Positions 1 to 64,000 of a stretch of 64,000 nucleotides of DNA are shown one piece after another. The position numbers and the translations under genes were made by a program. Source of the DNA: Myxococcales bacterium (GTDB lineage: Bacteria > Myxococcota_A > Polyangia > Palsa-1104). The stretch covers positions 34,944 through 98,943 of the forward strand of contig PNAM01000096.1 in the NCBI GenBank assembly GCA_003170275.1, in the 5' to 3' direction. Under the pieces are notes generated by a model. It was not told the origin of the DNA. It did no database searches and saw only the letters and a list, made by a program, of their open reading frames with translations. Within the stretch, counting starts at the first letter, position 1. Every line of letters starts with the position of its first letter.

Positions 1-405
1 CACGTCGGGGTTGGCGGCCATGGCCGGGTTGAGCAGCTTGATGGCCACCCGCTTGCCGATGATCGGGTGCGTGGCGCCGTAGATCACGCCCATGCCGCCT
101 TCGCCGATCTGGTTGTCGACCAGGTACTCGCCCACCTTGGTGCCGGGCATGAGCTGGTCGGGCCGCGTGGTGAACTCGAGGTTGGTGCCCTGGTCCTCGA
201 TCGTCGGGTTGCCGGGCTGGGGGACAATGGTGGCCCCGTAGGCCACGTCGGTGCGCATGCCGGTGCCGCCGCCGCCCGAGGCCATCGCCTGGGCGGTCAC
301 CGCCTCGGAGCCTGCGAGCACCACCAGCACGGCGCCGTCATCCAGGCAGAACTTGACCTCGGCGTCGGTGTAGCTCCTCGAGCACCTGGGGCAGCTTCGA
401 GCCAT
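1..405 (-). CDS. Ser/Thr protein kinase (Hanks type) with N-terminal zinc-ribbon-like motif; runs off the window edge
   Basis: Manual translation from ATG at 405: MARSCPRCSRSYTDAEVKFCLDDG...KVGEYLVDNQIGEGGMGVIYGATHPIIGKRVAIKLL (Gly-rich loop and VAIK lysine). Not in the ORF track because it is truncated. Confidence 0.92.
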   Translation of the reverse strand, partial: MARSCPRCSRSYTDAEVKFCLDDGAVLVVLAGSEAVTAQAMASGGGGTGMRTDVAYGATIVPQPGNPTIEDQGTNLEFTTRPDQLMPGTKVGEYLVDNQIGEGGMGVIYGATHPIIGKRVAIKLLNPAMAANPDV

Positions 406-409
406 CCCC

Positions 410-1549
410 CTATTTTACCCCAGCATGAAACGGAACGCCGATCGGCGGCGCCGGTTGGCTCAGCGTCACCCCCACCGCGATCGCGCCGGCCGCCACGCCC
501 GCCACCGCCACCATCGCGGTCCAGAACCACCACTTCTTCGCCACCGACGGGCCGCGCAGCTGCTCGACCTGCACCGCGAACGGCAGCGCCTCGGAGCCGA
601 GGTGCTGCAGCACCGCATGGTTCTTGTCGAGGACCACGCCGAAGTATTCGATCTTCGAGCCCGGCGGCACGCCCATGGTGAACACGCGCGGCAGCGAAAT
701 CTTTCCCGCCTGCTGCGGCTGCAGCGACGAGAACGCCTTGCCGCCGCCCAGCCGATAGAACAGCTGGATGCCGGTCACCAGCGCGAAGCGATCGCCGCTC
801 ACGGTGAAGCTCACCTCGACCGGCTGGCCCGCTTTGAGCGAGCCCGGCTGGTTGTGCGCCACCGACAGCGACGGCCCAGGCCCTTGTCCGCGCGCGGCCT
901 CGAGCGCTTTCTTGGTGGCGTCGGGCGCGTCGCCCGGCAGCGTGGCGGTCGGATCGAGCTCGAGCGCGCGCCCGCACGCGTCGACCGCCGCCTGCGCGTC
1001 GCCCTTGCCCGCTTCGAGGGCGCAGCGCAACAGGTGCGCGCGCGTCACCCCGGGCCGCTCGTTGTTGGGCGTGCGCTCGTAGCTCTCGAGCTGCGCCTGC
1101 GCGTCGGCCGGCCGGCCCTGCGCGACGAACTCCTCGCCCAGCTTGAGCGCCTCTTCACCCTGCGCGCGCGAGGCGCGTTCCTTGGCCAGCCAATCCTCGG
1201 CTTCGCGCTGCTCCCCGTCGACCACCTCGCGGCGTTTGGGATCGGCTGCGCGCCCCGAGGCGATGTAAGCCTTGAAGTGCTCGATGGCCTGCTCGACGTA
1301 CTCGAGCTTGCGCGTGCGCGCGAACAGCTGCTTCTTGACCAGGCCCAGGTTGAACAGCAGCTCGGGCGCGGCGGTCAGCCGATACGAGGTCTCGAAGTGC
1401 TCGAGCGCCTTTTCGTAGTGACCGAGGTTGAACTCCTTCTTGGCGGCTTCGAACTCCTGGCGTCCGAGCTCCTTCAGGTCCGGCGCCTGCGCGCGTCCGA
1501 GCGACGGCGCGAGGAGGAGCAGGGCGACGAGATGGATGCGCAGCTTCAT
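410..1549 (-). CDS. Exported TPR-repeat protein with C-terminal TM anchor
   Basis: Signal peptide MKLRIHLVALLLLAPSLGRA; TPR-like helices (FNLGHYEKALEHFETSY, PELLFNLG); C-terminal KKWWFW plus hydrophobic helix; ATGA overlap with the upstream gene. Confidence 0.85.
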   Translation of the reverse strand: MKLRIHLVALLLLAPSLGRAQAPDLKELGRQEFEAAKKEFNLGHYEKALEHFETSYRLTAAPELLFNLGLVKKQLFARTRKLEYVEQAIEHFKAYIASGRAADPKRREVVDGEQREAEDWLAKERASRAQGEEALKLGEEFVAQGRPADAQAQLESYERTPNNERPGVTRAHLLRCALEAGKGDAQAAVDACGRALELDPTATLPGDAPDATKKALEAARGQGPGPSLSVAHNQPGSLKAGQPVEVSFTVSGDRFALVTGIQLFYRLGGGKAFSSLQPQQAGKISLPRVFTMGVPPGSKIEYFGVVLDKNHAVLQHLGSEALPFAVQVEQLRGPSVAKKWWFWTAMVAVAGVAAGAIAVGVTLSQPAPPIGVPFHAGVK

Positions 1550-4500
1550 AGGAGGGGCCCGCGGACGATCGAGATGGTCTTGGCCGCCGCCGCGCCCACC
1601 GCGACGTCGGGGTAGCCGTCGGAGTCGAAATCTCCGACGAGGAGCTGAGATCCCAGGGCGTCACCGGGGCGCGCGCCGAGGAGCGCGGCTGCGGCCGGCG
1701 AGCCGTTCGCGCCCAGCTGGAGCATCGGCGCCGCGCGCAGGGTGGCGCCGCGCACGACGTAGAAGGCGCCCGCTCCGGGCGTGGCCGCTGGGAGCGGCGA
1801 AGGCGCGCCGATGAGCAGCGCATCGCCGCCCGGCCAGGGAAGGACCGCGAGCGCCGCGCCCAACCTGCCGACGGGCGACGAGCCGCGGACGGTCTGGCTC
1901 GCCTTGGACAGCGGCAGGTCGCCGGCCAGGAAGTCCTGGGCGGCGAGCACGAACACGGTCCCTGCGCCGTCGTCGGGAGCGGCCACCGCCAGCGACGGTG
2001 AGGTGCCGTCGATCGAGAGCAGCGCCACCGCTTCACCAAAGCCACCGCCTTCGCCGAGCCAACGCCCGAGCGGCCCGGCGGCCACGTTCGGCGCGTTGAT
2101 CGCGCTCGCGCTCACCAGGTAGGCGGCACCGACGGTCTTGGCGTTGGGGTCGGTCGCCGCCGGTGCGCCGATCGCCACCTTGCCGCCCGAAGCCGCCAGC
2201 GCGCTGCCGAAGCGAGAACCGGCGGTGCCCTTCAGCGAAAGGGCCGCGGCCAGGCTGCCGGTGCCGTCGCGCGGGAGCTCGGCTGCGCGCAGCACGAACA
2301 CCGTCGCTGCGCCCTCGGCGCCGGCGAGCACGTCCAGCTTTCCGTCGCCGTCGACGTCGAGCAGCGCGATCGACGTGCCGAGCCGATCGCCGGTGTTGGT
2401 GCCGCTCACCGTCGAGAGCGTGGGTGTTCCTCCAGCCACGAACATCGATCCGCCGAAGATCACGAACACCGCGCCGCGCGTGTCGTTCGCGCCCGGCGCG
2501 CCGATCACCACATCGTCGGCGCCGTCGCCGTCGAGGTCGCCGACCGCGAGCGCCGCGCCATACTGCTCGCCGGGCTTGCCGGTCGCGCTGAAGTCCGGGG
2601 TCTGCTTGAACGCCGCGCCGCCCAGATAGATCGACACGATGCCCGAGTTCGGCGCGGATGCGTCGCCTTGGCTCGCGTTGGCCACCACCAGATCGCTGTG
2701 GGACGGTTTGGCGCCGGTGAGGTTGCCCGCCGCGAGGCGCCCGATCGGCGCGGTCGCCGACGTCACCGTCTGGTCGGCGTCGGTCACCGCGAGGTGCAGC
2801 GTGGCATCGGTGCAGTCGTCGACGCAGTCCGGCGCGAGGGTGGCCTTGCTCGTCTGGCCCGGGTTCAAGAGGGTCTGGATGCGGTCTTTGGTCGGATCGC
2901 GCGACGCGCCGCCGAGCTTCGCCAACCGGTTTTCGTAGACGTCGTACACTTCGGCGCGCACGGTGACGTTGAGCGCCATCGGCAGCGCGTCGGGCATCAG
3001 TCGGAAGGTGCTGGTCTTGTCGAGGCCGTAGTCCTTGGCCAGGTCGACCACGATGTCGCCCAGCCCGTCGCCGTCATAGTCGTAGTTGGAGACGATCAAC
3101 CCGGGCTTGACCGTCGCGGCCTGCATGGTGGGGTTGAACGAGAGCTTGTCGCTCGAGCTGATGATAATGCGCGCGTGCGCCGCGCTCACGAACTCTGGAT
3201 CGGTCAGCTTGAGCGTGAGCTCGAGGCCCGTCCCCGAGCTCGAGCAGCCCCCGACGACCAGGGCCAACGCGAGCCCGCGAATGCGCCGCCGTGACCACAC
3301 GAGCGCGACCAACGCCAACAGCCACGCCAGGCCGCCCGCTTCTCCGGGTCCGCCCACGCTGCAGCCGCCCGGCGGGGCCTTGCGCACGAACGGCGCCGGC
3401 CCGCTGGTCATGCACGCGCAGCTCCCGGTCATGCACGACCCGGTGCCACACACGTCGCTCGCGCAGGTAGTGCCGTCGGGCGCGTCGCTGAAGGTCGTGC
3501 AGTTGCTCAAGCTCGACGACACCGCGCACTGCCCAAACGACTCGCAGCTGTTGGCGGTCGGATCCGTATAGGTGCGGCATTGCGTCGACAGCCCTGCGCA
3601 CGAGACCTGCGGCGCCGGGCAGCGCGCGTCCGTGGTGGGCACCTCGACGCAGCCCTTGGAGCCGCACGCCTGGCAGATGCCGTCGCACGGAGTATCGCAG
3701 CAGACGCCGTGCGTGCAGATGCCCTGCCCGCACCCGGTCGCGTCGCTGCACACCCCTCCGAGCCCGACGATGCCGAGGCTGCGGTAGTGCACCCGCGGCG
3801 TAAAGGCGCCGCCGAACGACTCCAGGCGATCGTAGGCGATCAGCGCCTGGCCGGTGGGGGCGACGGCGAGCAGCGGCGAAGGCGTGAACCGCGGAGTGAA
3901 GGCGGTGTCGCCGCCGTACACCTGTCCAGGGATCTGGTCGGCACCCATCGCGCGAAAGGTCGCGTTCGCGTCGATCACGAACGGCGCCTCGAGCTTCTGC
4001 AGGGCCGCGTCGATCCGCACGCCCATCACGCCTGCGGGCGACGCCTCGATCCAGCTCACCAGGCCGATCGGCTGCCCGCCCGACGGCGTGCTGAATCCCA
4101 GCGCTGGCGCCTCGCGCACGCCGGTGCCGGTCATGAGGGTGGCCGCAGCGGCGGCCGGCGAGGTGGCGCCGTCGGCCAGCGCGACGACGCGAATCGAGTC
4201 GCTGTTCAGCAGCACGTCGCGCCAGGCTACGTACACCTGCTTGCCGTCCGAGCCCACCGCCGGCGCCCGCTCGGGATCCAGTTGCGCGCTCACCGTCGCG
4301 ATCGCACCGAGCACACCGGTCTTGGCGATCCACGCGCCCTTCACGTCGGAAGGACCCTTGTTGCCGTACTGGCTACACGGCGTCTCGAACGCGACGAAGT
4401 ATTGGGTACCGTCGAACGCCGCGGCCTGCGCGCAGGCCGCATCGGCAACCACGGCTTCGGTTCCCGGCGTTCCGTTGGGCGCCACCAGGTTGCCGAACAC

Positions 4501-6318
4501 CTGCGTGTTCAAGTCGTTCGCTACCACTCCGCGCCAGTCCTCCCATGCGACCAGCCAGCCCGCGCTCGAGCCTGCGACCGTCGGCGCCTGCTGTGCATAG
4601 AGTGCGGGCACAGCGCTGACGGCGATTCCGCCGGGGTCCTTCACGGTGCCGTCGGCTCCGACGCGGGTGGCATAGATCGACAAGGCGTTGCCGTTCGGCA
4701 GGTCGCGCCCGTCGGACCAGGCGACCAGAAAATCGCCGCTCGGCATGGCTCCCACTGCCGGCGTGATCTGGTCGTTGGGCGCACCCGCCGTGGCATCCGC
4801 GGGATCGCTACTGATGAGAAACGGCGCCGCATCGGCCGGCAGCCCGTTGAGCTTGAAGCGCATCCCGTACACGTCGAGGCTCGAGACGTCGAAGTTGCGA
4901 TCGTCCTCCCACACCAGCAGGAAGAGGTCTCCGTTCGACGCCGCGTGGTACCCGCGCTGAAAGCTGTGCGCCTGACTGAGTACGTGCGACGGCACCATCG
5001 GCAGCATTCCCGGCGCCGGCGGAGGGCTCACGCTCAGGTCGGTCGGTAGGGCGAAAACATCGTATCCGGTGATCCCGCCGGACAGTCCGCCGACGTACCC
5101 CACCCAGGCGGTGAACACATGCCCGGCGGCGTCCGTCGCGATCGCCTGCCGGAGCGAGTCGGTGTCACCCGGCAGGGTCGGGTTCACCTGCCCGATCGTG
5201 GCGTCGATCAGCGATCCACCGCCGTCGCCGACGCCGCTGCCGTCATAGCGCCCGCCATAGTGAAGGAGGAGGCCGCTGTTGAAGTCGAACGCCTCCCAGG
5301 AAAGAAAGAACTTCCCGGTGCCATTCGAGAGCGCCTGTGGCCGCTGGAAGGACGCCGTCGTGCTCGCGGCCAGAACCTGATCGGAGGCACCCAGGGTTCC
5401 CGTCAGGGACAGCGTACGCATCCAGATCTCGAAGATCGTCTTCGGTGTCCGAAGGTCTGCCCAATAGATGACGTAGCCGCTCCCGTCTGAGGCAGCGGTT
5501 GGGTGCGCTACCGCGGGTGCCCCGTCGGCTCGCGGCGCGCTGGTGTTGACCTGCTGCGATGGCTTCGGTCCGGTGGCGTCGAGGAGCGCCGCCCGTACCT
5601 GCGTCGGCGGCTGAGCGTTGCCGCCGGCGAGTGGCTGGATCTCCCAGAGCACCAGATAGCTCGCGCCGCTGCCGCTCCACGTTACCGACGGCACACCCGT
5701 GATCTGGGTGGCGGTGGTGTCCGAGACCAGTCTGGCGTTGATGGTGCCCGACGCTGTCTCGTTCTGAAACAGCGTGCACTCGACGACGAAATTGTTCCCG
5801 ACCAGCACGTGCTCCCAGCACACCAGCGCGCTGTTCGCGCCGCCGCCCACGGAGGGGTCTACATGCGCGCCGCTTCCGGCGGTGAGCATCGTGGCGGTTC
5901 CGACCGCTGTCGCCGACGGCGCCGCCGGATCGACCAGCACCGAGGCGATCTGCGGCGTGCCTCCTCCCGCATCGCTGTACGTCACCAAGAACTTGCTGCC
6001 ATCGAACGCGACCGCCGGAGTGAGCAGCTGGCCGCTGCCCGTGGCGATGGCCAAGGCCGGGAAGTCGATCACCGTTCCGGCCGCAGTGAAGCGCACGCCG
6101 CGGATATTGGAGATGCCGCTGACGCCGGGCAGCAGGTCCGCCCAGACCGCCAGGTACACGCCGCCGCCGTACGCGATCGATGCGCGCTGCTGGTCGCCGA
6201 CCTGCGCGGCGAGCTTGGGCGCGTCGACCGGCAGGTCCATCGAGAGCACCGGCTGCGCGCGCGCGACCGGCACGCAGAGGATCCCGCCAACCACAGCAAT
6301 CACGAGGCCAGAGCGCAT
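1546..6318 (-). CDS. Large exported protein (1590 aa): repeat/propeller region, Cys-rich region, internal MYXO-CTERM-like motif, second lipoprotein signal, FG-GAP repeats
   Basis: Start reassigned to ATG 6318 (MRSGLVIAVVGGILCVPVARAQ signal peptide). Repeats of YLxVWxD.R...I.G.R type; Cys-rich block (CTHGVCCDTPCDGICQAC); FG-GAP repeats (GDLDGDGADDVVIGAPG, DVDGDGKLDVLAGA, GDFDSDGYPDVAVGA). Confidence 0.85.
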   Translation of the reverse strand: MRSGLVIAVVGGILCVPVARAQPVLSMDLPVDAPKLAAQVGDQQRASIAYGGGVYLAVWADLLPGVSGISNIRGVRFTAAGTVIDFPALAIATGSGQLLTPAVAFDGSKFLVTYSDAGGGTPQIASVLVDPAAPSATAVGTATMLTAGSGAHVDPSVGGGANSALVCWEHVLVGNNFVVECTLFQNETASGTINARLVSDTTATQITGVPSVTWSGSGASYLVLWEIQPLAGGNAQPPTQVRAALLDATGPKPSQQVNTSAPRADGAPAVAHPTAASDGSGYVIYWADLRTPKTIFEIWMRTLSLTGTLGASDQVLAASTTASFQRPQALSNGTGKFFLSWEAFDFNSGLLLHYGGRYDGSGVGDGGGSLIDATIGQVNPTLPGDTDSLRQAIATDAAGHVFTAWVGYVGGLSGGITGYDVFALPTDLSVSPPPAPGMLPMVPSHVLSQAHSFQRGYHAASNGDLFLLVWEDDRNFDVSSLDVYGMRFKLNGLPADAAPFLISSDPADATAGAPNDQITPAVGAMPSGDFLVAWSDGRDLPNGNALSIYATRVGADGTVKDPGGIAVSAVPALYAQQAPTVAGSSAGWLVAWEDWRGVVANDLNTQVFGNLVAPNGTPGTEAVVADAACAQAAAFDGTQYFVAFETPCSQYGNKGPSDVKGAWIAKTGVLGAIATVSAQLDPERAPAVGSDGKQVYVAWRDVLLNSDSIRVVALADGATSPAAAAATLMTGTGVREAPALGFSTPSGGQPIGLVSWIEASPAGVMGVRIDAALQKLEAPFVIDANATFRAMGADQIPGQVYGGDTAFTPRFTPSPLLAVAPTGQALIAYDRLESFGGAFTPRVHYRSLGIVGLGGVCSDATGCGQGICTHGVCCDTPCDGICQACGSKGCVEVPTTDARCPAPQVSCAGLSTQCRTYTDPTANSCESFGQCAVSSSLSNCTTFSDAPDGTTCASDVCGTGSCMTGSCACMTSGPAPFVRKAPPGGCSVGGPGEAGGLAWLLALVALVWSRRRIRGLALALVVGGCSSSGTGLELTLKLTDPEFVSAAHARIIISSSDKLSFNPTMQAATVKPGLIVSNYDYDGDGLGDIVVDLAKDYGLDKTSTFRLMPDALPMALNVTVRAEVYDVYENRLAKLGGASRDPTKDRIQTLLNPGQTSKATLAPDCVDDCTDATLHLAVTDADQTVTSATAPIGRLAAGNLTGAKPSHSDLVVANASQGDASAPNSGIVSIYLGGAAFKQTPDFSATGKPGEQYGAALAVGDLDGDGADDVVIGAPGANDTRGAVFVIFGGSMFVAGGTPTLSTVSGTNTGDRLGTSIALLDVDGDGKLDVLAGAEGAATVFVLRAAELPRDGTGSLAAALSLKGTAGSRFGSALAASGGKVAIGAPAATDPNAKTVGAAYLVSASAINAPNVAAGPLGRWLGEGGGFGEAVALLSIDGTSPSLAVAAPDDGAGTVFVLAAQDFLAGDLPLSKASQTVRGSSPVGRLGAALAVLPWPGGDALLIGAPSPLPAATPGAGAFYVVRGATLRAAPMLQLGANGSPAAAALLGARPGDALGSQLLVGDFDSDGYPDVAVGAAAAKTISIVRGPLL

Positions 6319-6329
6319 GTCGGATCCTT

Positions 6330-6857
6330 TTAGCGGGTATAGACGACGTGCATGGGGGCCGTGATCATGCCGGGCACGCCCTCGAGCGTGGCCTGCACCT
6401 GCCAGTCGCCGTCCTCGGGATAGCGGATGAAAGACGTCCCACCGATGGGCAGGCCGCGATCGAGGGCCGAGCCGCCCGGTACCGCCAGCACCGGGTTCAT
6501 GTTGAGCGGCTCGCCCATCTGCGCGTGCATCATCTGGCCGCCTGCCGGGTCGGTGGTGAACGCGGCGTCGTCGCTGTAGGTGAGCACCCCCTTCGGATTC
6601 ACGAACTGAAGGTGGAGCATGGTCGCCTTCGGCATCTGCGGCGTGATCACGCGGACCCACAATTCGTCGAGCGCCGAGAAGTTGAATGCGGTCTTCAACA
6701 CCCCGTTCTCGATCCCGAGCCGGCTGTCAGAGAGCTCAATCGCCGAGCCGATCGGCGGCGGTCCCCCCGGGTCCGGCGGTGGCGTCATCATCGTGGTGCT
6801 CGCGCCGCCCTTGCAGCCGGCCACCGCGACGAACAGGAGCATTATTGACGTGCGCAT
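6330..6857 (-). CDS. Hypothetical lipoprotein
   Basis: MRTSIMLLFVAVAG-C lipobox followed by a Pro/Gly linker; alternative ATG at 6866; tightly packed in the operon. Confidence 0.75.
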   Translation of the reverse strand: MRTSIMLLFVAVAGCKGGASTTMMTPPPDPGGPPPIGSAIELSDSRLGIENGVLKTAFNFSALDELWVRVITPQMPKATMLHLQFVNPKGVLTYSDDAAFTTDPAGGQMMHAQMGEPLNMNPVLAVPGGSALDRGLPIGGTSFIRYPEDGDWQVQATLEGVPGMITAPMHVVYTR

Positions 6858-6871
6858 GGTCGTCATCCTTT

Positions 6872-9800
6872 TCACGGCCACAGGGGCATACTGATGAACG
6901 AAGGGTTGGTGTTCGGGCCCGTCACGGTCATGCGGATCAGATCCGCGTTCGCCGCCGCGACTCGCCCGTCGACGGAGAACGAATAGGGCACGTTGATCGG
7001 CGAGCCATTCTGCGAGCCCGTGAGCGACAAGGTCTTGGCCATGTCGCCGACGTTGTAGACGTGGACCGGACCGCCCTGCGCCAGGTAGGAGTTGGAGAAG
7101 TACAGGACCAGATCCTGAACCCCGCCCGTCACGTCACGCGCCTCGAAGTAGACGTCGCCATACAGCGGATCGGCCGACGTGCTCAGCACACCGATGATGT
7201 TTTGCTCCGCCATGTTCGTCGGATCGGGCTGGTACCACGCGGGGTCGGCCAGGTCGGCCCAGATGCCCGAGCTCGCGCCGCCCATCATGCCGTCGCCCTT
7301 CCAGTGCCAAAAGAAGACCTTGGTCCCCTGGGTGATGATCGCGTCTTGTGGGATCGCGTCGATCGTGGTGCACCCTGCCCCCATCGAGCGGCAGGCGTAG
7401 TCGGTCCAGGCGAGCGTGGTGATGCGGCCGCCGCTCACCCAGCCGGTGAAGGGTAAAGGCGGCCAGCCCAGGACCGTCGGATTGGTGAACGTGCACCCCG
7501 ACCCGGAACCCGAGCAGTCGGCGTTGATGCGGAACAGATCGCCATTGTTGGGCCAGTTGGCGTACAGCATGCCGAGCCACGAGGTCCCCTCCTGGACGCC
7601 GGTCTCGAGCATGACGGGGCCGACCACACCCTCGTTGTAGATCCTATTGTTGTACGGGCAGTTCCCGCCCGGACAGCTGCTCGATCCGAACACGTCCCCG
7701 GTGCTCTGGGAGTCGTCGATGTTGTTGCCGGACGCCGTGACCTGGATGTTGTCGACGTACGCAGTGGTCGGATCGCCCGGGCAGCCGTCGTCGTGGACCA
7801 TGAATTCGAGCGTGCCGGTTACCCCGGCCAGGTCGCTGACGTCTGCCGACGCTGACTCCCACGTCCCGTCGCCGAGCGTGTTGGCCAGGAGCGTCTTGGA
7901 TCCGAAGAACGGGAAGCTGCCGTAGTTGAACACCGCATGGAAGTTGTCGAAGGTGATGCTGTCGTTGCTCACGACCTTATACGCGAAGTCGATGGTCGTC
8001 GCACCGTCCGGAATCTTGATGTTCGTCTGGTAGATGTAGTTGTTGTTGGGGGTGCCGCAGCTGCTCAAGGTGCTGTTGAGGCGCGCGCACTGCGTGCCCG
8101 CACCCACGGAGCAGCCCGACGACTGAACGGCGGTGCTGCCTACCGAGGTCCAGTTGGTGAAGCCGCTCTCGAAGCTCGGGTTCTTGACCAGGTTGGTCGT
8201 ATCGCCCGGGACCACCAGGAACATGCCCGGCTGCGGGTTGCCGCCGGCCGGGTAGTTGATTCGCGTACCGGCGATCGCCCAATTGGCGTCGTAGACGAAC
8301 GACTCGTCGGTGACCCACATCGGCCAGACGCCGTGGAACGGGTAGACCGGCGGAGCGCCGAATATTGCGCAGTCACAGGCGGCCTCGGTCCACGTCGACA
8401 CGCGCCAGGGGGCGTTCGGATCGACGAGCGCGATGCCGTTGTTGAACCCGGGTCCGATGACCGGGCCGAAGAAGCCGCACGTGCCACTGCAGGCCGGGCC
8501 GGTGTTGGTCGTGTTGTAGGTCGAGAACGCCAGGCCGCAGCGCGTTCCGTCGGCGCCGCCCGTGAGCGTCCGCAGCGTCGGAAACGCGATGTTGTCGGCG
8601 CCCATGAGCGAGGTGGCGAGGTTGTTGAGCTGCGCTTCAGTGGGCGCGGTCGGGCTGCAGTAGAAGGTCTCGTCGCGCACGCAGATGCCCTGCACGCACT
8701 TGTCGACGCCGGCCGGCGTAGTGGCGCCGAAGCGGCTCGCCGCGCAGGCGTTCCCGCAGGAGCCGCAGTTCGAGCGATCGTTCATGATGTCGACGCACTT
8801 GGCTCCGCCGCAGCAGTACGTGCCATTGGGACAGGCGCCCTTTTGCCCGGCGGTGTTGCACGAGGCAGGGGAGCACGTCGAGTCGGTGGTGTTGAAGACG
8901 CATTGCCCCGCCTGGCAGTGGCCGTCTGCGCCGCCCGGGCAGAAGCCACCCGACGGCGAATCACAGCCGCAGCTGACACCGTCGTTGCAGGAGGTGCCGT
9001 TGGCGACCACCTGCGGGTTGCAGTTGCCGGTGATGGGGTTGCAGACGTAGGTGACGCACGGGGTGTTGGCCGGGCACTGGCACGACACCTTCGGCCCGGG
9101 CGCGCCCGGCGGGAGGATGCTGGTGCCAGGGCCGCCGCTGAGCGGCCACGGCACGCAGTAGGTCTTGAAGTTCTGGGCGCCGGTGCCGGCGGTGTTGATC
9201 GACGTCGCCACCCGCATGCGGTCGAGATCGACCGACGAGGTGGTGGCGACATCGAGCGCCGGATCGTAGACCGTGTCGGTCCCGCCGGCCGCGGCCGTGT
9301 ACTGCTCGTCGGTGCCGGTGATCAGGTTGAGCTGGTGCAGCTGCCCGTTGTTCAGCCCGACGTAGACCTTGCCGGCGAGATTCGAGAGGACCGGCGCGCT
9401 CATCACCTTGGCGCCGCCCGTCGGCGTATAGGTCCAGGAGAGGCCGGGGGCGCCGCCGTTGTCGGTCACCGAGTGCAGCACGCCGGCGGAGTCGCCGACC
9501 ATCACCACGGTGTTCATGCCGCCTGTCAGGCGCGGCTCGGGCCATGGGCTGCGGTTGATCGATCCGCCCGCGATGATCGGCGTGGTCCAGATGGTGCTGC
9601 CGTCGACGGCGCTGTGCACGCGCAGCGTGCCGGTCTGCGTACCGAGGTACAGCCGGTTGCCGCGCAGCTCGGGGCGCGTGATGAGCGAGTCCGCGTTCAC
9701 CGACCAGGAGAGCGTGCCGTTGACCGTCGAGATGGCCCACAGCGACGCCTGCGGGTGTGAGATCGGGACCTGGGTGCCGCAGTAGATGAGATCGTTGGTG

Positions 9801-10471
9801 TAGTCGATCGAGCAGCCCTCCGAGCCGTAGGACATGGGATAGGTGCCGGCGAGGTTGAAGGTCCAGGCGACGGTGCAGTTCGAGCCGTGCAGCGCGTAGA
9901 CCTTGTTCGCCGTGGTGTCCGAGCACATGTGCTTGGTGATGACGAAGACCAGGTCGTCGTTCCACGTGGTCTGGAAGCTCCCGCCCGGGGTCGAGTAGGC
10001 ATTGAGCTGCACCGTCGGCGAGCCGACGATCGTGTCCGAGCTGCAGGTGGCGCCGCGTCCGAGGAGCGGCGAGGTGCACTGCAACGTCGGGGTCCCCGGT
10101 GCATTGCTGTCGAAGTCATAGCGCCGCACCTTGGCGTCGGCGCCGGCGATGAAGATGGAGGTCTTGGTGCCGTTGTTCTTGAGCGGTACCGGAATCGGGA
10201 CGTTGCTGATGGTCGCCGGCGACGGCGTGACCGAGTACTTGGTCGCCGCGTTGGTGTTGTCGACGATGTACATCGTCTTGTCCTGGGCGGTGTAGCTGAA
10301 CGACTTGCCCTTCGGGTTCCAGGAGGTGTCGCTGATCGCCGACGTGGCGCTGCCGCCTGCTGCATTGAGCTGCGTGTGATCGATCGCGTTGAGGCTGCAC
10401 TGAGCCTCGGCGCGACCCGCGGCCCACCCCAAGACCCCGAAGCACGCGGCGAGAGCCAAGGACCTTGTCAC
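6872..10471 (-). CDS. Large secreted protein: PQQ-like beta-propeller, Cys-rich/Stigma1-like repeats, carbohydrate-binding-like domain
   Basis: GGAGG SD 6 nt before GTG at 10471; signal peptide (TRSLALAACFGVLGWAAGRAEAQ); propeller blades (LWAISTVNGTLSWS, LYLGTQTGTL); DIMNDRSNCGSCGNAC motif; NLVKNPSFESGFTNW jelly-roll/CBM-like start. Confidence 0.8.
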   Translation of the reverse strand: MTRSLALAACFGVLGWAAGRAEAQCSLNAIDHTQLNAAGGSATSAISDTSWNPKGKSFSYTAQDKTMYIVDNTNAATKYSVTPSPATISNVPIPVPLKNNGTKTSIFIAGADAKVRRYDFDSNAPGTPTLQCTSPLLGRGATCSSDTIVGSPTVQLNAYSTPGGSFQTTWNDDLVFVITKHMCSDTTANKVYALHGSNCTVAWTFNLAGTYPMSYGSEGCSIDYTNDLIYCGTQVPISHPQASLWAISTVNGTLSWSVNADSLITRPELRGNRLYLGTQTGTLRVHSAVDGSTIWTTPIIAGGSINRSPWPEPRLTGGMNTVVMVGDSAGVLHSVTDNGGAPGLSWTYTPTGGAKVMSAPVLSNLAGKVYVGLNNGQLHQLNLITGTDEQYTAAAGGTDTVYDPALDVATTSSVDLDRMRVATSINTAGTGAQNFKTYCVPWPLSGGPGTSILPPGAPGPKVSCQCPANTPCVTYVCNPITGNCNPQVVANGTSCNDGVSCGCDSPSGGFCPGGADGHCQAGQCVFNTTDSTCSPASCNTAGQKGACPNGTYCCGGAKCVDIMNDRSNCGSCGNACAASRFGATTPAGVDKCVQGICVRDETFYCSPTAPTEAQLNNLATSLMGADNIAFPTLRTLTGGADGTRCGLAFSTYNTTNTGPACSGTCGFFGPVIGPGFNNGIALVDPNAPWRVSTWTEAACDCAIFGAPPVYPFHGVWPMWVTDESFVYDANWAIAGTRINYPAGGNPQPGMFLVVPGDTTNLVKNPSFESGFTNWTSVGSTAVQSSGCSVGAGTQCARLNSTLSSCGTPNNNYIYQTNIKIPDGATTIDFAYKVVSNDSITFDNFHAVFNYGSFPFFGSKTLLANTLGDGTWESASADVSDLAGVTGTLEFMVHDDGCPGDPTTAYVDNIQVTASGNNIDDSQSTGDVFGSSSCPGGNCPYNNRIYNEGVVGPVMLETGVQEGTSWLGMLYANWPNNGDLFRINADCSGSGSGCTFTNPTVLGWPPLPFTGWVSGGRITTLAWTDYACRSMGAGCTTIDAIPQDAIITQGTKVFFWHWKGDGMMGGASSGIWADLADPAWYQPDPTNMAEQNIIGVLSTSADPLYGDVYFEARDVTGGVQDLVLYFSNSYLAQGGPVHVYNVGDMAKTLSLTGSQNGSPINVPYSFSVDGRVAAANADLIRMTVTGPNTNPSFISMPLWP

Positions 10472-10871
10472 GTAAGACCTCCGGCGGCGAGACTGCATAA
10501 AGGTTGTATTGCGCAAAGCTTCGCCTCCCACGAACCATCCATTGTAGCCCCTTTGACGTCGCACCGGTGCAGAAAAGCTCGGATCCGGCGCCGCCGAATC
10601 AGCCGGTGGTCGATCCAGCGCCGCGCGTGCGGCGTCCCTACGAGCAGCCGCAGATCATCTGGTGAGAGGCCTACGAGCCGATGGGCCTCGGCATTTCGTG
10701 CGCGAAGTTTCCCGGTCTTCATCTCACCCGAAGCCCAGAGCAATCGCCGTACCGAACCCATAGCCCTGCGAATCCGTGGTTTCTCGACGAGAATGGGCCG
10801 CCGCGGGTGGCACGTGCCAGGCACAGTGTGCCGCATTTGGTGTGGGCGGGGGTGCGACCGCGCCCACGCGA

Positions 10872-11438
10872 TCAGCGGCGCTTTCGCGCCTTCTTGCGGA
10901 CCGGCGCGGCCGGCTCGATCGGCGGCGGCGTCTCGTCCGGCTCGACGGACGGAGTGGTCACCGGCGTGGCGGCTTGCGGCGGTGGTGGGGGCGGCGCCGA
11001 CAGTCCGCTCGACGAGCGCTCGAGCGCCCACACCACGCTCTTCGTGATCAGCTTCTCGGTCTCGAGCGAAACGTTCGAGGACAGCCCGTCGGCCTTGAAC
11101 TCGCGCGTCTCCTTGACCAGCTCTTCGCCGCCGGCGCCGACGGTGAGCAGCTGCACCTTCCAGCTGCAATCGGTGCCCGCCAGGATCGCGCGCTCCTGCT
11201 TGAGCTTGCCGCCGATGGTCACGCGCGCGTCGCCGCCGGTGGACACGCGGCGCACGCTGCGGTTGCCCGAGAGCAGCCAGCGCAGCGCGTCCTCGACGGT
11301 GTCGCGCTCGTCACCCTGGACCTTGATCTCGACCGACATGGGCCGCTGCACGCCGCTGAGCTGCGGCGCGGGCCCGGCGCCGATGTAGCCGCCGCATGCG
11401 GACAGCGTGACGAGCGCAGGGACCAGCAGGCGGACCAT
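10872..11438 (-). CDS. Hypothetical lipoprotein with Pro-rich, basic C-terminus
   Basis: MVRLLVPALVTLSA-C lipobox; GC3-biased codons; TAAGAT box 6 nt upstream of the ATG. Confidence 0.75.
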   Translation of the reverse strand: MVRLLVPALVTLSACGGYIGAGPAPQLSGVQRPMSVEIKVQGDERDTVEDALRWLLSGNRSVRRVSTGGDARVTIGGKLKQERAILAGTDCSWKVQLLTVGAGGEELVKETREFKADGLSSNVSLETEKLITKSVVWALERSSSGLSAPPPPPPQAATPVTTPSVEPDETPPPIEPAAPVRKKARKRR

Positions 11439-11447
11439 CGACCGATC

Positions 11448-12323
11448 TTAGTCGATCTCGTCGGCCGGGCGCTCCTCGAAGTAGCGCGTGAACAGGTAGA
11501 AGCGGCTGCCCGTCAGGCGCAGCTCGTCGAGCGGGCACTCGGCGTCGGTCTCGCACTGCTGGCGCAGCTCCTCGAGGCGCTCGCGATCGTGCGCGTACAC
11601 GTTCCAGTCGCCGTCGCGCGGCTCGACGATGTCGAACAGCCAGTCCAGATCGCCCGCCGGGCGGTTGCCCCGCAGCGCGCCCACCTGGCCGTGAAAATCG
11701 ACGTAGCCGAAGCGGATGTAGTGCAGGTCGGTGGTCGACAAGATGCCCTGCTCGAGGTCGCCTTCGGGGTGCGTGTGGTAGGTGCCGATGAGCTGCTCGC
11801 GCGGCAACAGCGCGCCCAGGTCCGCGTCGGTCAGGCTGACCGTGTCGCGCGTGAAGCGGAACGGCGGCACCACCACGCGCGTGACGTCGACGTCGTTGCC
11901 GCCCGGCATGCGTCGCCCGAGCACGAACGCCGCCATCTCACCGAGGCCGCGTCGTCCCATCCCCTGTGCGACGGAGATCTGCTTGAGGCGCCGGAGCTGG
12001 CACACCGCGCGCGCCCCGAATCGCACGCGCGACAGCCGGCCGGCGAGCAGCACCGAGAAGCTGCGCGGCAGCGCCTTACACTCGCGCTCGTCGAAGCCGG
12101 GCGTGCCCACCTCGCTCAGCGCCACCTTGAGCACCGCTGCGTTGGCCATCGCGTCGTCGGGATCGAGGCGGGGGATGCCGGGCGAGACCTCGCCGCGGGT
12201 CAGGCCGCGCGCCAGCGGGTTGTGGATCCGCTCGCCGTTTTCCTGGCGCAGCTGCACCGCGCCGAGGATGGACAGGAACGCGGCCAGGTACAGCGAGATG
12301 ACCACGTGCGGCGATGAAGGCAT
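11448..12323 (-). CDS. JAB/MPN (JAMM) metalloprotease-like protein with N-terminal hydrophobic segment
   Basis: GEMAAFVLG (candidate catalytic Glu) and IGTYHTHPEGDLEQGILSTTD (HxH...S..D); N-terminal VVISLYLAAFLSILGAV. Confidence 0.75.
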   Translation of the reverse strand: MPSSPHVVISLYLAAFLSILGAVQLRQENGERIHNPLARGLTRGEVSPGIPRLDPDDAMANAAVLKVALSEVGTPGFDERECKALPRSFSVLLAGRLSRVRFGARAVCQLRRLKQISVAQGMGRRGLGEMAAFVLGRRMPGGNDVDVTRVVVPPFRFTRDTVSLTDADLGALLPREQLIGTYHTHPEGDLEQGILSTTDLHYIRFGYVDFHGQVGALRGNRPAGDLDWLFDIVEPRDGDWNVYAHDRERLEELRQQCETDAECPLDELRLTGSRFYLFTRYFEERPADEID

Positions 12324-12393
12324 CGGTTTTCGTTCTACGCTGGGAGAAGCAGGATTCTACCCGGGAGGATAACTGGCTGGAAGGACGAGAGAA

Positions 12394-13860
12394 TTAGTAG
12401 GCGCGGGTAATCTGGACCAGGTTTCCGCTGGCCGACCCGGAGGCGCCGAAGTAGATATTGCCGGTGCTCAGCGTCGTCGAGTCGTAGGTCAGGTAGTCGA
12501 TGACGCAGGTGGTGTCGATGCTCGAGCCGTACTGCGGGCTGGCTGCCGGGGCGGCGAACACGGTCGTGCTGCCGTCGAGGACGAAGCGATCCATGAAGCC
12601 GCCGCCGTCGCCGATGAACAGGTTGCCGTTGAACAACGTCGGCGAGGAGCGCGGGTGGGTGACGTCACCGGTGCCGACGGTCGGCTGCGACAGGATCGTC
12701 GACCCCGCGGTGATCGGGTAGGCGATCTTGAACAGCTGGTTGTCGAAACCGACGTAGGCGAACGGCGGGGTCGAGTCCAGGTCGACGCTCGGCGACGACC
12801 ACACCGCGCCGGGGTGGCCGGTGAGGAAGGGGAGCGTCGCCGTGATCGCTCCCAGGGGGCTGAGCTCGAACATCCGCTGGTTGGCGGCGGCGATCACCAC
12901 CTCGCGTCCCATGTCGAACCACGGCGTGGCGTAGACCGCATCGTCGGCGCCGCAGGTGCCGGGGCACAGGTTGGTGGTCGAGAGCACCGCGCCGCTGGTC
13001 GCGTCGACGCGCAAGAGCTGGCCGGCGTCGTTGCCCAGCCAAACCACGCCGTTCCACACCACCGGGAAGGTATGAAGCGCCGACGCGGTGAGCAGACGCG
13101 GAAAGCCGGCGATCGCCGTCCCGCTATCGCCGTCCATCGCGTACAGGTTTCCTGACGTGTCCCCGATGTAGAGCAGGTTGGTCGCGAAATCGACCCAGAA
13201 GCCAGTGTGCACGAAGCTCTTGCCCGTCGAGTGGACCCACCTGGGCGTGACGGTGGTCGGGACGTCGCTGCAGGTGGCCAGGTTGGGGATCGCGTACATG
13301 AAACCGTTGGCCGTTGCGACGTAGAACGTCTGGCCGTCGAGCGAGAGCGTGATGAAGCTGTTGTCGACGGATCCAGCGAGCGGCGTTTCGCCGCACACGT
13401 CGGGCGGCGCGTCGGCCGGCTTGTAAAGGTTGTAGTAGCTGCGCGCCACCCAGCCGCTGCCTGTGTTGACCACCGCGTAGAGCCGGTCGTCGGCGTCGCT
13501 CAGCATCGGGTAGTTGGGAATGAACAGCGCGGGCGTGGTGTCGACGCCGCTGGCGAAGGACATGTTCCAGTCCAACTTTCCGAGCGGCGCCGGCGCGGGC
13601 GCTGGATCGGGCATCGCGGGCGCCGGCGCCACGCCGGGGCTGCGGTAGACGTTCACGGTGCTGTGCACATGCGGCCGCAGCGCTGCGGCGATCGCGACGA
13701 ACCGTTCACGCACGCCGGGCGGCAGGATGAGCGGATCGAGACCACCGAAGCGCTGCCTGGTCTGATCGACGGCGAGCCCGCCGGACTTGGTCGGAGCCGG
13801 CGGCGAGCTGCACGCGCCCAGGGCGAGAAGGCTGGTCAGAAGGACATGATGTTTGCGCAT
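12394..13860 (-). CDS. PQQ-like beta-propeller lipoprotein
   Basis: MRKHHVLLTSLLALGA-C lipobox at ATG 13860; blades LLYIGDTSGNLYAMDGDSG, VVWLGNDAGQLLRVDATSG, LFIGDGGG. Confidence 0.82.
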   Translation of the reverse strand: MRKHHVLLTSLLALGACSSPPAPTKSGGLAVDQTRQRFGGLDPLILPPGVRERFVAIAAALRPHVHSTVNVYRSPGVAPAPAMPDPAPAPAPLGKLDWNMSFASGVDTTPALFIPNYPMLSDADDRLYAVVNTGSGWVARSYYNLYKPADAPPDVCGETPLAGSVDNSFITLSLDGQTFYVATANGFMYAIPNLATCSDVPTTVTPRWVHSTGKSFVHTGFWVDFATNLLYIGDTSGNLYAMDGDSGTAIAGFPRLLTASALHTFPVVWNGVVWLGNDAGQLLRVDATSGAVLSTTNLCPGTCGADDAVYATPWFDMGREVVIAAANQRMFELSPLGAITATLPFLTGHPGAVWSSPSVDLDSTPPFAYVGFDNQLFKIAYPITAGSTILSQPTVGTGDVTHPRSSPTLFNGNLFIGDGGGFMDRFVLDGSTTVFAAPAASPQYGSSIDTTCVIDYLTYDSTTLSTGNIYFGASGSASGNLVQITRAY

Positions 13861-13897
13861 GCCAGTCCATCGGCGGACCTGCACGCGCCTTGAGCGG

Positions 13898-15301
13898 CTA
13901 AAGCGACAATCGCACCAGGCCGCCGCGCGTGCCCACCCACACCCGACCACCCTCGGCGACCAGCGCCGTCACGTCGTCGGAGGGGAGGGCCACGCGCTGC
14001 CCGTCGACCAGCAGGCCGTCGCCGAGCGTCATCACCGCCAGGCGCGCGCCGATGCGGGCGATCCCGTTCGGGTTGATCCACGCCTTGGCGAGACCCGGCT
14101 CGATCCGGCCGTGCCCGTCGGGAGCGAGGCGCGCCACGCCGGCGTCGTAGGTTCCGGCGAGCACGTCGTTGCCGTCGGGCAATAGCGCGGTCACCCAGTT
14201 GTGCGGCAGCGCGCCCGAAGCTTGCGTGTAGAGCGTGGCGCCGCTCGCGCCCAGACGCACCACGCCTTCGGCGGTGCCGGCCCACAGCGCGCCGTCGGCG
14301 GTCTCGGCGACCGCGTAGGCCAGGCGCGACGGCAGGCCGTTTCGCTCGTCGAGGACGCGCATGCCGTCGCCGTAGCCGTCGGATGACAGGCCGACCACGC
14401 CCTGTCCCGTAGCCAGCCACAAGGTGTGCCCGCGGCCGCCGGCGAGGCCGTTGACGTGCTCCGAGGCGAGGCCGAGCTCGAGACGCTCGGCACGATCTTC
14501 CGCGCGCAGGCGGTAGAGGCCCTTGGGCGTGCCGATGAACAGCGTCTGACCATCGGAGTAGAGCGCGTTGATGAACGCGGGCACGCCGGCTACCGAGGTG
14601 AAGCGCCCATCGGCGCCGCGCCGGCTCAGCCCGCGATCGAAGGTGCCGGCGTAGAGCGCGCCGAGGTGGGTGGCGAGCGCGGTGATGTGGCCCGACGCCA
14701 GGCCCGAGCTGGGCGCAGCGGGTTGCGCGCAGGCCGGGCCGGGCAGGCGCGCCTCGACGCCCGCGCGGGTCTCGACGAAGCAGCCGGCGTACACGCCGCG
14801 GACCAGCCGCACGGCTCCCGACGGCGCGATGCGCCACCAGCCGTACGGCCCGGCGCCGGCGTGCACGCTGCCGTCGCGCGCGGCCCACAGCGCGGTCAGC
14901 TCGCGCCTGCGCAGCACCGCGTGCGTCGAGCGATGCGCGCCGCTCGCGTCGACGTACCACAAGCCGGTGGCGGCGGTGCCCACCCACAGTCGATCGTCGC
15001 GCGCGGCCAGCGCCCGCACCGCATCTCCAGGAAGGCCGCGCACCGTCGAGAAATGCGCGCCGTCCCACACGAACACGCCGGCCGAGCGAAAGGCGACGGT
15101 CAGCTGCCCGCGCCACACCGCCAGCGCGGTCGGGTTCGGATCGGGCAGCCCGTTGCACCAGGTGAGCGACTGCTTGCCGATGCGCAGCTCGCCGGCGCGC
15201 GCGGTGACCTGCGTTCCGTCGGGGAGCACGGTCCGCGCGAGCGCCGGTCCTTCGGGCACCAGGCACTCGGCGGCCGCCAGGAGGAGCGCCAGCCCGAGCA
15301 T
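13898..15301 (-). CDS. Exported beta-propeller protein (two-component-regulator-propeller-like repeats)
   Basis: ATG 15301 overlaps the upstream stop (TGATG); signal MLGLALLLAAAEC; repeats GLP...V.AL....LW.GT..GL. Confidence 0.82.
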   Translation of the reverse strand: MLGLALLLAAAECLVPEGPALARTVLPDGTQVTARAGELRIGKQSLTWCNGLPDPNPTALAVWRGQLTVAFRSAGVFVWDGAHFSTVRGLPGDAVRALAARDDRLWVGTAATGLWYVDASGAHRSTHAVLRRRELTALWAARDGSVHAGAGPYGWWRIAPSGAVRLVRGVYAGCFVETRAGVEARLPGPACAQPAAPSSGLASGHITALATHLGALYAGTFDRGLSRRGADGRFTSVAGVPAFINALYSDGQTLFIGTPKGLYRLRAEDRAERLELGLASEHVNGLAGGRGHTLWLATGQGVVGLSSDGYGDGMRVLDERNGLPSRLAYAVAETADGALWAGTAEGVVRLGASGATLYTQASGALPHNWVTALLPDGNDVLAGTYDAGVARLAPDGHGRIEPGLAKAWINPNGIARIGARLAVMTLGDGLLVDGQRVALPSDDVTALVAEGGRVWVGTRGGLVRLSL

Positions 15302-17562
15302 CAGCGAACCTCGACGGCGAGCGACGTCTCCGAGGTGTTGGACGCGAAGTCGGTGGTCAAGAGGCGCAGCACGTGGTGGCCGGGCGCAAGGTCGAGCACG
15401 ACGCCCGCCTGCCACACCTCGGTCTCGCCGGCGCGCTGCAGCGGCACGTCGGTGTCGCCCACGCGCACGACGATGTGCTTCAGGTCGATACGATCGCGCA
15501 CGATCGCGTCGCCGCCCTTGTCGAACACGCCGTCCTTGACCCGCGCGGTGAGCAGCACGCGCGAGCCACGCTCGACCGGACCCGCGCCGTCGCGCGAGAG
15601 CACGAACGTGGGCGGGCGCGAATCGACCTGGAAGAACAGCGTGCCGCGCAAGAGCGTGCCGGCCTGCGCGTCGACGAACACGCGCACCCGATACAGCCCG
15701 TCGACCACGCCGCGCGGCACCAGGAAGCGGCCCAGCCACAGCTCCTCGTCGGGCTGCCAGGCGCACTCGACGACTTCGCCCCACGGCAGGATCGCGCGCA
15801 CGCCCAGCGCCGAGCGCGGCGCGCGGATGCGGATCTCGGGATCGCCCGGCTTGATGCGATCGGGCGAGAGCGAGTCGGTGACCACGAAGCTGGTGAAGCG
15901 GGTCATGAGGTTGTAGTCCTTGCCCAGGCTGCGGATCTCGCTGGAGAGCTGCGCGAGCTCCGCGGGCGGCGCACCGGCGTCGATCCGGGACTCGAGGTTG
16001 CGCACGCGCATGCGCGCCCACTCGACGGCCAGGCCGCGATCGCCGCGCCCGTCGGGCTCGGCCGGCACGACGATGCGCTGCTCGAGCTGGAACGGCCGAT
16101 CGTGCAGGCGGCCCGACATGCGCAGCGTCAGATCGCCGTCGGCGCGCGCCATCAGCCGCACCGATTCGCCCACCGCCAGGCGGGTGGGGATCGCGCCCTC
16201 GAGGTGGCTCACCGTCGGGCCGATCAGCAGCATCTCCAGCCCTTCGATGGTCGGCGCGACGGCCAGGCGCGTGAGCTCGCCGACCGCCTCGTCGCCCGCC
16301 GGGCCGTCCGGCACGTAGCGCGTGGTCACCGACGGGAACAGCGCCTCGAGCGCGCTCTTGCGCGAGGGATAGTTGAAGTGCGCGATCACCACGCGGGTGT
16401 TGGCGAAGTCCTTGCGCGTGGCGGCGCCTCCTTCGTAGAGCTCACCGACGGTGGGCTGGCCGTCGGTCATGAGCACCAGCAGGCCGCGCGGCGAGCCCTT
16501 GAGCAACAGCGCCGCCTCGTCGAGCGCCGCCTCCAGGTTCGAGCGCCCGTGCGCGCGCAGCTTGCCGATCGCGTCGCGGGTCATCGCCAGCATCGCGCCG
16601 TGCGCCGGCACCATCCCGCCGTGCAGCGTCGTCACCTCGTCGTTGAACGACACCAGGTTCATGCGATCGGCGGAGGTCAGGCCGCCGAGCACGCCCTCGG
16701 CCAGCTTGCGCGCGCGCTCGAGCGGCTCACCGGCCATCGACAAGGAAGCGTCCACCACCATCACCACGTCGACCGGCTGGTGCAACAGCGGCACCGGATC
16801 GGCGTTGAACGCGATGCGCGCCTCGACGAACGCCGGCTCGTCCTTGTGCACGCGCACCGCGCGCGCCGCCAGGTCCATCGAGCTCGCGGGCTGCTGCCAG
16901 CGCAGCGCCAGATCGCGCTCGAGCCCGTCGTGCGCGCGGTGCAGGCGCGCGATCCACTGGTTGGCCGACGAGCGCTCGAGCCGCGCGTCGGGGTGGTTGA
17001 GCGACGTGGCCGACAAGATCGGCTGGTCGCTGACCATCGCCACCTCGAGGTCGAGCAGCGTCGGCGGCGGCGCGGCTTCGGTCTTGCCGGCGGGGAACAC
17101 GTAGCTGCGCTCGCCGCCCAGCTGCGCCAGCGTTTGCGCGTAGGTGAGCTCGGTGCGGCGCGTGCCGTGCGCGGGGATCGCGCCCAGCTTCATCTTGAAG
17201 CGGCTCTCGCCCTCCGACTCGGCGAGCCCCGCCTTTCGGCCCTCGTCGGCCGCCTTCTCGTATGTCTTGGCGGCGTTCTCGCGATCGTCGGCCTTGGCGT
17301 CGAGGCGCCGCCCGTCGCTGAACGACGCGAAGCCGGTCACCGCCGCGTCGGCCGGCAGCGGAAAGGTGTAGGTCGCCTCCGCCGCGCTCGGCAGATCGTT
17401 GACGAACACCTGCGTGACCACCGTGCGCGCGATATCGCCGTCGACGGTGACCTTGACGTTGGTGTAGGCGTTGCGCAACGCGCCCGCGGCGGTGCGCGCC
17501 AGGCCCGACGCCTGCGCCAGGTTGGGAACCAGCAGGATGAGAGCCAGCAGCGCGCGCTTCAC
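15301..17562 (-). CDS. Exported VIT + VWA domain protein (inter-alpha-trypsin-inhibitor heavy-chain-like)
   Basis: GTG 17562 with GGAGG SD and GTGA overlap; VIT (VTQVFVN...EATYTFPLPADAAVTGF); MIDAS DASLSM...TDG; YNLMTRFTSFVV; C-terminal Ig-like domains. Confidence 0.9.
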   Translation of the reverse strand: MKRALLALILLVPNLAQASGLARTAAGALRNAYTNVKVTVDGDIARTVVTQVFVNDLPSAAEATYTFPLPADAAVTGFASFSDGRRLDAKADDRENAAKTYEKAADEGRKAGLAESEGESRFKMKLGAIPAHGTRRTELTYAQTLAQLGGERSYVFPAGKTEAAPPPTLLDLEVAMVSDQPILSATSLNHPDARLERSSANQWIARLHRAHDGLERDLALRWQQPASSMDLAARAVRVHKDEPAFVEARIAFNADPVPLLHQPVDVVMVVDASLSMAGEPLERARKLAEGVLGGLTSADRMNLVSFNDEVTTLHGGMVPAHGAMLAMTRDAIGKLRAHGRSNLEAALDEAALLLKGSPRGLLVLMTDGQPTVGELYEGGAATRKDFANTRVVIAHFNYPSRKSALEALFPSVTTRYVPDGPAGDEAVGELTRLAVAPTIEGLEMLLIGPTVSHLEGAIPTRLAVGESVRLMARADGDLTLRMSGRLHDRPFQLEQRIVVPAEPDGRGDRGLAVEWARMRVRNLESRIDAGAPPAELAQLSSEIRSLGKDYNLMTRFTSFVVTDSLSPDRIKPGDPEIRIRAPRSALGVRAILPWGEVVECAWQPDEELWLGRFLVPRGVVDGLYRVRVFVDAQAGTLLRGTLFFQVDSRPPTFVLSRDGAGPVERGSRVLLTARVKDGVFDKGGDAIVRDRIDLKHIVVRVGDTDVPLQRAGETEVWQAGVVLDLAPGHHVLRLLTTDFASNTSETSLAVEVR

Positions 17563-18644
17563 GAGGCACCTCCCTTGGTGATCACGATCGATTTGTCGGC
17601 CGGGATGACCACGAACCGCACTCCCGGCGCAGCAGCCCTCACCGTCGCCCAACGCACGCCATCGCCGGTCTCCAGCTTGACCAGCTCGAGCCCCGCGTCG
17701 GCGCCGCCGAGCACGATCACCTGCGAGCGGGCGAAGTCGATCGCCGGCGGGGGCGGCCGGTTGGCGTCGGGACCCAGGCTGGTGTGCGCGGCCCACAGAT
17801 CGGTCCACGCGCCCTGGTCGCTGATGGTGCGCAGCTGCGCGCCCAAGAGGCCGGTCGACGACGCCTGGGCCGGCGTGGGCAGCGTGCTGAACGCGATCGG
17901 CGGCAGCGCCGACGGTTTGTAGGCGATGCCCAGCGCGGTCGAGTAGGCGCGCGCGCTGTTCGAGACCGCGGCGCCCAGGCTGACCGTCGAGGTCGCCCCG
18001 GCGGCGCTGACCCGCCCGCGCGCGCCGGCGCCGGATCGTGCAACCACGTCGGTGAGGCGGAACGGCCGCCCCTCGGTGCGGCGCGCCATCTCCTCGAAGA
18101 ACTTCTGCCCGTCGCCCTCCATCGATCCGCAGGCGATGGTGTGCATGACGATGCCGCGCTTGAGCGCCTCGTCCGCCAGCCACTTCTCGGTGGGGCTATC
18201 ATTATAATGATGCGGCGGCGCATCGCCGACCAGGTACAGGAGCTTGATCGACTGGCCGTCGTCTGGGCTCCAGCCGAGCTCGACGATGCCGGCCTTGAGG
18301 CCCTCGAGCACCGACTCGGGCGTGTCGCCGCCGCCGTCGGCGCGGGTCTCGGTGAGCCAGCGGCGCATGGTGCCGAGGTCGCGGGTGAAGTCGTGCGCGC
18401 GCGTGACGTACGCGTCGCCCTTGTCGCGGTAGGTGACCAGGCCGAAGCGCACGTCGGGCGGCGGATCGCCGCTCGCCAGATCGCTCGCGATCGCCGCGAT
18501 CTTGTCACGCGCCGCGTCGATCCACGGGCCCATCGATCCGGTCGCGTCGAGCACGAACGCGACCTCCACGCGTGGCCCCTGCCCCGCGTCCGCACGCCCC
18601 GGCACCAACAGAATCGACAGCAGCAGCCACGGTAGCTTCCTCAT
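17559..18644 (-). CDS. Exported VWA domain protein with PrcB C-terminal-like domain
   Basis: ATG 18644 with GGAGG SD; signal peptide; FVLDATGSM, GGGDTPE, VGDAPPH; C-terminal AWTDLWAAH...PPPAIDFARSQVIVL resembles PrcB_C. Confidence 0.87.
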   Translation of the reverse strand: MRKLPWLLLSILLVPGRADAGQGPRVEVAFVLDATGSMGPWIDAARDKIAAIASDLASGDPPPDVRFGLVTYRDKGDAYVTRAHDFTRDLGTMRRWLTETRADGGGDTPESVLEGLKAGIVELGWSPDDGQSIKLLYLVGDAPPHHYNDSPTEKWLADEALKRGIVMHTIACGSMEGDGQKFFEEMARRTEGRPFRLTDVVARSGAGARGRVSAAGATSTVSLGAAVSNSARAYSTALGIAYKPSALPPIAFSTLPTPAQASSTGLLGAQLRTISDQGAWTDLWAAHTSLGPDANRPPPPAIDFARSQVIVLGGADAGLELVKLETGDGVRWATVRAAAPGVRFVVIPADKSIVITKGGAS

Positions 18645-18667
18645 CGCGCGCCTCCGGGGTGACGCAG

Positions 18668-18683
18668 AGCACACGCCGCGCCA
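18668..18683 (-). promoter_or_regulatory. Putative sigma54 (-24/-12) promoter of the VWA operon
   Basis: Minus strand TGGCGCG-GCGT-GTGCT = GG-N10-GC, about 24 nt upstream of ATG 18644. Confidence 0.55.
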
Positions 18684-18742
18684 GGGGCAACCTGTTAAAA
18701 TGACTGGACTGAATGCAGCAGAGTGGATAAAGGCACACGTAG

Positions 18743-19348
18743 ATGGCGCGCATTGGGACACGGCTGTTGGGGATCTGGATGGTGGTGCTGTTGGCCGCGG
18801 GCTGCAGCTTGCTCAATCAGCCGACGCCCGACGGCGGCGGTGGGGGCGGCGGCGGCACGTTTGGCTACGGCACGCCCACGCTCGCGCTCACCATCAACGG
18901 CGTGCACTTCGGGCCCGACGTGCCGCTCGCCGGATCGGGCGTCGATCTCACCACCACCCGCGACAGCCTCACCGATCACATCAGCGACACCAAGCTGATC
19001 ATCGGCGCGCAGACCGCGGCGGGCGCTGCGTGTCAGCTGGCGTTCGATCGCTTCGGCGACGACGTGTCGCCGTTCCACGCCAACGCGGGCTACATGATCA
19101 CCGGCATGGGCGTCACCGCCACGCCCGACGGCGCGGTCACTCCGCTCGGCGCCCAGACCGTCAGCGTGCCGCAGGGCGCGTGGTCCTGCGGCGGCTCGGA
19201 CTGCGAGGGATCGGTGCTGCTGCTCACGGTGATCGCGGCCGACCATTTCGAGGGCACGGTCTCGGGCAACTTCCCCAACACCGGCGGCGCGGGCGACGCG
19301 TCGGTGGTCTGCTCGTTCTACCTGCCGACGCGATCGTATCAACCTTAG
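18743..19348 (+). CDS. Hypothetical lipoprotein
   Basis: LLGIWMVVLLAAG-C lipobox, poly-Gly linker, beta-rich domain with Cys pairs. Confidence 0.8.
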   Translation: MARIGTRLLGIWMVVLLAAGCSLLNQPTPDGGGGGGGGTFGYGTPTLALTINGVHFGPDVPLAGSGVDLTTTRDSLTDHISDTKLIIGAQTAAGAACQLAFDRFGDDVSPFHANAGYMITGMGVTATPDGAVTPLGAQTVSVPQGAWSCGGSDCEGSVLLLTVIAADHFEGTVSGNFPNTGGAGDASVVCSFYLPTRSYQP

Positions 19349-19899
19349 TGGGCACGGTGCGGCTCCCGTTGGTCCTGGCGGCTGCGACCGGGATGCAGTG
19401 CGGCCCCACGCCGCAGCAGATCGGCGAGCAGGTGCTGCTGGTCGCGCCGCTGGTGTTCGTGCTCAGCCTAGGCGTGCAGTGGATCTTGTTGCGCATGTGG
19501 CAGCGGCGCCGTCCGGACGTGGCGATCTCGTGGCGGCGCAACCTGCTGGTCGCTGGCGCGCTGCTGGTGCCGGCCGGCCTGGCGCTCGCGTTCGGCGATC
19601 GGCGCGAGGATTGGCTGCTGGCGGTGTGGGGGTTCGGCAGCTCCTACGGTGCGGTCTTGCTGATCGCCACGCGGGTGTTCTTGTCGATCGATCGGCCGCG
19701 CGCTTTTCAGCGCTCGCACCTGGTGCCGATGGTGATCTTCCTGGTTCCCGCGGCGGCGCTGGCGCTGGGCGCGGGAGCTCCGCTGAGCACGCACGCCGAG
19801 GAGCTGTTCTTGTGGCCCGGGTTCCTCGGTTGGATCACCGGGGGCTTGTGGCTGGGGTTGATGGTGGAGGCGTGGCTGGCCGGGCGTAGGCGCGATTGA
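19348..19899 (+). CDS. Hypothetical multi-pass membrane protein
   Basis: GTG overlapping the upstream TAG (ATG 19393 is an alternative); about 5 hydrophobic segments. Confidence 0.65.
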   Translation: MGTVRLPLVLAAATGMQCGPTPQQIGEQVLLVAPLVFVLSLGVQWILLRMWQRRRPDVAISWRRNLLVAGALLVPAGLALAFGDRREDWLLAVWGFGSSYGAVLLIATRVFLSIDRPRAFQRSHLVPMVIFLVPAAALALGAGAPLSTHAEELFLWPGFLGWITGGLWLGLMVEAWLAGRRRD

Positions 19900-21598
19900 G
19901 CAGCGCGTAGGGGTGGGTGGGGACGATGGCCAGCACGCGATCGTATTGCAGGGCGGCGGCTTCCGGATGGCCGGCGAGCTGGAGCCGGGCGCCGAACAGG
20001 TAGCGGGTGTCGGCTTCGTCGGCGGGGGTGAGGCACTGGTGATCGAGCGCGTCGAGGCGGGCGTCGAGCGCGCGGTCGGGTTGGGCGAGATCGTAGAGCG
20101 CGGCGGCGAGCCGGCGGTCCCACTCGCAGCGCGCGACCGGTGAGCGCGCCGGTGGGCTTGCGATCGGCTCGACGCTCGAGCCGCCGGCGAAGCGAAAGCG
20201 GACGCGCAGCGGAATCTCGGTGCGCGCGATGACCGCCTGGTAGTGCGGGATGCGGCGCGCGAACACCAGCGCGTCGGCGTGGCGGTAGACCAGCGCCCAT
20301 TCGTCGGGATCGAACGAGCCGGCGCGCATGTTGATGTCGGGATTGTTGAGCAGCGCAGCGTCGACGCCGTACTGTTGCAAGAGCGCGTCGAACGCGGCGG
20401 GCGCGAGCGAGGTCTCGTCGAGCGCGCGATGGAACGCGTCGGGGTAGGCGGGCAGCCGCGCGTCCTGGAACACCTGGTAGCGCGGCCAGCCTTCCCACAA
20501 GAGGTAACAGCCGACGTCGAGGTCGTGGTACAGGCGGTCGCGCAGGCCCTCGTCGGTGACGAACTTGATCGCGCGGAACGGCGCGACGTCGCGCGCCAGA
20601 TCGATCTCGAACGCGGTGCCCGCGCGCTCGAGCCCGACCACCGCGAGCAGGCTGGCGGCGACCAGCACCACGCCCGCGCGCCGCACGCGTAGCGACGACA
20701 GCGGGGTGGCGAACGCGTGCAGGGTGAGCGCGATCAGCGGCGTGGAGAGGAACGCCCATTCGGCGACGAAGCGCACCGAGCGCCAGGCGAGCAGCGCCAC
20801 CGCGGCCGACGGCAGCACGTAGCGCAGCCGGGCTCGCCCGAGCTTGAACGCACCGAGCGTGCACACCACCATCAGCACGAAGAACCACGGATCGTCGTAC
20901 GGATCGGCGACGCGGAACTCCTCGATGTTGCGCGTCGCGCCTAGGCCGGTGTGCCACAGCAGATAGCGCGGCAGGCGCAGTCCCGCCGGCGTCGCGAACA
21001 CCACGCTCGCGACCAGGCCGAGGAGCAGCAAGGTCTTGGCGCGCGAGAGCGGCAGCTGGCGGGAGGCAGCGGCGCCGGCGAGGTGGAGCGCCAACGTGAC
21101 CACGCACAGAAACACGCCCGCGTGGAAGTTGGCCCACACCCAGGCCAGCGGGATCGCCAGCCACAACAGCCTCGGCCGGCCGCGCTCGGCCTCGACCAGC
21201 AGCAACGCCAGCGCGCCCAGCCCGACAAAGGTGATCAGGTGCGGGCGCTCGACCATTCGCTGATCGGCGGCGCACACCGCCAGCGCGGTGGCCAGCGCGC
21301 TCGCTCCCGGCCCGGCCCCGGCACGCCGGCTCGCGCGATGGACCAGCGCGGCGGCGGCGACGATCAGCGCGCTCTTGGCCAGCACGATCGCCGCGAAGCC
21401 ACCGACTTCGTGCAGCCAGGACACCAACACCTGGAACGCCCACGCCAGATCCGGATCGGGTTGGTCCGGCCAGGTGTACGAGAACAAGTTGCGGAACGGG
21501 ATCGCGTGGCGGGCGCGGATCAGATCGCCGAGCTTCAGATGAAAGAACAGATCGGTCTCGGCCATCGGCACCAGCGCGCGATGAGCGACGAACAGCAT
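19835..21598 (-). CDS. Polytopic membrane protein, GT-C-like glycosyltransferase with C-terminal TPR
   Basis: ETDLFFHLKLGDLI...NLFSYT, ERPHL, WANFHAG and EEF motifs typical of uncharacterised GT-C-like proteins; many TM helices; TPR-like tail. Start uncertain (21598-21676). Confidence 0.7.
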   Translation of the reverse strand: MLFVAHRALVPMAETDLFFHLKLGDLIRARHAIPFRNLFSYTWPDQPDPDLAWAFQVLVSWLHEVGGFAAIVLAKSALIVAAAALVHRASRRAGAGPGASALATALAVCAADQRMVERPHLITFVGLGALALLLVEAERGRPRLLWLAIPLAWVWANFHAGVFLCVVTLALHLAGAAASRQLPLSRAKTLLLLGLVASVVFATPAGLRLPRYLLWHTGLGATRNIEEFRVADPYDDPWFFVLMVVCTLGAFKLGRARLRYVLPSAAVALLAWRSVRFVAEWAFLSTPLIALTLHAFATPLSSLRVRRAGVVLVAASLLAVVGLERAGTAFEIDLARDVAPFRAIKFVTDEGLRDRLYHDLDVGCYLLWEGWPRYQVFQDARLPAYPDAFHRALDETSLAPAAFDALLQQYGVDAALLNNPDINMRAGSFDPDEWALVYRHADALVFARRIPHYQAVIARTEIPLRVRFRFAGGSSVEPIASPPARSPVARCEWDRRLAAALYDLAQPDRALDARLDALDHQCLTPADEADTRYLFGARLQLAGHPEAAALQYDRVLAIVPTHPYALLNRAYARPATPPPSTPATSPR

Positions 21599-21674
21599 CA
21601 GGCAGGCGAACGAAACCGCCGACAACGCGCGGTCGGCTTGACAGCGCCGGTCGTTTGGTTGTGCGCTGTCCACC

Positions 21675-22586
21675 ATGCCCACCATGACATACCAGGTCAC
21701 CGGTCGTATCGCCCGCATCACCCTCGATCGCCCCGAGCGGGGCAACGGGATCACGCTGGAGATGCCGCGCGAATTGGCGGCGTGCGTCGAGCGCGCCAAC
21801 CTCGATCCGTCGGTGCACGTGATCGCGCTCGCCGGCAACGGCAAGGGGTTCTGCGGCGGCTACGATCTGGTGGCGTCGGCCGAGCAGCGCATGTCCGGCA
21901 CCGGCGATCCGGCGCACGCGCCGCCGCCCGGCTCGCCGCTCGATCCGCTGGTGCAGTTGCGCAACCACGATCCGGACGGCACCTGGGATCCGATGGTCGA
22001 CTACCAGATGATGAGTCGCAACGTGCGCGGCTTCATGAGCCTGTTCCACAGCGACAAGCCGGTGGTGTGCAAGGTGCATGGCTTCTGCGTCGCCGGCGGC
22101 ACCGATATGGCGCTGTGCTCCGATCTGCTGGTGATCGAGGACGTGGCCAAGATCGGCTATCCGCCGGCGCGCGTGTGGGGCGTGCCGACCACCGCGGTGT
22201 GGGCGTTCCGCATCGGCATCGAGAAGGCCAAGCGCCTCTTATTCACCGGTGATTGTCTCTCCGGCACGGAGGCGGTCGCGTGGGGGCTGGCCACAGAGGC
22301 GGCGCCGCGTGCGCTGCTCGATGAGCGCTTCGAGATTCTGCTCGAGCGCATCGCGCGCATGCCGGTCAATCAGCTGATCATGATGAAGCTGCTGATCAAC
22401 CAGACGGTCGCGTCGGCGGGCCTGCAGGCGACGCAGATCCTCGGCACCATGTTCGACGGCGTGAGCCGCCACACCGCCGAGGGCCATGCGTTTCAGGCGC
22501 GCGCGGCGCAGGCCGGCTTCAAGCAGGCGGTGCGCGAGCGGGACGAGCCGTTCGGCGATTTTGGGCCTTCGACCTTCAAGGGATAG
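21675..22586 (+). CDS. Enoyl-CoA hydratase/isomerase (crotonase) family protein
   Basis: ARITLDRPERGNGI, GFCGGYDL, KPVVCKVHGFCVAGGTDMALCSDL. Confidence 0.93.
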   Translation: MPTMTYQVTGRIARITLDRPERGNGITLEMPRELAACVERANLDPSVHVIALAGNGKGFCGGYDLVASAEQRMSGTGDPAHAPPPGSPLDPLVQLRNHDPDGTWDPMVDYQMMSRNVRGFMSLFHSDKPVVCKVHGFCVAGGTDMALCSDLLVIEDVAKIGYPPARVWGVPTTAVWAFRIGIEKAKRLLFTGDCLSGTEAVAWGLATEAAPRALLDERFEILLERIARMPVNQLIMMKLLINQTVASAGLQATQILGTMFDGVSRHTAEGHAFQARAAQAGFKQAVRERDEPFGDFGPSTFKG

Positions 22587-22600
22587 GTGACTGGCTGGCG

Positions 22601-22643
22601 TTACTGTCGTTTGTACATTAAGTTAGTGTACAGGAGACAATAA
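22601..22643 (+). promoter_or_regulatory. Two tandem 21-bp NrtR-type operators
   Basis: TTACTGTCGTTTGTACATTAA (22601-22621) and TTAGTGTACAGGAGACAATAA (22623-22643). Both are TTAnT-GT-N7-AC-AnTAA; the second overlaps the AGGAG SD. Confidence 0.82.
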
Positions 22644-22645
22644 CC

Positions 22646-23593
22646 ATGTTCAACATCCGGTTCATGAAGGCGCCGCCGACTACCTACGTGCTGCACTACA
22701 AGCAGGGGCGGGTGAAGCGCGAGGGCCCGGGGCTGGCGTTCCTCTACTACGCGCCGACCTCGACCATCGTCGCGGTGCCGATGGCCTCCACCGACGCGCC
22801 GTTCGTGTTCAACGAGTCCACCGCCGACTTCCAGGCGATCACCATGCAGGGGCAGCTCACCTATCGCGTGGCCGATGCGCGGCGGCTGGCGGCGCTGCTC
22901 GACTACAGCCTCTCCGCCAACGGCAAGCACGCGTCGGAGGATCCGCACAAGCTGACCGAGCGGCTGGTGCACGTGATGCAAACGCTCACGCGCGCGATCA
23001 CCGGCCGGCTGACGCTGCGCGAGGCGCTGGTGAGCTCCGAGGCGATCGGCCGCGAGGTGCTGGCCGCGCTCGAGCAGTCGGAGCCGGTGGCGACTCTCGG
23101 CGTGGAGATCCTCGGCCTGGCGATCTTGTCGCTGCGGCCGACGCCGGAGATGGCCAAGGCGCTCGAGGCGGAGGCGCGTGAGGCGCTCTCGCGGCGCTCC
23201 GACGAGGCGATCTACGCGCGGCGCAACGCGGCGGTCGAGCAGGAGCGGCGCATCAAGGAGAGCGAGCTCAACACCGAGATCGCGGTCGAGGAGAAGAAGC
23301 GCGCGATCCGCGAGACGCAGATGGCCGGCGAGATCGCCGTCGAGCAGCAGCGCGCGCAGCTGATCGATCAGCGGGTGGAGAACGAGCGCAAGGACGCCGA
23401 CGCCAAGGCCTACACTCTCGACGCGTCGATCCGCCCGCTCAAGGATCTGGACTGGCGCAAGCTGATGATGCTCAACGGCGGCGGCGATCCGCGCACCAGC
23501 ATCGCGCTCGCGTTTCAGGAGCTGGCCACCAACGCGCAAAAGATCGGCGAGCTGAACATCTCGCCCGACCTCTTGCGATCGCTCGTGAAGTGA
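22646..23593 (+). CDS. nrtX: SPFH/Band-7 domain protein (NrtX-like)
   Basis: GLAFLYYAPTSTIVAVP, TADFQAITMQGQLTYRV, coiled coil ARRNAAVEQERRIKESELNTE; adjacent to an NAD-kinase-like gene. Confidence 0.85.
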   Translation: MFNIRFMKAPPTTYVLHYKQGRVKREGPGLAFLYYAPTSTIVAVPMASTDAPFVFNESTADFQAITMQGQLTYRVADARRLAALLDYSLSANGKHASEDPHKLTERLVHVMQTLTRAITGRLTLREALVSSEAIGREVLAALEQSEPVATLGVEILGLAILSLRPTPEMAKALEAEAREALSRRSDEAIYARRNAAVEQERRIKESELNTEIAVEEKKRAIRETQMAGEIAVEQQRAQLIDQRVENERKDADAKAYTLDASIRPLKDLDWRKLMMLNGGGDPRTSIALAFQELATNAQKIGELNISPDLLRSLVK

Positions 23594-23594
23594 C

Positions 23595-24524
23595 GTGCGC
23601 GCGTTCGACAAGATCGTGGTGGTCACGCGCAAGACGCGGCTCGAGGAGCTGATCGAGCGCTTCAACACGCGCGGCCAGGCCAAGTTCTACCTCACCCACG
23701 CCGGCGGAGACTTCGCCGAGTACGAACAGGAGGACGACACCTACCGGCGCGCGCTCGATCAGGTGGTCTCGTCGCTGGAGCTGGGGCCCAAGGTGCAGCT
23801 CGTCGATCGCGGGTTCGTGCCCACGTTTCTCTTCGCGCCCGAAGATCTGGTGGTCACGCTCGGCCAGGACGGCCTGGTCGCCAACACCGCCAAGTACGTG
23901 GGTGCCCAGCCGATCGTCGCGGTCAACCCCGATCCGGCGCGCTTCGACGGCGTGCTGTTGCCGTTCGGCGCCGCGCAGGCGCGCGTGGCGGTGCAGCGCG
24001 TGCTGGCGGCGAGCGCGCAGGTGCGCGAGGTGACGCTCGCCGAGGCGACGCTCTCCGACGGGCAGCGCCTCTTGGCGTTCAACGAGCTGTTCCTCGGCGC
24101 GCACTCGCACGTGTCGTCGCGCTATCGCATCGAGGTGGCGGGGTGCGCCGAGCCGCAGTCGTCGAGCGGCGTGATCGTCTCGACCGGCGCGGGCTCGACC
24201 GGCTGGGTGTCGTCGGTGTTCAACATGGCGCGCGGCGTGACCGCGATGATGGGCGGCGAGACTCCGCCGAAGGAGCCGCGCCTGCCGTGGGAGGACGAGC
24301 GCCTCTGGTACGTGGTGCGCGAGCCGTTCGTCAGCCGCCACTCGCAGGCTTCGATCGTCGCGGGCCTGCTCGAAGCCGGCCACGAGCTGACGCTCGAATC
24401 GTCGATGCCTTCGGGTGGGGTGATCTTCTCCGACGGCGTGGAGGTGGACTTCCTGCAGTTCAACTCCGGCGCCACCGCGCACGTGCGCGCCGCCCGGCAC
24501 AAGGCGCGGCTTGTCGTAGGGTAA
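23595..24524 (+). CDS. nrtY: NAD-kinase-like protein (NrtY-like)
   Basis: VTLGQDGLVAN (GGDG variant), FNE, SSGVIVSTGAGSTGW, FSDG. Confidence 0.85.
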   Translation: MRAFDKIVVVTRKTRLEELIERFNTRGQAKFYLTHAGGDFAEYEQEDDTYRRALDQVVSSLELGPKVQLVDRGFVPTFLFAPEDLVVTLGQDGLVANTAKYVGAQPIVAVNPDPARFDGVLLPFGAAQARVAVQRVLAASAQVREVTLAEATLSDGQRLLAFNELFLGAHSHVSSRYRIEVAGCAEPQSSSGVIVSTGAGSTGWVSSVFNMARGVTAMMGGETPPKEPRLPWEDERLWYVVREPFVSRHSQASIVAGLLEAGHELTLESSMPSGGVIFSDGVEVDFLQFNSGATAHVRAARHKARLVVG

Positions 24525-24560
24525 CGAGCCGCATCGTTGTAATATCCGCGCGGGGGTGCC

Positions 24561-26054
24561 ATGCGCACGACACAGATGATCGCGTTCGCGCTGCTGCTGT
24601 CGGGCGGATCGGCGCACGCGTTCTGCGGGTTCTTCGTCGCCGGCTCGGACGCCAAGCTGACCAACAACGCCTCGCAGGTGGTGCTGGTGCGCGACGGCGA
24701 TCACACCACCATGACCATGGCCAACACCTACAAGGGCCCGCCCGAGAACTTCGCGATGGTGGTGCCGGTGCCGTCGGTGCTTCACAAAAAGGACGTGCAC
24801 GTGTTGCCGCACGACGTGTTCGATCACATCGATGCGCTCTCGGCGCCGCGGCTGGTCGAGTACTGGGAGCAGGATCCGTGCGTGCCGTCCGGCGGAGGGA
24901 TTGGCGCGCTGGGTGCGCTCAGGGGCGGCTGCGCCAACTGCGGCGCGGGCGGCGGGGGTGCTGCACCGCAGCGACACGGCGTGACCATCGAGGCCAAGTT
25001 CGCCGTAGGTGAGTACGAGGTGCTGATCCTCTCGGCGAAAGAGTCGAGCGGGCTCGAGGACTGGCTCAAGGAGAACCACTACAAGATCCCCGACGGCGCA
25101 GCCGAGGCGCTCGCGCCGTACGTGCGCGACATGTCCAAGTTCTTCGTCGCCAAGGTGGACATCCAGAAGGTCAAGCGCGACGCGCAGGGGCTCGTGCAGC
25201 TCTCGCCATTGCGCTTCTCCTACCAGGCTGCGCAGCTCAAGCTGCCGGTGCGGCTCGGGCTGCTCAACGCCGACGGGCAGCAGGATCTGATCGTCTACAT
25301 CCTGCACGCGAGCGCGCGCTTCAAGGCGGCCAACTATCCGAACGTGTTCATCCCGACTAACCTCGAGGTCTCCGACGACGTGCGCGCGTCGTTCCCCGAG
25401 TTCTACGCCGAGCTGTTCGACGTGACCCTGTCCAAGCATCAGGGCAAGGCGGTGGTGACCGAGTACGCGTGGGAGACCAGCTCGTGCGATCCGTGCCCGA
25501 CGCCGCCGTTGAGCGCGCAGGACATGGCCGCGTTCGGTGTGCACGTGAACGCCTACACCATGGGCGGCAACCTCGGGGGCATGGGAGGCGGCGGGATCGG
25601 CCTCGGCAACGTGCGCGGCGCGGGTATCGGCATCGGCGGCAGCTCGGCGAGCTACGATCCGTACGTGCTGACGCGCATGCACACGCGCTACGACAAGAGC
25701 GCGCTGTCGGAGGACATCGTGTTCAAGGAGGCGGGCACGGCCGAGGGCGGGCGCTCGGCCGGCTGGGGCGACACCGGCGTCGGCGCCAAGCAGGTGACCA
25801 CCAACAGCGGCGCGAACGCCTTTCAAGCGCGCTACGTGATCAAGCACTATTGGGACAAGCCGCTGAAGTGCAAGCACCCCACGTACGGAACCTTCGCCGG
25901 GCCGCCCGACGGCAAGGAACCGAAGCCGCACGCTGCGCGCGGGCTCGCGCACGCCAAGCGCGGGGTGGTTGCGCTGCCGACGGTGGTGCGCTCGCCGTTT
26001 CCCGAGCTCGGCCTGCTCGGCTGGCCCAATCCACACAAGAAGGCGCCGCAATGA
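24561..26054 (+). CDS. DUF2330 family exported protein
   Basis: AHAFCGFFV, YKGPPENFAMVVPVP, SAPRLVEYWEQDPC, LPVRLG, VTEYAW...CDPC, LTRMH, FQARY. Confidence 0.88.
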   Translation: MRTTQMIAFALLLSGGSAHAFCGFFVAGSDAKLTNNASQVVLVRDGDHTTMTMANTYKGPPENFAMVVPVPSVLHKKDVHVLPHDVFDHIDALSAPRLVEYWEQDPCVPSGGGIGALGALRGGCANCGAGGGGAAPQRHGVTIEAKFAVGEYEVLILSAKESSGLEDWLKENHYKIPDGAAEALAPYVRDMSKFFVAKVDIQKVKRDAQGLVQLSPLRFSYQAAQLKLPVRLGLLNADGQQDLIVYILHASARFKAANYPNVFIPTNLEVSDDVRASFPEFYAELFDVTLSKHQGKAVVTEYAWETSSCDPCPTPPLSAQDMAAFGVHVNAYTMGGNLGGMGGGGIGLGNVRGAGIGIGGSSASYDPYVLTRMHTRYDKSALSEDIVFKEAGTAEGGRSAGWGDTGVGAKQVTTNSGANAFQARYVIKHYWDKPLKCKHPTYGTFAGPPDGKEPKPHAARGLAHAKRGVVALPTVVRSPFPELGLLGWPNPHKKAPQ

Positions 26055-27011
26055 TCCGCTTTGCGATCGTCGGGCCGGGTGGGATCGCCGAGTCGATGCT
26101 CGCGCCGGCGCTCGCCGAGGTGCCGGGGGCGCAGCTGTGGAGCGTGCACAGCCGCAGCCTGGAGCGGGCGCGCACGTTCGCGTCGCGGTTCGGAGCGGCG
26201 GCGCCGCGGCCCGCGTTCGACGATCTGGCCGCGCTGTGCGCCGACCCTGCGCTCGATGCGGTGATCCTGGCCACGCCCGACGGGCTGCACGCCGAGCAGA
26301 CGGTGATGGCCGCGCGCGCCGGCAAGCACGTGCTGTGCGAGAAACCGATGGCCACCGATCTCGACGGCGCGCGCGCGATGGTCGACGCGTGCAAGAAGGC
26401 CGACGTGCGGCTGGGCGTCGCCTATCACCTGCGCTGGCACGCGGGACATCGCGCGCTGGCCGAGCGGGTGCACGCGGGCGCGCTGGGCGAGGCGCGCCAC
26501 CTGCGCGTGCAGTGGACCTATCAGGCGCGCTCCGCCGAGAACTGGCGCGCGCACGGAGACGTCGGCCGCTGGTGGAGCCTGGCCGGGGTCGGCACGCACT
26601 GCCTCGATCTGGCGCGCTGGCTGTGGAAGCCGCTGGCCGGCGAGGTGGTGGAGGTGCGCAGCCTGGTGACGCGGCCGGTGTGGCGCGGGCCGAACGACGA
26701 GACCGCGCTGGTGATGCTGCGTTTTGCGTCGGGCGCGACGGCGGAGTTGGTGACCTCGGTGCTGTTCGAGTCCGAGCCGCGCGTCGAGCTGTTTGGATCG
26801 CAGGCGAGCGCGATCTGCGAGGGCACGCTCGGCCCGCACGGCAAGGGCCGCATCACGCTCGGCGGCAAGCCGTTCGAGTTTCTGCCGGTGAATCCCTACG
26901 TCGGCGAGCTCAGCGACTTCGTCGACGCGATCCACCAGCATCGCGATCCGGAGGTCGACGGCCGCGAAGGCCTGCGCAACGTCGCCATCCTCCTCGAAGC
27001 GGCGCCGCGCG

Positions 27012-27019
<8 letters not shown>
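26051..27019 (+). CDS. Gfo/Idh/MocA family oxidoreductase
   Basis: ATGA overlap; IRFAIVGPGGIA, DAVILATPDGLH, GKHVLCEKPMA, GTHCLDL. Confidence 0.93.
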
Positions 27020-29774
<2,755 letters not shown>

Positions 29775-29814
29775 TCGATCTCGGACTCCGCATCATTATA
29801 TATATGATCGCGAC

Positions 29815-30693
29815 ATGACTGCGCCGACCTCCCGCTTCGTGCAACTGGCCACCGGCTTGCGCTACCACTTGCTCGAGTGGGGCGCCGGCGATCCTGCGCT
29901 CGACCACACGGTGATCCTGGTGCACGGTTTCCTCGATCTGGCGTGGGGTTGGGAGGCGGTGGTCGACGCGGGGCTGGCCGGTCGCTTCCACGTGGTCGCG
30001 CCCGACATGCGCGGCCACGGCGACAGCGCGTGGGTGGGCGCGGGCGGCTACTACCACTTCGTCGATTACCTGGCCGATCTGCACGAGCTCGTCGGTCAGG
30101 TGGCGCGACGGCGCGTCTCGCTGGTCGGTCACTCGATGGGCGGCAGCATCGCCGGCTACTACACCGGTAGCTACCCGGAGCGCATCCACAAGCTGGCGCT
30201 CCTCGAAGGCATGGGGCCGCCCGAGACCTCGGACACCGGGCCGGAGCGGGTCTCGTCGTGGCTGGGCGCGTGGAAGAAGGTGCGCGATCGGCCGCAGCGC
30301 ACCTACGCCACCGTCGGAGAAGCGGCGGCGCGGCTGCGCGAGCACGATGCGCTGCTCGGCGTCGAGCTGTCCGAGCGGCTCGCCGAGCACGGCACCACGC
30401 CTGCCGGCGACGGGCGGCTGCGCTTCAAGCACGATCCGCTGCACGCCACCGTCGGGCCGTACGGGTTTCGCGTCGAGGTTGCGTTGCGCTTCTGGCAGCG
30501 CATCACCTGTCCGGTGCTGCTGGTCGAGGGCGCGCAGTCGCTGTTCCGGCTGGCACCCGACGACGCCGAGCGCCGGCGCAACGCGCTCCAGCGGGTCACC
30601 CGGACCCAGATTGCCGGCGCTGGTCACATGATGCAGCGACACCAGCCGCAGGCGGTCGCCGAGGCGCTGGCCAGCTTCCTCGACGCCCCTTGA
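29815..30693 (+). CDS. Alpha/beta hydrolase
   Basis: LVHGFLD, APDMRGHGDS, GHSMGG nucleophile elbow, GAGHMM; ATG 29815 preceded by TATGAT at a 6-nt spacing. Confidence 0.92.
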   Translation: MTAPTSRFVQLATGLRYHLLEWGAGDPALDHTVILVHGFLDLAWGWEAVVDAGLAGRFHVVAPDMRGHGDSAWVGAGGYYHFVDYLADLHELVGQVARRRVSLVGHSMGGSIAGYYTGSYPERIHKLALLEGMGPPETSDTGPERVSSWLGAWKKVRDRPQRTYATVGEAAARLREHDALLGVELSERLAEHGTTPAGDGRLRFKHDPLHATVGPYGFRVEVALRFWQRITCPVLLVEGAQSLFRLAPDDAERRRNALQRVTRTQIAGAGHMMQRHQPQAVAEALASFLDAP

Positions 30694-30743
30694 CGCCCGC
30701 CCGGCGAAGCCTATGATGCGCGGCTTCAACGGAGGCGCAGCAA

Positions 30744-31934
30744 ATGAAGTTTCTCGGTCTCGTTTTTGCGGTCGCGCTCGCCGGCGGCTGCGCGGATAGC
30801 CAACAGCCCGACTTCGATCTCGGCGGGCGGCGAGACCTGTCGATCAGCGGCGGCGACGATCTGTCGGTCAGCGGGGACGACCTGGCGACCGGCGCCGATC
30901 TGGCGAGCTCCGGAGACGGCGCAATGGTCGGCTGCACCAAGGTGACCAGTTGGCCGGGCCTGACCCCGTTCGCCGGCTACGACAGCACCGTGCCGGTCAC
31001 GTTCGTCGATTCGTTCAAGGTCTCGTCGTTCCCCAGCGACGTGCTCGAGGTGGGCGACTACCACGCCGGCGCGGTCTATCCGAAGATGGTCACGTTCAGC
31101 GCGACCGACACGTTCGGCACCTGCGACGTGTGCGCGCAGGTGTTCGCCAACTGCGACAACACCGGCGCGTGCGATGCGAACTTCTACTTCGCGCAGGCCG
31201 GCAGCGTCACGGTGACCCGGGCCGACAGCAACGAGACCATCGGCCGCATGACGGTCACCGGCAGCAACCTCAAGCTGGTCGAGTGGAGCTACGACGGCAT
31301 GGGCGTCGATCAGCCGGTCGCCGGCGGCAAGTGCTACCAGATCGACAGCCTCAACCTCAACGTGCCCTGGGACAACACCACCGACGGTGGCGCGGCTCCG
31401 GGCGCGGACATGAAGCTGGCCTGCACGCCGGTGGTCAACGAGCTGCAGACGGCGGGGACCGCGGCGATGATCGACGGCGGCACGACCGCGTCGTACGAGT
31501 TCGTCGAGATCTACAACCCGTGTCCCACGACGGTCGACCTCACCGGCTGGAAGCTGGTCTATCGATCGGCGGCCAACAACAAGGGCGCCCCCACCGACAC
31601 CGCGGCGTTCAGCTTCGGCACCATGAGCATTCCGGCCGCCGGCTATCTGCTGATCGCCGGCTCGAGCTATCTCGGAACGCGCGACGGAACGCTCACCACC
31701 GGGCTGGCCGCGCTCGGCGGCGCGGTCGGCCTGCGCGACTCGGTCGGTACCCTGGTCGACTCGGTCTCGTACAACACGCTCAGCGTCGCCAACAACTTTA
31801 CCGAAGGCGCCCCGGCGGCCAATCCGCCCGCGGGCAGCTCGCTCGAGCGCTTCCCCAACGGCGCCGACAGCAACCACAACAACCTCGACTTCAAGACCAC
31901 CACCACCGCTACGCCTCGCGCCGCCAACCTGTAA
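30744..31934 (+). CDS. Lipoprotein with C-terminal lamin-tail (LTD) domain
   Basis: LAGG-C lipobox, Asp-Leu-rich linker; VVNELQT...EFVEIYNP...VDLTGWKL...DSVSY...SLERFPNG.DS..N..DF...TPRAAN. Confidence 0.88.
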   Translation: MKFLGLVFAVALAGGCADSQQPDFDLGGRRDLSISGGDDLSVSGDDLATGADLASSGDGAMVGCTKVTSWPGLTPFAGYDSTVPVTFVDSFKVSSFPSDVLEVGDYHAGAVYPKMVTFSATDTFGTCDVCAQVFANCDNTGACDANFYFAQAGSVTVTRADSNETIGRMTVTGSNLKLVEWSYDGMGVDQPVAGGKCYQIDSLNLNVPWDNTTDGGAAPGADMKLACTPVVNELQTAGTAAMIDGGTTASYEFVEIYNPCPTTVDLTGWKLVYRSAANNKGAPTDTAAFSFGTMSIPAAGYLLIAGSSYLGTRDGTLTTGLAALGGAVGLRDSVGTLVDSVSYNTLSVANNFTEGAPAANPPAGSSLERFPNGADSNHNNLDFKTTTTATPRAANL

Positions 31935-31953
31935 TCGGTAGGATGTGACCACC

Positions 31954-33249
31954 ATGGCGACGCCGTTGGTGGTGGCAATCGAGATGGGCTACGGCCACCT
32001 GCGGGCGGCCGAGCCGCTGGCGCGTTTGCTCGGGACGCAGGTGCTGCACGCCGATCGGCCGCCGCTCGCCGACGCCGACGAGCAGCGACTGTGGGGCGAG
32101 GCGCGCCGCTTCTACGAGCTCGGCTCGCGGCTGTCGCAGGTGCCGATCGTCGGCGCGCCGCTGCGTCAGGCGCTCGACGCGCTCACCTATATCCCGCACC
32201 TGCACCCGTATCGCGATCTGTCGGGGCCGACCGCCAGCGCGCGCGCGGTGGAGCGGTTCGCCAAGCGGGGGCTCGGGCACGGGCTGGCGGATCGCCTGCG
32301 CGCGTCCGGCGAAGCGCTGCTGACCACCTTCTTCACGCCGGCGGTGATCGCCGATCGGCACGGCTGCGACCACGTCTACTGCGTGGTCACCGACGCGGAC
32401 ATCAACCGCGTGTGGGCGCCGTTCGATGCGCGCGCCAGTCGCGTGCGTTACTTCGCGCCGAGCGTGCGCGCCGAGCGGCGGCTGCGCTCGTACGGCGTGC
32501 CCGAGGCGCACATCCGCTACACCGGCTTCCCGCTGCCGCACGAGCTGCTCGGCGGGCCGGGGCTGCCCGTGCTCAAGCGCAACCTGGCCGGGCGGCTGGT
32601 GCGGCTCGATCCGTCGAAGGTGTTCCGCGGACACTATCGCGACGAGCTGGGCCATTTCCTCGGGGCCCTGCCGGCCGGCGAAGAGGGACGCCCGCCGCTG
32701 GTCACCTTCGCGATCGGCGGCGCCGGCGCGCAGGTCGGGCTGGTGCGCCAGTTCCTGCCCGGCTTTCGCCCGCTGTTGGCCGGCGGCAAGATCCGGCTGG
32801 CGCTGGTGGCGGGCGTGCGCCCCGAGGTGAACGCCGCGCTCTCGCAAGCGGTCGCCGAGGCGGGGCTGACTTCGTGTCTCGGAGATACCATCGAGATCCT
32901 GCACGTGGGCGACATGCCCGGCTACTTCGAGCGCTTCAACGCGCTGCTCGCGCGCACCGACATCTTGTGGACCAAGCCGAGCGAGCTGACCTTCTTCGGC
33001 GCGCTCGGCCTGCCGCTGGTGCTGGCCACGCCGATGGGCGTGCACGAGCGCTACAACCGTCGCTGGGCGCGCGAAGCCGGCGCGGGCCTCAAGCAGCGCG
33101 ACGCGCGCCACGCCGCCGAGTGGCTCCTCGACTGGCTCGCCGACGGCACACTCGCCGGCGCCGCCTGGAACGGCTTCATGCGCCTCCCCAAGTTCGGCCT
33201 GTACCAGATCCTGGAAACGTTCGGCGTGCAGGTCCCCGACGAAACGTGA
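31954..33249 (+). CDS. GT-B-fold glycosyltransferase-like protein (MGDG-synthase/DUF6938-like)
   Basis: EMGYGHLRAA, VTDADINRVW, TGFPLP, IGGAG, LWTKPSELTFF..LGLP...HERYN; GTG 31945 is an alternative start. Confidence 0.72.
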   Translation: MATPLVVAIEMGYGHLRAAEPLARLLGTQVLHADRPPLADADEQRLWGEARRFYELGSRLSQVPIVGAPLRQALDALTYIPHLHPYRDLSGPTASARAVERFAKRGLGHGLADRLRASGEALLTTFFTPAVIADRHGCDHVYCVVTDADINRVWAPFDARASRVRYFAPSVRAERRLRSYGVPEAHIRYTGFPLPHELLGGPGLPVLKRNLAGRLVRLDPSKVFRGHYRDELGHFLGALPAGEEGRPPLVTFAIGGAGAQVGLVRQFLPGFRPLLAGGKIRLALVAGVRPEVNAALSQAVAEAGLTSCLGDTIEILHVGDMPGYFERFNALLARTDILWTKPSELTFFGALGLPLVLATPMGVHERYNRRWAREAGAGLKQRDARHAAEWLLDWLADGTLAGAAWNGFMRLPKFGLYQILETFGVQVPDET

Positions 33250-33918
33250 TCAATCCGCCGCGATCGCGTTGAGGTCGTGGTTCTCGAGGACGGGTTTGTC
33301 GGCGCCGTGCTTGGCGACGTGGAGCATCGCGCGGCCGACTTTTTCCGAGGTGGTCACGAACTTGGGCGCGAGCGCCTTCCAGACGGGAAAGAGCGGGCCG
33401 GTCACGGTGTAGAGGGCCCGGTACAGCCTGGTCTTCGACTTGATGCCGTGCATCGGCTGGATGAACGCGGGGCGGAACATGTACTTGGCCTTGAACGGCA
33501 ACGCGAGCAGCGCGTTCTCGGTCTTGCCCTTCACGCGCGCCCACATCGAGCGGCCCTTCTCGGTGCTGTCGGTGCCCGAGCCCGAGACGTAGATGAAGGT
33601 CATGCCGGGGTTGAGCTTCACCAGCAGTTGCGCGGCGGCGAGCGTGAGGTCGTAGGTCACGCGCTGATACTCCGCCTCCTTCATGCCCGCCGAGGAGACG
33701 CCGAGACAGAAGAAGCACGCGTCGTAACCCGTGAGCTGATCGGCGATGGCGGAGAGATCATAGAAATCTTCGTGCAGGAGCTCGCGCAGCTTCTCGTGCG
33801 TCTGGCCGGTGGCGCTGCGCACGACCGTCAGCACGCGCGCGATCTCGGGATCGAGCAGGCACTCGCGCAAGACGCCTTGCCCGACCATCCCCGTCGCGCC
33901 GAACAAGAGGACCCTCAC
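33250..33918 (-). CDS. NAD(P)-binding epimerase/SDR-like protein
   Basis: GTGA overlap; VLLFGATGMVGQGVLRECL, DACFFCLGVSS, WARVKGKTEN. Confidence 0.9.
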   Translation of the reverse strand: MRVLLFGATGMVGQGVLRECLLDPEIARVLTVVRSATGQTHEKLRELLHEDFYDLSAIADQLTGYDACFFCLGVSSAGMKEAEYQRVTYDLTLAAAQLLVKLNPGMTFIYVSGSGTDSTEKGRSMWARVKGKTENALLALPFKAKYMFRPAFIQPMHGIKSKTRLYRALYTVTGPLFPVWKALAPKFVTTSEKVGRAMLHVAKHGADKPVLENHDLNAIAAD

Positions 33919-36455
33919 GGGCTCGGCAGGCCGGCGATCTGCAACACCACGCCGCCCTCGGCGCCCGGCTTGTCGGCCTTGACGATCAGGTGGTAGCGCC
34001 CCTGCGCGGTGCCGGGCAGGCTGACGGTGCCGGTGGGCATGCCCATCGACGCCGCGCAGTTGATACGCGTGCCGGCGTCGCAGGCGAGCAGATCGCTGTC
34101 GTTGGTGTACAGCGAGAACACGTGGCTGCCGGCCTGCGCCCACTGGATGGTCAGGTCGGTCTTGGCCGGCAGCTGGAAGTCGACCACCTCGTCCTGGCCG
34201 CCCGCGGTGGTCACGCATGGAACATTCTGATCCGCGCCGGCGCCGGAGGTCTGCACCACGGTGGTCGTGGCCACGCCGTTGAGCGGCAACAGCCCGAGCT
34301 TCTGATCGGGGCGGCACTGGAACTTGGCGCACAGCGGCGAGGTGACGCACTTCTTGTCGGCGCAATCGATGAAGCCGTCGTGGTCGTCGTCGATTCCGTT
34401 GTCGCAGATCTCGAGCACGGTCTCTTGAATGCCCGACAGCGTCAGGTTGACCGTGCCCTCGGAGCCGGCGCGGAACGCGTCGACGATCACGTTGTAGACG
34501 CCCGGCTGGATGTTGGGCATCGCGAAGTTGCAACCGAACGGCAAGATCGACGGATCCGCGCAGTTGAACTCGTGCGCGTCGCACGGCTCGAGCGGTTGCA
34601 GCTGCGCGCCGAGCTGCAGCACGTGCGAGCCGGTCTCGGTGCAGCTGAACCCGAGCGCCATCGGCTCGGTGATATGCAGGCGCACCACCTTCTCCTTGCC
34701 CGAGCCGGTGTCGCAGGTGGTCTTGTAATAATTGTTGCCGGTGGTGGTATCGAGCGTGACCGACTTCTGCGTGCCCCACATGAAGTCGCCGAGGTCGACG
34801 TCGACGAAGCACAGCGGCACCTTGCAGTTGGGCACGCCGAAGCACGCCGGGTCCTCGCAGTCGATCAACCCGTTGCCGTCGTCGTCGATGCCATTGGCGC
34901 AGATCTCCACCTGCTGGTTCTTGAACGCCGAGACGCTGATGTGCATCACTCCTTCCTTGGCCGGGCTGAGCGCCTTGAAGATGAACACGTAGTCGCCAGG
35001 AGGCCGCGGCGAGAACGCCACCGTGCCGCCGCTCGCGCCGCCCGGGTAGTAGCACGAGGTCTGCGTGGCGTCGCAGGCGAGGCCCGACGCCGCCTCGTTG
35101 AAGATCGAGAACACGTGATCGCCGGTCTGCGACCACTGCACCAGGATCCCCGCGGTCTCGTGCAGCGTGAAGCGCACCACCTCGTCGTTGCCGGTCGAGG
35201 TGCCGGCGCAGGTCGGATGGAAACGGTTGGCGGTGTCGTGCGTGTCGAAGGTCGCGTCCTTGGCCGGTGCGCCGACCACCAGCGCGCCCAGGTTCAAGTC
35301 GGGCATGCAGGTGGTGCCGATGCAGATCGGCGACAGGAAGCACGCCGGGTCGGCGCAATCGATCAGCCCGTTGCCGTCGTCGTCGATGCCGTTGTTGCAC
35401 AGCTCGGGCTTGGTCGAGCTGCCGGTCGAGAGCGTGACGGTGGTCGAGCCCTGCGTGCCCGGGTACGACTGCACGACTACATAATAGATACCGGCGGGCA
35501 GCGCGGCGAAGCTGTGGGTCGCGGTCGGCGCCTGGCCGGCCTTCAGGCAGAACACCAGGTTGGCGTCGCAGGCCTGTAGCGTGCCGGCGCGGAACACGTC
35601 GACCACGTGCGCGGCGCCGGTCTGCTGCGTGAAGTCGAGCTTGACGCTCTCGGTGGTGGTGAGGGTGAACTGGCCGACGCGCGCCTCGCCGCCGGGGATC
35701 GCGCAGGTGGTGAACGAGCGTGTGGCGCCGCGCGTGTCGAAGGTGCGGGTCACGCTCGCGTCGACGGGCGCGATCGCGCCGAAGTCGATCTCCGGCATGC
35801 ACGCCAGCACCACGCACTTCGGGTTCGACTTGCAGCGCGGGTCGGTGCAGTCGGGGTTGGCGTCGTCGCACAGCGACAGGGTCATGTCGGTGGCGCCGTC
35901 TTTTGCGCCCGCATCCTTGGGCCCGTCGGTGTTGCCGAGATCGGGGAACACGGTGCAGAACGGGCTGCCGAAGCAGTCGGGATCCGCGCAGTCGATCAGG
36001 AAGTCGTCGTCGTCGTCGAGCCCGTTGTTGCAGATCTCGGTCCCGGGCGGCACGCACTTCTTGTCGCCGGCGCAGAACGGATCCTGGCAGTCGACCAGCC
36101 CGTTGCAGTTGTCGTCGATGCCGTTGCTGCAGTCCTCGACGATCTGGCAGCCCGCGTCGTTCTTGCCACCGTCGGTCTTGCCGCCGTCGCTCTTGCCGCC
36201 GTCCCCGACGAAGCCGTCGCCCTTGCCGCCATCACCGGCAAAACCGTCGCCGGGGAAACCGTCGCCCGGAAATCCGTCGCCTGGGAAGCCGTCGCCGGTG
36301 AAGCCGTCGCCCGGCCCGCCGTCGCCGCCCGGGTTGCACGTCGGATCGCCCGGCAGGCAATCGTACGGCGACGGAAACAGGCTCGAGCGGCCACAGCCCG
36401 CTGCCGTCACTGCCAGGGTGAGCGCCGTCACCGCCAGGCGCTGCGGGAACCTCAT
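33915..36455 (-). CDS. Large Cys-rich lipoprotein with repeated C-x-NG-x-DDD-DC-x-DP-x-C units and four beta-sandwich repeats
   Basis: TAAG-C lipobox; five CxNG(I/L)DDD...DCxDxxC motifs alternate with ~130-aa PPC-like repeats (G.Y..IV...G.EG). Confidence 0.85.
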   Translation of the reverse strand: MRFPQRLAVTALTLAVTAAGCGRSSLFPSPYDCLPGDPTCNPGGDGGPGDGFTGDGFPGDGFPGDGFPGDGFAGDGGKGDGFVGDGGKSDGGKTDGGKNDAGCQIVEDCSNGIDDNCNGLVDCQDPFCAGDKKCVPPGTEICNNGLDDDDDFLIDCADPDCFGSPFCTVFPDLGNTDGPKDAGAKDGATDMTLSLCDDANPDCTDPRCKSNPKCVVLACMPEIDFGAIAPVDASVTRTFDTRGATRSFTTCAIPGGEARVGQFTLTTTESVKLDFTQQTGAAHVVDVFRAGTLQACDANLVFCLKAGQAPTATHSFAALPAGIYYVVVQSYPGTQGSTTVTLSTGSSTKPELCNNGIDDDGNGLIDCADPACFLSPICIGTTCMPDLNLGALVVGAPAKDATFDTHDTANRFHPTCAGTSTGNDEVVRFTLHETAGILVQWSQTGDHVFSIFNEAASGLACDATQTSCYYPGGASGGTVAFSPRPPGDYVFIFKALSPAKEGVMHISVSAFKNQQVEICANGIDDDGNGLIDCEDPACFGVPNCKVPLCFVDVDLGDFMWGTQKSVTLDTTTGNNYYKTTCDTGSGKEKVVRLHITEPMALGFSCTETGSHVLQLGAQLQPLEPCDAHEFNCADPSILPFGCNFAMPNIQPGVYNVIVDAFRAGSEGTVNLTLSGIQETVLEICDNGIDDDHDGFIDCADKKCVTSPLCAKFQCRPDQKLGLLPLNGVATTTVVQTSGAGADQNVPCVTTAGGQDEVVDFQLPAKTDLTIQWAQAGSHVFSLYTNDSDLLACDAGTRINCAASMGMPTGTVSLPGTAQGRYHLIVKADKPGAEGGVVLQIAGLPSP
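36158..36327 (-). repeat. In-frame 15-bp degenerate tandem repeat (GDGFP/GDGGK pentapeptides, about 11 units)
   Basis: Recurring ccgtcgcc at 15-bp period; encodes GDGGP GDGFT GDGFP GDGFP GDGFP GDGFA GDGGK GDGFV GDGGK SDGGK TDGGK. Confidence 0.85.
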
Positions 36456-36474
36456 CCCGCGTATTGTACCCGAT

Positions 36475-37890
36475 CTAAAGCGTTTTCAGATATTCGAGCA
36501 GCGCGCCGCGATCCCCGTCGCTGAGCAGATCGCCGAAGGTGTGGCCGGTGTTGGTGTAGCCGAAGGTGTCGGTGTCGTAGATCTTCTTCTGCGTGGTCGG
36601 ATCGGGCTCGGCGGCCTTGCCGTGATCGTAGACGGTGACGTTCCAGCCGATCCCGGCGAGGTCGTAGTCGGTGGAGTCGAAGGTGCGTCCCCAGTACTTG
36701 GGCCGCGTCTTGGAGTCGAGCAGCGCGGCGAGGGTCGGCACCGAGCCGTTGTGCAGATAGGGCGCGGTGGCCCAGATGCCGTCGAGCGGCGGGGCGACGT
36801 AGCCCTTCTTGGGCGCCAGCGTGGTGGTCATGCCGTAGAACGACTTCGCCCACCAATCGAGGAAGCGATCGGCGAACTGCGACGAGCCGACCGCGAGCAC
36901 CGGATCCGAGCCGATCACGTCGAGCGGGATGAACAGGTTGGGGTAGACCCCGGCGTCGCCGTAGGTGCCGTGGCAGCGCGCGCACGTGCCGTCGAACACC
37001 GGCTTGCCCTTGGCGGCGAGCGTAGCGTCGACGGGAAACGGCCACACCGGCGGCACCAGCGACTCGAGGTACGCGCGCACGTCGGGGAAGTACGAGTCGA
37101 TGTCGGCCGCCTCGGCGACAGTGTCGGTGCATAAGTTGGCGGCGGCCATCTCGACGCGAGCCAGATCGCCGTGCGCGGCGTCGACGTAGAACATCGAGTG
37201 CTTCTTCTTCATGCGCCACCACGGCGGCACGTCGAGCGGCACGCCGATGGTGGGCGGCAGGTCGAGCAAAGGCGTGTCCGACCAGGCCAGCGTCACCGGA
37301 TCGCGGTGCGCCAGCAGCACCGCCGCGAAGTTGTCGCCGGGGTTGACGCCGAGCGTGGTGAGCACCGTGTACGGCCCGATGGCGATGAAGCGATCGGCGA
37401 ACTTGTTCAGCTCGGCCAACTCCAGGGGATCGCTGGTGAGCATCGGGCCGAGCTGCTTGGCGAGCGCGAGCTGATCGCTCTGATCGGTGGTGTAGTCCTG
37501 CTCGGTGTTGCCCAGGCCGATCACCAGCGTGCCGTTGATCTTGCCGGCGTGGCAGGTCAGGCAGTTGGGCGACACCACCTCGACGCCGCTGGCGGCGATC
37601 GACGCGGTCTCGTTGTACGCGAGGTCGGCGTTGTGGCCGGTGCGGCCGGGAAGACGCAGGTCCGGCGTCGCCGGCTGCATGACCTTGGTGAACACGTTGT
37701 ACGGCACGCCGCAGCGCACCGCGCCCCTGTTGACCAGCGCGTCGTAGCCGCGCGTCGCGTCGCCGGGGCGCTGGTCGGTGGCCGGGATCACCACGCCGCT
37801 CGGGTCGAGCATCAGCCCGAGATCGGGCGTCTCGTTGGGAGCGCTGTTACAGCCGACGCACACCAACGCCGCGACAAGAATCCTTCGCAT
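36475..37890 (-). CDS. Di-heme cytochrome c lipoprotein, RoxA/MauG-like superfamily
   Basis: LVCVG-C lipobox; CLTCH and CARCH heme motifs; DVPPWW; YVAPPLDGIWATAPYLHNGSVPTL; GYTNTGHTFG; LLEYLKTL. Confidence 0.88.
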   Translation of the reverse strand: MRRILVAALVCVGCNSAPNETPDLGLMLDPSGVVIPATDQRPGDATRGYDALVNRGAVRCGVPYNVFTKVMQPATPDLRLPGRTGHNADLAYNETASIAASGVEVVSPNCLTCHAGKINGTLVIGLGNTEQDYTTDQSDQLALAKQLGPMLTSDPLELAELNKFADRFIAIGPYTVLTTLGVNPGDNFAAVLLAHRDPVTLAWSDTPLLDLPPTIGVPLDVPPWWRMKKKHSMFYVDAAHGDLARVEMAAANLCTDTVAEAADIDSYFPDVRAYLESLVPPVWPFPVDATLAAKGKPVFDGTCARCHGTYGDAGVYPNLFIPLDVIGSDPVLAVGSSQFADRFLDWWAKSFYGMTTTLAPKKGYVAPPLDGIWATAPYLHNGSVPTLAALLDSKTRPKYWGRTFDSTDYDLAGIGWNVTVYDHGKAAEPDPTTQKKIYDTDTFGYTNTGHTFGDLLSDGDRGALLEYLKTL

Positions 37891-37919
37891 GCGCGGACGC
37901 TAGACGGTCGCTCACGATT

Positions 37920-38417
37920 TTACAAGCCGCACGACGCGTCGAGCAGGGCCCACCAGCCGAGCAGCGGCGTGACCAGCGCGCCCAGGCCGGCGGCGAAGCT
38001 GGCCTTGAACCAGATGAAGCCCCACGGGCTGAGGCTGGCGGGCCCGACCAGCGCGAACACCAACACCACCGGCGCGGCGGCCAGCACCATGGCTGCGAGG
38101 CCGAGCAGCGCGCCGCGCACAAAGCTCGAGCGCCGCGCCCACGCGGGGCGACGGTCGGCGTCCGAGATCGGCGCGAGCTTGCCGCGCTTCACCTGCCGCC
38201 GCACCAGAAAGCCGGCGAACAGCGCGGTCAAGACCGGCAGGATGAACGCCGTCCCCAGGGTATCGGCGGCGATGCTCGACCAGCCCCATAACGGCACCGT
38301 GCGCGCGGATCGAAACAGGTACCAGGCGATCGCGCCGTTGATCGAGAAGTTGACGATCGACGAGCCGACCACCTCCTCGACGATCAGAAACGTGCGGTGC
38401 TGGCGCGACAGGGCCAT
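37920..38417 (-). CDS. Hypothetical 4-TM membrane protein
   Basis: ATG 38417, 2 nt after the upstream stop; MALSRQHRTFLIVEEVVGSSIVNFSINGAIAW...FIWFKASFAAGLG. Confidence 0.78.
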   Translation of the reverse strand: MALSRQHRTFLIVEEVVGSSIVNFSINGAIAWYLFRSARTVPLWGWSSIAADTLGTAFILPVLTALFAGFLVRRQVKRGKLAPISDADRRPAWARRSSFVRGALLGLAAMVLAAAPVVLVFALVGPASLSPWGFIWFKASFAAGLGALVTPLLGWWALLDASCGL

Positions 38418-38419
38418 GG

Positions 38420-40405
38420 CTAACGGTACAGCAGCGGCAGCACGTGGCCGCTGGCTTCGCCGATCAGCAGGCGGCCGCCCGGGCCGAACGCGCAGCTGGT
38501 GGGCGGGCTGTCGAGGAGCCATTCGGCGAGCAGCGCGTCGCCCGGGAGGGTCCACACGCGCACGCTGCGATCTTCGGAGGCGGTGGCGAACCAGGCGGCG
38601 TCGGGCGCGACCGAGAGGGCGACCACCGCGCGTTCGTGGGCGCGCAACACTTTCAACGGTTCCGGCGTGCCGGGCTGCCACACGCGAATCGTTCCGTCGC
38701 TGGCACCGGCGAGCAGCGTGCCGTCGGGGCCGGCGGCGAGCGCGCGCACGATCGCGTCGCCGTCGTGCAGCGAGGCCGTGAGCTCGCCGCGCGCGTGATC
38801 GTAGAGGAGCACCGACGGGCCGCTCGCGACGGCCAGCCGCTCGCCGCCGAGCGCGAGCAGCGGGCCCTGAAACGCGACCTTGGTGGGCGCGTGCACCGTC
38901 GCGCGCTGGCCGCCCGAGTCGGCGGCCCAGGCGCGCACCGAGGTGCCGTCGGCGGTGAGCACGATCTGCCCGCCGTCGTCGACCGCGACCGAGCGGAACG
39001 CGGCGCCTTCGACCGCGCTGCGCCAGCGGTTGCGGCTGGTGAGCGTCTCGACGCGCTTGAGCACGCCGCGGTTGTCGGCGAGGCACACGGTCGCGCCGTC
39101 GGGGAGCAGCGCGGCACCGGTGACCGCGTGCTCGGCGCTCATGCGCCAGAAGGGGAGCTGGGTGGTGATGCACACGCCGGCGTCGAGGTCCCACACGCGC
39201 AGCATGCCGGCGCCGCACACCGAGACGCCGCGCTCGCCGTCGCGCGCGATCGCCACCAGCACGATCGGCTCGACGTGCGCCTGCGGATCGGCCGCGGGGG
39301 GCTCGACGTCGGGATCCCAGATGCGCACCATGCCGTCGTCGCCGCCGGTCACCAGGCGGCGGCCGTCGAAGCTGAAGGCGGCCGCGCGCACGGTGCCGGC
39401 GTGCCCGTCGAGCGAGTAGGACATGCGCTTGTGGCGCACGTTCCACATGTGGATGCGCTTCTCCGCGCCGAACGAGATCGCGCGCTGCCCGTCGGGGTGA
39501 AACAGCACGGTGTGCGCGGTCGAGGCGGTGCGTTCCATCTCCGCGCGCGCGCGCGAATAGCCGGGCTCGGTGGGCCGATCGCTGGTCTCGCCGGTCTTGC
39601 AGTCCCACGCGCCGAGCGTGCGGAAGCCGCACACCTCCAGCACGTGCTCGCCGTCGGAGTGCAGCACCAGCGCGCGCAGCTCGGGCGCGAGCTCCTGACG
39701 CTCGACCAGGAGCGCGCCGGTCTCCAGATCGCGCACCAGCGCGCGCTGCTCGTCGGCGACGATCACGCGGCGGCCGTCGGGGTGCAAGATCAGGTGCGCG
39801 ATGCGCGGCAGGCCGCTGGCCAGCTGCTTGACCCGCGTGCCGCGGTCGAGGTCCCAGATCTCGAGGTACGGCGACGCCGCCACGACGATCCGTTTGCCGT
39901 CGGGGTGCACGGCGAGCGCGCACACGAAGTGCCCGTCGGTCTGCCAGTGCTGGCGCGGGATGCCGGTGACCAGGTCCCACAGGCGCACGCTCGCGTCGCC
40001 GCCGCCCGAGAGGATCAGTTTGCGCAGATCGTGGATCGCCAGGGCGGTGACCGCGCCCTGGTGGCCGTCGAGCGTGCGCAGGCACGGCGAGGGCTCGGCG
40101 CGGCGTGGTCGCCCGACGCGGTGCAGCCAGCGGCGGTCGGGGTGCTCGGTGAGCCAGCGCTCGGCGGCGACGCTGGTCGGCGAGCCCTCGGCGTGCGCCA
40201 GCGCGTCCTGCAAGAGGGTGGCGCCGCCGCCGCGGGCGATGCGGTGCGCGTGGGCGGAGAGGAAGCGCCTCCAGCCGCCGTCGTCGTCGCTGCCGGAGCG
40301 GGAGGCCGCGCTCAACGCGCTGTGCACCGCGTCGGCGCGCGCGTTCGCATCGTCGCCGTCGAGCTGCGACAGCCCATCGAGCAGCTGGCGGAACGCGCGT
40401 TCCAT
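38420..40405 (-). CDS. WD40-repeat protein with short helical N-terminus
   Basis: Repeats GHQGAVTALA...SGGGDASVRLWD, GHAGTVRAAAFS...TGGDDGMVRIWD, AHERAVVALS; start 40405 (40429 is an alternative). Confidence 0.88.
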   Translation of the reverse strand: MERAFRQLLDGLSQLDGDDANARADAVHSALSAASRSGSDDDGGWRRFLSAHAHRIARGGGATLLQDALAHAEGSPTSVAAERWLTEHPDRRWLHRVGRPRRAEPSPCLRTLDGHQGAVTALAIHDLRKLILSGGGDASVRLWDLVTGIPRQHWQTDGHFVCALAVHPDGKRIVVAASPYLEIWDLDRGTRVKQLASGLPRIAHLILHPDGRRVIVADEQRALVRDLETGALLVERQELAPELRALVLHSDGEHVLEVCGFRTLGAWDCKTGETSDRPTEPGYSRARAEMERTASTAHTVLFHPDGQRAISFGAEKRIHMWNVRHKRMSYSLDGHAGTVRAAAFSFDGRRLVTGGDDGMVRIWDPDVEPPAADPQAHVEPIVLVAIARDGERGVSVCGAGMLRVWDLDAGVCITTQLPFWRMSAEHAVTGAALLPDGATVCLADNRGVLKRVETLTSRNRWRSAVEGAAFRSVAVDDGGQIVLTADGTSVRAWAADSGGQRATVHAPTKVAFQGPLLALGGERLAVASGPSVLLYDHARGELTASLHDGDAIVRALAAGPDGTLLAGASDGTIRVWQPGTPEPLKVLRAHERAVVALSVAPDAAWFATASEDRSVRVWTLPGDALLAEWLLDSPPTSCAFGPGGRLLIGEASGHVLPLLYR

Positions 40406-40434
40406 GGCCCCGGACGCAGTGTAGCCCATGCCGC

Positions 40435-40462
40435 TTGACAAAAGCGGAATGACGTGTCATTC
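40435..40462 (+). promoter_or_regulatory. TTGACA -35 box and palindromic TetR operator
   Basis: TTGACA at 40435-40440; GAATGAC-GT-GTCATTC with perfect 7-bp arms at 40447-40462, just upstream of the tetR ATG 40472 and in the divergent region shared with the WD40 gene. Confidence 0.72.
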
Positions 40463-40471
40463 ATTTACTCG

Positions 40472-41077
40472 ATGGCACGCGCGGATCTCATCGAACGGCG
40501 ACGGGAGGAGATCCTCGGCGCCGCCTATCGGCTGTTCGGCGAGAAGGGCTACCACGAGACCAACATCGCCGACATCGCCGCCGTGCTCGAGATCGGCCAC
40601 GGCACCTTCTACCGCTACTACCAGAACAAGCTCGACATCTTCATCCACGTCATCGACCTGGTGATCGAGAAGATCGGCGGGGTGGTGGCGTCGGAGGAGC
40701 CGCGCACCACCGAGACGCTCGACGAGTATCGTGCGCAGCTCCAGCGCATCGGCGAGCGGCTGTTCGACCTGTTCGTGTCCGATCGCCACCTCGCGCAGAT
40801 CTTGTTCTACGAGGCGCCGGGGATCGACCGTGCGCTCGACGAGAAGATCGAGCGCGCGCTCGACGTGTTCGGCTCGTTCACCGAGCAGTACCTGGTCAAC
40901 GGCAAGAAGAAGGGCTTTCTGCGCGGCGATCTGAACGCGCCGGTGACGGCGCTGGCGGTCAACGCGATGATCTTCGAAGGCGTGCGGCGCGTGCAGCGCG
41001 CGACGCACCCGAAGAAGGCCAAGGACGAATGGATTCGCGCCATCACGCGCTTGATGTTGGAAGGGCTGGCCGCCTGA
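40472..41077 (+). CDS. TetR/AcrR family transcriptional regulator
   Basis: RREEILGAAYRLFGEKGYHETNIADIA...GTFYRYYQNK HTH. Confidence 0.95.
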   Translation: MARADLIERRREEILGAAYRLFGEKGYHETNIADIAAVLEIGHGTFYRYYQNKLDIFIHVIDLVIEKIGGVVASEEPRTTETLDEYRAQLQRIGERLFDLFVSDRHLAQILFYEAPGIDRALDEKIERALDVFGSFTEQYLVNGKKKGFLRGDLNAPVTALAVNAMIFEGVRRVQRATHPKKAKDEWIRAITRLMLEGLAA

Positions 41078-41087
41078 GGAGGTGAAC

Positions 41088-41897
41088 ATGGTCCAGGTCG
41101 ATGTGTTCTGGTCGTACGGTCTCGGCTCCAGCTTCGCGGTCGCGGCCTCGCGGCAGCTCCTGCAGGCGCGCAAGCAGGGCAAGCCCAGCCTGCTCGAGAG
41201 CCCGTTCTTCACGCGCGCACTGTTGTTCCTGTCGGTGATCTTCGTGCCGTCGGGCGCCTGCCTGTTGTGGGCGTTCCCCAGCTGGGAAACCATGCACGTG
41301 GGTGGGCGCGGGATGCCGGCGTGGCTGGTGACCGCGTTCGTGGTCACCAACCTGACGCAAGGCGTGCTCGGCTTCGCGGTCTCGAGCTGGCAGTTGGCGC
41401 GCAACCGCCGCTACCTGTCGTACCTGCAGTGGTACGCGGCCTACTTCTGCATGTTCTTCATCCTGGTGCACGGCTGGGACGGCTCGGGCTACCGCCGCTT
41501 CTTCTCGTCGACGGCCGAGGCGTTCGCCGCCTGGCAGCCGGCCAACGTGCGCGCGTGGTTCTCCTCCGACGTCGCGATCACGCTGTACCTCATGGGCGTG
41601 GTGCTGGTGCCGCTGCTCTTGTACTGGCTCTCGACCTGGCTGCGCGACGGTCAGTTGATCGAGGATCAGGGCGCGCGCCCGCGCAGCCGGATCGCGCTCG
41701 CGCTGTACAGCCTCGGCGTGGTGTTCGTGGGCGGGCTCGGCAGCGCCGTCCTGGCCAGCGTGCTCGTCCGCTATCTCGGTTGGCTCGGCGGCGCGGCGGC
41801 CTTCGCGGTGCTGCTCGCGCTCATAGGCCTGCGCAAGGGCGGCGTGCTGCACTTCTTCTACGATCGTTTGCTCGCGTGGCCGCGCGCCGCTACTTGA
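41088..41897 (+). CDS. Conserved-type hypothetical polytopic membrane protein
   Basis: AGGAGGTG SD; MVQVDVFWSYGLG, FPSWETMHV, FFILVHGWDGSGYRRF; about 7 TM segments. Confidence 0.85.
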   Translation: MVQVDVFWSYGLGSSFAVAASRQLLQARKQGKPSLLESPFFTRALLFLSVIFVPSGACLLWAFPSWETMHVGGRGMPAWLVTAFVVTNLTQGVLGFAVSSWQLARNRRYLSYLQWYAAYFCMFFILVHGWDGSGYRRFFSSTAEAFAAWQPANVRAWFSSDVAITLYLMGVVLVPLLLYWLSTWLRDGQLIEDQGARPRSRIALALYSLGVVFVGGLGSAVLASVLVRYLGWLGGAAAFAVLLALIGLRKGGVLHFFYDRLLAWPRAAT

Positions 41898-44800
41898 CCT
41901 CGGAGCAGCCGATGTCGGGAGCGGCGCCGAGCGTGCGCGGCATGGCTGAGACGTCGAGGGTGATGTCGGTGCCGTCGTTGCGCTTGCCGGTCGAGCCGGC
42001 ATCGACGCACTTGGACGCCGGATCGAGGTGGTAGTCGGGCTGCTGGACGGTCAAGAGCTGGCAGCCCGTCGAGCCCATCGCGTCGGCGATGTTGCCGGTG
42101 CCGGTGGCTGCGGCGCTCGTGACCAGGTCGGTGCCCAGGGTCGCGCCGCTGGCGAACCAGAAGTAGTCGTCGGAAAACTTCAGCGAGCCGATCGTGCTGT
42201 TGCCCGAGTAGACGGCGTAGTGCTGCGTCGGGCTGCGTCCGCCGCCGATGATGCACGACTGAATGGTGCCGGTCGCCGAGGCATCGGTCACGAACAACCC
42301 CTCGGTGGTGCCGCTCACCGCTGAGCCCGCCGCGTCGAACGTGTCGCCGATCGCGCGAATGACCGCCAGGTTGGCCAGGCTCATGGCCTGCGTGTAGTTG
42401 TTGCCATGTCCGGCGTACACGAAGCTCTGGTACAGCTCGAGCTGCGAGTTGGCCACCACCACGCCCTGCCCGATGTAGCTCTCGCCGAGGAGGAACTGCG
42501 AGCGCTCGGCGCGCGCCGTCGAAGCGCTCAAGGCCAGGCCGTAGAGGTAGGCGCTGCCGGTCTGGCCGAGCAGGGAGAAGCTCGAGTCGTTGATCACCAC
42601 CGAGGCCAGGTTCGAGAAGTTGGCGTTGGTGACACTCACGCCGTAGCCGTTGTTGATGACCTTGTCGTTGGCGAAGGAGCTGTTCTTGATGGTCACCGGG
42701 CCGGTGGTGATCGCCAGGTTCCCTGCGCCGCCGATGTTCACGTGCGTGAGGTAGCTGGCCGTGCCGTGGTCGGCGGTGTGCTTGTCGACGGTGACCAGGC
42801 CGCGCGGACCGATGATGTTGATCCCGGTGACGCTCGCGCTGGGGAGCACCGGATAGTGCACGGTGTTCATGGACAGGGTGGCCACCGAGTCCTCGATGTG
42901 GAAGGCCTCGAGCGCCTGCCCGGTCGCGTTGTTGATGGCCGTGCCGTCGATCAGGTTGTTGCTCACGACCAGGTTGCTGACGCTCATGGCGTAGATGCCC
43001 TGCCAGTATCCGGCGCCGAAGAGCATCTGGCTGTTGCTGATCGTGACGGTCCCCACGGTCGGGCCGGTCACTTCGATGGTGCGCCCGATGCTCACCGCGT
43101 TGTTGTTGGTGAACACGTCGGCCTGCGTGCCGTCGATCAGCAGATCTCCGACCGTGCCGGCGACGTCCACCACCGCCCAGCGGAATTGGCTGATGGGACC
43201 GGCCTTGGCGCGCAGGATCTTGCCGGAGGTGCCGGAGAGCGTGAGCAGAAACATGGTCTCCGCCTGGCTGGCGATCAGGCCGGGCGTGGAGAGATCCTCG
43301 ATGTCGACGTTGGCGCAGCTGGCGCACGCGACCCCATCGTGCCGGACGGCGCCGTTGTAGGGGGCGAAGTTGGGGTACACGATCATGACGTTGAACAGCG
43401 ACAGCCCGGGCGCGTTGCCCGCGTCGAGGAGATTGTAGACGTTGTTCACGTCGGTGGATTGCAGCGTGACGTTGCGCATCGTCACGCCCGAGAGCGGCGT
43501 GACCGGCGTGCCGGGGATCTGCAGCACGCCTCCTGAGGCCGTATTCTCGATCGTCGAGCGCTGGCTGTCGTCGCGAATCCAGCGGTTGCCGCAGGTGGTG
43601 ACGTAGCCGCCTAAGAGCTTGACGCCCGACGCGGTGATCGCCTGCGCCGCCGTCGTGGTGAGCGTGTCACCCGCTTTCACTGCGACCACGCCGTTGGCCG
43701 GCACCGCGCCGAGCTTGGTGAGATCGCTCGAGGCGTTGTTGGGGTTCGATCCCGAGCCGTTGCCGGTGGACGCCGCCGCCAGGTACAAGGTGGGCGTCAG
43801 GTCCTGCACGCACACGCCGCCGGTGCACGCCTCGCCGGTGCGGCAGTCGCACGCGGTCGCGCAGGTGTACTGGCCCATCCCGTTGGGATTGGTCGGGCGC
43901 GCCACGCACTGGCCCATCCCGCCGGCGATCACGCATAGCTCCGTCGGCGGGCAGTCGGCGTCGAGCGCGCAGGCGCCCGACGGTACGCAGGTGCCGGCGT
44001 TGCAAGCGGTGAACGGCTTCGACGCGCAATCCGGCGTGGTGATGCACTCGGGGATGCAGAACCCGTTCGGATCGCACTTCATCCCCGCGACGCACGGGCG
44101 CGATCCGTCGCAAACGGTGCGGCAGATGCTCATCGCGCAGGCCTGCCCGTTCATGCACATGCCGCTGCACGGCAACACGCAGGTGTGCGTGGCGGGATCG
44201 CAGGTGCGCGTGCCGGTGCAGTCGCCGTCGGTCACGCACTGCGGGCGGCAGCTGCCGTTGTCGCAGTAGTCGTTGTTGGTGCAGTCGGCGGTCGAGCGGC
44301 ACTGCTGGCACGCGCTCGCCACGCAGAACGGCGCTCCGGTCGGGCAGCTCGCCGCCGTGGAGCACTGCGGCTCGCAGTGGTTCAGCACGCACGCGAAGTT
44401 GGGCCCACAGTCGCCGGAGAGCAGGCACTCGACGCAACGGTTGAGCCCGCCGCACTTCTCCGTGCCGGGGCAGGTGTGCGCGCCGTCGCAGTCGACGCAC
44501 TTGCCGACCGTGATGTCGCACACGCGATCGCCGCACTGCGACGAGTCGATGCAGTCGACACACTGGCCGAACTGGCAGATCTTGCCGGTGCCGCACTCCT
44601 GGTTGTCCTTGCAGAAGCGGCAGGCGTCGCCGATGCCGTTGCCCACCGCGTCGGCCTGGTCGGGGTTCGGCGCGGTCGGGCAGTCGTCGCACACGTCGCC
44701 CACGCCGTCGCCGTCCGAGTCCTTCTGGTCGGGGTTGGCCTTGGTCGGGCAGTTGTCCTCGAAGTCGAGCTTGCCATCGCCGTCGGTGTCGGGCGTGTCG

Positions 44801-45843
44801 TTCTTGTGGTCGATGCCGGCGCCGCCCATGGAGCGCAGGTCACCGCGATCGCCGACGCCGTCGCCGTCGGTGTCCTTGGTCTCCGACGGGTCGAAGGGGA
44901 ACGCGTCCATCGCGTTCGGCACGCCGTCGCCGTCGATGTCCGGATCCGTGTCGTCCGGCACGCCGTCGCCGTCGAGGTCCTGGTGCTGCGGGCTCACCGC
45001 CAGCGTCGACGACAGCTGCAGATCGCTCGCGCCGCGCACCACCACCGACGGGATCACCGCGGTGATCGGGTTTTGCCCATCGCGGGCGCGTACGATGTAG
45101 GTCCCCGCCTTGGCGCTCAGCTTGAAGGTGCCGTCGGCGGCGCTGGTCGCGTGATCCACCGTCGTGCCGTTGAGCGACTCCACCAGCTCGACCAGGATGC
45201 CCGCCTGATCGCCGCCGAGCGCGTCGGTGCGCATGGTCCGGCCGGTGACCGCGACCACGTTCGGCGCGATGTTCATCAGGTCGAGATCCGCGCCGATGGT
45301 CACCTTGCCCGGCAGCACGTTCACGTCCTTGCGGATCACCGTGCCCGCGTCGGTGATCAGCACCACCTCGTGCAGGCCCGGCGAGACCGAGTCGAGGAGA
45401 AACCCGCCGTTGGCGTTGGGCGCGGTGACCGCCCCGACCTCCGGCACGGCGATGATCGCCAGGGAGACGTCCATCCCGCCCACGTTCAAAAGGTGCCCGC
45501 CGATCGAGCCCGGCTTGGCCAGGGTCAGCGCGCCCAGGTCGCTCACCTGTCCCGAGTTGGAGCCCGCCGCCACGCGCTTGGCCGGCAGCGCGGTCGCCGC
45601 CCCGTCGGTGACGATGCGCAGGTCCCAGCGCCCGGGTGGAACCCTCCGGACGTCGAAGGTGCCGGTCTCGTCGCACTGCGCCCCGAGCGGCGTGCCCTCG
45701 AGCAGCACCTGACACGACGACGCCGGCGCATCCGTCGAGATCTCGACGCGTCCGATGATCTCGCCCGGCTCGGGCGCTACCGTCTTGGTCGCACTGTTGC
45801 AGCCCGCCACCGCGACCAACACGAGCACCTGGTAAAATCGCAT
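41890..45843 (-). CDS. Large multidomain lipoprotein: carboxypeptidase-regulatory-like Ig domains, TSP3 Ca-binding repeats, Cys-rich repeats, right-handed beta-helix, choice-of-anchor-Q-like tail
   Basis: VAVAG-C lipobox; DLDGDGVPD..D, DNCPTKANPDQKDSDGDGVGDVCD; about 8 C-x3-(D/E)C repeats; beta-helix-like stretch; DYHLDPASKCVDAG...PDIGCSE. Confidence 0.87.
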   Translation of the reverse strand: MRFYQVLVLVAVAGCNSATKTVAPEPGEIIGRVEISTDAPASSCQVLLEGTPLGAQCDETGTFDVRRVPPGRWDLRIVTDGAATALPAKRVAAGSNSGQVSDLGALTLAKPGSIGGHLLNVGGMDVSLAIIAVPEVGAVTAPNANGGFLLDSVSPGLHEVVLITDAGTVIRKDVNVLPGKVTIGADLDLMNIAPNVVAVTGRTMRTDALGGDQAGILVELVESLNGTTVDHATSAADGTFKLSAKAGTYIVRARDGQNPITAVIPSVVVRGASDLQLSSTLAVSPQHQDLDGDGVPDDTDPDIDGDGVPNAMDAFPFDPSETKDTDGDGVGDRGDLRSMGGAGIDHKNDTPDTDGDGKLDFEDNCPTKANPDQKDSDGDGVGDVCDDCPTAPNPDQADAVGNGIGDACRFCKDNQECGTGKICQFGQCVDCIDSSQCGDRVCDITVGKCVDCDGAHTCPGTEKCGGLNRCVECLLSGDCGPNFACVLNHCEPQCSTAASCPTGAPFCVASACQQCRSTADCTNNDYCDNGSCRPQCVTDGDCTGTRTCDPATHTCVLPCSGMCMNGQACAMSICRTVCDGSRPCVAGMKCDPNGFCIPECITTPDCASKPFTACNAGTCVPSGACALDADCPPTELCVIAGGMGQCVARPTNPNGMGQYTCATACDCRTGEACTGGVCVQDLTPTLYLAAASTGNGSGSNPNNASSDLTKLGAVPANGVVAVKAGDTLTTTAAQAITASGVKLLGGYVTTCGNRWIRDDSQRSTIENTASGGVLQIPGTPVTPLSGVTMRNVTLQSTDVNNVYNLLDAGNAPGLSLFNVMIVYPNFAPYNGAVRHDGVACASCANVDIEDLSTPGLIASQAETMFLLTLSGTSGKILRAKAGPISQFRWAVVDVAGTVGDLLIDGTQADVFTNNNAVSIGRTIEVTGPTVGTVTISNSQMLFGAGYWQGIYAMSVSNLVVSNNLIDGTAINNATGQALEAFHIEDSVATLSMNTVHYPVLPSASVTGINIIGPRGLVTVDKHTADHGTASYLTHVNIGGAGNLAITTGPVTIKNSSFANDKVINNGYGVSVTNANFSNLASVVINDSSFSLLGQTGSAYLYGLALSASTARAERSQFLLGESYIGQGVVVANSQLELYQSFVYAGHGNNYTQAMSLANLAVIRAIGDTFDAAGSAVSGTTEGLFVTDASATGTIQSCIIGGGRSPTQHYAVYSGNSTIGSLKFSDDYFWFASGATLGTDLVTSAAATGTGNIADAMGSTGCQLLTVQQPDYHLDPASKCVDAGSTGKRNDGTDITLDVSAMPRTLGAAPDIGCSEVK

Positions 45844-45886
45844 CCGACCCCCCGTGCCTCATTTTAGCGCGAGGAGGCGCCCGTGA

Positions 45887-46864
45887 CTAGGCGAGTGCGC
45901 GATCGGCGATCATGGCGCCGCGGGTCCAGACCGCCAGGATCGCGCGGTGCCAGGCGGGAGCGTTGGCGACGCCACCGGGCGGATGGATGAAGTCGACGAT
46001 GTTGGGGCCGAAGCCCTTGCCCGGATCGAGCAGGCCGCGCACGGCGTCGCGGCGCCGACGGGTGCCGCCGGTGGCCATCATCTCGGCGACGATGTCGCTC
46101 TGCAGCTTGATGGTGTGCTTGGCCAGGTTGCGCGGCTCCATGCCGAGCGCGCGGAAGTCCTCGCGCAGGGTCAGCCCGCCCGTCATCAGGAAGCCCACGC
46201 AGCGCAGCTGAAACGCGGCGACCTCCAACGACTCACGACGGTTGAGCGTCTTGAGCAGGCGCGGCAGGTACATCACGCCGAGCCCCACGTGGCGCGCCTC
46301 GTCGGTTTCGTAGTAGGGGAGCAGCTCCTCGAGCACCGGCTCGAGCTTGGCCTCGACCAGCCCGCGGAACAGCGACAGCGCGTTCGACTCGACCAGGAGC
46401 TGCATGCCGACCAGCTTGTGCACCAGCGAGTCGGTCTCGAGGATCTTGAGGAGCAGGCGCCGCGCGATCCCGCCCAGGTGCGGCACCGGCTCGCCGAGCG
46501 CGCGCAGGTAGTCGCGCAGCACGTAGAAATGGCGCGCCTCGTCGTGCGCTTGCGAGGTGGCGGCCAGCTTGGCCTCGACGTCGTCGATGCGCTCGGCCAG
46601 ATCGGCCGAGATCGCCCACGCCGCCAGCTCGCCCCACAACAAGATCGACAAGATCTTGAGCGCCGCTTCCTTGCGCGTCGGGTCGAGCTTGGGCTTGCCG
46701 TGCTTGGCGATCAGGTCGGCGAGCACCTTTTTGCCGTCCCAGATGTTGTTCTGGCCGATGTGGTAGAGGCGCTCGAGCTTGTCGAGCCGATCCTCGGCGC
46801 GCTGCGCGATGTTTTCCTCGACCATCCGATAGGGAGGCCACGAAGCCTTCTTCTTGAACAACAT
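45887..46864 (-). CDS. Ferritin-like di-iron protein (AurF/para-aminobenzoate N-oxygenase-like fold)
   Basis: WGELAAW...DEARHF...VESNA...DEARHV (E...ExxH twice); TGATG coupling to tetR. Confidence 0.85.
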   Translation of the reverse strand: MLFKKKASWPPYRMVEENIAQRAEDRLDKLERLYHIGQNNIWDGKKVLADLIAKHGKPKLDPTRKEAALKILSILLWGELAAWAISADLAERIDDVEAKLAATSQAHDEARHFYVLRDYLRALGEPVPHLGGIARRLLLKILETDSLVHKLVGMQLLVESNALSLFRGLVEAKLEPVLEELLPYYETDEARHVGLGVMYLPRLLKTLNRRESLEVAAFQLRCVGFLMTGGLTLREDFRALGMEPRNLAKHTIKLQSDIVAEMMATGGTRRRRDAVRGLLDPGKGFGPNIVDFIHPPGGVANAPAWHRAILAVWTRGAMIADRALA

Positions 46865-47529
46865 CAGCGCACCTCTTTTCGAACTTGTGGATGGAGCAGC
46901 CCGAACAGCTCGAGCTGCACCGCAACCTGAACGATCTCGTCGAGGTCGATCTTCTCGTCGCCGGCGAGCGCCGTGAGCACCATCTTCTCGACGCCGCCGA
47001 GGATGTAGCGCGCCATCAACCGCGCGTCGCCCGAGCGCAGCACGCCGGCCTTCTGCGCGGCGCGCAGATCGGTCTCCAGCGCCGCGAACAGCAGCTCGTC
47101 GATGGTCGCGATCACCCTGTCGACCGTGCCGTCGAGCCCGCGCGCCTCGCGCAGGATCAGGCGCAGCGCCGATTCGTCGACGAACACCGCGTCGAGCAGC
47201 GCGCGCAGGCGCGTCTGGCAGAACTCGACGATCATCTCCACCGGCGCGTGGCGCGCATGGCTGATCGACGCCACCTTGGGCCGATTCTCGAGCACCCGCT
47301 TGACGCGAGCGGCGAGCTCCTCCATGACCGCCAGCAGCACCGCCTGCTTGTTCTCGAAGTACTGGTACAAGGTGCCGCGGCCGATGCGCGCCGCCGCGCA
47401 GATGTCGGCCACGTTGGCGACGCGATAGCCGCGCTGCGCGAACACGCCCTTGGCCACGTCGAGGATCTGCGCGCGGCGATCGTCCGCCTTCAGGTACGTG
47501 CGGCGGCGTGCCGGCTTCGGAACTGACAT
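46864..47529 (-). CDS. TetR/AcrR family transcriptional regulator
   Basis: RRAQILDVAKGVFAQRGYRVANVADIC...GRGTLYQYFENK; start at ATG 47529. Confidence 0.95.
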   Translation of the reverse strand: MSVPKPARRRTYLKADDRRAQILDVAKGVFAQRGYRVANVADICAAARIGRGTLYQYFENKQAVLLAVMEELAARVKRVLENRPKVASISHARHAPVEMIVEFCQTRLRALLDAVFVDESALRLILREARGLDGTVDRVIATIDELLFAALETDLRAAQKAGVLRSGDARLMARYILGGVEKMVLTALAGDEKIDLDEIVQVAVQLELFGLLHPQVRKEVR

Positions 47530-47567
47530 GTCAGTTCTAATACCAAGAACTGACACTGGTGTCAATT
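47520..47567 (-). promoter_or_regulatory. sigma70-type promoter with two TetR operators
   Basis: Perfect 18-bp palindrome GAACTGACATGTCAGTTC (47520-47537) spanning the ATG; near-perfect AACTGACACTGGTGTCAATT (47548-47567); minus strand TTGACA-17 bp-TATTAG-7 nt-ATG. Confidence 0.8.
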
Positions 47568-47591
47568 GTCATCGCATCCCCGTCGAGCAGG

Positions 47592-47984
47592 TCAGGGATT
47601 CGAGACGCGCAGCAGGCCGTTGAGCTTGTTCGAGGCGCGCCCTTGCAGGTCGATGATCCACACGTTGAAGTGCCAGTTGCCCGGCTCGTCGGGCGTGAAC
47701 ATGAGGGTGTAGTTGACCATCCCCACCACGCCCATGCCCACGTTCATGATCGGCGTGGGCGACGACACGGTGCTCACGTTCTCGGGCGTGAGCAGCTCGA
47801 TCTGGCTCTGGCTGATGTCGTTGTCCTGGTCGGTGTAGTCGACCATGCCGTTGATGGTGCTGGGCATGCCGACGATGGCGGCGTTGGGCGAATACTGAAG
47901 GTTGCGGATGGAGGGCGGGTCGTCCGCGCAACCGCTCGCCAGGGGGAGCAGCGCCAGCAAGATTCCCACCCGGGAGAGGCTCAT
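47592..47984 (-). CDS. Small lipoprotein (Ig-like)
   Basis: LLPLASG-C lipobox; DYTDQDNDI; WIIDLQGRASN; TAGAAT box 7 nt upstream. Confidence 0.8.
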   Translation of the reverse strand: MSLSRVGILLALLPLASGCADDPPSIRNLQYSPNAAIVGMPSTINGMVDYTDQDNDISQSQIELLTPENVSTVSSPTPIMNVGMGVVGMVNYTLMFTPDEPGNWHFNVWIIDLQGRASNKLNGLLRVSNP

Positions 47985-48071
47985 CGCCGCGATTCTATCA
48001 GGTGGGAAGAACTTTTCCTCAGTTGCCCCACGGAGGGGTGATCGTCACCGAGCTTGGCCGCGCTTTGGCCG

Positions 48072-48087
48072 TGGCACGCGGCCTGCT
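48072..48087 (+). promoter_or_regulatory. sigma54 (-24/-12) promoter
   Basis: TGGCACG-CGGC-CTGCT, near-consensus GG-N10-GC, 28 nt before ATG 48116. Confidence 0.7.
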
Positions 48088-48115
48088 TTGTCCTCACCTC
48101 AACGAGGTGCCGACC

Positions 48116-48259
48116 ATGAACGACTTCTTCGAAAACGTGAACGACAAGGTGGACTTCGAGGACGAGGAAACGCTCGAGTTCGGCCTCGGCGAGATGGACT
48201 CGGGGCTGGAAGAGACGACGTGGGAGTGGGACGGGATGAACTGGACCAAGCTCCACTAG
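48116..48259 (+). CDS. 47-aa acidic small protein with Trp-rich C-terminus
   Basis: GAGGTG SD, sigma54 box and strongly GC3-biased codons; MNDFFENVNDKVDFEDEETLEFGLGEMDSGLEETTWEWDGMNWTKLH. Confidence 0.75.
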   Translation: MNDFFENVNDKVDFEDEETLEFGLGEMDSGLEETTWEWDGMNWTKLH

Positions 48260-48272
48260 CCTGTTGCTTGAG

Positions 48273-51071
<2,799 letters not shown>

Positions 51072-51179
51072 GATCGTTCACCTGAGGTAGGCGCTGCGCA
51101 TCATACCGCCATGCGCAATGGTTGCGCGAACCCTTGGAACCCTTGACGGGGCCGGGCGGCGGGCCGACCCTCTCGGACG

Positions 51180-52709
51180 GTGAGCCCGTTGCGGTCGGTG
51201 ACCCATTACCTGCGCGCCGCGACCCGGGCGGCGACCCGGCTCACCGAGCGGCTCGAGCTCGAGCACGTGGTGCAGACCGCGGTCGGCACGCTGGTCGAAG
51301 ACTTCGACGCGGCGCTCGCGCGCCTGTGGCTCCACGATCCGGTCGCCGGGCGGCTGGTGCTGCGCGGATCGGCCGGCCTGTCGAGCGAGGTGACCGACAG
51401 CTCGCTCGAAGTTGCGCGCACGCGGCAGCCTCTGTTGCGCAACCAGCTGGCGGGCGATCTCGCGGCCGCGGTCGACTTCCCGCTGCTCTCGGGCGGCGAG
51501 CTGCTCGGCGTGGTCTCGTGTTTCTTTCGCCAGCCGCTCGAGGACGAGGTGTTCGAGGTGCTGGGGACGCTGGCGGTGTTGATCTCCTCGGTGCTCACCG
51601 ACGTCAAGCTGGTGCAGGCCGAGCGCGCCTCCCGCGATCGGCTCGAGCAGCAGCAGCAATGGCTCGAAGGCGTGCTCGATCTGTTGCCGCTGCCGGTGGT
51701 GCTCTCGGAGCCGCGCACCGGCAAGCTGCTGCTCACCAACAAGCTCGCCGAGGAGCTGCTCGCCGGGCAGGAGGGCAAGGACTTCTACTTCACCGATCGC
51801 GACGGGCAGCTGATCCCGGACGAGCAGACCCCGCGCCAGCGCGCCGCGCGCGGCGAAGAGCTGCGCAGCGTCGAGCTGATCTGGCACACGCCCGACGGGG
51901 CGCGCCCGCTCTTGTTCAACAGCGGGTTGGTGCCGGCGGGGTTGGGACATCCGGATACGCTGATGCTGGTGGCGCAGGACGTCAGCCGCCTCAAGCAGGT
52001 CGAGGCCGAGCTGCAGCAGGCGGTGCGCGCGCGGGACGAGTTCCTGTCGATCGCGTCGCACGAGCTGAAGACGCCGCTCACGTCGCTGATGTTGCAGGTG
52101 CAGGGCGTGCGGCGCGGGCTGGAGAAGCGGCCCGACGAGCTCTCGGTCGAGCGGCTCTTGCCGCGCGTGCTGGTGATCGAGCGGCAGGCCGAGCGGCTGG
52201 CCCGGCTGGTGAACGATCTGCTCGACGTCTCGCGCGCGTCGGCCGGGCAGCTGCGCCTCGAGGAGGAGCAGGTCGATCTGTCGCTGCTCCTCGAGGAGAT
52301 CGTCGAGCGCCTGGGCGCCGACTTCGAGAAGGCCGGCAGCCGCGTGTCGCTCTCCGCCGCGCCGCTGTTGGTGGGCGCCTGGGATCGGCTGCGGCTCGAG
52401 CAGGCGCTGACCAACCTGTTGTCGAACGCGATGAAGTACGGCGCCGGCAAACCGATCGAGATCGCGGCCGTGCGCGCTGGCGATCAGGTGGAGGTGCGAG
52501 TGCGCGACCGGGGAATCGGCATCGAGCACGCGCAGCAGTCGCGCATCTTCGACCGCTTCGCGCGCGCCGTCTCGGAGCGCAACTACGGCGGGTTCGGGCT
52601 GGGGCTGTGGATCGCCCGCCGGTTCGTCGAGGCGATGCGCGGTACGATCACCGTCGAGAGCGTGCAAGGCGAAGGAGCGACGTTCACCGTGCGGTTGCCG
52701 CTGACCTGA
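51180..52709 (+). CDS. Cytoplasmic sensor histidine kinase (GAF-PAS-HisKA-HATPase)
   Basis: ASHELKTPL H-box, NLLSNAMKY, DRGIGI, GFGLGL; no TM segment. Confidence 0.93.
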   Translation: MSPLRSVTHYLRAATRAATRLTERLELEHVVQTAVGTLVEDFDAALARLWLHDPVAGRLVLRGSAGLSSEVTDSSLEVARTRQPLLRNQLAGDLAAAVDFPLLSGGELLGVVSCFFRQPLEDEVFEVLGTLAVLISSVLTDVKLVQAERASRDRLEQQQQWLEGVLDLLPLPVVLSEPRTGKLLLTNKLAEELLAGQEGKDFYFTDRDGQLIPDEQTPRQRAARGEELRSVELIWHTPDGARPLLFNSGLVPAGLGHPDTLMLVAQDVSRLKQVEAELQQAVRARDEFLSIASHELKTPLTSLMLQVQGVRRGLEKRPDELSVERLLPRVLVIERQAERLARLVNDLLDVSRASAGQLRLEEEQVDLSLLLEEIVERLGADFEKAGSRVSLSAAPLLVGAWDRLRLEQALTNLLSNAMKYGAGKPIEIAAVRAGDQVEVRVRDRGIGIEHAQQSRIFDRFARAVSERNYGGFGLGLWIARRFVEAMRGTITVESVQGEGATFTVRLPLT

Positions 52710-52718
52710 GCGGTTGAT

Positions 52719-55013
52719 CTAGCGCGAGGCGACGGCCAGCACCTGCTTCAGATCGGTGACGCCCAGCATGGCCTTCTGGATGCCGTCCTGCAGCAGCGTG
52801 ACCATGCCCGCCTCGATGGCCTTGTCGCGGATCTGATCGATGGGCGACTTGTGCGCGATCAGCCGTTTGATCTCATCGTTGTTGATGAGCAGCTCGTGCA
52901 GGCCGATGCGCCCCTTGTAGCCCGAGCCGCCGCAGTTGTCGCAGCCCTTGCCGAAGTAGAGCGTGAACTCGGGGTACTTGATGCCCTGCGCCTCCAGCAC
53001 CTCGGGCCCGCCGAACGCCGCCGCGATCTGATCGAACTCTTCTTTGAGCGGCGCGCGCGGCTCCTTGCACGCCTTGCACAACGAGCGCGCCAGGCGTTGC
53101 GCGAGCACGCCGAGCAGCGAGTCGGCGAAGCTGAACGGATCGAGCTCCATGTCGAGGAGGCGCGTGATGGTCTCGGGCGCGGAGTTGGTGTGCAGCGTCG
53201 AGACCACCAGGTGTCCGGTGAGCGACGCCTCGATGCCGGTCTCCGCCGTCTCCTTGTCGCGCATCTCGCCGACCATGATCACGTCCGGATCGGCACGCAA
53301 GAACGCGCGCATCGCCGCCTCGAAGGTGAACCCGATCTTCGGCTGCACCTGCACCTGGCGCAGCCCGTACTGCGTGATCTCGACGGGATCTTCGGCGGTC
53401 CAGATCTTCATGTCGACGGTGTTGATGAAGCCCAGGCACGAGTGCAGCGTGGTGGTCTTGCCGGAGCCGGTCGGCCCGACGCACAAGATCAGCCCGTACG
53501 GTTTCTTGAACACCTCCTTGACGCCGGCCAGCGTGCGCTCGCTCATCCCCATCTGCTCGAGCGGCAGCGGCTTGGACGCGGCGAGGATACGCATGACCAC
53601 GTCCTCGTTGCCGTTCGCGGTCGGGATGGTGGCGACGCGCAGCTCGAGCCCGCGGTCCTTCATCTTGATCTTGATCTTGCCGTCCTGCGGCTTGCGCTTC
53701 TCGGCGATGTCCAGGTTCGCCATGATCTTCAGGCGCGCCACCAGCGCGGTGCGGTACTGCGGCGGGATCTCCTGGTAGGCGATGCAATCGCCGTCGATGC
53801 GAAAGCGCACCACCGTCGCGCGCTCGCGCCCGTACGGCTCGATGTGGATGTCGGAGGCGCCGCGCTTGTAGGCGTCGGCGATGATCTGGTTGGCCAGCTT
53901 GATCACCGCCGAGTCCGACTCGCCGACGTTTTCGTTGTTGCCATCTTCGAGCGGCGGTCCGTCGGCGCTGCCGCCCTCCTTGATGCTCTCCTGCGTGAGC
54001 TCCTTCAGGATCGAGCCCATGTTGCCGCCTATGCCGTACGACTGCTCGATGAGCCCGATGATCTCGTCGCGGAAGCCGACCTGCAGCTCGATCTTGAGCC
54101 CGTGCTCGAGCGCCTTGAGCGCGTCGGCGCGCCCGAGATCGTTGGGATCGTCGATCACCACCACGATCGCGCCCGGCTTGCGATCCACCGGCGCGGCGCA
54201 GATCTGCTTGAGGTACTCGACCTTCACCTTCTTGCGCAGGTCCTCGGGGATCGACTCCTTGCCGGTGAAGCGGAAGAACTCGCAGTTGTAGAACAGCGCC
54301 AGCGACCGCTCGACCTGCTGCCGCTGGATGCCCACCTTCTCGATCAGCCAGCGCGGCAGATCGGTCTTGTTGGCGGCGGCGTCGCTCTTGGCCTTGTCGA
54401 GATCCACCTCCGAGATCGCGCCCCCGTCGATCAGCGCGTCCCACTTGCCGGGCTTGCGCTGCTGCGTCAGCGCCTTCATCTGGTTGAGGTTGTAGAACGC
54501 CATCCCCAGGTTGCGCGCGATCTCCTCGGCGGAGACCTGATCGCGCGGGTTGAACGGCGTGCGGTCCTTCTTGTTGATCGCCTGCACCGCGCCGAGCAGG
54601 TTGCCTTCGTAGAGCACCGGCACGCACAGCATCGAGCGCGTGACGAAGCCCGACGCCTTGTCCCAGCGATCGTCGAACTGGAGCTGCGGATGGATCTTCT
54701 TCAGCTCGCCGGCCTCGTACACGTTGGCGATGTTGACGGCCTTCTTGGCGACGCCGACGAACCCCGCGATGCTGGTCGCATCCACGCCGACGCGGATCTC
54801 CTTGAACTCGCCGCCGGTCTTGGCGAGCGAATAGAAGTGTCGATTCTTGGTATCGAGCGCGAAGATGGTCACGCGCTCGGCCGAGAGCATTTCCAGGATC
54901 TTGCTCTGCGCGCCGGGCAGCAGCTCTTCGAGGCTATTCGCCCCGGAAATGAAGGTAGAGAGCGCGTGCAGCCGCTTGCGGAGCTCCAGTTGCTGTGCCG
55001 GGTCGTCGGCCAT
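52719..55013 (-). CDS. GAF-domain-fused PilB/GspE-family secretion ATPase
   Basis: N-terminal GAF (FDDRWDKASGFVTRSMLCVP...QAINKK); ASDIHIEP, GPTGSGKTT, AEDPVE, DPDVIMVGEMRD, STLHTN, CKAC/CDNC Zn motif. Confidence 0.93.
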   Translation of the reverse strand: MADDPAQQLELRKRLHALSTFISGANSLEELLPGAQSKILEMLSAERVTIFALDTKNRHFYSLAKTGGEFKEIRVGVDATSIAGFVGVAKKAVNIANVYEAGELKKIHPQLQFDDRWDKASGFVTRSMLCVPVLYEGNLLGAVQAINKKDRTPFNPRDQVSAEEIARNLGMAFYNLNQMKALTQQRKPGKWDALIDGGAISEVDLDKAKSDAAANKTDLPRWLIEKVGIQRQQVERSLALFYNCEFFRFTGKESIPEDLRKKVKVEYLKQICAAPVDRKPGAIVVVIDDPNDLGRADALKALEHGLKIELQVGFRDEIIGLIEQSYGIGGNMGSILKELTQESIKEGGSADGPPLEDGNNENVGESDSAVIKLANQIIADAYKRGASDIHIEPYGRERATVVRFRIDGDCIAYQEIPPQYRTALVARLKIMANLDIAEKRKPQDGKIKIKMKDRGLELRVATIPTANGNEDVVMRILAASKPLPLEQMGMSERTLAGVKEVFKKPYGLILCVGPTGSGKTTTLHSCLGFINTVDMKIWTAEDPVEITQYGLRQVQVQPKIGFTFEAAMRAFLRADPDVIMVGEMRDKETAETGIEASLTGHLVVSTLHTNSAPETITRLLDMELDPFSFADSLLGVLAQRLARSLCKACKEPRAPLKEEFDQIAAAFGGPEVLEAQGIKYPEFTLYFGKGCDNCGGSGYKGRIGLHELLINNDEIKRLIAHKSPIDQIRDKAIEAGMVTLLQDGIQKAMLGVTDLKQVLAVASR

Positions 55014-55138
55014 GTCGCGATTGTATCATTCAAATCAAGTGGATGGGAGATCCGTCGTGAACGCGCCACGACGCTGGGCTTTTCTTCGCGGTCTTGTTAT
55101 TTTCTTGGCCTCTCATTTATTGAACGGGGGTTACGCAG

Positions 55139-55888
55139 ATGGCGGAATCGTTTTCGGTCTCGGATCTAATCCCCGCTTCGCCCGAGCGGATCTACAACGC
55201 ATGGCTGGACGGTGGTGAGCACGCCGCGATGACCGGCGGCGGCGCCACGGGCGACAGGAACGTGGGCGGGCAGTTCACGGCGTGGGACGGCTACATCAAG
55301 GGCGTCAACCTCGAGCTCGAGCCGGGCAAGCGCATCGTGCAGGCGTGGCGCTCGCAGGACTTCCCCGACGGAAGCGCGGACTCGCGCATCGAGCTGTTGC
55401 TCGAGGCGGCCGACGGCGGCACGCGGATCACGCTCAACCACACCGAGATCCCCGACGGGCAGTCGGGCGACTACGAAGAGGGCTGGCGCGATCACTACTT
55501 CACGCCGATGCGGAAATATTTCGCCGGGTCGAGCGCGGACACCGCGTCGCGCGCGGCGACCACCAGGTCGATGCCTGCCATCGCCATGCCGCCGGCCGAG
55601 GCGTGGGAAGAAGTGGCCGAGGAGCCGACGCGCCCCGATGACATCCATCGCGTCGCGGCGAAAGCGAAGCCGGCCGCGAAGCCGAAAGCGAAGGCAGCGC
55701 CCAAGAAGAAGGCGCCTGCAAAAGCCAAGGCCGCTCCGAAGAAAAAGAAGGCCGCGCCCAAGAAGCCGGTCAAGAAAGCCGCGCCGAAGAAGAAGCCCGC
55801 CCCCAAGAAGAAGCCCGCCCCCAAGAAGAAGCCGGCCCCCAAGAAAACCGCCAAGAAGCCCGCCAAGAAAAAAGGAAAACGCACTTAA
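55139..55888 (+). CDS. SRPBCC (AHSA1/START-like) domain fused to a histone-H1-like Lys/Ala/Pro tail
   Basis: IYNAWLD, FTAWDGYIKG..LELEPGKRIVQAWR, GWRDHYF; C-terminal ~70 aa of KKAP/KKKPAP repeats. Confidence 0.9.
   Translation: MAESFSVSDLIPASPERIYNAWLDGGEHAAMTGGGATGDRNVGGQFTAWDGYIKGVNLELEPGKRIVQAWRSQDFPDGSADSRIELLLEAADGGTRITLNHTEIPDGQSGDYEEGWRDHYFTPMRKYFAGSSADTASRAATTRSMPAIAMPPAEAWEEVAEEPTRPDDIHRVAAKAKPAAKPKAKAAPKKKAPAKAKAAPKKKKAAPKKPVKKAAPKKKPAPKKKPAPKKKPAPKKTAKKPAKKKGKRT
55787..55840 (+). repeat. In-frame 18-bp tandem repeat x3 (KKKPAP)
   Basis: AAGAAGAAGCCCGCCCCC twice, then AAGAAGAAGCCGGCCCCC. Confidence 0.9.
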
Positions 55889-55907
55889 TTTAAGGCGCTC
55901 CGGCGCG

Positions 55908-57431
55908 TTATTTCGCCGGGTGTTGGGCGGCCAGCTCGGGCGGAATGCCGCCGGCGGTGGCGATCTTGGCGTAGGTGGCGACGGAAGTGCGCGGGACGCG
56001 TGTCTTTTGCGGATCGTTCTTGTCGACGGCATAAAGCCCGAGCGCGAAGCTCATGCCGTGGTTCCATTCGTAGTTGTCCATGAGCGTCCAATAGAAGTAG
56101 CCGCCGACGCTGGCGCCGTCGCGGATGGCGCGCTTGACCCAGGTGAGCGTCTGCACGATCCAGTCGGCGGCCACGCCGCTGTTGGTCTTGTCCTCGGCGC
56201 CGGTCTCGCTGATGTACATCGGCACGCCGTAGCGCTGCTTGGCGAACATCAGCACCTCGTAGATGCCTTTCGGATACGCGTAGTCGTAGGTGAGCCCGAT
56301 CGGGTTGAACGTGAGCAGCGGCGACACGTCGGGAAAGAACGAGGTCGGTGTCCCCTGCGCGATGGTTCTCGCGTAGTAGTTCACGCCGAGAAAGTCCATG
56401 CGGTTGGTCAGATCGTCCCGATGCGTTGGATTCCCGTCGAGGTTCGCGTCGAGATCGCCCTTGATCACGCCGTCGAGGAACGCCTCGTTCTCGAGGTAGT
56501 TCAGGTTCTCCGCGCCCTTTTGATCCTGCGCGTCGGTGGGATCGGCCGCCGCCACCGCCTGCAGGTTGTAGACGATGCCCACGCGCGCGGCCGTGCCGTC
56601 CCCGTCGGCGTCGACGGTGTCCGCGGCCTTGACCGCGTCGTACATGCGCGCGTGCGCCTCGATCATGGTGGCCATCGCCTGCTTGGCCTCGGTGGTCTTC
56701 AAGAACACCGCGGGCGGATTGGTGCGCTGCGCGGTCTGGAACAGGTACGCGGTCAGCACCACCGCGGTGAGCGGCTCGTTGAGCGTCGCGTACAGATCGA
56801 TGCGGTCGCCGAACTCCTCGCCGACGAAGCCGGCGTACTTGGCGATCTCGTGCAGGATGCGATCGTGGTCGACCCAGCCGCGGTTGGTGCAGTTGGCGAA
56901 GTCCACGTGGCAGCCGTACGCGTCCTCGATCCAGATCGGCAGCGTGTAGTGGTTGAGCGTCACCAGCGGCTGAAGGCCGTGCGCCTTGATCGCATCGAAC
57001 AGCGCGTGGTAGTAGGCGAGCGCCGCCGGGCTGGCCACCTGCAGGAGCGCCGCGTGCCCCTCGATGCCGTCGGTGGCGGTGGGAAACAGCCGGCTCCATT
57101 CGATCGACAAGCGCAGCGCGTTGCCGTGCAACTCATTGGTCACGCGATCGAGATCTTGCGGATAGAGCTCGAAGAACCCTGGCCCGCTCGACGGTGGATC
57201 GCCGGCGATGAACAGCATCGGATCCTGCACCAGCTCCGGCCTGGTGATGTACGTGTACCAGTCGGAGCTGCGGTCCTCGCACTCGGCCGCGCTGATCGTC
57301 GGGCAACCCATCTCGACCTGAAACCCGGCGATCGCGCTGCCGTAGAGAAACGTCTTCGGCAGCGTCAGATCCTCGGCGCTGCCGCAGCCGGCGCTGCCCA
57401 CCACGACGAGAACCCATGCGAGTCGGCCCAT
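55908..57431 (-). CDS. Glycoside hydrolase family 1, lipoprotein
   Basis: GSAG-C lipobox; FLYGSAIAGFQVE, RLSIEWSRLFP, TLNHYTLP, TLNEP (acid/base), GVNYY, ISETG (nucleophile), WTLMDNYEW. Confidence 0.93.
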   Translation of the reverse strand: MGRLAWVLVVVGSAGCGSAEDLTLPKTFLYGSAIAGFQVEMGCPTISAAECEDRSSDWYTYITRPELVQDPMLFIAGDPPSSGPGFFELYPQDLDRVTNELHGNALRLSIEWSRLFPTATDGIEGHAALLQVASPAALAYYHALFDAIKAHGLQPLVTLNHYTLPIWIEDAYGCHVDFANCTNRGWVDHDRILHEIAKYAGFVGEEFGDRIDLYATLNEPLTAVVLTAYLFQTAQRTNPPAVFLKTTEAKQAMATMIEAHARMYDAVKAADTVDADGDGTAARVGIVYNLQAVAAADPTDAQDQKGAENLNYLENEAFLDGVIKGDLDANLDGNPTHRDDLTNRMDFLGVNYYARTIAQGTPTSFFPDVSPLLTFNPIGLTYDYAYPKGIYEVLMFAKQRYGVPMYISETGAEDKTNSGVAADWIVQTLTWVKRAIRDGASVGGYFYWTLMDNYEWNHGMSFALGLYAVDKNDPQKTRVPRTSVATYAKIATAGGIPPELAAQHPAK

Positions 57432-57471
57432 TGCGGCCGATCCTACTACGCTTCGTCGCGCGGGAGCCGGC

Positions 57472-59655
57472 CTACGGCTTGAGCGTGGCGGCGAGCTTGC
57501 TCATGATGCGGGTGTAGAGCGCTTCCTTGATTGCCGGATCCGGCACCATGTGCGTAAGGCCCGGCAGCGGCAACAGATCGAACGGCTTGTTGGCGCGGAA
57601 CAGCGCTTCCGACAGCTTGAGCGAGTGGAAGAAATAGACGTTGTCGTCGCGCGTGCCGTGGATCAGCAAGAGCGGCCGTTCGAGCCGGGGCGCGTAGGTG
57701 AGCAGCGACGAGGCGTCGTAGCCCTCCTTGTTGGCGTCGGGCAGGCCGAGGTAGCGCTCGGTGTAGGCGGTGTCGTAGTCGCGCCAGTCGACCACCGGCG
57801 CGCCGGCCACCGCGACCGCGAACACGTCGGGCCGCTTGAGCACCGACAGCGCAGCCAGGTAGCCGCCGAACGACCAGCCCACCGCGCCGACGCGCGTCAG
57901 ATCGAGCTCGGGAACCTTCGCGCCGAGCGCACGCAGCGCGGCCACCTGATCGTCGAGCGTGACCTTGGCGAAGTCGTTGCGGATGGCGCGCTCCCACGCC
58001 CGCCCGCGGTTGGGTGTGCCGCGGCCGTCGATGGCGACGACGATGTAGCCGTGATCCGCCATCCACTGCCGCAACAGCGCCGGCGATTCCGCGCGCAGCA
58101 CCTGCTGATGATGCGGGCCGCCGTACACGTCGAGGATCACCGGATACTTCTTGCCCTTCTGGAACGCGCGCGGGCGCGTGAGCGCGACGTGGAATCCCTC
58201 GCTGCCGGCGGTAGTGAGCTCGAGCGTGGGAACGAACGGCGGCGCCTCGGCGACGCTGGGCAGCTCGCCGGCGAGCTTCTCGCGGCTGTACACGAACGCG
58301 CGCGGCAGCTCGGTCGCGTTGCTCGAGCGCACCACGTACACGTCGTGGCCCTTGCCGAAGATCGCCCCGTGCACGCCCGGCTCCCGGGTGATCCGCTCGG
58401 CGGTGCCGCCGGCTACAGCCACGCGATACACGTGCTGCTCGATCGGATCGGGCGCGCCCTCGAACCACGCGGTGGTGCCGTCGCTGCCGGCGAGCGCGAG
58501 GTAGCCGTCGCCGGGCGCGCTCAGGTTGGCGCGCACGTCGCCCACGCGATCGCGCAGCTCGAGCGTGCGCGTGCCCGAGCGCTCGCTCGACCAGAGGAAC
58601 GCCGAGCCGTCCGGCATCCAGCGCGGCACGGTCTGATCGAGGTTGAGCCAGTCGTCGTCGTGCTCGGCGACCAGCTGCGTGGTCTTACCGGTCTTGACGT
58701 CGGCGGCGAGCACCTGAAGATCGCGCTGCGAGCGGGACAGCACCACCAGCGTGAGCGGCGCCTTCGCCTCCTTCCACGCGACGGTGGCGAGATAGGGAAA
58801 CTTGGCGGCGTCCCACGACACGAACGTGGTCTTGCCGCCCAGCGCGGAGATCACGCCGAGCCGTACCACCACGTTGGCGGTGCCGGGGCGCGGATAGGGC
58901 GTGGCCTCGGCCTCGTGCTCCGGATGGGTGACGTCGAGCAGGTGGAAGGTCTCGACCGGCCGGCTGTCCGCTTCTTCGTAGGCGAGCTGCTTGCCGTCGG
59001 GCGACCACCACAGCCCGGTAAACCGATCGAGCTCCTCCTGCGCGATGAACTCGGCCAGCCCGTTGGAGATGCGCGGATGCGCCGAGTGCGTGAGCTGCGT
59101 CTCCTTCTTGCCGGCGAGCTCGAGCACGTACAGATCGCGATCGCGCACGTACGCCACCTTCTTGCCGTCGGGCGAAAAGTGCGGATCGACGATCGGCGAC
59201 TTGCCGGCCGGCAGCTCGCCCACGCTCCCATCGCTGCGGCGCACGGTGTACAGGCGCCCCGAGAGCGCGACCAGGATCAGCGCGCCGTCGTCCGAGAGAT
59301 CGAAGCTGGCGAAGCCGCGCGTCGACACCCGCATGCGCTCGCGGCGCGCGCGTTCCGCCGGCGAGAGCTGCTCCTCGGCGCCCTTGAGCAGCGCGGCGGG
59401 CGACAGCAGCTCGCGGGTCTTGCCGCTCGCCACGTCGAATTCGTACAACGACATCGACGCCACGCGCGGCTCGGCGCGCAGGAACAGCACCGCCTTGCCG
59501 TCGGGCGTCGGGCGAATGCCGGTCGGGCGGCCCAGGCTGAAGCCGCGCGTCTCGGCGTGCAGGCGCATGAAGCCGGGCCACGGCCCGTCGCTGCCGGCGG
59601 CGAGCGCTCCGGTGAATGGCAGGAGCAACGCGAGCGAAAGCAGCATCCGCGACAT
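57472..59655 (-). CDS. Dipeptidyl peptidase IV (S9B) family peptidase
   Basis: Signal peptide from ATG 59655; NGLAEFIAQEEL, WWSPDG, YPRPG, VYGGP, GWSFGG, YDTAYTERY, HGTRDDNV, H. Confidence 0.94.
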   Translation of the reverse strand: MSRMLLSLALLLPFTGALAAGSDGPWPGFMRLHAETRGFSLGRPTGIRPTPDGKAVLFLRAEPRVASMSLYEFDVASGKTRELLSPAALLKGAEEQLSPAERARRERMRVSTRGFASFDLSDDGALILVALSGRLYTVRRSDGSVGELPAGKSPIVDPHFSPDGKKVAYVRDRDLYVLELAGKKETQLTHSAHPRISNGLAEFIAQEELDRFTGLWWSPDGKQLAYEEADSRPVETFHLLDVTHPEHEAEATPYPRPGTANVVVRLGVISALGGKTTFVSWDAAKFPYLATVAWKEAKAPLTLVVLSRSQRDLQVLAADVKTGKTTQLVAEHDDDWLNLDQTVPRWMPDGSAFLWSSERSGTRTLELRDRVGDVRANLSAPGDGYLALAGSDGTTAWFEGAPDPIEQHVYRVAVAGGTAERITREPGVHGAIFGKGHDVYVVRSSNATELPRAFVYSREKLAGELPSVAEAPPFVPTLELTTAGSEGFHVALTRPRAFQKGKKYPVILDVYGGPHHQQVLRAESPALLRQWMADHGYIVVAIDGRGTPNRGRAWERAIRNDFAKVTLDDQVAALRALGAKVPELDLTRVGAVGWSFGGYLAALSVLKRPDVFAVAVAGAPVVDWRDYDTAYTERYLGLPDANKEGYDASSLLTYAPRLERPLLLIHGTRDDNVYFFHSLKLSEALFRANKPFDLLPLPGLTHMVPDPAIKEALYTRIMSKLAATLKP

Positions 59656-59691
59656 GCGCGGCAGCCTAGCACGTGGTGTTATGATCGGCTC

Positions 59692-60405
59692 ATGCACAGG
59701 GCCGAGGCGAGGCGCGTGGCGGAGGCGGCGATCGCGGCGGCGGCGCGCTTGCAGCTCGAGCCGCCGAAGAAGCTCGCTTCGGAGAAGACCGGCGGGCCGC
59801 CGTCGTACTCCTCTCGGCTGGCGTCGGCGTTCGCGTTCGCGGCCGAGCAGCACAAACTGCAGGTGCGCAAGGGCACGACCATCCCGTACGTGACGCACCT
59901 CATGGGCGTGGCGTCGCTGGTCGGCGAGCACGGTGGCTCCGAGGACGAGATGATCGCGGCGTTGTTGCACGACGCCGTCGAGGACACCGGCGGCGCGCCG
60001 GTGGCGGCCGAGATCGAGCGACGGTTCGGCGCGCACGTGGCCCAGATCGTCGCCGGCTGCACCGATGACGACACCGGCGCGCCCGGCGGCGCCAAGCAGC
60101 CGTGGCTCGAGCGCAAGATCAAGTACGTGCGCCGCGCGGCGGGCGAGCCGCTCGACACCGTGCGCGTCTCGGCGAGCGACAAGCTGCACAACCTGCGCGC
60201 GATCCTCGCCGACTTTCGCGAGCACGGCACGATCGTATTCGAGCGCTTCAAGGCCGGGCGCTCGGGAACGCTCTGGTACTACCGCGCGCTCGCCGACGTG
60301 TTCGCGGCCGTCGCCGCCGGGCCGGACGCCGACGACGGCTTTCGCCGGTTGGCGGCCGAGCTCGGGCGTGGCGTCGCGCAGCTGGAGGCCGAGACGCGCG
60401 TGTGA
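59692..60405 (+). CDS. Stand-alone HD-domain protein (Mesh1/small alarmone hydrolase-like)
   Basis: AFAFAAEQHKLQVRKG..IPYVTHL, AALLHDAVEDT, CTDD, ASDKLHNL; extended -10 TGtTATGAT 6 nt before the ATG. Confidence 0.88.
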   Translation: MHRAEARRVAEAAIAAAARLQLEPPKKLASEKTGGPPSYSSRLASAFAFAAEQHKLQVRKGTTIPYVTHLMGVASLVGEHGGSEDEMIAALLHDAVEDTGGAPVAAEIERRFGAHVAQIVAGCTDDDTGAPGGAKQPWLERKIKYVRRAAGEPLDTVRVSASDKLHNLRAILADFREHGTIVFERFKAGRSGTLWYYRALADVFAAVAAGPDADDGFRRLAAELGRGVAQLEAETRV

Positions 60406-60863
60406 AGACCTCCGACTATTTTCGCTGGCTGATCCCGGGCGTGCTGGCGGGCGGCCCGCACCTCGATCCCTACGGCGAGCCGGGTCAGCTCGCGCGCGCG
60501 ACCGCCGACCTCGCGCTACACGGCATCGGCGCGGTGATCTCGGTCGTCGAGCTGCCGCTCGCGCTCGAGGGCCTCGAGTACCTGCACGCGCCCACGCCCG
60601 ACGGCGAAGCGCCCGAAGATCTCGAGCACCTGTGCATGTTCATCGACGCCGCCAAGCAGCGCGGCGTCGCCACCTTCGTCCACTGCCAGGCCGGCCAGGG
60701 CCGCACCGGCACCGTCCTCGCCGCCTACCTGATCTGGTCCCGCGGCCTGCGCGCCTGGGAAGCCGTCGACGAAGTGCGCCGCGCGTACCACACCTCCGCC
60801 GTCGAGTCCGCCGCGCAGCTCGCCGCCCTCGAGGTGTTCGCCCGCCGCCACAAACTGATCTGA
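60402..60863 (+). CDS. Dual-specificity/Cdc14-like protein phosphatase
   Basis: GTGA overlap; WLIPGVLAGG, PDGEAP (acid loop), VHCQAGQGRTG (CX5R), VESAAQ. Confidence 0.9.
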   Translation: MKTSDYFRWLIPGVLAGGPHLDPYGEPGQLARATADLALHGIGAVISVVELPLALEGLEYLHAPTPDGEAPEDLEHLCMFIDAAKQRGVATFVHCQAGQGRTGTVLAAYLIWSRGLRAWEAVDEVRRAYHTSAVESAAQLAALEVFARRHKLI

Positions 60864-60869
60864 GCAGGT

Positions 60870-61664
60870 CTAGTTGATGCCGAGGGCGAACGGGATCACG
60901 GCGACGTTGGCGATCTGGCCGGTGGCGGTCGATTGGAAGAAGACCTCCATCGGGCGGTGCTGGCCGTCGATGTACAGGTCGAAGAAGACCGGCTCGACGT
61001 TGACGGTGAAGCCGATCCCGTCGACCTCGTCGATGGCGAAGGTGTCGAAGTCGATGCGCTCCCCGCCAGCGACCGCGTAAGGCTGCGAGACGAAGTCGTC
61101 GGCCTCGATCGGGCAGCCCGGGGAGCCGCTACAGCCGGTAGACACGTTCGAGAACGCGCCGGGCGTGTAGATCGATCCCCAGAACTCCTGGAACATGCCG
61201 ACCGACTGCCCGTAGCCCGTCCAGTACAGCTGGAACGCGTCGCCGGTGGCGGTGGTGATCCCGTAGCCGGCTTGCACGCCTGCTGCCACGCTCACCGCCA
61301 CGTCCGGTGTGATCTGGTAGGAGGTGGTGTTACCCGGTGGGAACGGCGCGTCGGCGCCCAGCGGATGGTTGACGCACGACGGGCAGCTCCCGCCGCAGTC
61401 GATCCCGGTCTCGCTGCCGTTCTGGATCCCGTCCGAGCAGGTAGGCGTCACCACCACGCCGCAGCGGCCGCCGTTGCACACGCCGGCCACGCAATCCTGC
61501 CCCGAGATGCACCCGCGCCCGTCGCCGCACGGCGCGCAGCTGCGCCCGCCGCAGTCCACGTCGGTCTCGTCGCCGTTGATGATCCCGTCGCTGCAGCTGG
61601 TCGCGACCACCACGATGCAGCTCGAGGAGGTGAGCGCGAGCAGGGCCAGTCCGAGAATTCGCAT
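60870..61664 (-). CDS. Cys-rich lipoprotein
   Basis: LTSSS-C lipobox-like; two CSDGIxNGxETxxDCGG repeats; TATACT box 6 nt upstream. Confidence 0.82.
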   Translation of the reverse strand: MRILGLALLALTSSSCIVVVATSCSDGIINGDETDVDCGGRSCAPCGDGRGCISGQDCVAGVCNGGRCGVVVTPTCSDGIQNGSETGIDCGGSCPSCVNHPLGADAPFPPGNTTSYQITPDVAVSVAAGVQAGYGITTATGDAFQLYWTGYGQSVGMFQEFWGSIYTPGAFSNVSTGCSGSPGCPIEADDFVSQPYAVAGGERIDFDTFAIDEVDGIGFTVNVEPVFFDLYIDGQHRPMEVFFQSTATGQIANVAVIPFALGIN

Positions 61665-61678
61665 GCCGCCAGTATACG

Positions 61679-62881
61679 TCAGGGATCGATCGCGTAGGCG
61701 GGATCCGCAGCGTCGCTGGTGATCCAGGTCACCGTGAATTTCTTGCTCGCTCCTGCGAAGCGATAGCTGCGTTGATCGCCGCTCGACTCGTCCGCGATCA
61801 ACCGCGCGGTCGGATCGAGACCGGCGAGCTGCGCGAGCTGCGCGAGCGCGGGCTTGGGCGTGCCGTCGAAGCGCACCACGCCGAACGCGTCCTCGGGCGG
61901 AAACGCTTCCGGATGCGGCCCGTCGTCGAGCGTGTAGGCGGCGACGCGATCGGCGCCGGCGGCCAGCGCTTCGATCGCGCCGCGCACCAGGAAGCGCGCC
62001 TGCGTCGCCTCGTCGACGGTGCCGTAGACCGGATAGCCGTACTCGGTGACCCAGATCGGTTTCTGCTTGTCGCCGTAGTAGACGAGCGTTGCGCGCACCC
62101 GCGCCAGCTTGAGCCCGAGCGCGTAATCGCGACCGTCGGTGACCTCGGGCGCGCGCTGCGGCGGATAGTTGGGATAGGGGTGAAACGCCAGCGCGTCGTA
62201 GAAGCTGCCGAGGTCGGGCCGCGCGAAGTACGCGTCGGCGAGAAAGTCCTCGCCGGTGGTGGACACGCCTTCAGCGTTCAGCCCGCCGAACGCCACCAGC
62301 GCCGCCGGATCGCCGCGCTTGACGGCCGGGTACGCGCGCGCGAGCAGCTCGGCATACGCCGCCGGATCTTCGTTCGGCTTCCAGAAGCGAAAGCCCAGGT
62401 TGGGCTCGTTCCAGATCTCCCACGCCGCCACGCGCCCGCGAAAGTGCTGCGCCACGGTCTCCACGAAGGTCGCGTACTTGTCGGGATCGGGCGGCGCGTC
62501 CTCGTCGCCGGTCGGCGTGGCCCAGGCGACGTCGTAGGCGAGGATGCCGATGGTGGCGAGGCCGCGCGCGTTGGTCGCGTCGACCGCCGCGTCCTCGGCG
62601 GCGAAGTCGAACGTGCCGGCCTGCGGCTCGAGCTGCGCCCAGAGGAAATCGCGGCGCACGAACCCCGCGTGTAGTGCGCCGAGCCGATCGAGGTCGGCGG
62701 ATCGCGCGGTCGCGTCGTCGAGCGAGAGCTGCGCGGCGATGCCGAGCGCCTGCCCGATCGGCACCGCCGACGGCGCGAACTGCGCGGTCACGCCGCTCAG
62801 GTCGGGCGGCGGCTTGCGCGCCGGCGGCCCTCCGCAGCCCACCCATATTAATGATACGAGGAGCGGGCCTCTGAGGGTCAT
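61679..62881 (-). CDS. Clan GH-A glycoside hydrolase (GH39/GH5-like) lipoprotein
   Basis: ATGA overlap with cobC; IWVG-C lipobox; WEIWNEPN, AFHPY, IWVTEYG. Confidence 0.85.
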   Translation of the reverse strand: MTLRGPLLVSLIWVGCGGPPARKPPPDLSGVTAQFAPSAVPIGQALGIAAQLSLDDATARSADLDRLGALHAGFVRRDFLWAQLEPQAGTFDFAAEDAAVDATNARGLATIGILAYDVAWATPTGDEDAPPDPDKYATFVETVAQHFRGRVAAWEIWNEPNLGFRFWKPNEDPAAYAELLARAYPAVKRGDPAALVAFGGLNAEGVSTTGEDFLADAYFARPDLGSFYDALAFHPYPNYPPQRAPEVTDGRDYALGLKLARVRATLVYYGDKQKPIWVTEYGYPVYGTVDEATQARFLVRGAIEALAAGADRVAAYTLDDGPHPEAFPPEDAFGVVRFDGTPKPALAQLAQLAGLDPTARLIADESSGDQRSYRFAGASKKFTVTWITSDAADPAYAIDP

Positions 62882-63507
62882 GGTCCTGGCGTTCCGTTGA
62901 CCAGCCGGACCAGCACCGTGCTGGCGAAGTAGTCGATGATGCTGGCCGACGCGTAGGCCTGATCGAGCCGGAACAGATCGTCGTCCGCGAGGTGCAGCGC
63001 CTCGGCGAGGATCGCCCGGGTGACGCCGCCGTGCGCGACCACGGCCACCGTGCCGCCGGCGTGCGCACGAACCAGCTCGCGCGCCTCGCCGAGCACGCGC
63101 TCGCGCAGCCGCGCGTAGCTCTCCCCGCCCGGAAAGGTGACGCGCGTCGGGTGCGCCATCCACGCGGCGTAGAACTCCGGATGTTGCGCGCGCGCTTCGT
63201 CGTAGGTGAGCCCCTCGAGGCTGCCGAAGTCGATCTCGCGCAGCCCCTCGCGCAGCTGCACGGTGAGGCCGCGCGCGGACGCGAACGGTGCGGCGCTCTC
63301 GAGCGCGCGTCTTCGCGGGCTGGAATAGATCGCCTGCAGCGGCGCGGCGGCGAGCCAGCGGGCGGTGTGCGCGGCCTGCTCGCGGCCGCGCGGCGACAGG
63401 CCCACGTCGAGCCGGCCGTAGCAGCGCCCGTGGCTGTCGACCTCCGGCTCGCCGTGCCGCACCAGCACGAGGCGCGTGGCGCCGGTCATCAGCGCCCAGT
63501 CGATCAT
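62878..63507 (-). CDS. cobC: Histidine phosphatase, alpha-ribazole phosphatase-like
   Basis: LVRHGE, YSSPRRRA, LREIDFG, FPGGES, VAHGG; directly downstream of cobS. Confidence 0.8.
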   Translation of the reverse strand: MIDWALMTGATRLVLVRHGEPEVDSHGRCYGRLDVGLSPRGREQAAHTARWLAAAPLQAIYSSPRRRALESAAPFASARGLTVQLREGLREIDFGSLEGLTYDEARAQHPEFYAAWMAHPTRVTFPGGESYARLRERVLGEARELVRAHAGGTVAVVAHGGVTRAILAEALHLADDDLFRLDQAYASASIIDYFASTVLVRLVNGTPGP

Positions 63508-63526
63508 GCGCTCTGCCCGCGCGGCA

Positions 63527-64000
63527 TCAGCCGACCGCGACCGCGAGCACGTACACGATCGCTTCGCACACCTCGGTGTTCGCGCCCAGCGTGTCGCCGG
63601 TGACGCCGCCGATGCGATCGAGGCACATGCGCCCGTTGGCTAGGCTGACGAACGCCGCGCCCGCCCACAAGATCCCGCCGCGCTGCCAGCCGCACAGCCC
63701 GAAAGCGAACGCGCCCGCCAGCACCGTCGAGCCGAGCAGCTCGAGCGGGCCCACGTGATCGGTGAGCGCGGCGCCCAGCCCGCCGCCTTCGCGACGCGCG
63801 TACGGCAACAGGCGGCTGAGCGGCACCGAGCCCCAACGCGCTAGCGCGGCCGCGGCGATCAGCACGCGCCAGCCGTCGACGGTGGGGATCAGCGTCGTCA
63901 GCGCCGCGACCTTGATCGCCAGCACGACGATCAGCGCGACCGCGCCGTACGCGCCGATCGCGTGGTCGCGCATGATGCGCAGCACATCCTCGCGGGTGCG
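63527..64000 (-). CDS. cobS: Adenosylcobinamide-GDP ribazoletransferase, 3' part (5' end outside window)
   Basis: LRIMRDHAIGAYG, YARREGGGLG, RIGGVTGDTLGANTE. Confidence 0.92.
   Translation of the reverse strand, partial: RTREDVLRIMRDHAIGAYGAVALIVVLAIKVAALTTLIPTVDGWRVLIAAAALARWGSVPLSRLLPYARREGGGLGAALTDHVGPLELLGSTVLAGAFAFGLCGWQRGGILWAGAAFVSLANGRMCLDRIGGVTGDTLGANTEVCEAIVYVLAVAVG

What the first reader, a model, noticed from the sequence alone, without database searches (positions are those of the whole stretch)
3235..3390. Internal MYXO-CTERM-like sorting signal fused directly to a second lipoprotein signal peptide: a candidate surface polyprotein
Seen in sequence: in the uninterrupted 1590-aa ORF (1546-6318), about residues 982-1012 read PPGG-C986-SVGGPGEAGG-LAWLLALVALVWS-RRR. 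This is a Gly-Gly-Cys, spacer, TM helix, Arg cluster motif. It continues in frame with IRGLALALVVGG-C1025-SSSG, an h-region plus lipobox, and then a ~566-aa FG-GAP protein. The Arg cluster would serve both as the MYXO-CTERM tail and as the n-region of the second signal. Established: MYXO-CTERM normally ends the protein (e.g. Myxococcus TraA), and lipoboxes normally sit at N-termini. Inference: one translation product could be processed by SPase I, a myxosortase and Lgt/LspA into two surface-anchored proteins at fixed 1:1 stoichiometry. Alternatively it stays as a membrane hairpin with two exported halves. An in-frame GTG at 3300 (MWSRRRIRGL...) could also give an internal start.
Basis: partly seen in the sequence, partly recalled or inferred. 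Interest (0 to 1): 0.82.

Follow-up and report, generated by a model that had tools for sequence, protein, structure and literature searches.

The report
Two-in-one myxobacterial envelope polyprotein gene
One long gene of a peat-soil myxobacterium joins a surface-tagged protein to a lipoprotein through two back-to-back membrane sorting signals, and the same joint recurs in many related genes, so one precursor is probably cut into two separately lipid-anchored proteins.

Summary
Window 1546-6318 (-) is one uninterrupted 1590-aa frame. Residues 984-1012 match MYXO-CTERM (TIGR03901) above its cut-off. They run straight into a short hydrophobic stretch and a lipobox Cys (C1025), followed by a 566-aa FG-GAP protein. 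It is not an assembly error: contigs of two studies cover the joint without a difference.

It is not a one-off either. Six other metagenome homologues (37-52% identity) are fused the same way. In the five aligned, both Cys, two Arg and the lipobox Gly are invariant. In this genome 5 of 32 MYXO-CTERM matches are internal, and all 5 are followed at once by a lipobox. The same joint was read in 15 genomes of the class and 2 of other classes, in unrelated protein families. One frame has two joints.

Split forms also exist, both as paralogues in this genome and as standalone lipoproteins.

Best reading (0.5): a Sec-exported polyprotein with a hairpin joint, cut by a myxosortase and by Lgt/LspA into two lipid-anchored proteins. 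No processing was shown, and an internal start is not excluded.

Internal MYXO-CTERM tags are already in print as rare gene fusions (MXAN_5598). The recurrent tag-plus-lipobox joint was not found in print, so I rate it a new variant of a known kind.

The parts
1546..6318 (-). Uninterrupted 1590-aa ORF (stop codon at 1546-1548), predicted precursor 159.5 kDa
   Evidence: full-length alignment with four fused homologues
6256..6318 (-). N-terminal Sec-type signal peptide, residues 1-21 (cleavage site assigned by eye)
   Evidence: hydropathy peak at residues 8-14; hydrophobic N-termini in all 5 aligned homologues
3757..6255 (-). N-part repeat region (residues 22-854). It has no Pfam or NCBIfam family; BNR-propeller-like is a weak lead only.
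3409..3756 (-). Cys-rich region (residues 855-970) ahead of the tag; 25 of the protein's 29 Cys lie in the N-part
   Evidence: many invariant Cys columns in A1
3283..3369 (-). Internal MYXO-CTERM tag (residues 984-1012): Gly-Gly-Cys986, spacer, hydrophobic helix, Arg cluster
   Evidence: TIGR03901 at 22.3-29 bits against cut-off 20; G985, C986 and R1011 invariant in 5 of 5
3277..3294 (-). Basic cluster (residues 1009-1014, four Arg). It is shared as the cytoplasmic tail of the tag and the n-region of the second signal.
   Evidence: R1011 and R1014 invariant
3244..3276 (-). Second signal: 10-residue h-region (1015-1024) plus lipobox Cys1025
   Evidence: fits the lipobox core regex; L1018, G1024 and C1025 invariant in 5 of 5; the Cys stands 7 residues before the same conserved motif as the N-terminal lipobox Cys of the standalone paralogue on C72
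3298..3300 (-). In-frame GTG (Val1007), a possible internal start; Cys1025 would then be residue 19
   Evidence: The residue is not conserved in homologues, but L132 has an ATG two codons before its Arg cluster.
1549..3246 (-). C-part, 566 aa (55.8 kDa): predicted lipoprotein with FG-GAP repeats. The Pfam matches lie at about 2116-2697.
   Evidence: 48-50% identical to the standalone 580-aa lipoprotein on contig C72 of the same genome
6872..10564 (-). Upstream neighbour, 1230 aa, with a BamB/PQQ-like propeller
   Evidence: PF13360, 40.1 bits
410..1549 (-). Downstream neighbour, 379 aa, a TPR-like protein. Similar-looking ORFs follow the FG-GAP genes at the C43 and C72 loci.
   Evidence: weak TPR matches below Pfam cut-offs; ORF lists, likeness judged by eye

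Best explanation
The gene encodes an envelope polyprotein. Shown: one open frame joins a MYXO-CTERM-tagged protein to a lipoprotein through a joint of about 40 residues. The joint runs Gly-Cys, spacer, short hydrophobic helix, Arg cluster, short h-region, lipobox Cys. This joint is conserved and recurrent. Inferred mechanism: the N-terminal signal peptide sends the chain through Sec. The tag helix stops transfer with the Arg cluster left in the cytoplasm. The following h-region re-inserts N-in/C-out like a signal peptide and exports the FG-GAP part. Lgt then acylates Cys1025 and LspA cuts before it, freeing a lipoprotein of about 56 kDa. Cys986 is lipidated and a myxosortase-family CPBP protease cuts after it, freeing an N-part of about 98 kDa, which the type II secretion route takes to the surface as described for TraA. 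A 38-residue hairpin peptide is left behind. The result is two separately lipid-anchored partners made 1:1. Extra copies of the C-part from an internal start are possible and compatible with this reading.
For: The frame is real, and contigs of two studies cover the joint without a difference. The tag scores above the TIGR03901 cut-off, and 4 of the 5 aligned fused homologues match it at E<=0.01. There are seven fused family members: the window, P0003-P0006, L132 and the 5'-cut P0009. At 37-52% identity, G985, C986, R1011, R1014, L1018, G1024 and C1025 are invariant in the five aligned. In this genome 27 of 32 TIGR03901 matches have a stop within 26 aa. All 5 internal matches are followed at once by an h-region and a lipobox Cys, and a regex scan adds two more. 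The background rate is 33 of 15,743. The joint occurs in unrelated families: a trypsin-like protease, an FGE-sulfatase-domain protein and two families without a Pfam match. It was read in all 15 rows of the class search that reach profile position 46 or more without a stop. It was also read in 2 of the 12 such rows from other classes, and in named MAG contigs L018 (two joints in one 4583-aa frame), L052, L057, L074 and L079. The h-regions are 9-21 residues long (median 13), which is signal-peptide length and too short for a stable membrane span; 25 of 30 fit the lipobox core. The machinery is present: two lspA, lgt, and one myxosortase-family CPBP protease (NF040914, 125 bits against cut-off 100). 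In print, MrtX cleaves MYXO-CTERM, Lgt is proposed as the lipidating enzyme, and an internal tag (MXAN_5598) is proposed to be processed (PMC11980579, passages read).
Against: No protein-level or RNA data exist, so cleavage at either Cys is inferred. Whether Lgt and LspA accept a lipobox that follows a hairpin rather than a free N-terminus was not found in print. Split forms of the same family are viable: paralogues on C43 and C72, and standalone lipoproteins P0011, P0013-P0015 and P0017. Fusion is therefore not required. A lost stop in a GC-rich Arg-codon stretch may be hard to regain, so persistence could be tolerated rather than selected. Trees do not resolve whether there was one fusion event. 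Start-capable codons are somewhat enriched just before the Arg cluster of fused joints (17/27 against 42/110). That fits retained internal starts.
Confidence: 0.5

Rival explanations
1. Two in-frame overlapping cistrons. Functional FG-GAP lipoprotein comes only from its own start (GTG 3298-3300 here). The read-through tail of the upstream protein stays in the cytoplasm and is discarded after myxosortase cleavage.
For: An in-frame GTG stands 2 codons before the Arg cluster, and Cys1025 would then be residue 19 of an ordinary lipoprotein precursor. L132 has an ATG at the matching place. Start-capable codons in the last 4 codons before the cluster number 17/27 in fused joints against 42/110 in terminal tags. 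Fisher p is 0.029, uncorrected, and kin are not independent. Standalone paralogues start right there.
Against: Without a stop, every ribosome that finishes the N-part must also make the 566-aa C-part. Discarding it would be costly, yet the fusion is kept in 7 family members and in other families. Val1007 is not conserved. By eye there is no Shine-Dalgarno-like stretch upstream of the GTG. Over 10 codons the enrichment is not significant (p 0.15). Leu and Val codons abound in any membrane helix.
Confidence: 0.17
2. Unprocessed two-domain membrane protein. The joint is a permanent helical hairpin that tethers two exported domains to the inner membrane.
For: The topology rules (positive-inside Arg loop between two hydrophobic stretches) allow a hairpin. 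No cleavage has been shown.
Against: The second stretch has only 9-13 residues in this family, and 9-21 overall. A mere hairpin gives no reason to keep the Gly-Cys of the tag and the lipobox Gly-Cys invariant. The tag still scores as MYXO-CTERM. The C-part's standalone relatives are ordinary lipoproteins with the Cys at the same place.
Confidence: 0.1
3. Tolerated accident. A stop was lost between two abutting genes, and the fusion persists only because a stop is hard to regain. Processing still happens, but the fusion itself has no benefit.
For: Split and fused forms coexist at similar identity. The split C72/C80 paralogues nest among fused forms in the trees, without strong support. One joint in this genome (C82) is followed by only 37 aa after its lipobox Cys. 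That could be decay.
Against: The fused state is kept between different genomes in at least four families. These are the window family; C102 with L191/L195; C12 with L197/L198; and L104/L105/L192 and L074/L079. Multi-joint frames exist (L018). This rival differs from the best explanation only in whether the fusion is selected.
Confidence: 0.15
4. Assembly or sequencing artefact, or a pseudogene.
For: The genome is a 118-contig assembly with 6% contamination. X3 leaves an 8-nt hole at 3291-3298.
Against: A 23.9-kb contig at depth 15.5 and contigs of a second study are identical across the joint. Homologues from other assemblies share the fusion. Both halves align end to end with homologues without frame breaks.
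Confidence: 0.03

Closest known systems
MXAN_5598 of Myxococcus xanthus: internal MYXO-CTERM motif (Guo, Haft and Wall, mBio 2025, PMC11980579; passages read, Table S1 not seen)
   Same: A MYXO-CTERM tag sits in the middle of an ORF. [quoted passage not shown] The same phylum and the same sorting enzyme family are involved.
   Different: In that paper the C-terminal part is an outer-membrane beta-barrel/OmpA protein, and no lipobox is mentioned. It is called rare and atypical. Here the tag runs straight into a lipoprotein signal that shares the Arg cluster, and the joint is conserved and recurs across families and genomes. Four joints I read (L106, L199, L200, L201) carry a signal-peptidase-I-like signal and may be the MXAN_5598 kind. 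I did not see the MXAN_5598 sequence.
Ordinary C-terminal MYXO-CTERM proteins such as TraA, with partner TraB encoded by an overlapping ORF (PMC11980579, passage read)
   Same: The tripartite tag has an invariant Cys, a helix and an Arg-rich tail. There is a partner gene directly downstream, and cleavage is by MrtX.
   Different: In TraA the tag ends the protein, and the partner is a separate polypeptide.
Haloferax volcanii ArtA substrate with a tripartite sorting structure that is not at the C terminus (Abdul Halim et al. 2017; title seen only in the reference list of PMC11980579; the paper is not held)
   Same: A C-terminal-type sorting signal works from inside a protein.
   Different: It is an archaeal PGF-type signal with an archaeosortase. 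No lipoprotein signal follows, as far as I can tell from the title.
Bacterial lipoprotein precursors (Lgt/LspA pathway)
   Same: A positively charged n-region, a short h-region and a lipobox Cys are present. The C-part's standalone relatives are such precursors.
   Different: The signal lies about 1000 residues inside the chain, and its n-region is the tail of another sorting signal.
FbcH cytochrome b/c1 polyprotein of Bradyrhizobium japonicum, cut at an internal signal sequence (recalled, not confirmed by any search; the search found no relevant paper)
   Same: One bacterial membrane precursor is split at an internal signal peptide into two proteins in fixed ratio.
   Different: That case involves signal peptidase I, no lipid anchors and no sortase-type tag.

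Membership tests
MYXO-CTERM sorting domain (TIGR03901) | Score at or above the curated cut-off of the model | tested here: met
   22.3 bits on the whole protein and 27.2-29 bits on the excised piece, against cut-off 20
MYXO-CTERM sorting domain (TIGR03901) | Invariant Cys in a short signature, then a hydrophobic helix, then an Arg-rich tail | tested here: met
   Cys986, hydrophobic residues 997-1008 and four Arg in 1009-1014; C986 and R1011 invariant in 5 of 5
MYXO-CTERM sorting domain (TIGR03901) | Lies at the extreme C-terminus of the protein | tested here: not met
   578 residues follow the match. In this genome 27 of 32 matches end within 26 aa of a stop.
MYXO-CTERM sorting domain (TIGR03901) | Host is a Myxococcota genome with many such tags and a myxosortase | tested here: met
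   32 matches over the cut-off; a CPBP protein matches NF040914 (myxosortase family) at 125.2 bits against cut-off 100. It is below the cut-offs of the MrtP, MrtX and MrtC models.
MYXO-CTERM sorting domain (TIGR03901) | Cleaved by myxosortase, with the product on the cell surface | not testable with these tools
   Needs expression and immunoblotting with and without the protease
Bacterial lipoprotein signal peptide (lipobox; PROSITE PS51257-type rule, pattern recalled) | Uncharged h-region followed by a lipobox ending in Cys | tested here: met
   The core regex is met for the window and for 25 of 30 joints; G1024 and C1025 are invariant
Bacterial lipoprotein signal peptide (lipobox; PROSITE PS51257-type rule, pattern recalled) | Basic n-region just before the h-region | tested here: met
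   Four Arg in residues 1009-1014; 3-10 basic residues in all 30 joints
Bacterial lipoprotein signal peptide (lipobox; PROSITE PS51257-type rule, pattern recalled) | Stands at the N-terminus, with the Cys within about the first 35 residues | tested here: not met
   The Cys is residue 1025 of the ORF. The feature is met only if translation starts at GTG 3298-3300, making the Cys residue 19.
Bacterial lipoprotein signal peptide (lipobox; PROSITE PS51257-type rule, pattern recalled) | Lgt and LspA are encoded in the genome | tested here: met
   lspA twice over the cut-off; lgt 119.2 bits against 118.9, plus four weaker matches
Bacterial lipoprotein signal peptide (lipobox; PROSITE PS51257-type rule, pattern recalled) | A dedicated predictor (SignalP 6 or LipoP) calls an SPase II site | not tested
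FG-GAP repeat proteins (PF01839) | Repeat matches over the Pfam gathering score | tested here: met
   67.8 bits on the whole ORF and 77.9 bits on the C-part, against 22.1
Internal-tag fusions of the MXAN_5598 kind | Adhesin plus internal MYXO-CTERM, followed by an OM beta-barrel/OmpA part | tested here: not met
   The C-part is an FG-GAP lipoprotein with no OmpA or barrel family match

The most novel reading that the evidence does not exclude
Myxococcota use a dedicated double-anchor joint as a general way to build envelope polyproteins. The joint is a tag Cys, a helix, an Arg loop, a signal h-region and a lipobox Cys. One Sec substrate is cut on both sides of a disposable hairpin into two, or in some frames three, separately lipidated proteins. 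The parts are thereby delivered together and in fixed ratio, for example a surface receptor plus its outer-membrane partner. Because the two Cys sit mirror-wise at the outer face of the same hairpin, the joint would also be a natural substrate for testing whether Lgt lipidates the MYXO-CTERM Cys.
Probability: 0.4. Interest if true: 0.78.

Novelty: new variant of a known kind. Interest (0 to 1): 0.62.

Why it matters
Bacterial envelope proteins are almost always made one chain at a time. A natural precursor that yields two lipid-anchored proteins would be an unusual biogenesis route.

It would also explain gene calls of 1500-4500 aa in myxobacterial genomes that annotation now files as single proteins.

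The joint offers a compact test object for two open questions raised in the myxosortase paper. The first is which enzyme lipidates the MYXO-CTERM Cys. The second is whether internal tags are processed. The joint also tests whether Lgt and LspA can act on a signal peptide that has no free N-terminus.

For annotation, a MYXO-CTERM match far from the C-terminus that is followed by a lipobox should be read as a boundary between two mature proteins.

Tried and rejected
RNA evidence: no RNA holder was listed, so nothing can be said on expression.

Close orthologues in 40 relatives' genomes: none with this query, only short FG-GAP or Cys-rich matches (best E 1.8e-8).

The scan of species-representative genomes gave no close fused orthologue. 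Records of the window's own genome may be left out of that scan.

The metagenome scan gave two long matches. L132 is fused. L133's contig ends before the joint, so it says nothing.

Rows of the class search with a stop inside the profile match were checked as possible abutting gene pairs. The two I read (L103 and L124, of 6 that reach position 46) are ordinary terminal tags followed by chance similarity. L113, which reaches only position 42, is the same. These rows are not evidence of split pairs.

Trees of the N-part (10 rows) and C-part (8 rows) were used to ask whether there was one fusion event. The result is unresolved. Fused forms are not one clade in the best trees, but holding them together is not rejected (AU p 0.237 and 0.116). 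The trees were quick searches with few rows, and the C43 paralogue sits on a long branch.

The ESM Atlas search on the N-part gave only unnamed clusters, and BNR-like clusters at 0.83-0.85. That is a lead only.

Literature searches for 'internal lipobox' and for 'internal signal peptide' with lipoprotein, polyprotein and bacteria each found 0 papers. The FbcH search found nothing relevant. PMC5350275 is not held. The Haft preprint (10.1101/2023.06.07.544157) has 0 occurrences of internal, lipoprotein, fusion, polyprotein or lipobox.

Supplement Table S1 of PMC11980579 may list more internal tags. I could not see it.

The coordinates were then obtained from a pattern-only script.

Structure prediction, complex prediction and the representative-protein search were not used. 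I judged that they could not separate the rival readings.
Full report
OBSERVATION. The minus strand of the window holds one open frame from 6318 to 1546, 1590 aa from the ATG; the frame stays open back to a GTG at 6660. It contains Gly-Gly-Cys986, a 10-residue spacer and a 12-residue hydrophobic stretch (997-1008). A six-residue cluster with four Arg follows (1009-1014), then a 10-residue uncharged h-region (1015-1024), Cys1025 and 565 further residues. The in-frame GTG at 3298-3300 is also real. NCBIfam TIGR03901 (MYXO-CTERM) matches residues 984-1012 at 22.3 bits on the whole protein and 27-29 bits on the excised piece, against a cut-off of 20. Pfam finds FG-GAP repeats only in the C-part. 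The protein's three hydropathy peaks are the N-terminal signal, the tag helix and the second h-region.

IS THE FRAME REAL? Logan contigs of four runs were laid on 2700-3900. A 23.9-kb contig of X1, which may be the source sample, covers the whole stretch at depth 15.5 with no difference. Run X5, from a different study, has a 212-nt contig over 3153-3364 and a 282-nt contig over 3345-3626, also without a difference. X3 covers 2990-3290 and 3299-3726, leaving an 8-nt hole with no loose ends there. X6 does not reach the joint. No other letters, indels or joints were listed. These are contigs at low depth, not raw reads. Even so, an assembly chimera or a missed stop is unlikely.

RELATIVES OF THIS GENE. 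A search of the 5.8-billion-protein collection with residues 880-1180 found 7 proteins at E<=0.001 among 5863 candidates. One is the window's own protein. Four are metagenome proteins of 1551-1583 aa that cover the joint completely at 37-52% identity (P0003-P0006). One is a 1887-aa MYXO-CTERM protein that covers only the N side (P0007). The last is a weak kelch hit.

In the alignment of the five fused proteins (A1), both halves align end to end. At the joint, G985, C986, R1011, R1014, L1018, G1024 and C1025 are invariant while the residues between them vary. Four of the five match TIGR03901 at E<=0.01. A metagenome contig (L132) adds a sixth fused member with a 1569-aa frame. P0009, cut at its 5' end on a 2.6-kb contig, adds a seventh.

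Split forms exist too. In the window's own genome the N-part has three paralogues that end in ordinary terminal tags (contigs C43, C72, C80). The C-part has two paralogues that are ordinary lipoproteins (C43, C72). On C43 and C72 the two lie a few kb apart. Standalone lipoproteins of 575-596 aa at 37-46% identity occur in metagenomes (P0011, P0013-P0015, P0017). P0013 and the tag protein P0007 are both reported on a contig of 12,850 nt.

Trees of the two parts do not place all fused forms in one clade. Holding them together is not rejected (AU p 0.237 and 0.116). The number of fusion or fission events therefore stays open. No close relatives were found in 40 genomes of the same family and order with this query.

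THE JOINT IS A RECURRENT ARCHITECTURE. TIGR03901 finds 32 places over its cut-off in the window's genome, with 150 of 217 candidates scored. I read the frame beyond each match. In 27 of them a stop follows within 26 aa. The other 5 run on for 50-578 aa, and in all 5 the Arg cluster is followed at once by an uncharged stretch and a lipobox Cys. A regex scan adds two weaker cases, on C97 and C5.

These frames belong to different families. One is a trypsin-like protease joined to a lipoprotein. One is a 2024-aa Cys-rich protein joined to a part with an FGE-sulfatase domain. Two are paralogous proteins without any Pfam family (C102, C12). One is a protein without any Pfam match whose joint is followed by only 37 aa after its lipobox Cys (C82).

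As a background rate, a lipobox core within 25 aa after an internal Arg-Arg-Arg/Lys occurs in 33 of 15,743 cases in frames of 400 aa or more of this genome.

A 50-position profile of eight joints (A2) was searched in 301 genomes of the class. Of the matches, 150 rows were listed and 1268 were not. Outside the window's genome, 15 listed rows in 15 genomes of 9 family-level groups reach profile position 46 or beyond without a stop. I read all 15, and each is a tag, Arg cluster, h-region and lipobox Cys followed by more than 190 aa. Several are orthologues of the C102/C12 family in other genera, so the fused state is kept there as well.

Four rows that stop at positions 43-44 are tags followed by a signal that ends in an Ala-x-Ala-like site instead of a lipobox.

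In 121 genomes of the phylum, 12 rows in 7 genomes of other classes meet the same criterion. I read 2 of them, and both are lipobox joints.

Named MAG contigs fetched hold further cases. L057 has two paralogous kelch-like units in tandem. L018 has a 4583-aa frame with two joints, that is, three units. L052 holds one case, and L074 and L079 form an orthologous pair.

Over 30 joints the h-region is 9-21 residues long (median 13). There are 3-10 basic residues, and 25 of 30 fit the lipobox core pattern, which I wrote from memory of the PROSITE rule. Kin are not independent, so these counts describe spread and are not a statistical test.

MECHANISM. The following steps are shown. The chain is one frame. 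It starts with a Sec-type signal. It carries a bona fide MYXO-CTERM tag followed by a segment with every sequence feature of a lipoprotein signal except its position. The key residues of both signals are conserved. The genome encodes two LspA, Lgt (one match over the cut-off and four weaker) and one CPBP protease that passes the myxosortase-family model NF040914.

The rest is inferred. Topology rules make the tag helix a stop-transfer segment with the Arg cluster inside the cell. The next stretch is an N-in/C-out signal, so the C-part is exported. Lgt and LspA then act at Cys1025, and a myxosortase acts at Cys986. This gives products of about 98 and 56 kDa and a 38-residue leftover.

The published model for terminal tags is Sec export, lipidation of the Cys (perhaps by Lgt), cleavage by MrtX and surface delivery by the type II system. 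The published proposal that the internal tag of MXAN_5598 is processed makes the N-side step plausible (PMC11980579, passages read). The shortness of the second stretch argues against a permanent hairpin. Because there is no stop, the full-length chain must be made whenever the N-part is made. Its long-term retention argues that the C-part of that chain is not wasted.

WHAT SPEAKS AGAINST. Nothing here shows cleavage. I found no report that Lgt and LspA process a lipobox behind a hairpin. Start-capable codons in the last four codons before the Arg cluster are commoner in fused joints (17 of 27) than in terminal tags (42 of 110). Fisher p is 0.029, uncorrected, and kin are not independent. Over ten codons the counts are 23 of 27 against 78 of 110 (p 0.15). 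L132 has an ATG at that place. An internal start may therefore add to, or in the rival reading account for, the C-part. Split relatives show that fusion is not needed for function, and a lost stop may simply be hard to regain.

COMPARISON AND NOVELTY. Internal MYXO-CTERM motifs are in print as rare cases. MXAN_5598 is read there as a fusion of an adhesin with an outer-membrane barrel/OmpA protein (PMC11980579). That paper uses the word lipobox once, in another context. The Haft preprint does not use internal, fusion, lipoprotein or polyprotein at all. My two full-text searches for an internal lipobox or signal found nothing. I could not see the supplementary table that lists the M. xanthus tags.

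The window's gene fails one defining feature of each signal family, namely position. I therefore file it as working like both signals rather than as a standard member of either. Three things are new here: the direct tag-to-lipobox joint with a shared Arg cluster, its conservation, and its recurrence across families and across the phylum. That makes it a new variant of a known kind.

VERDICT. The best reading is a polyprotein cut on both sides of a hairpin joint (confidence 0.5). Interest is 0.62.

Noticed in passing
L018 (JBNLDK010000109.1, Polyangiaceae MAG), + strand, 4583-aa open frame: One open frame holds two tag-plus-lipobox joints, at about residues 1594 and 3154 of the frame. That makes three units in a row, the longest chain of this kind seen here.
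   Followed up: partly
L106, L199, L200, L201 (genomes G218, G068, G283, G093): An internal MYXO-CTERM tag is followed by a signal that ends in an Ala-x-Ala-like site instead of a lipobox. Two of the four downstream parts begin with a similar short motif. This may be the MXAN_5598/TraA-TraB-like kind of fusion.
   Followed up: partly
G000 contig C82:13125-15527 (locus L099): The joint is followed by only 37 aa after its lipobox Cys before a stop. This could be a tiny lipopeptide, a decayed downstream unit or a frameshift.
   Followed up: no
G000 contig C97:66248-69036, plus C102, C28 and C66: There are two lspA genes in tandem next to two lgt-like genes, and five lgt-like matches in the genome in all. 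Only one of the five is over the curated cut-off. Spare Lgt paralogues are of interest given the proposal that Lgt lipidates MYXO-CTERM.
   Followed up: no
window 6872-10564 (-) and 410-1549 (-); L013, L014, L015: The N-part and FG-GAP families travel with the same neighbours in several loci. These are a large Cys-rich or BamB-like propeller protein upstream and a TPR-like protein after the FG-GAP gene. On C72 a Ser/Thr-kinase-like ORF lies between them. The kinase and the likeness of the neighbours were judged by eye from the ORF translations.
   Followed up: partly
P0007 and P0013 (metagenome proteins, both on a contig of 12,850 nt): P0007 is a relative of the N-part whose tag carries an unusually long basic tail. 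P0013 is a standalone FG-GAP lipoprotein whose called start has no basic n-region. Together they may be a fused gene broken by a frameshift, or an overlapping pair. The DNA could not be fetched.
   Followed up: no
window 1546-6318 (-), residues 22-854: The N-part is built of a dozen or so repeats with a recurring aromatic-Trp-acidic motif. It matches no Pfam or NCBIfam family. The Atlas gives only BNR-propeller-like leads at 0.83-0.85.
   Followed up: partly
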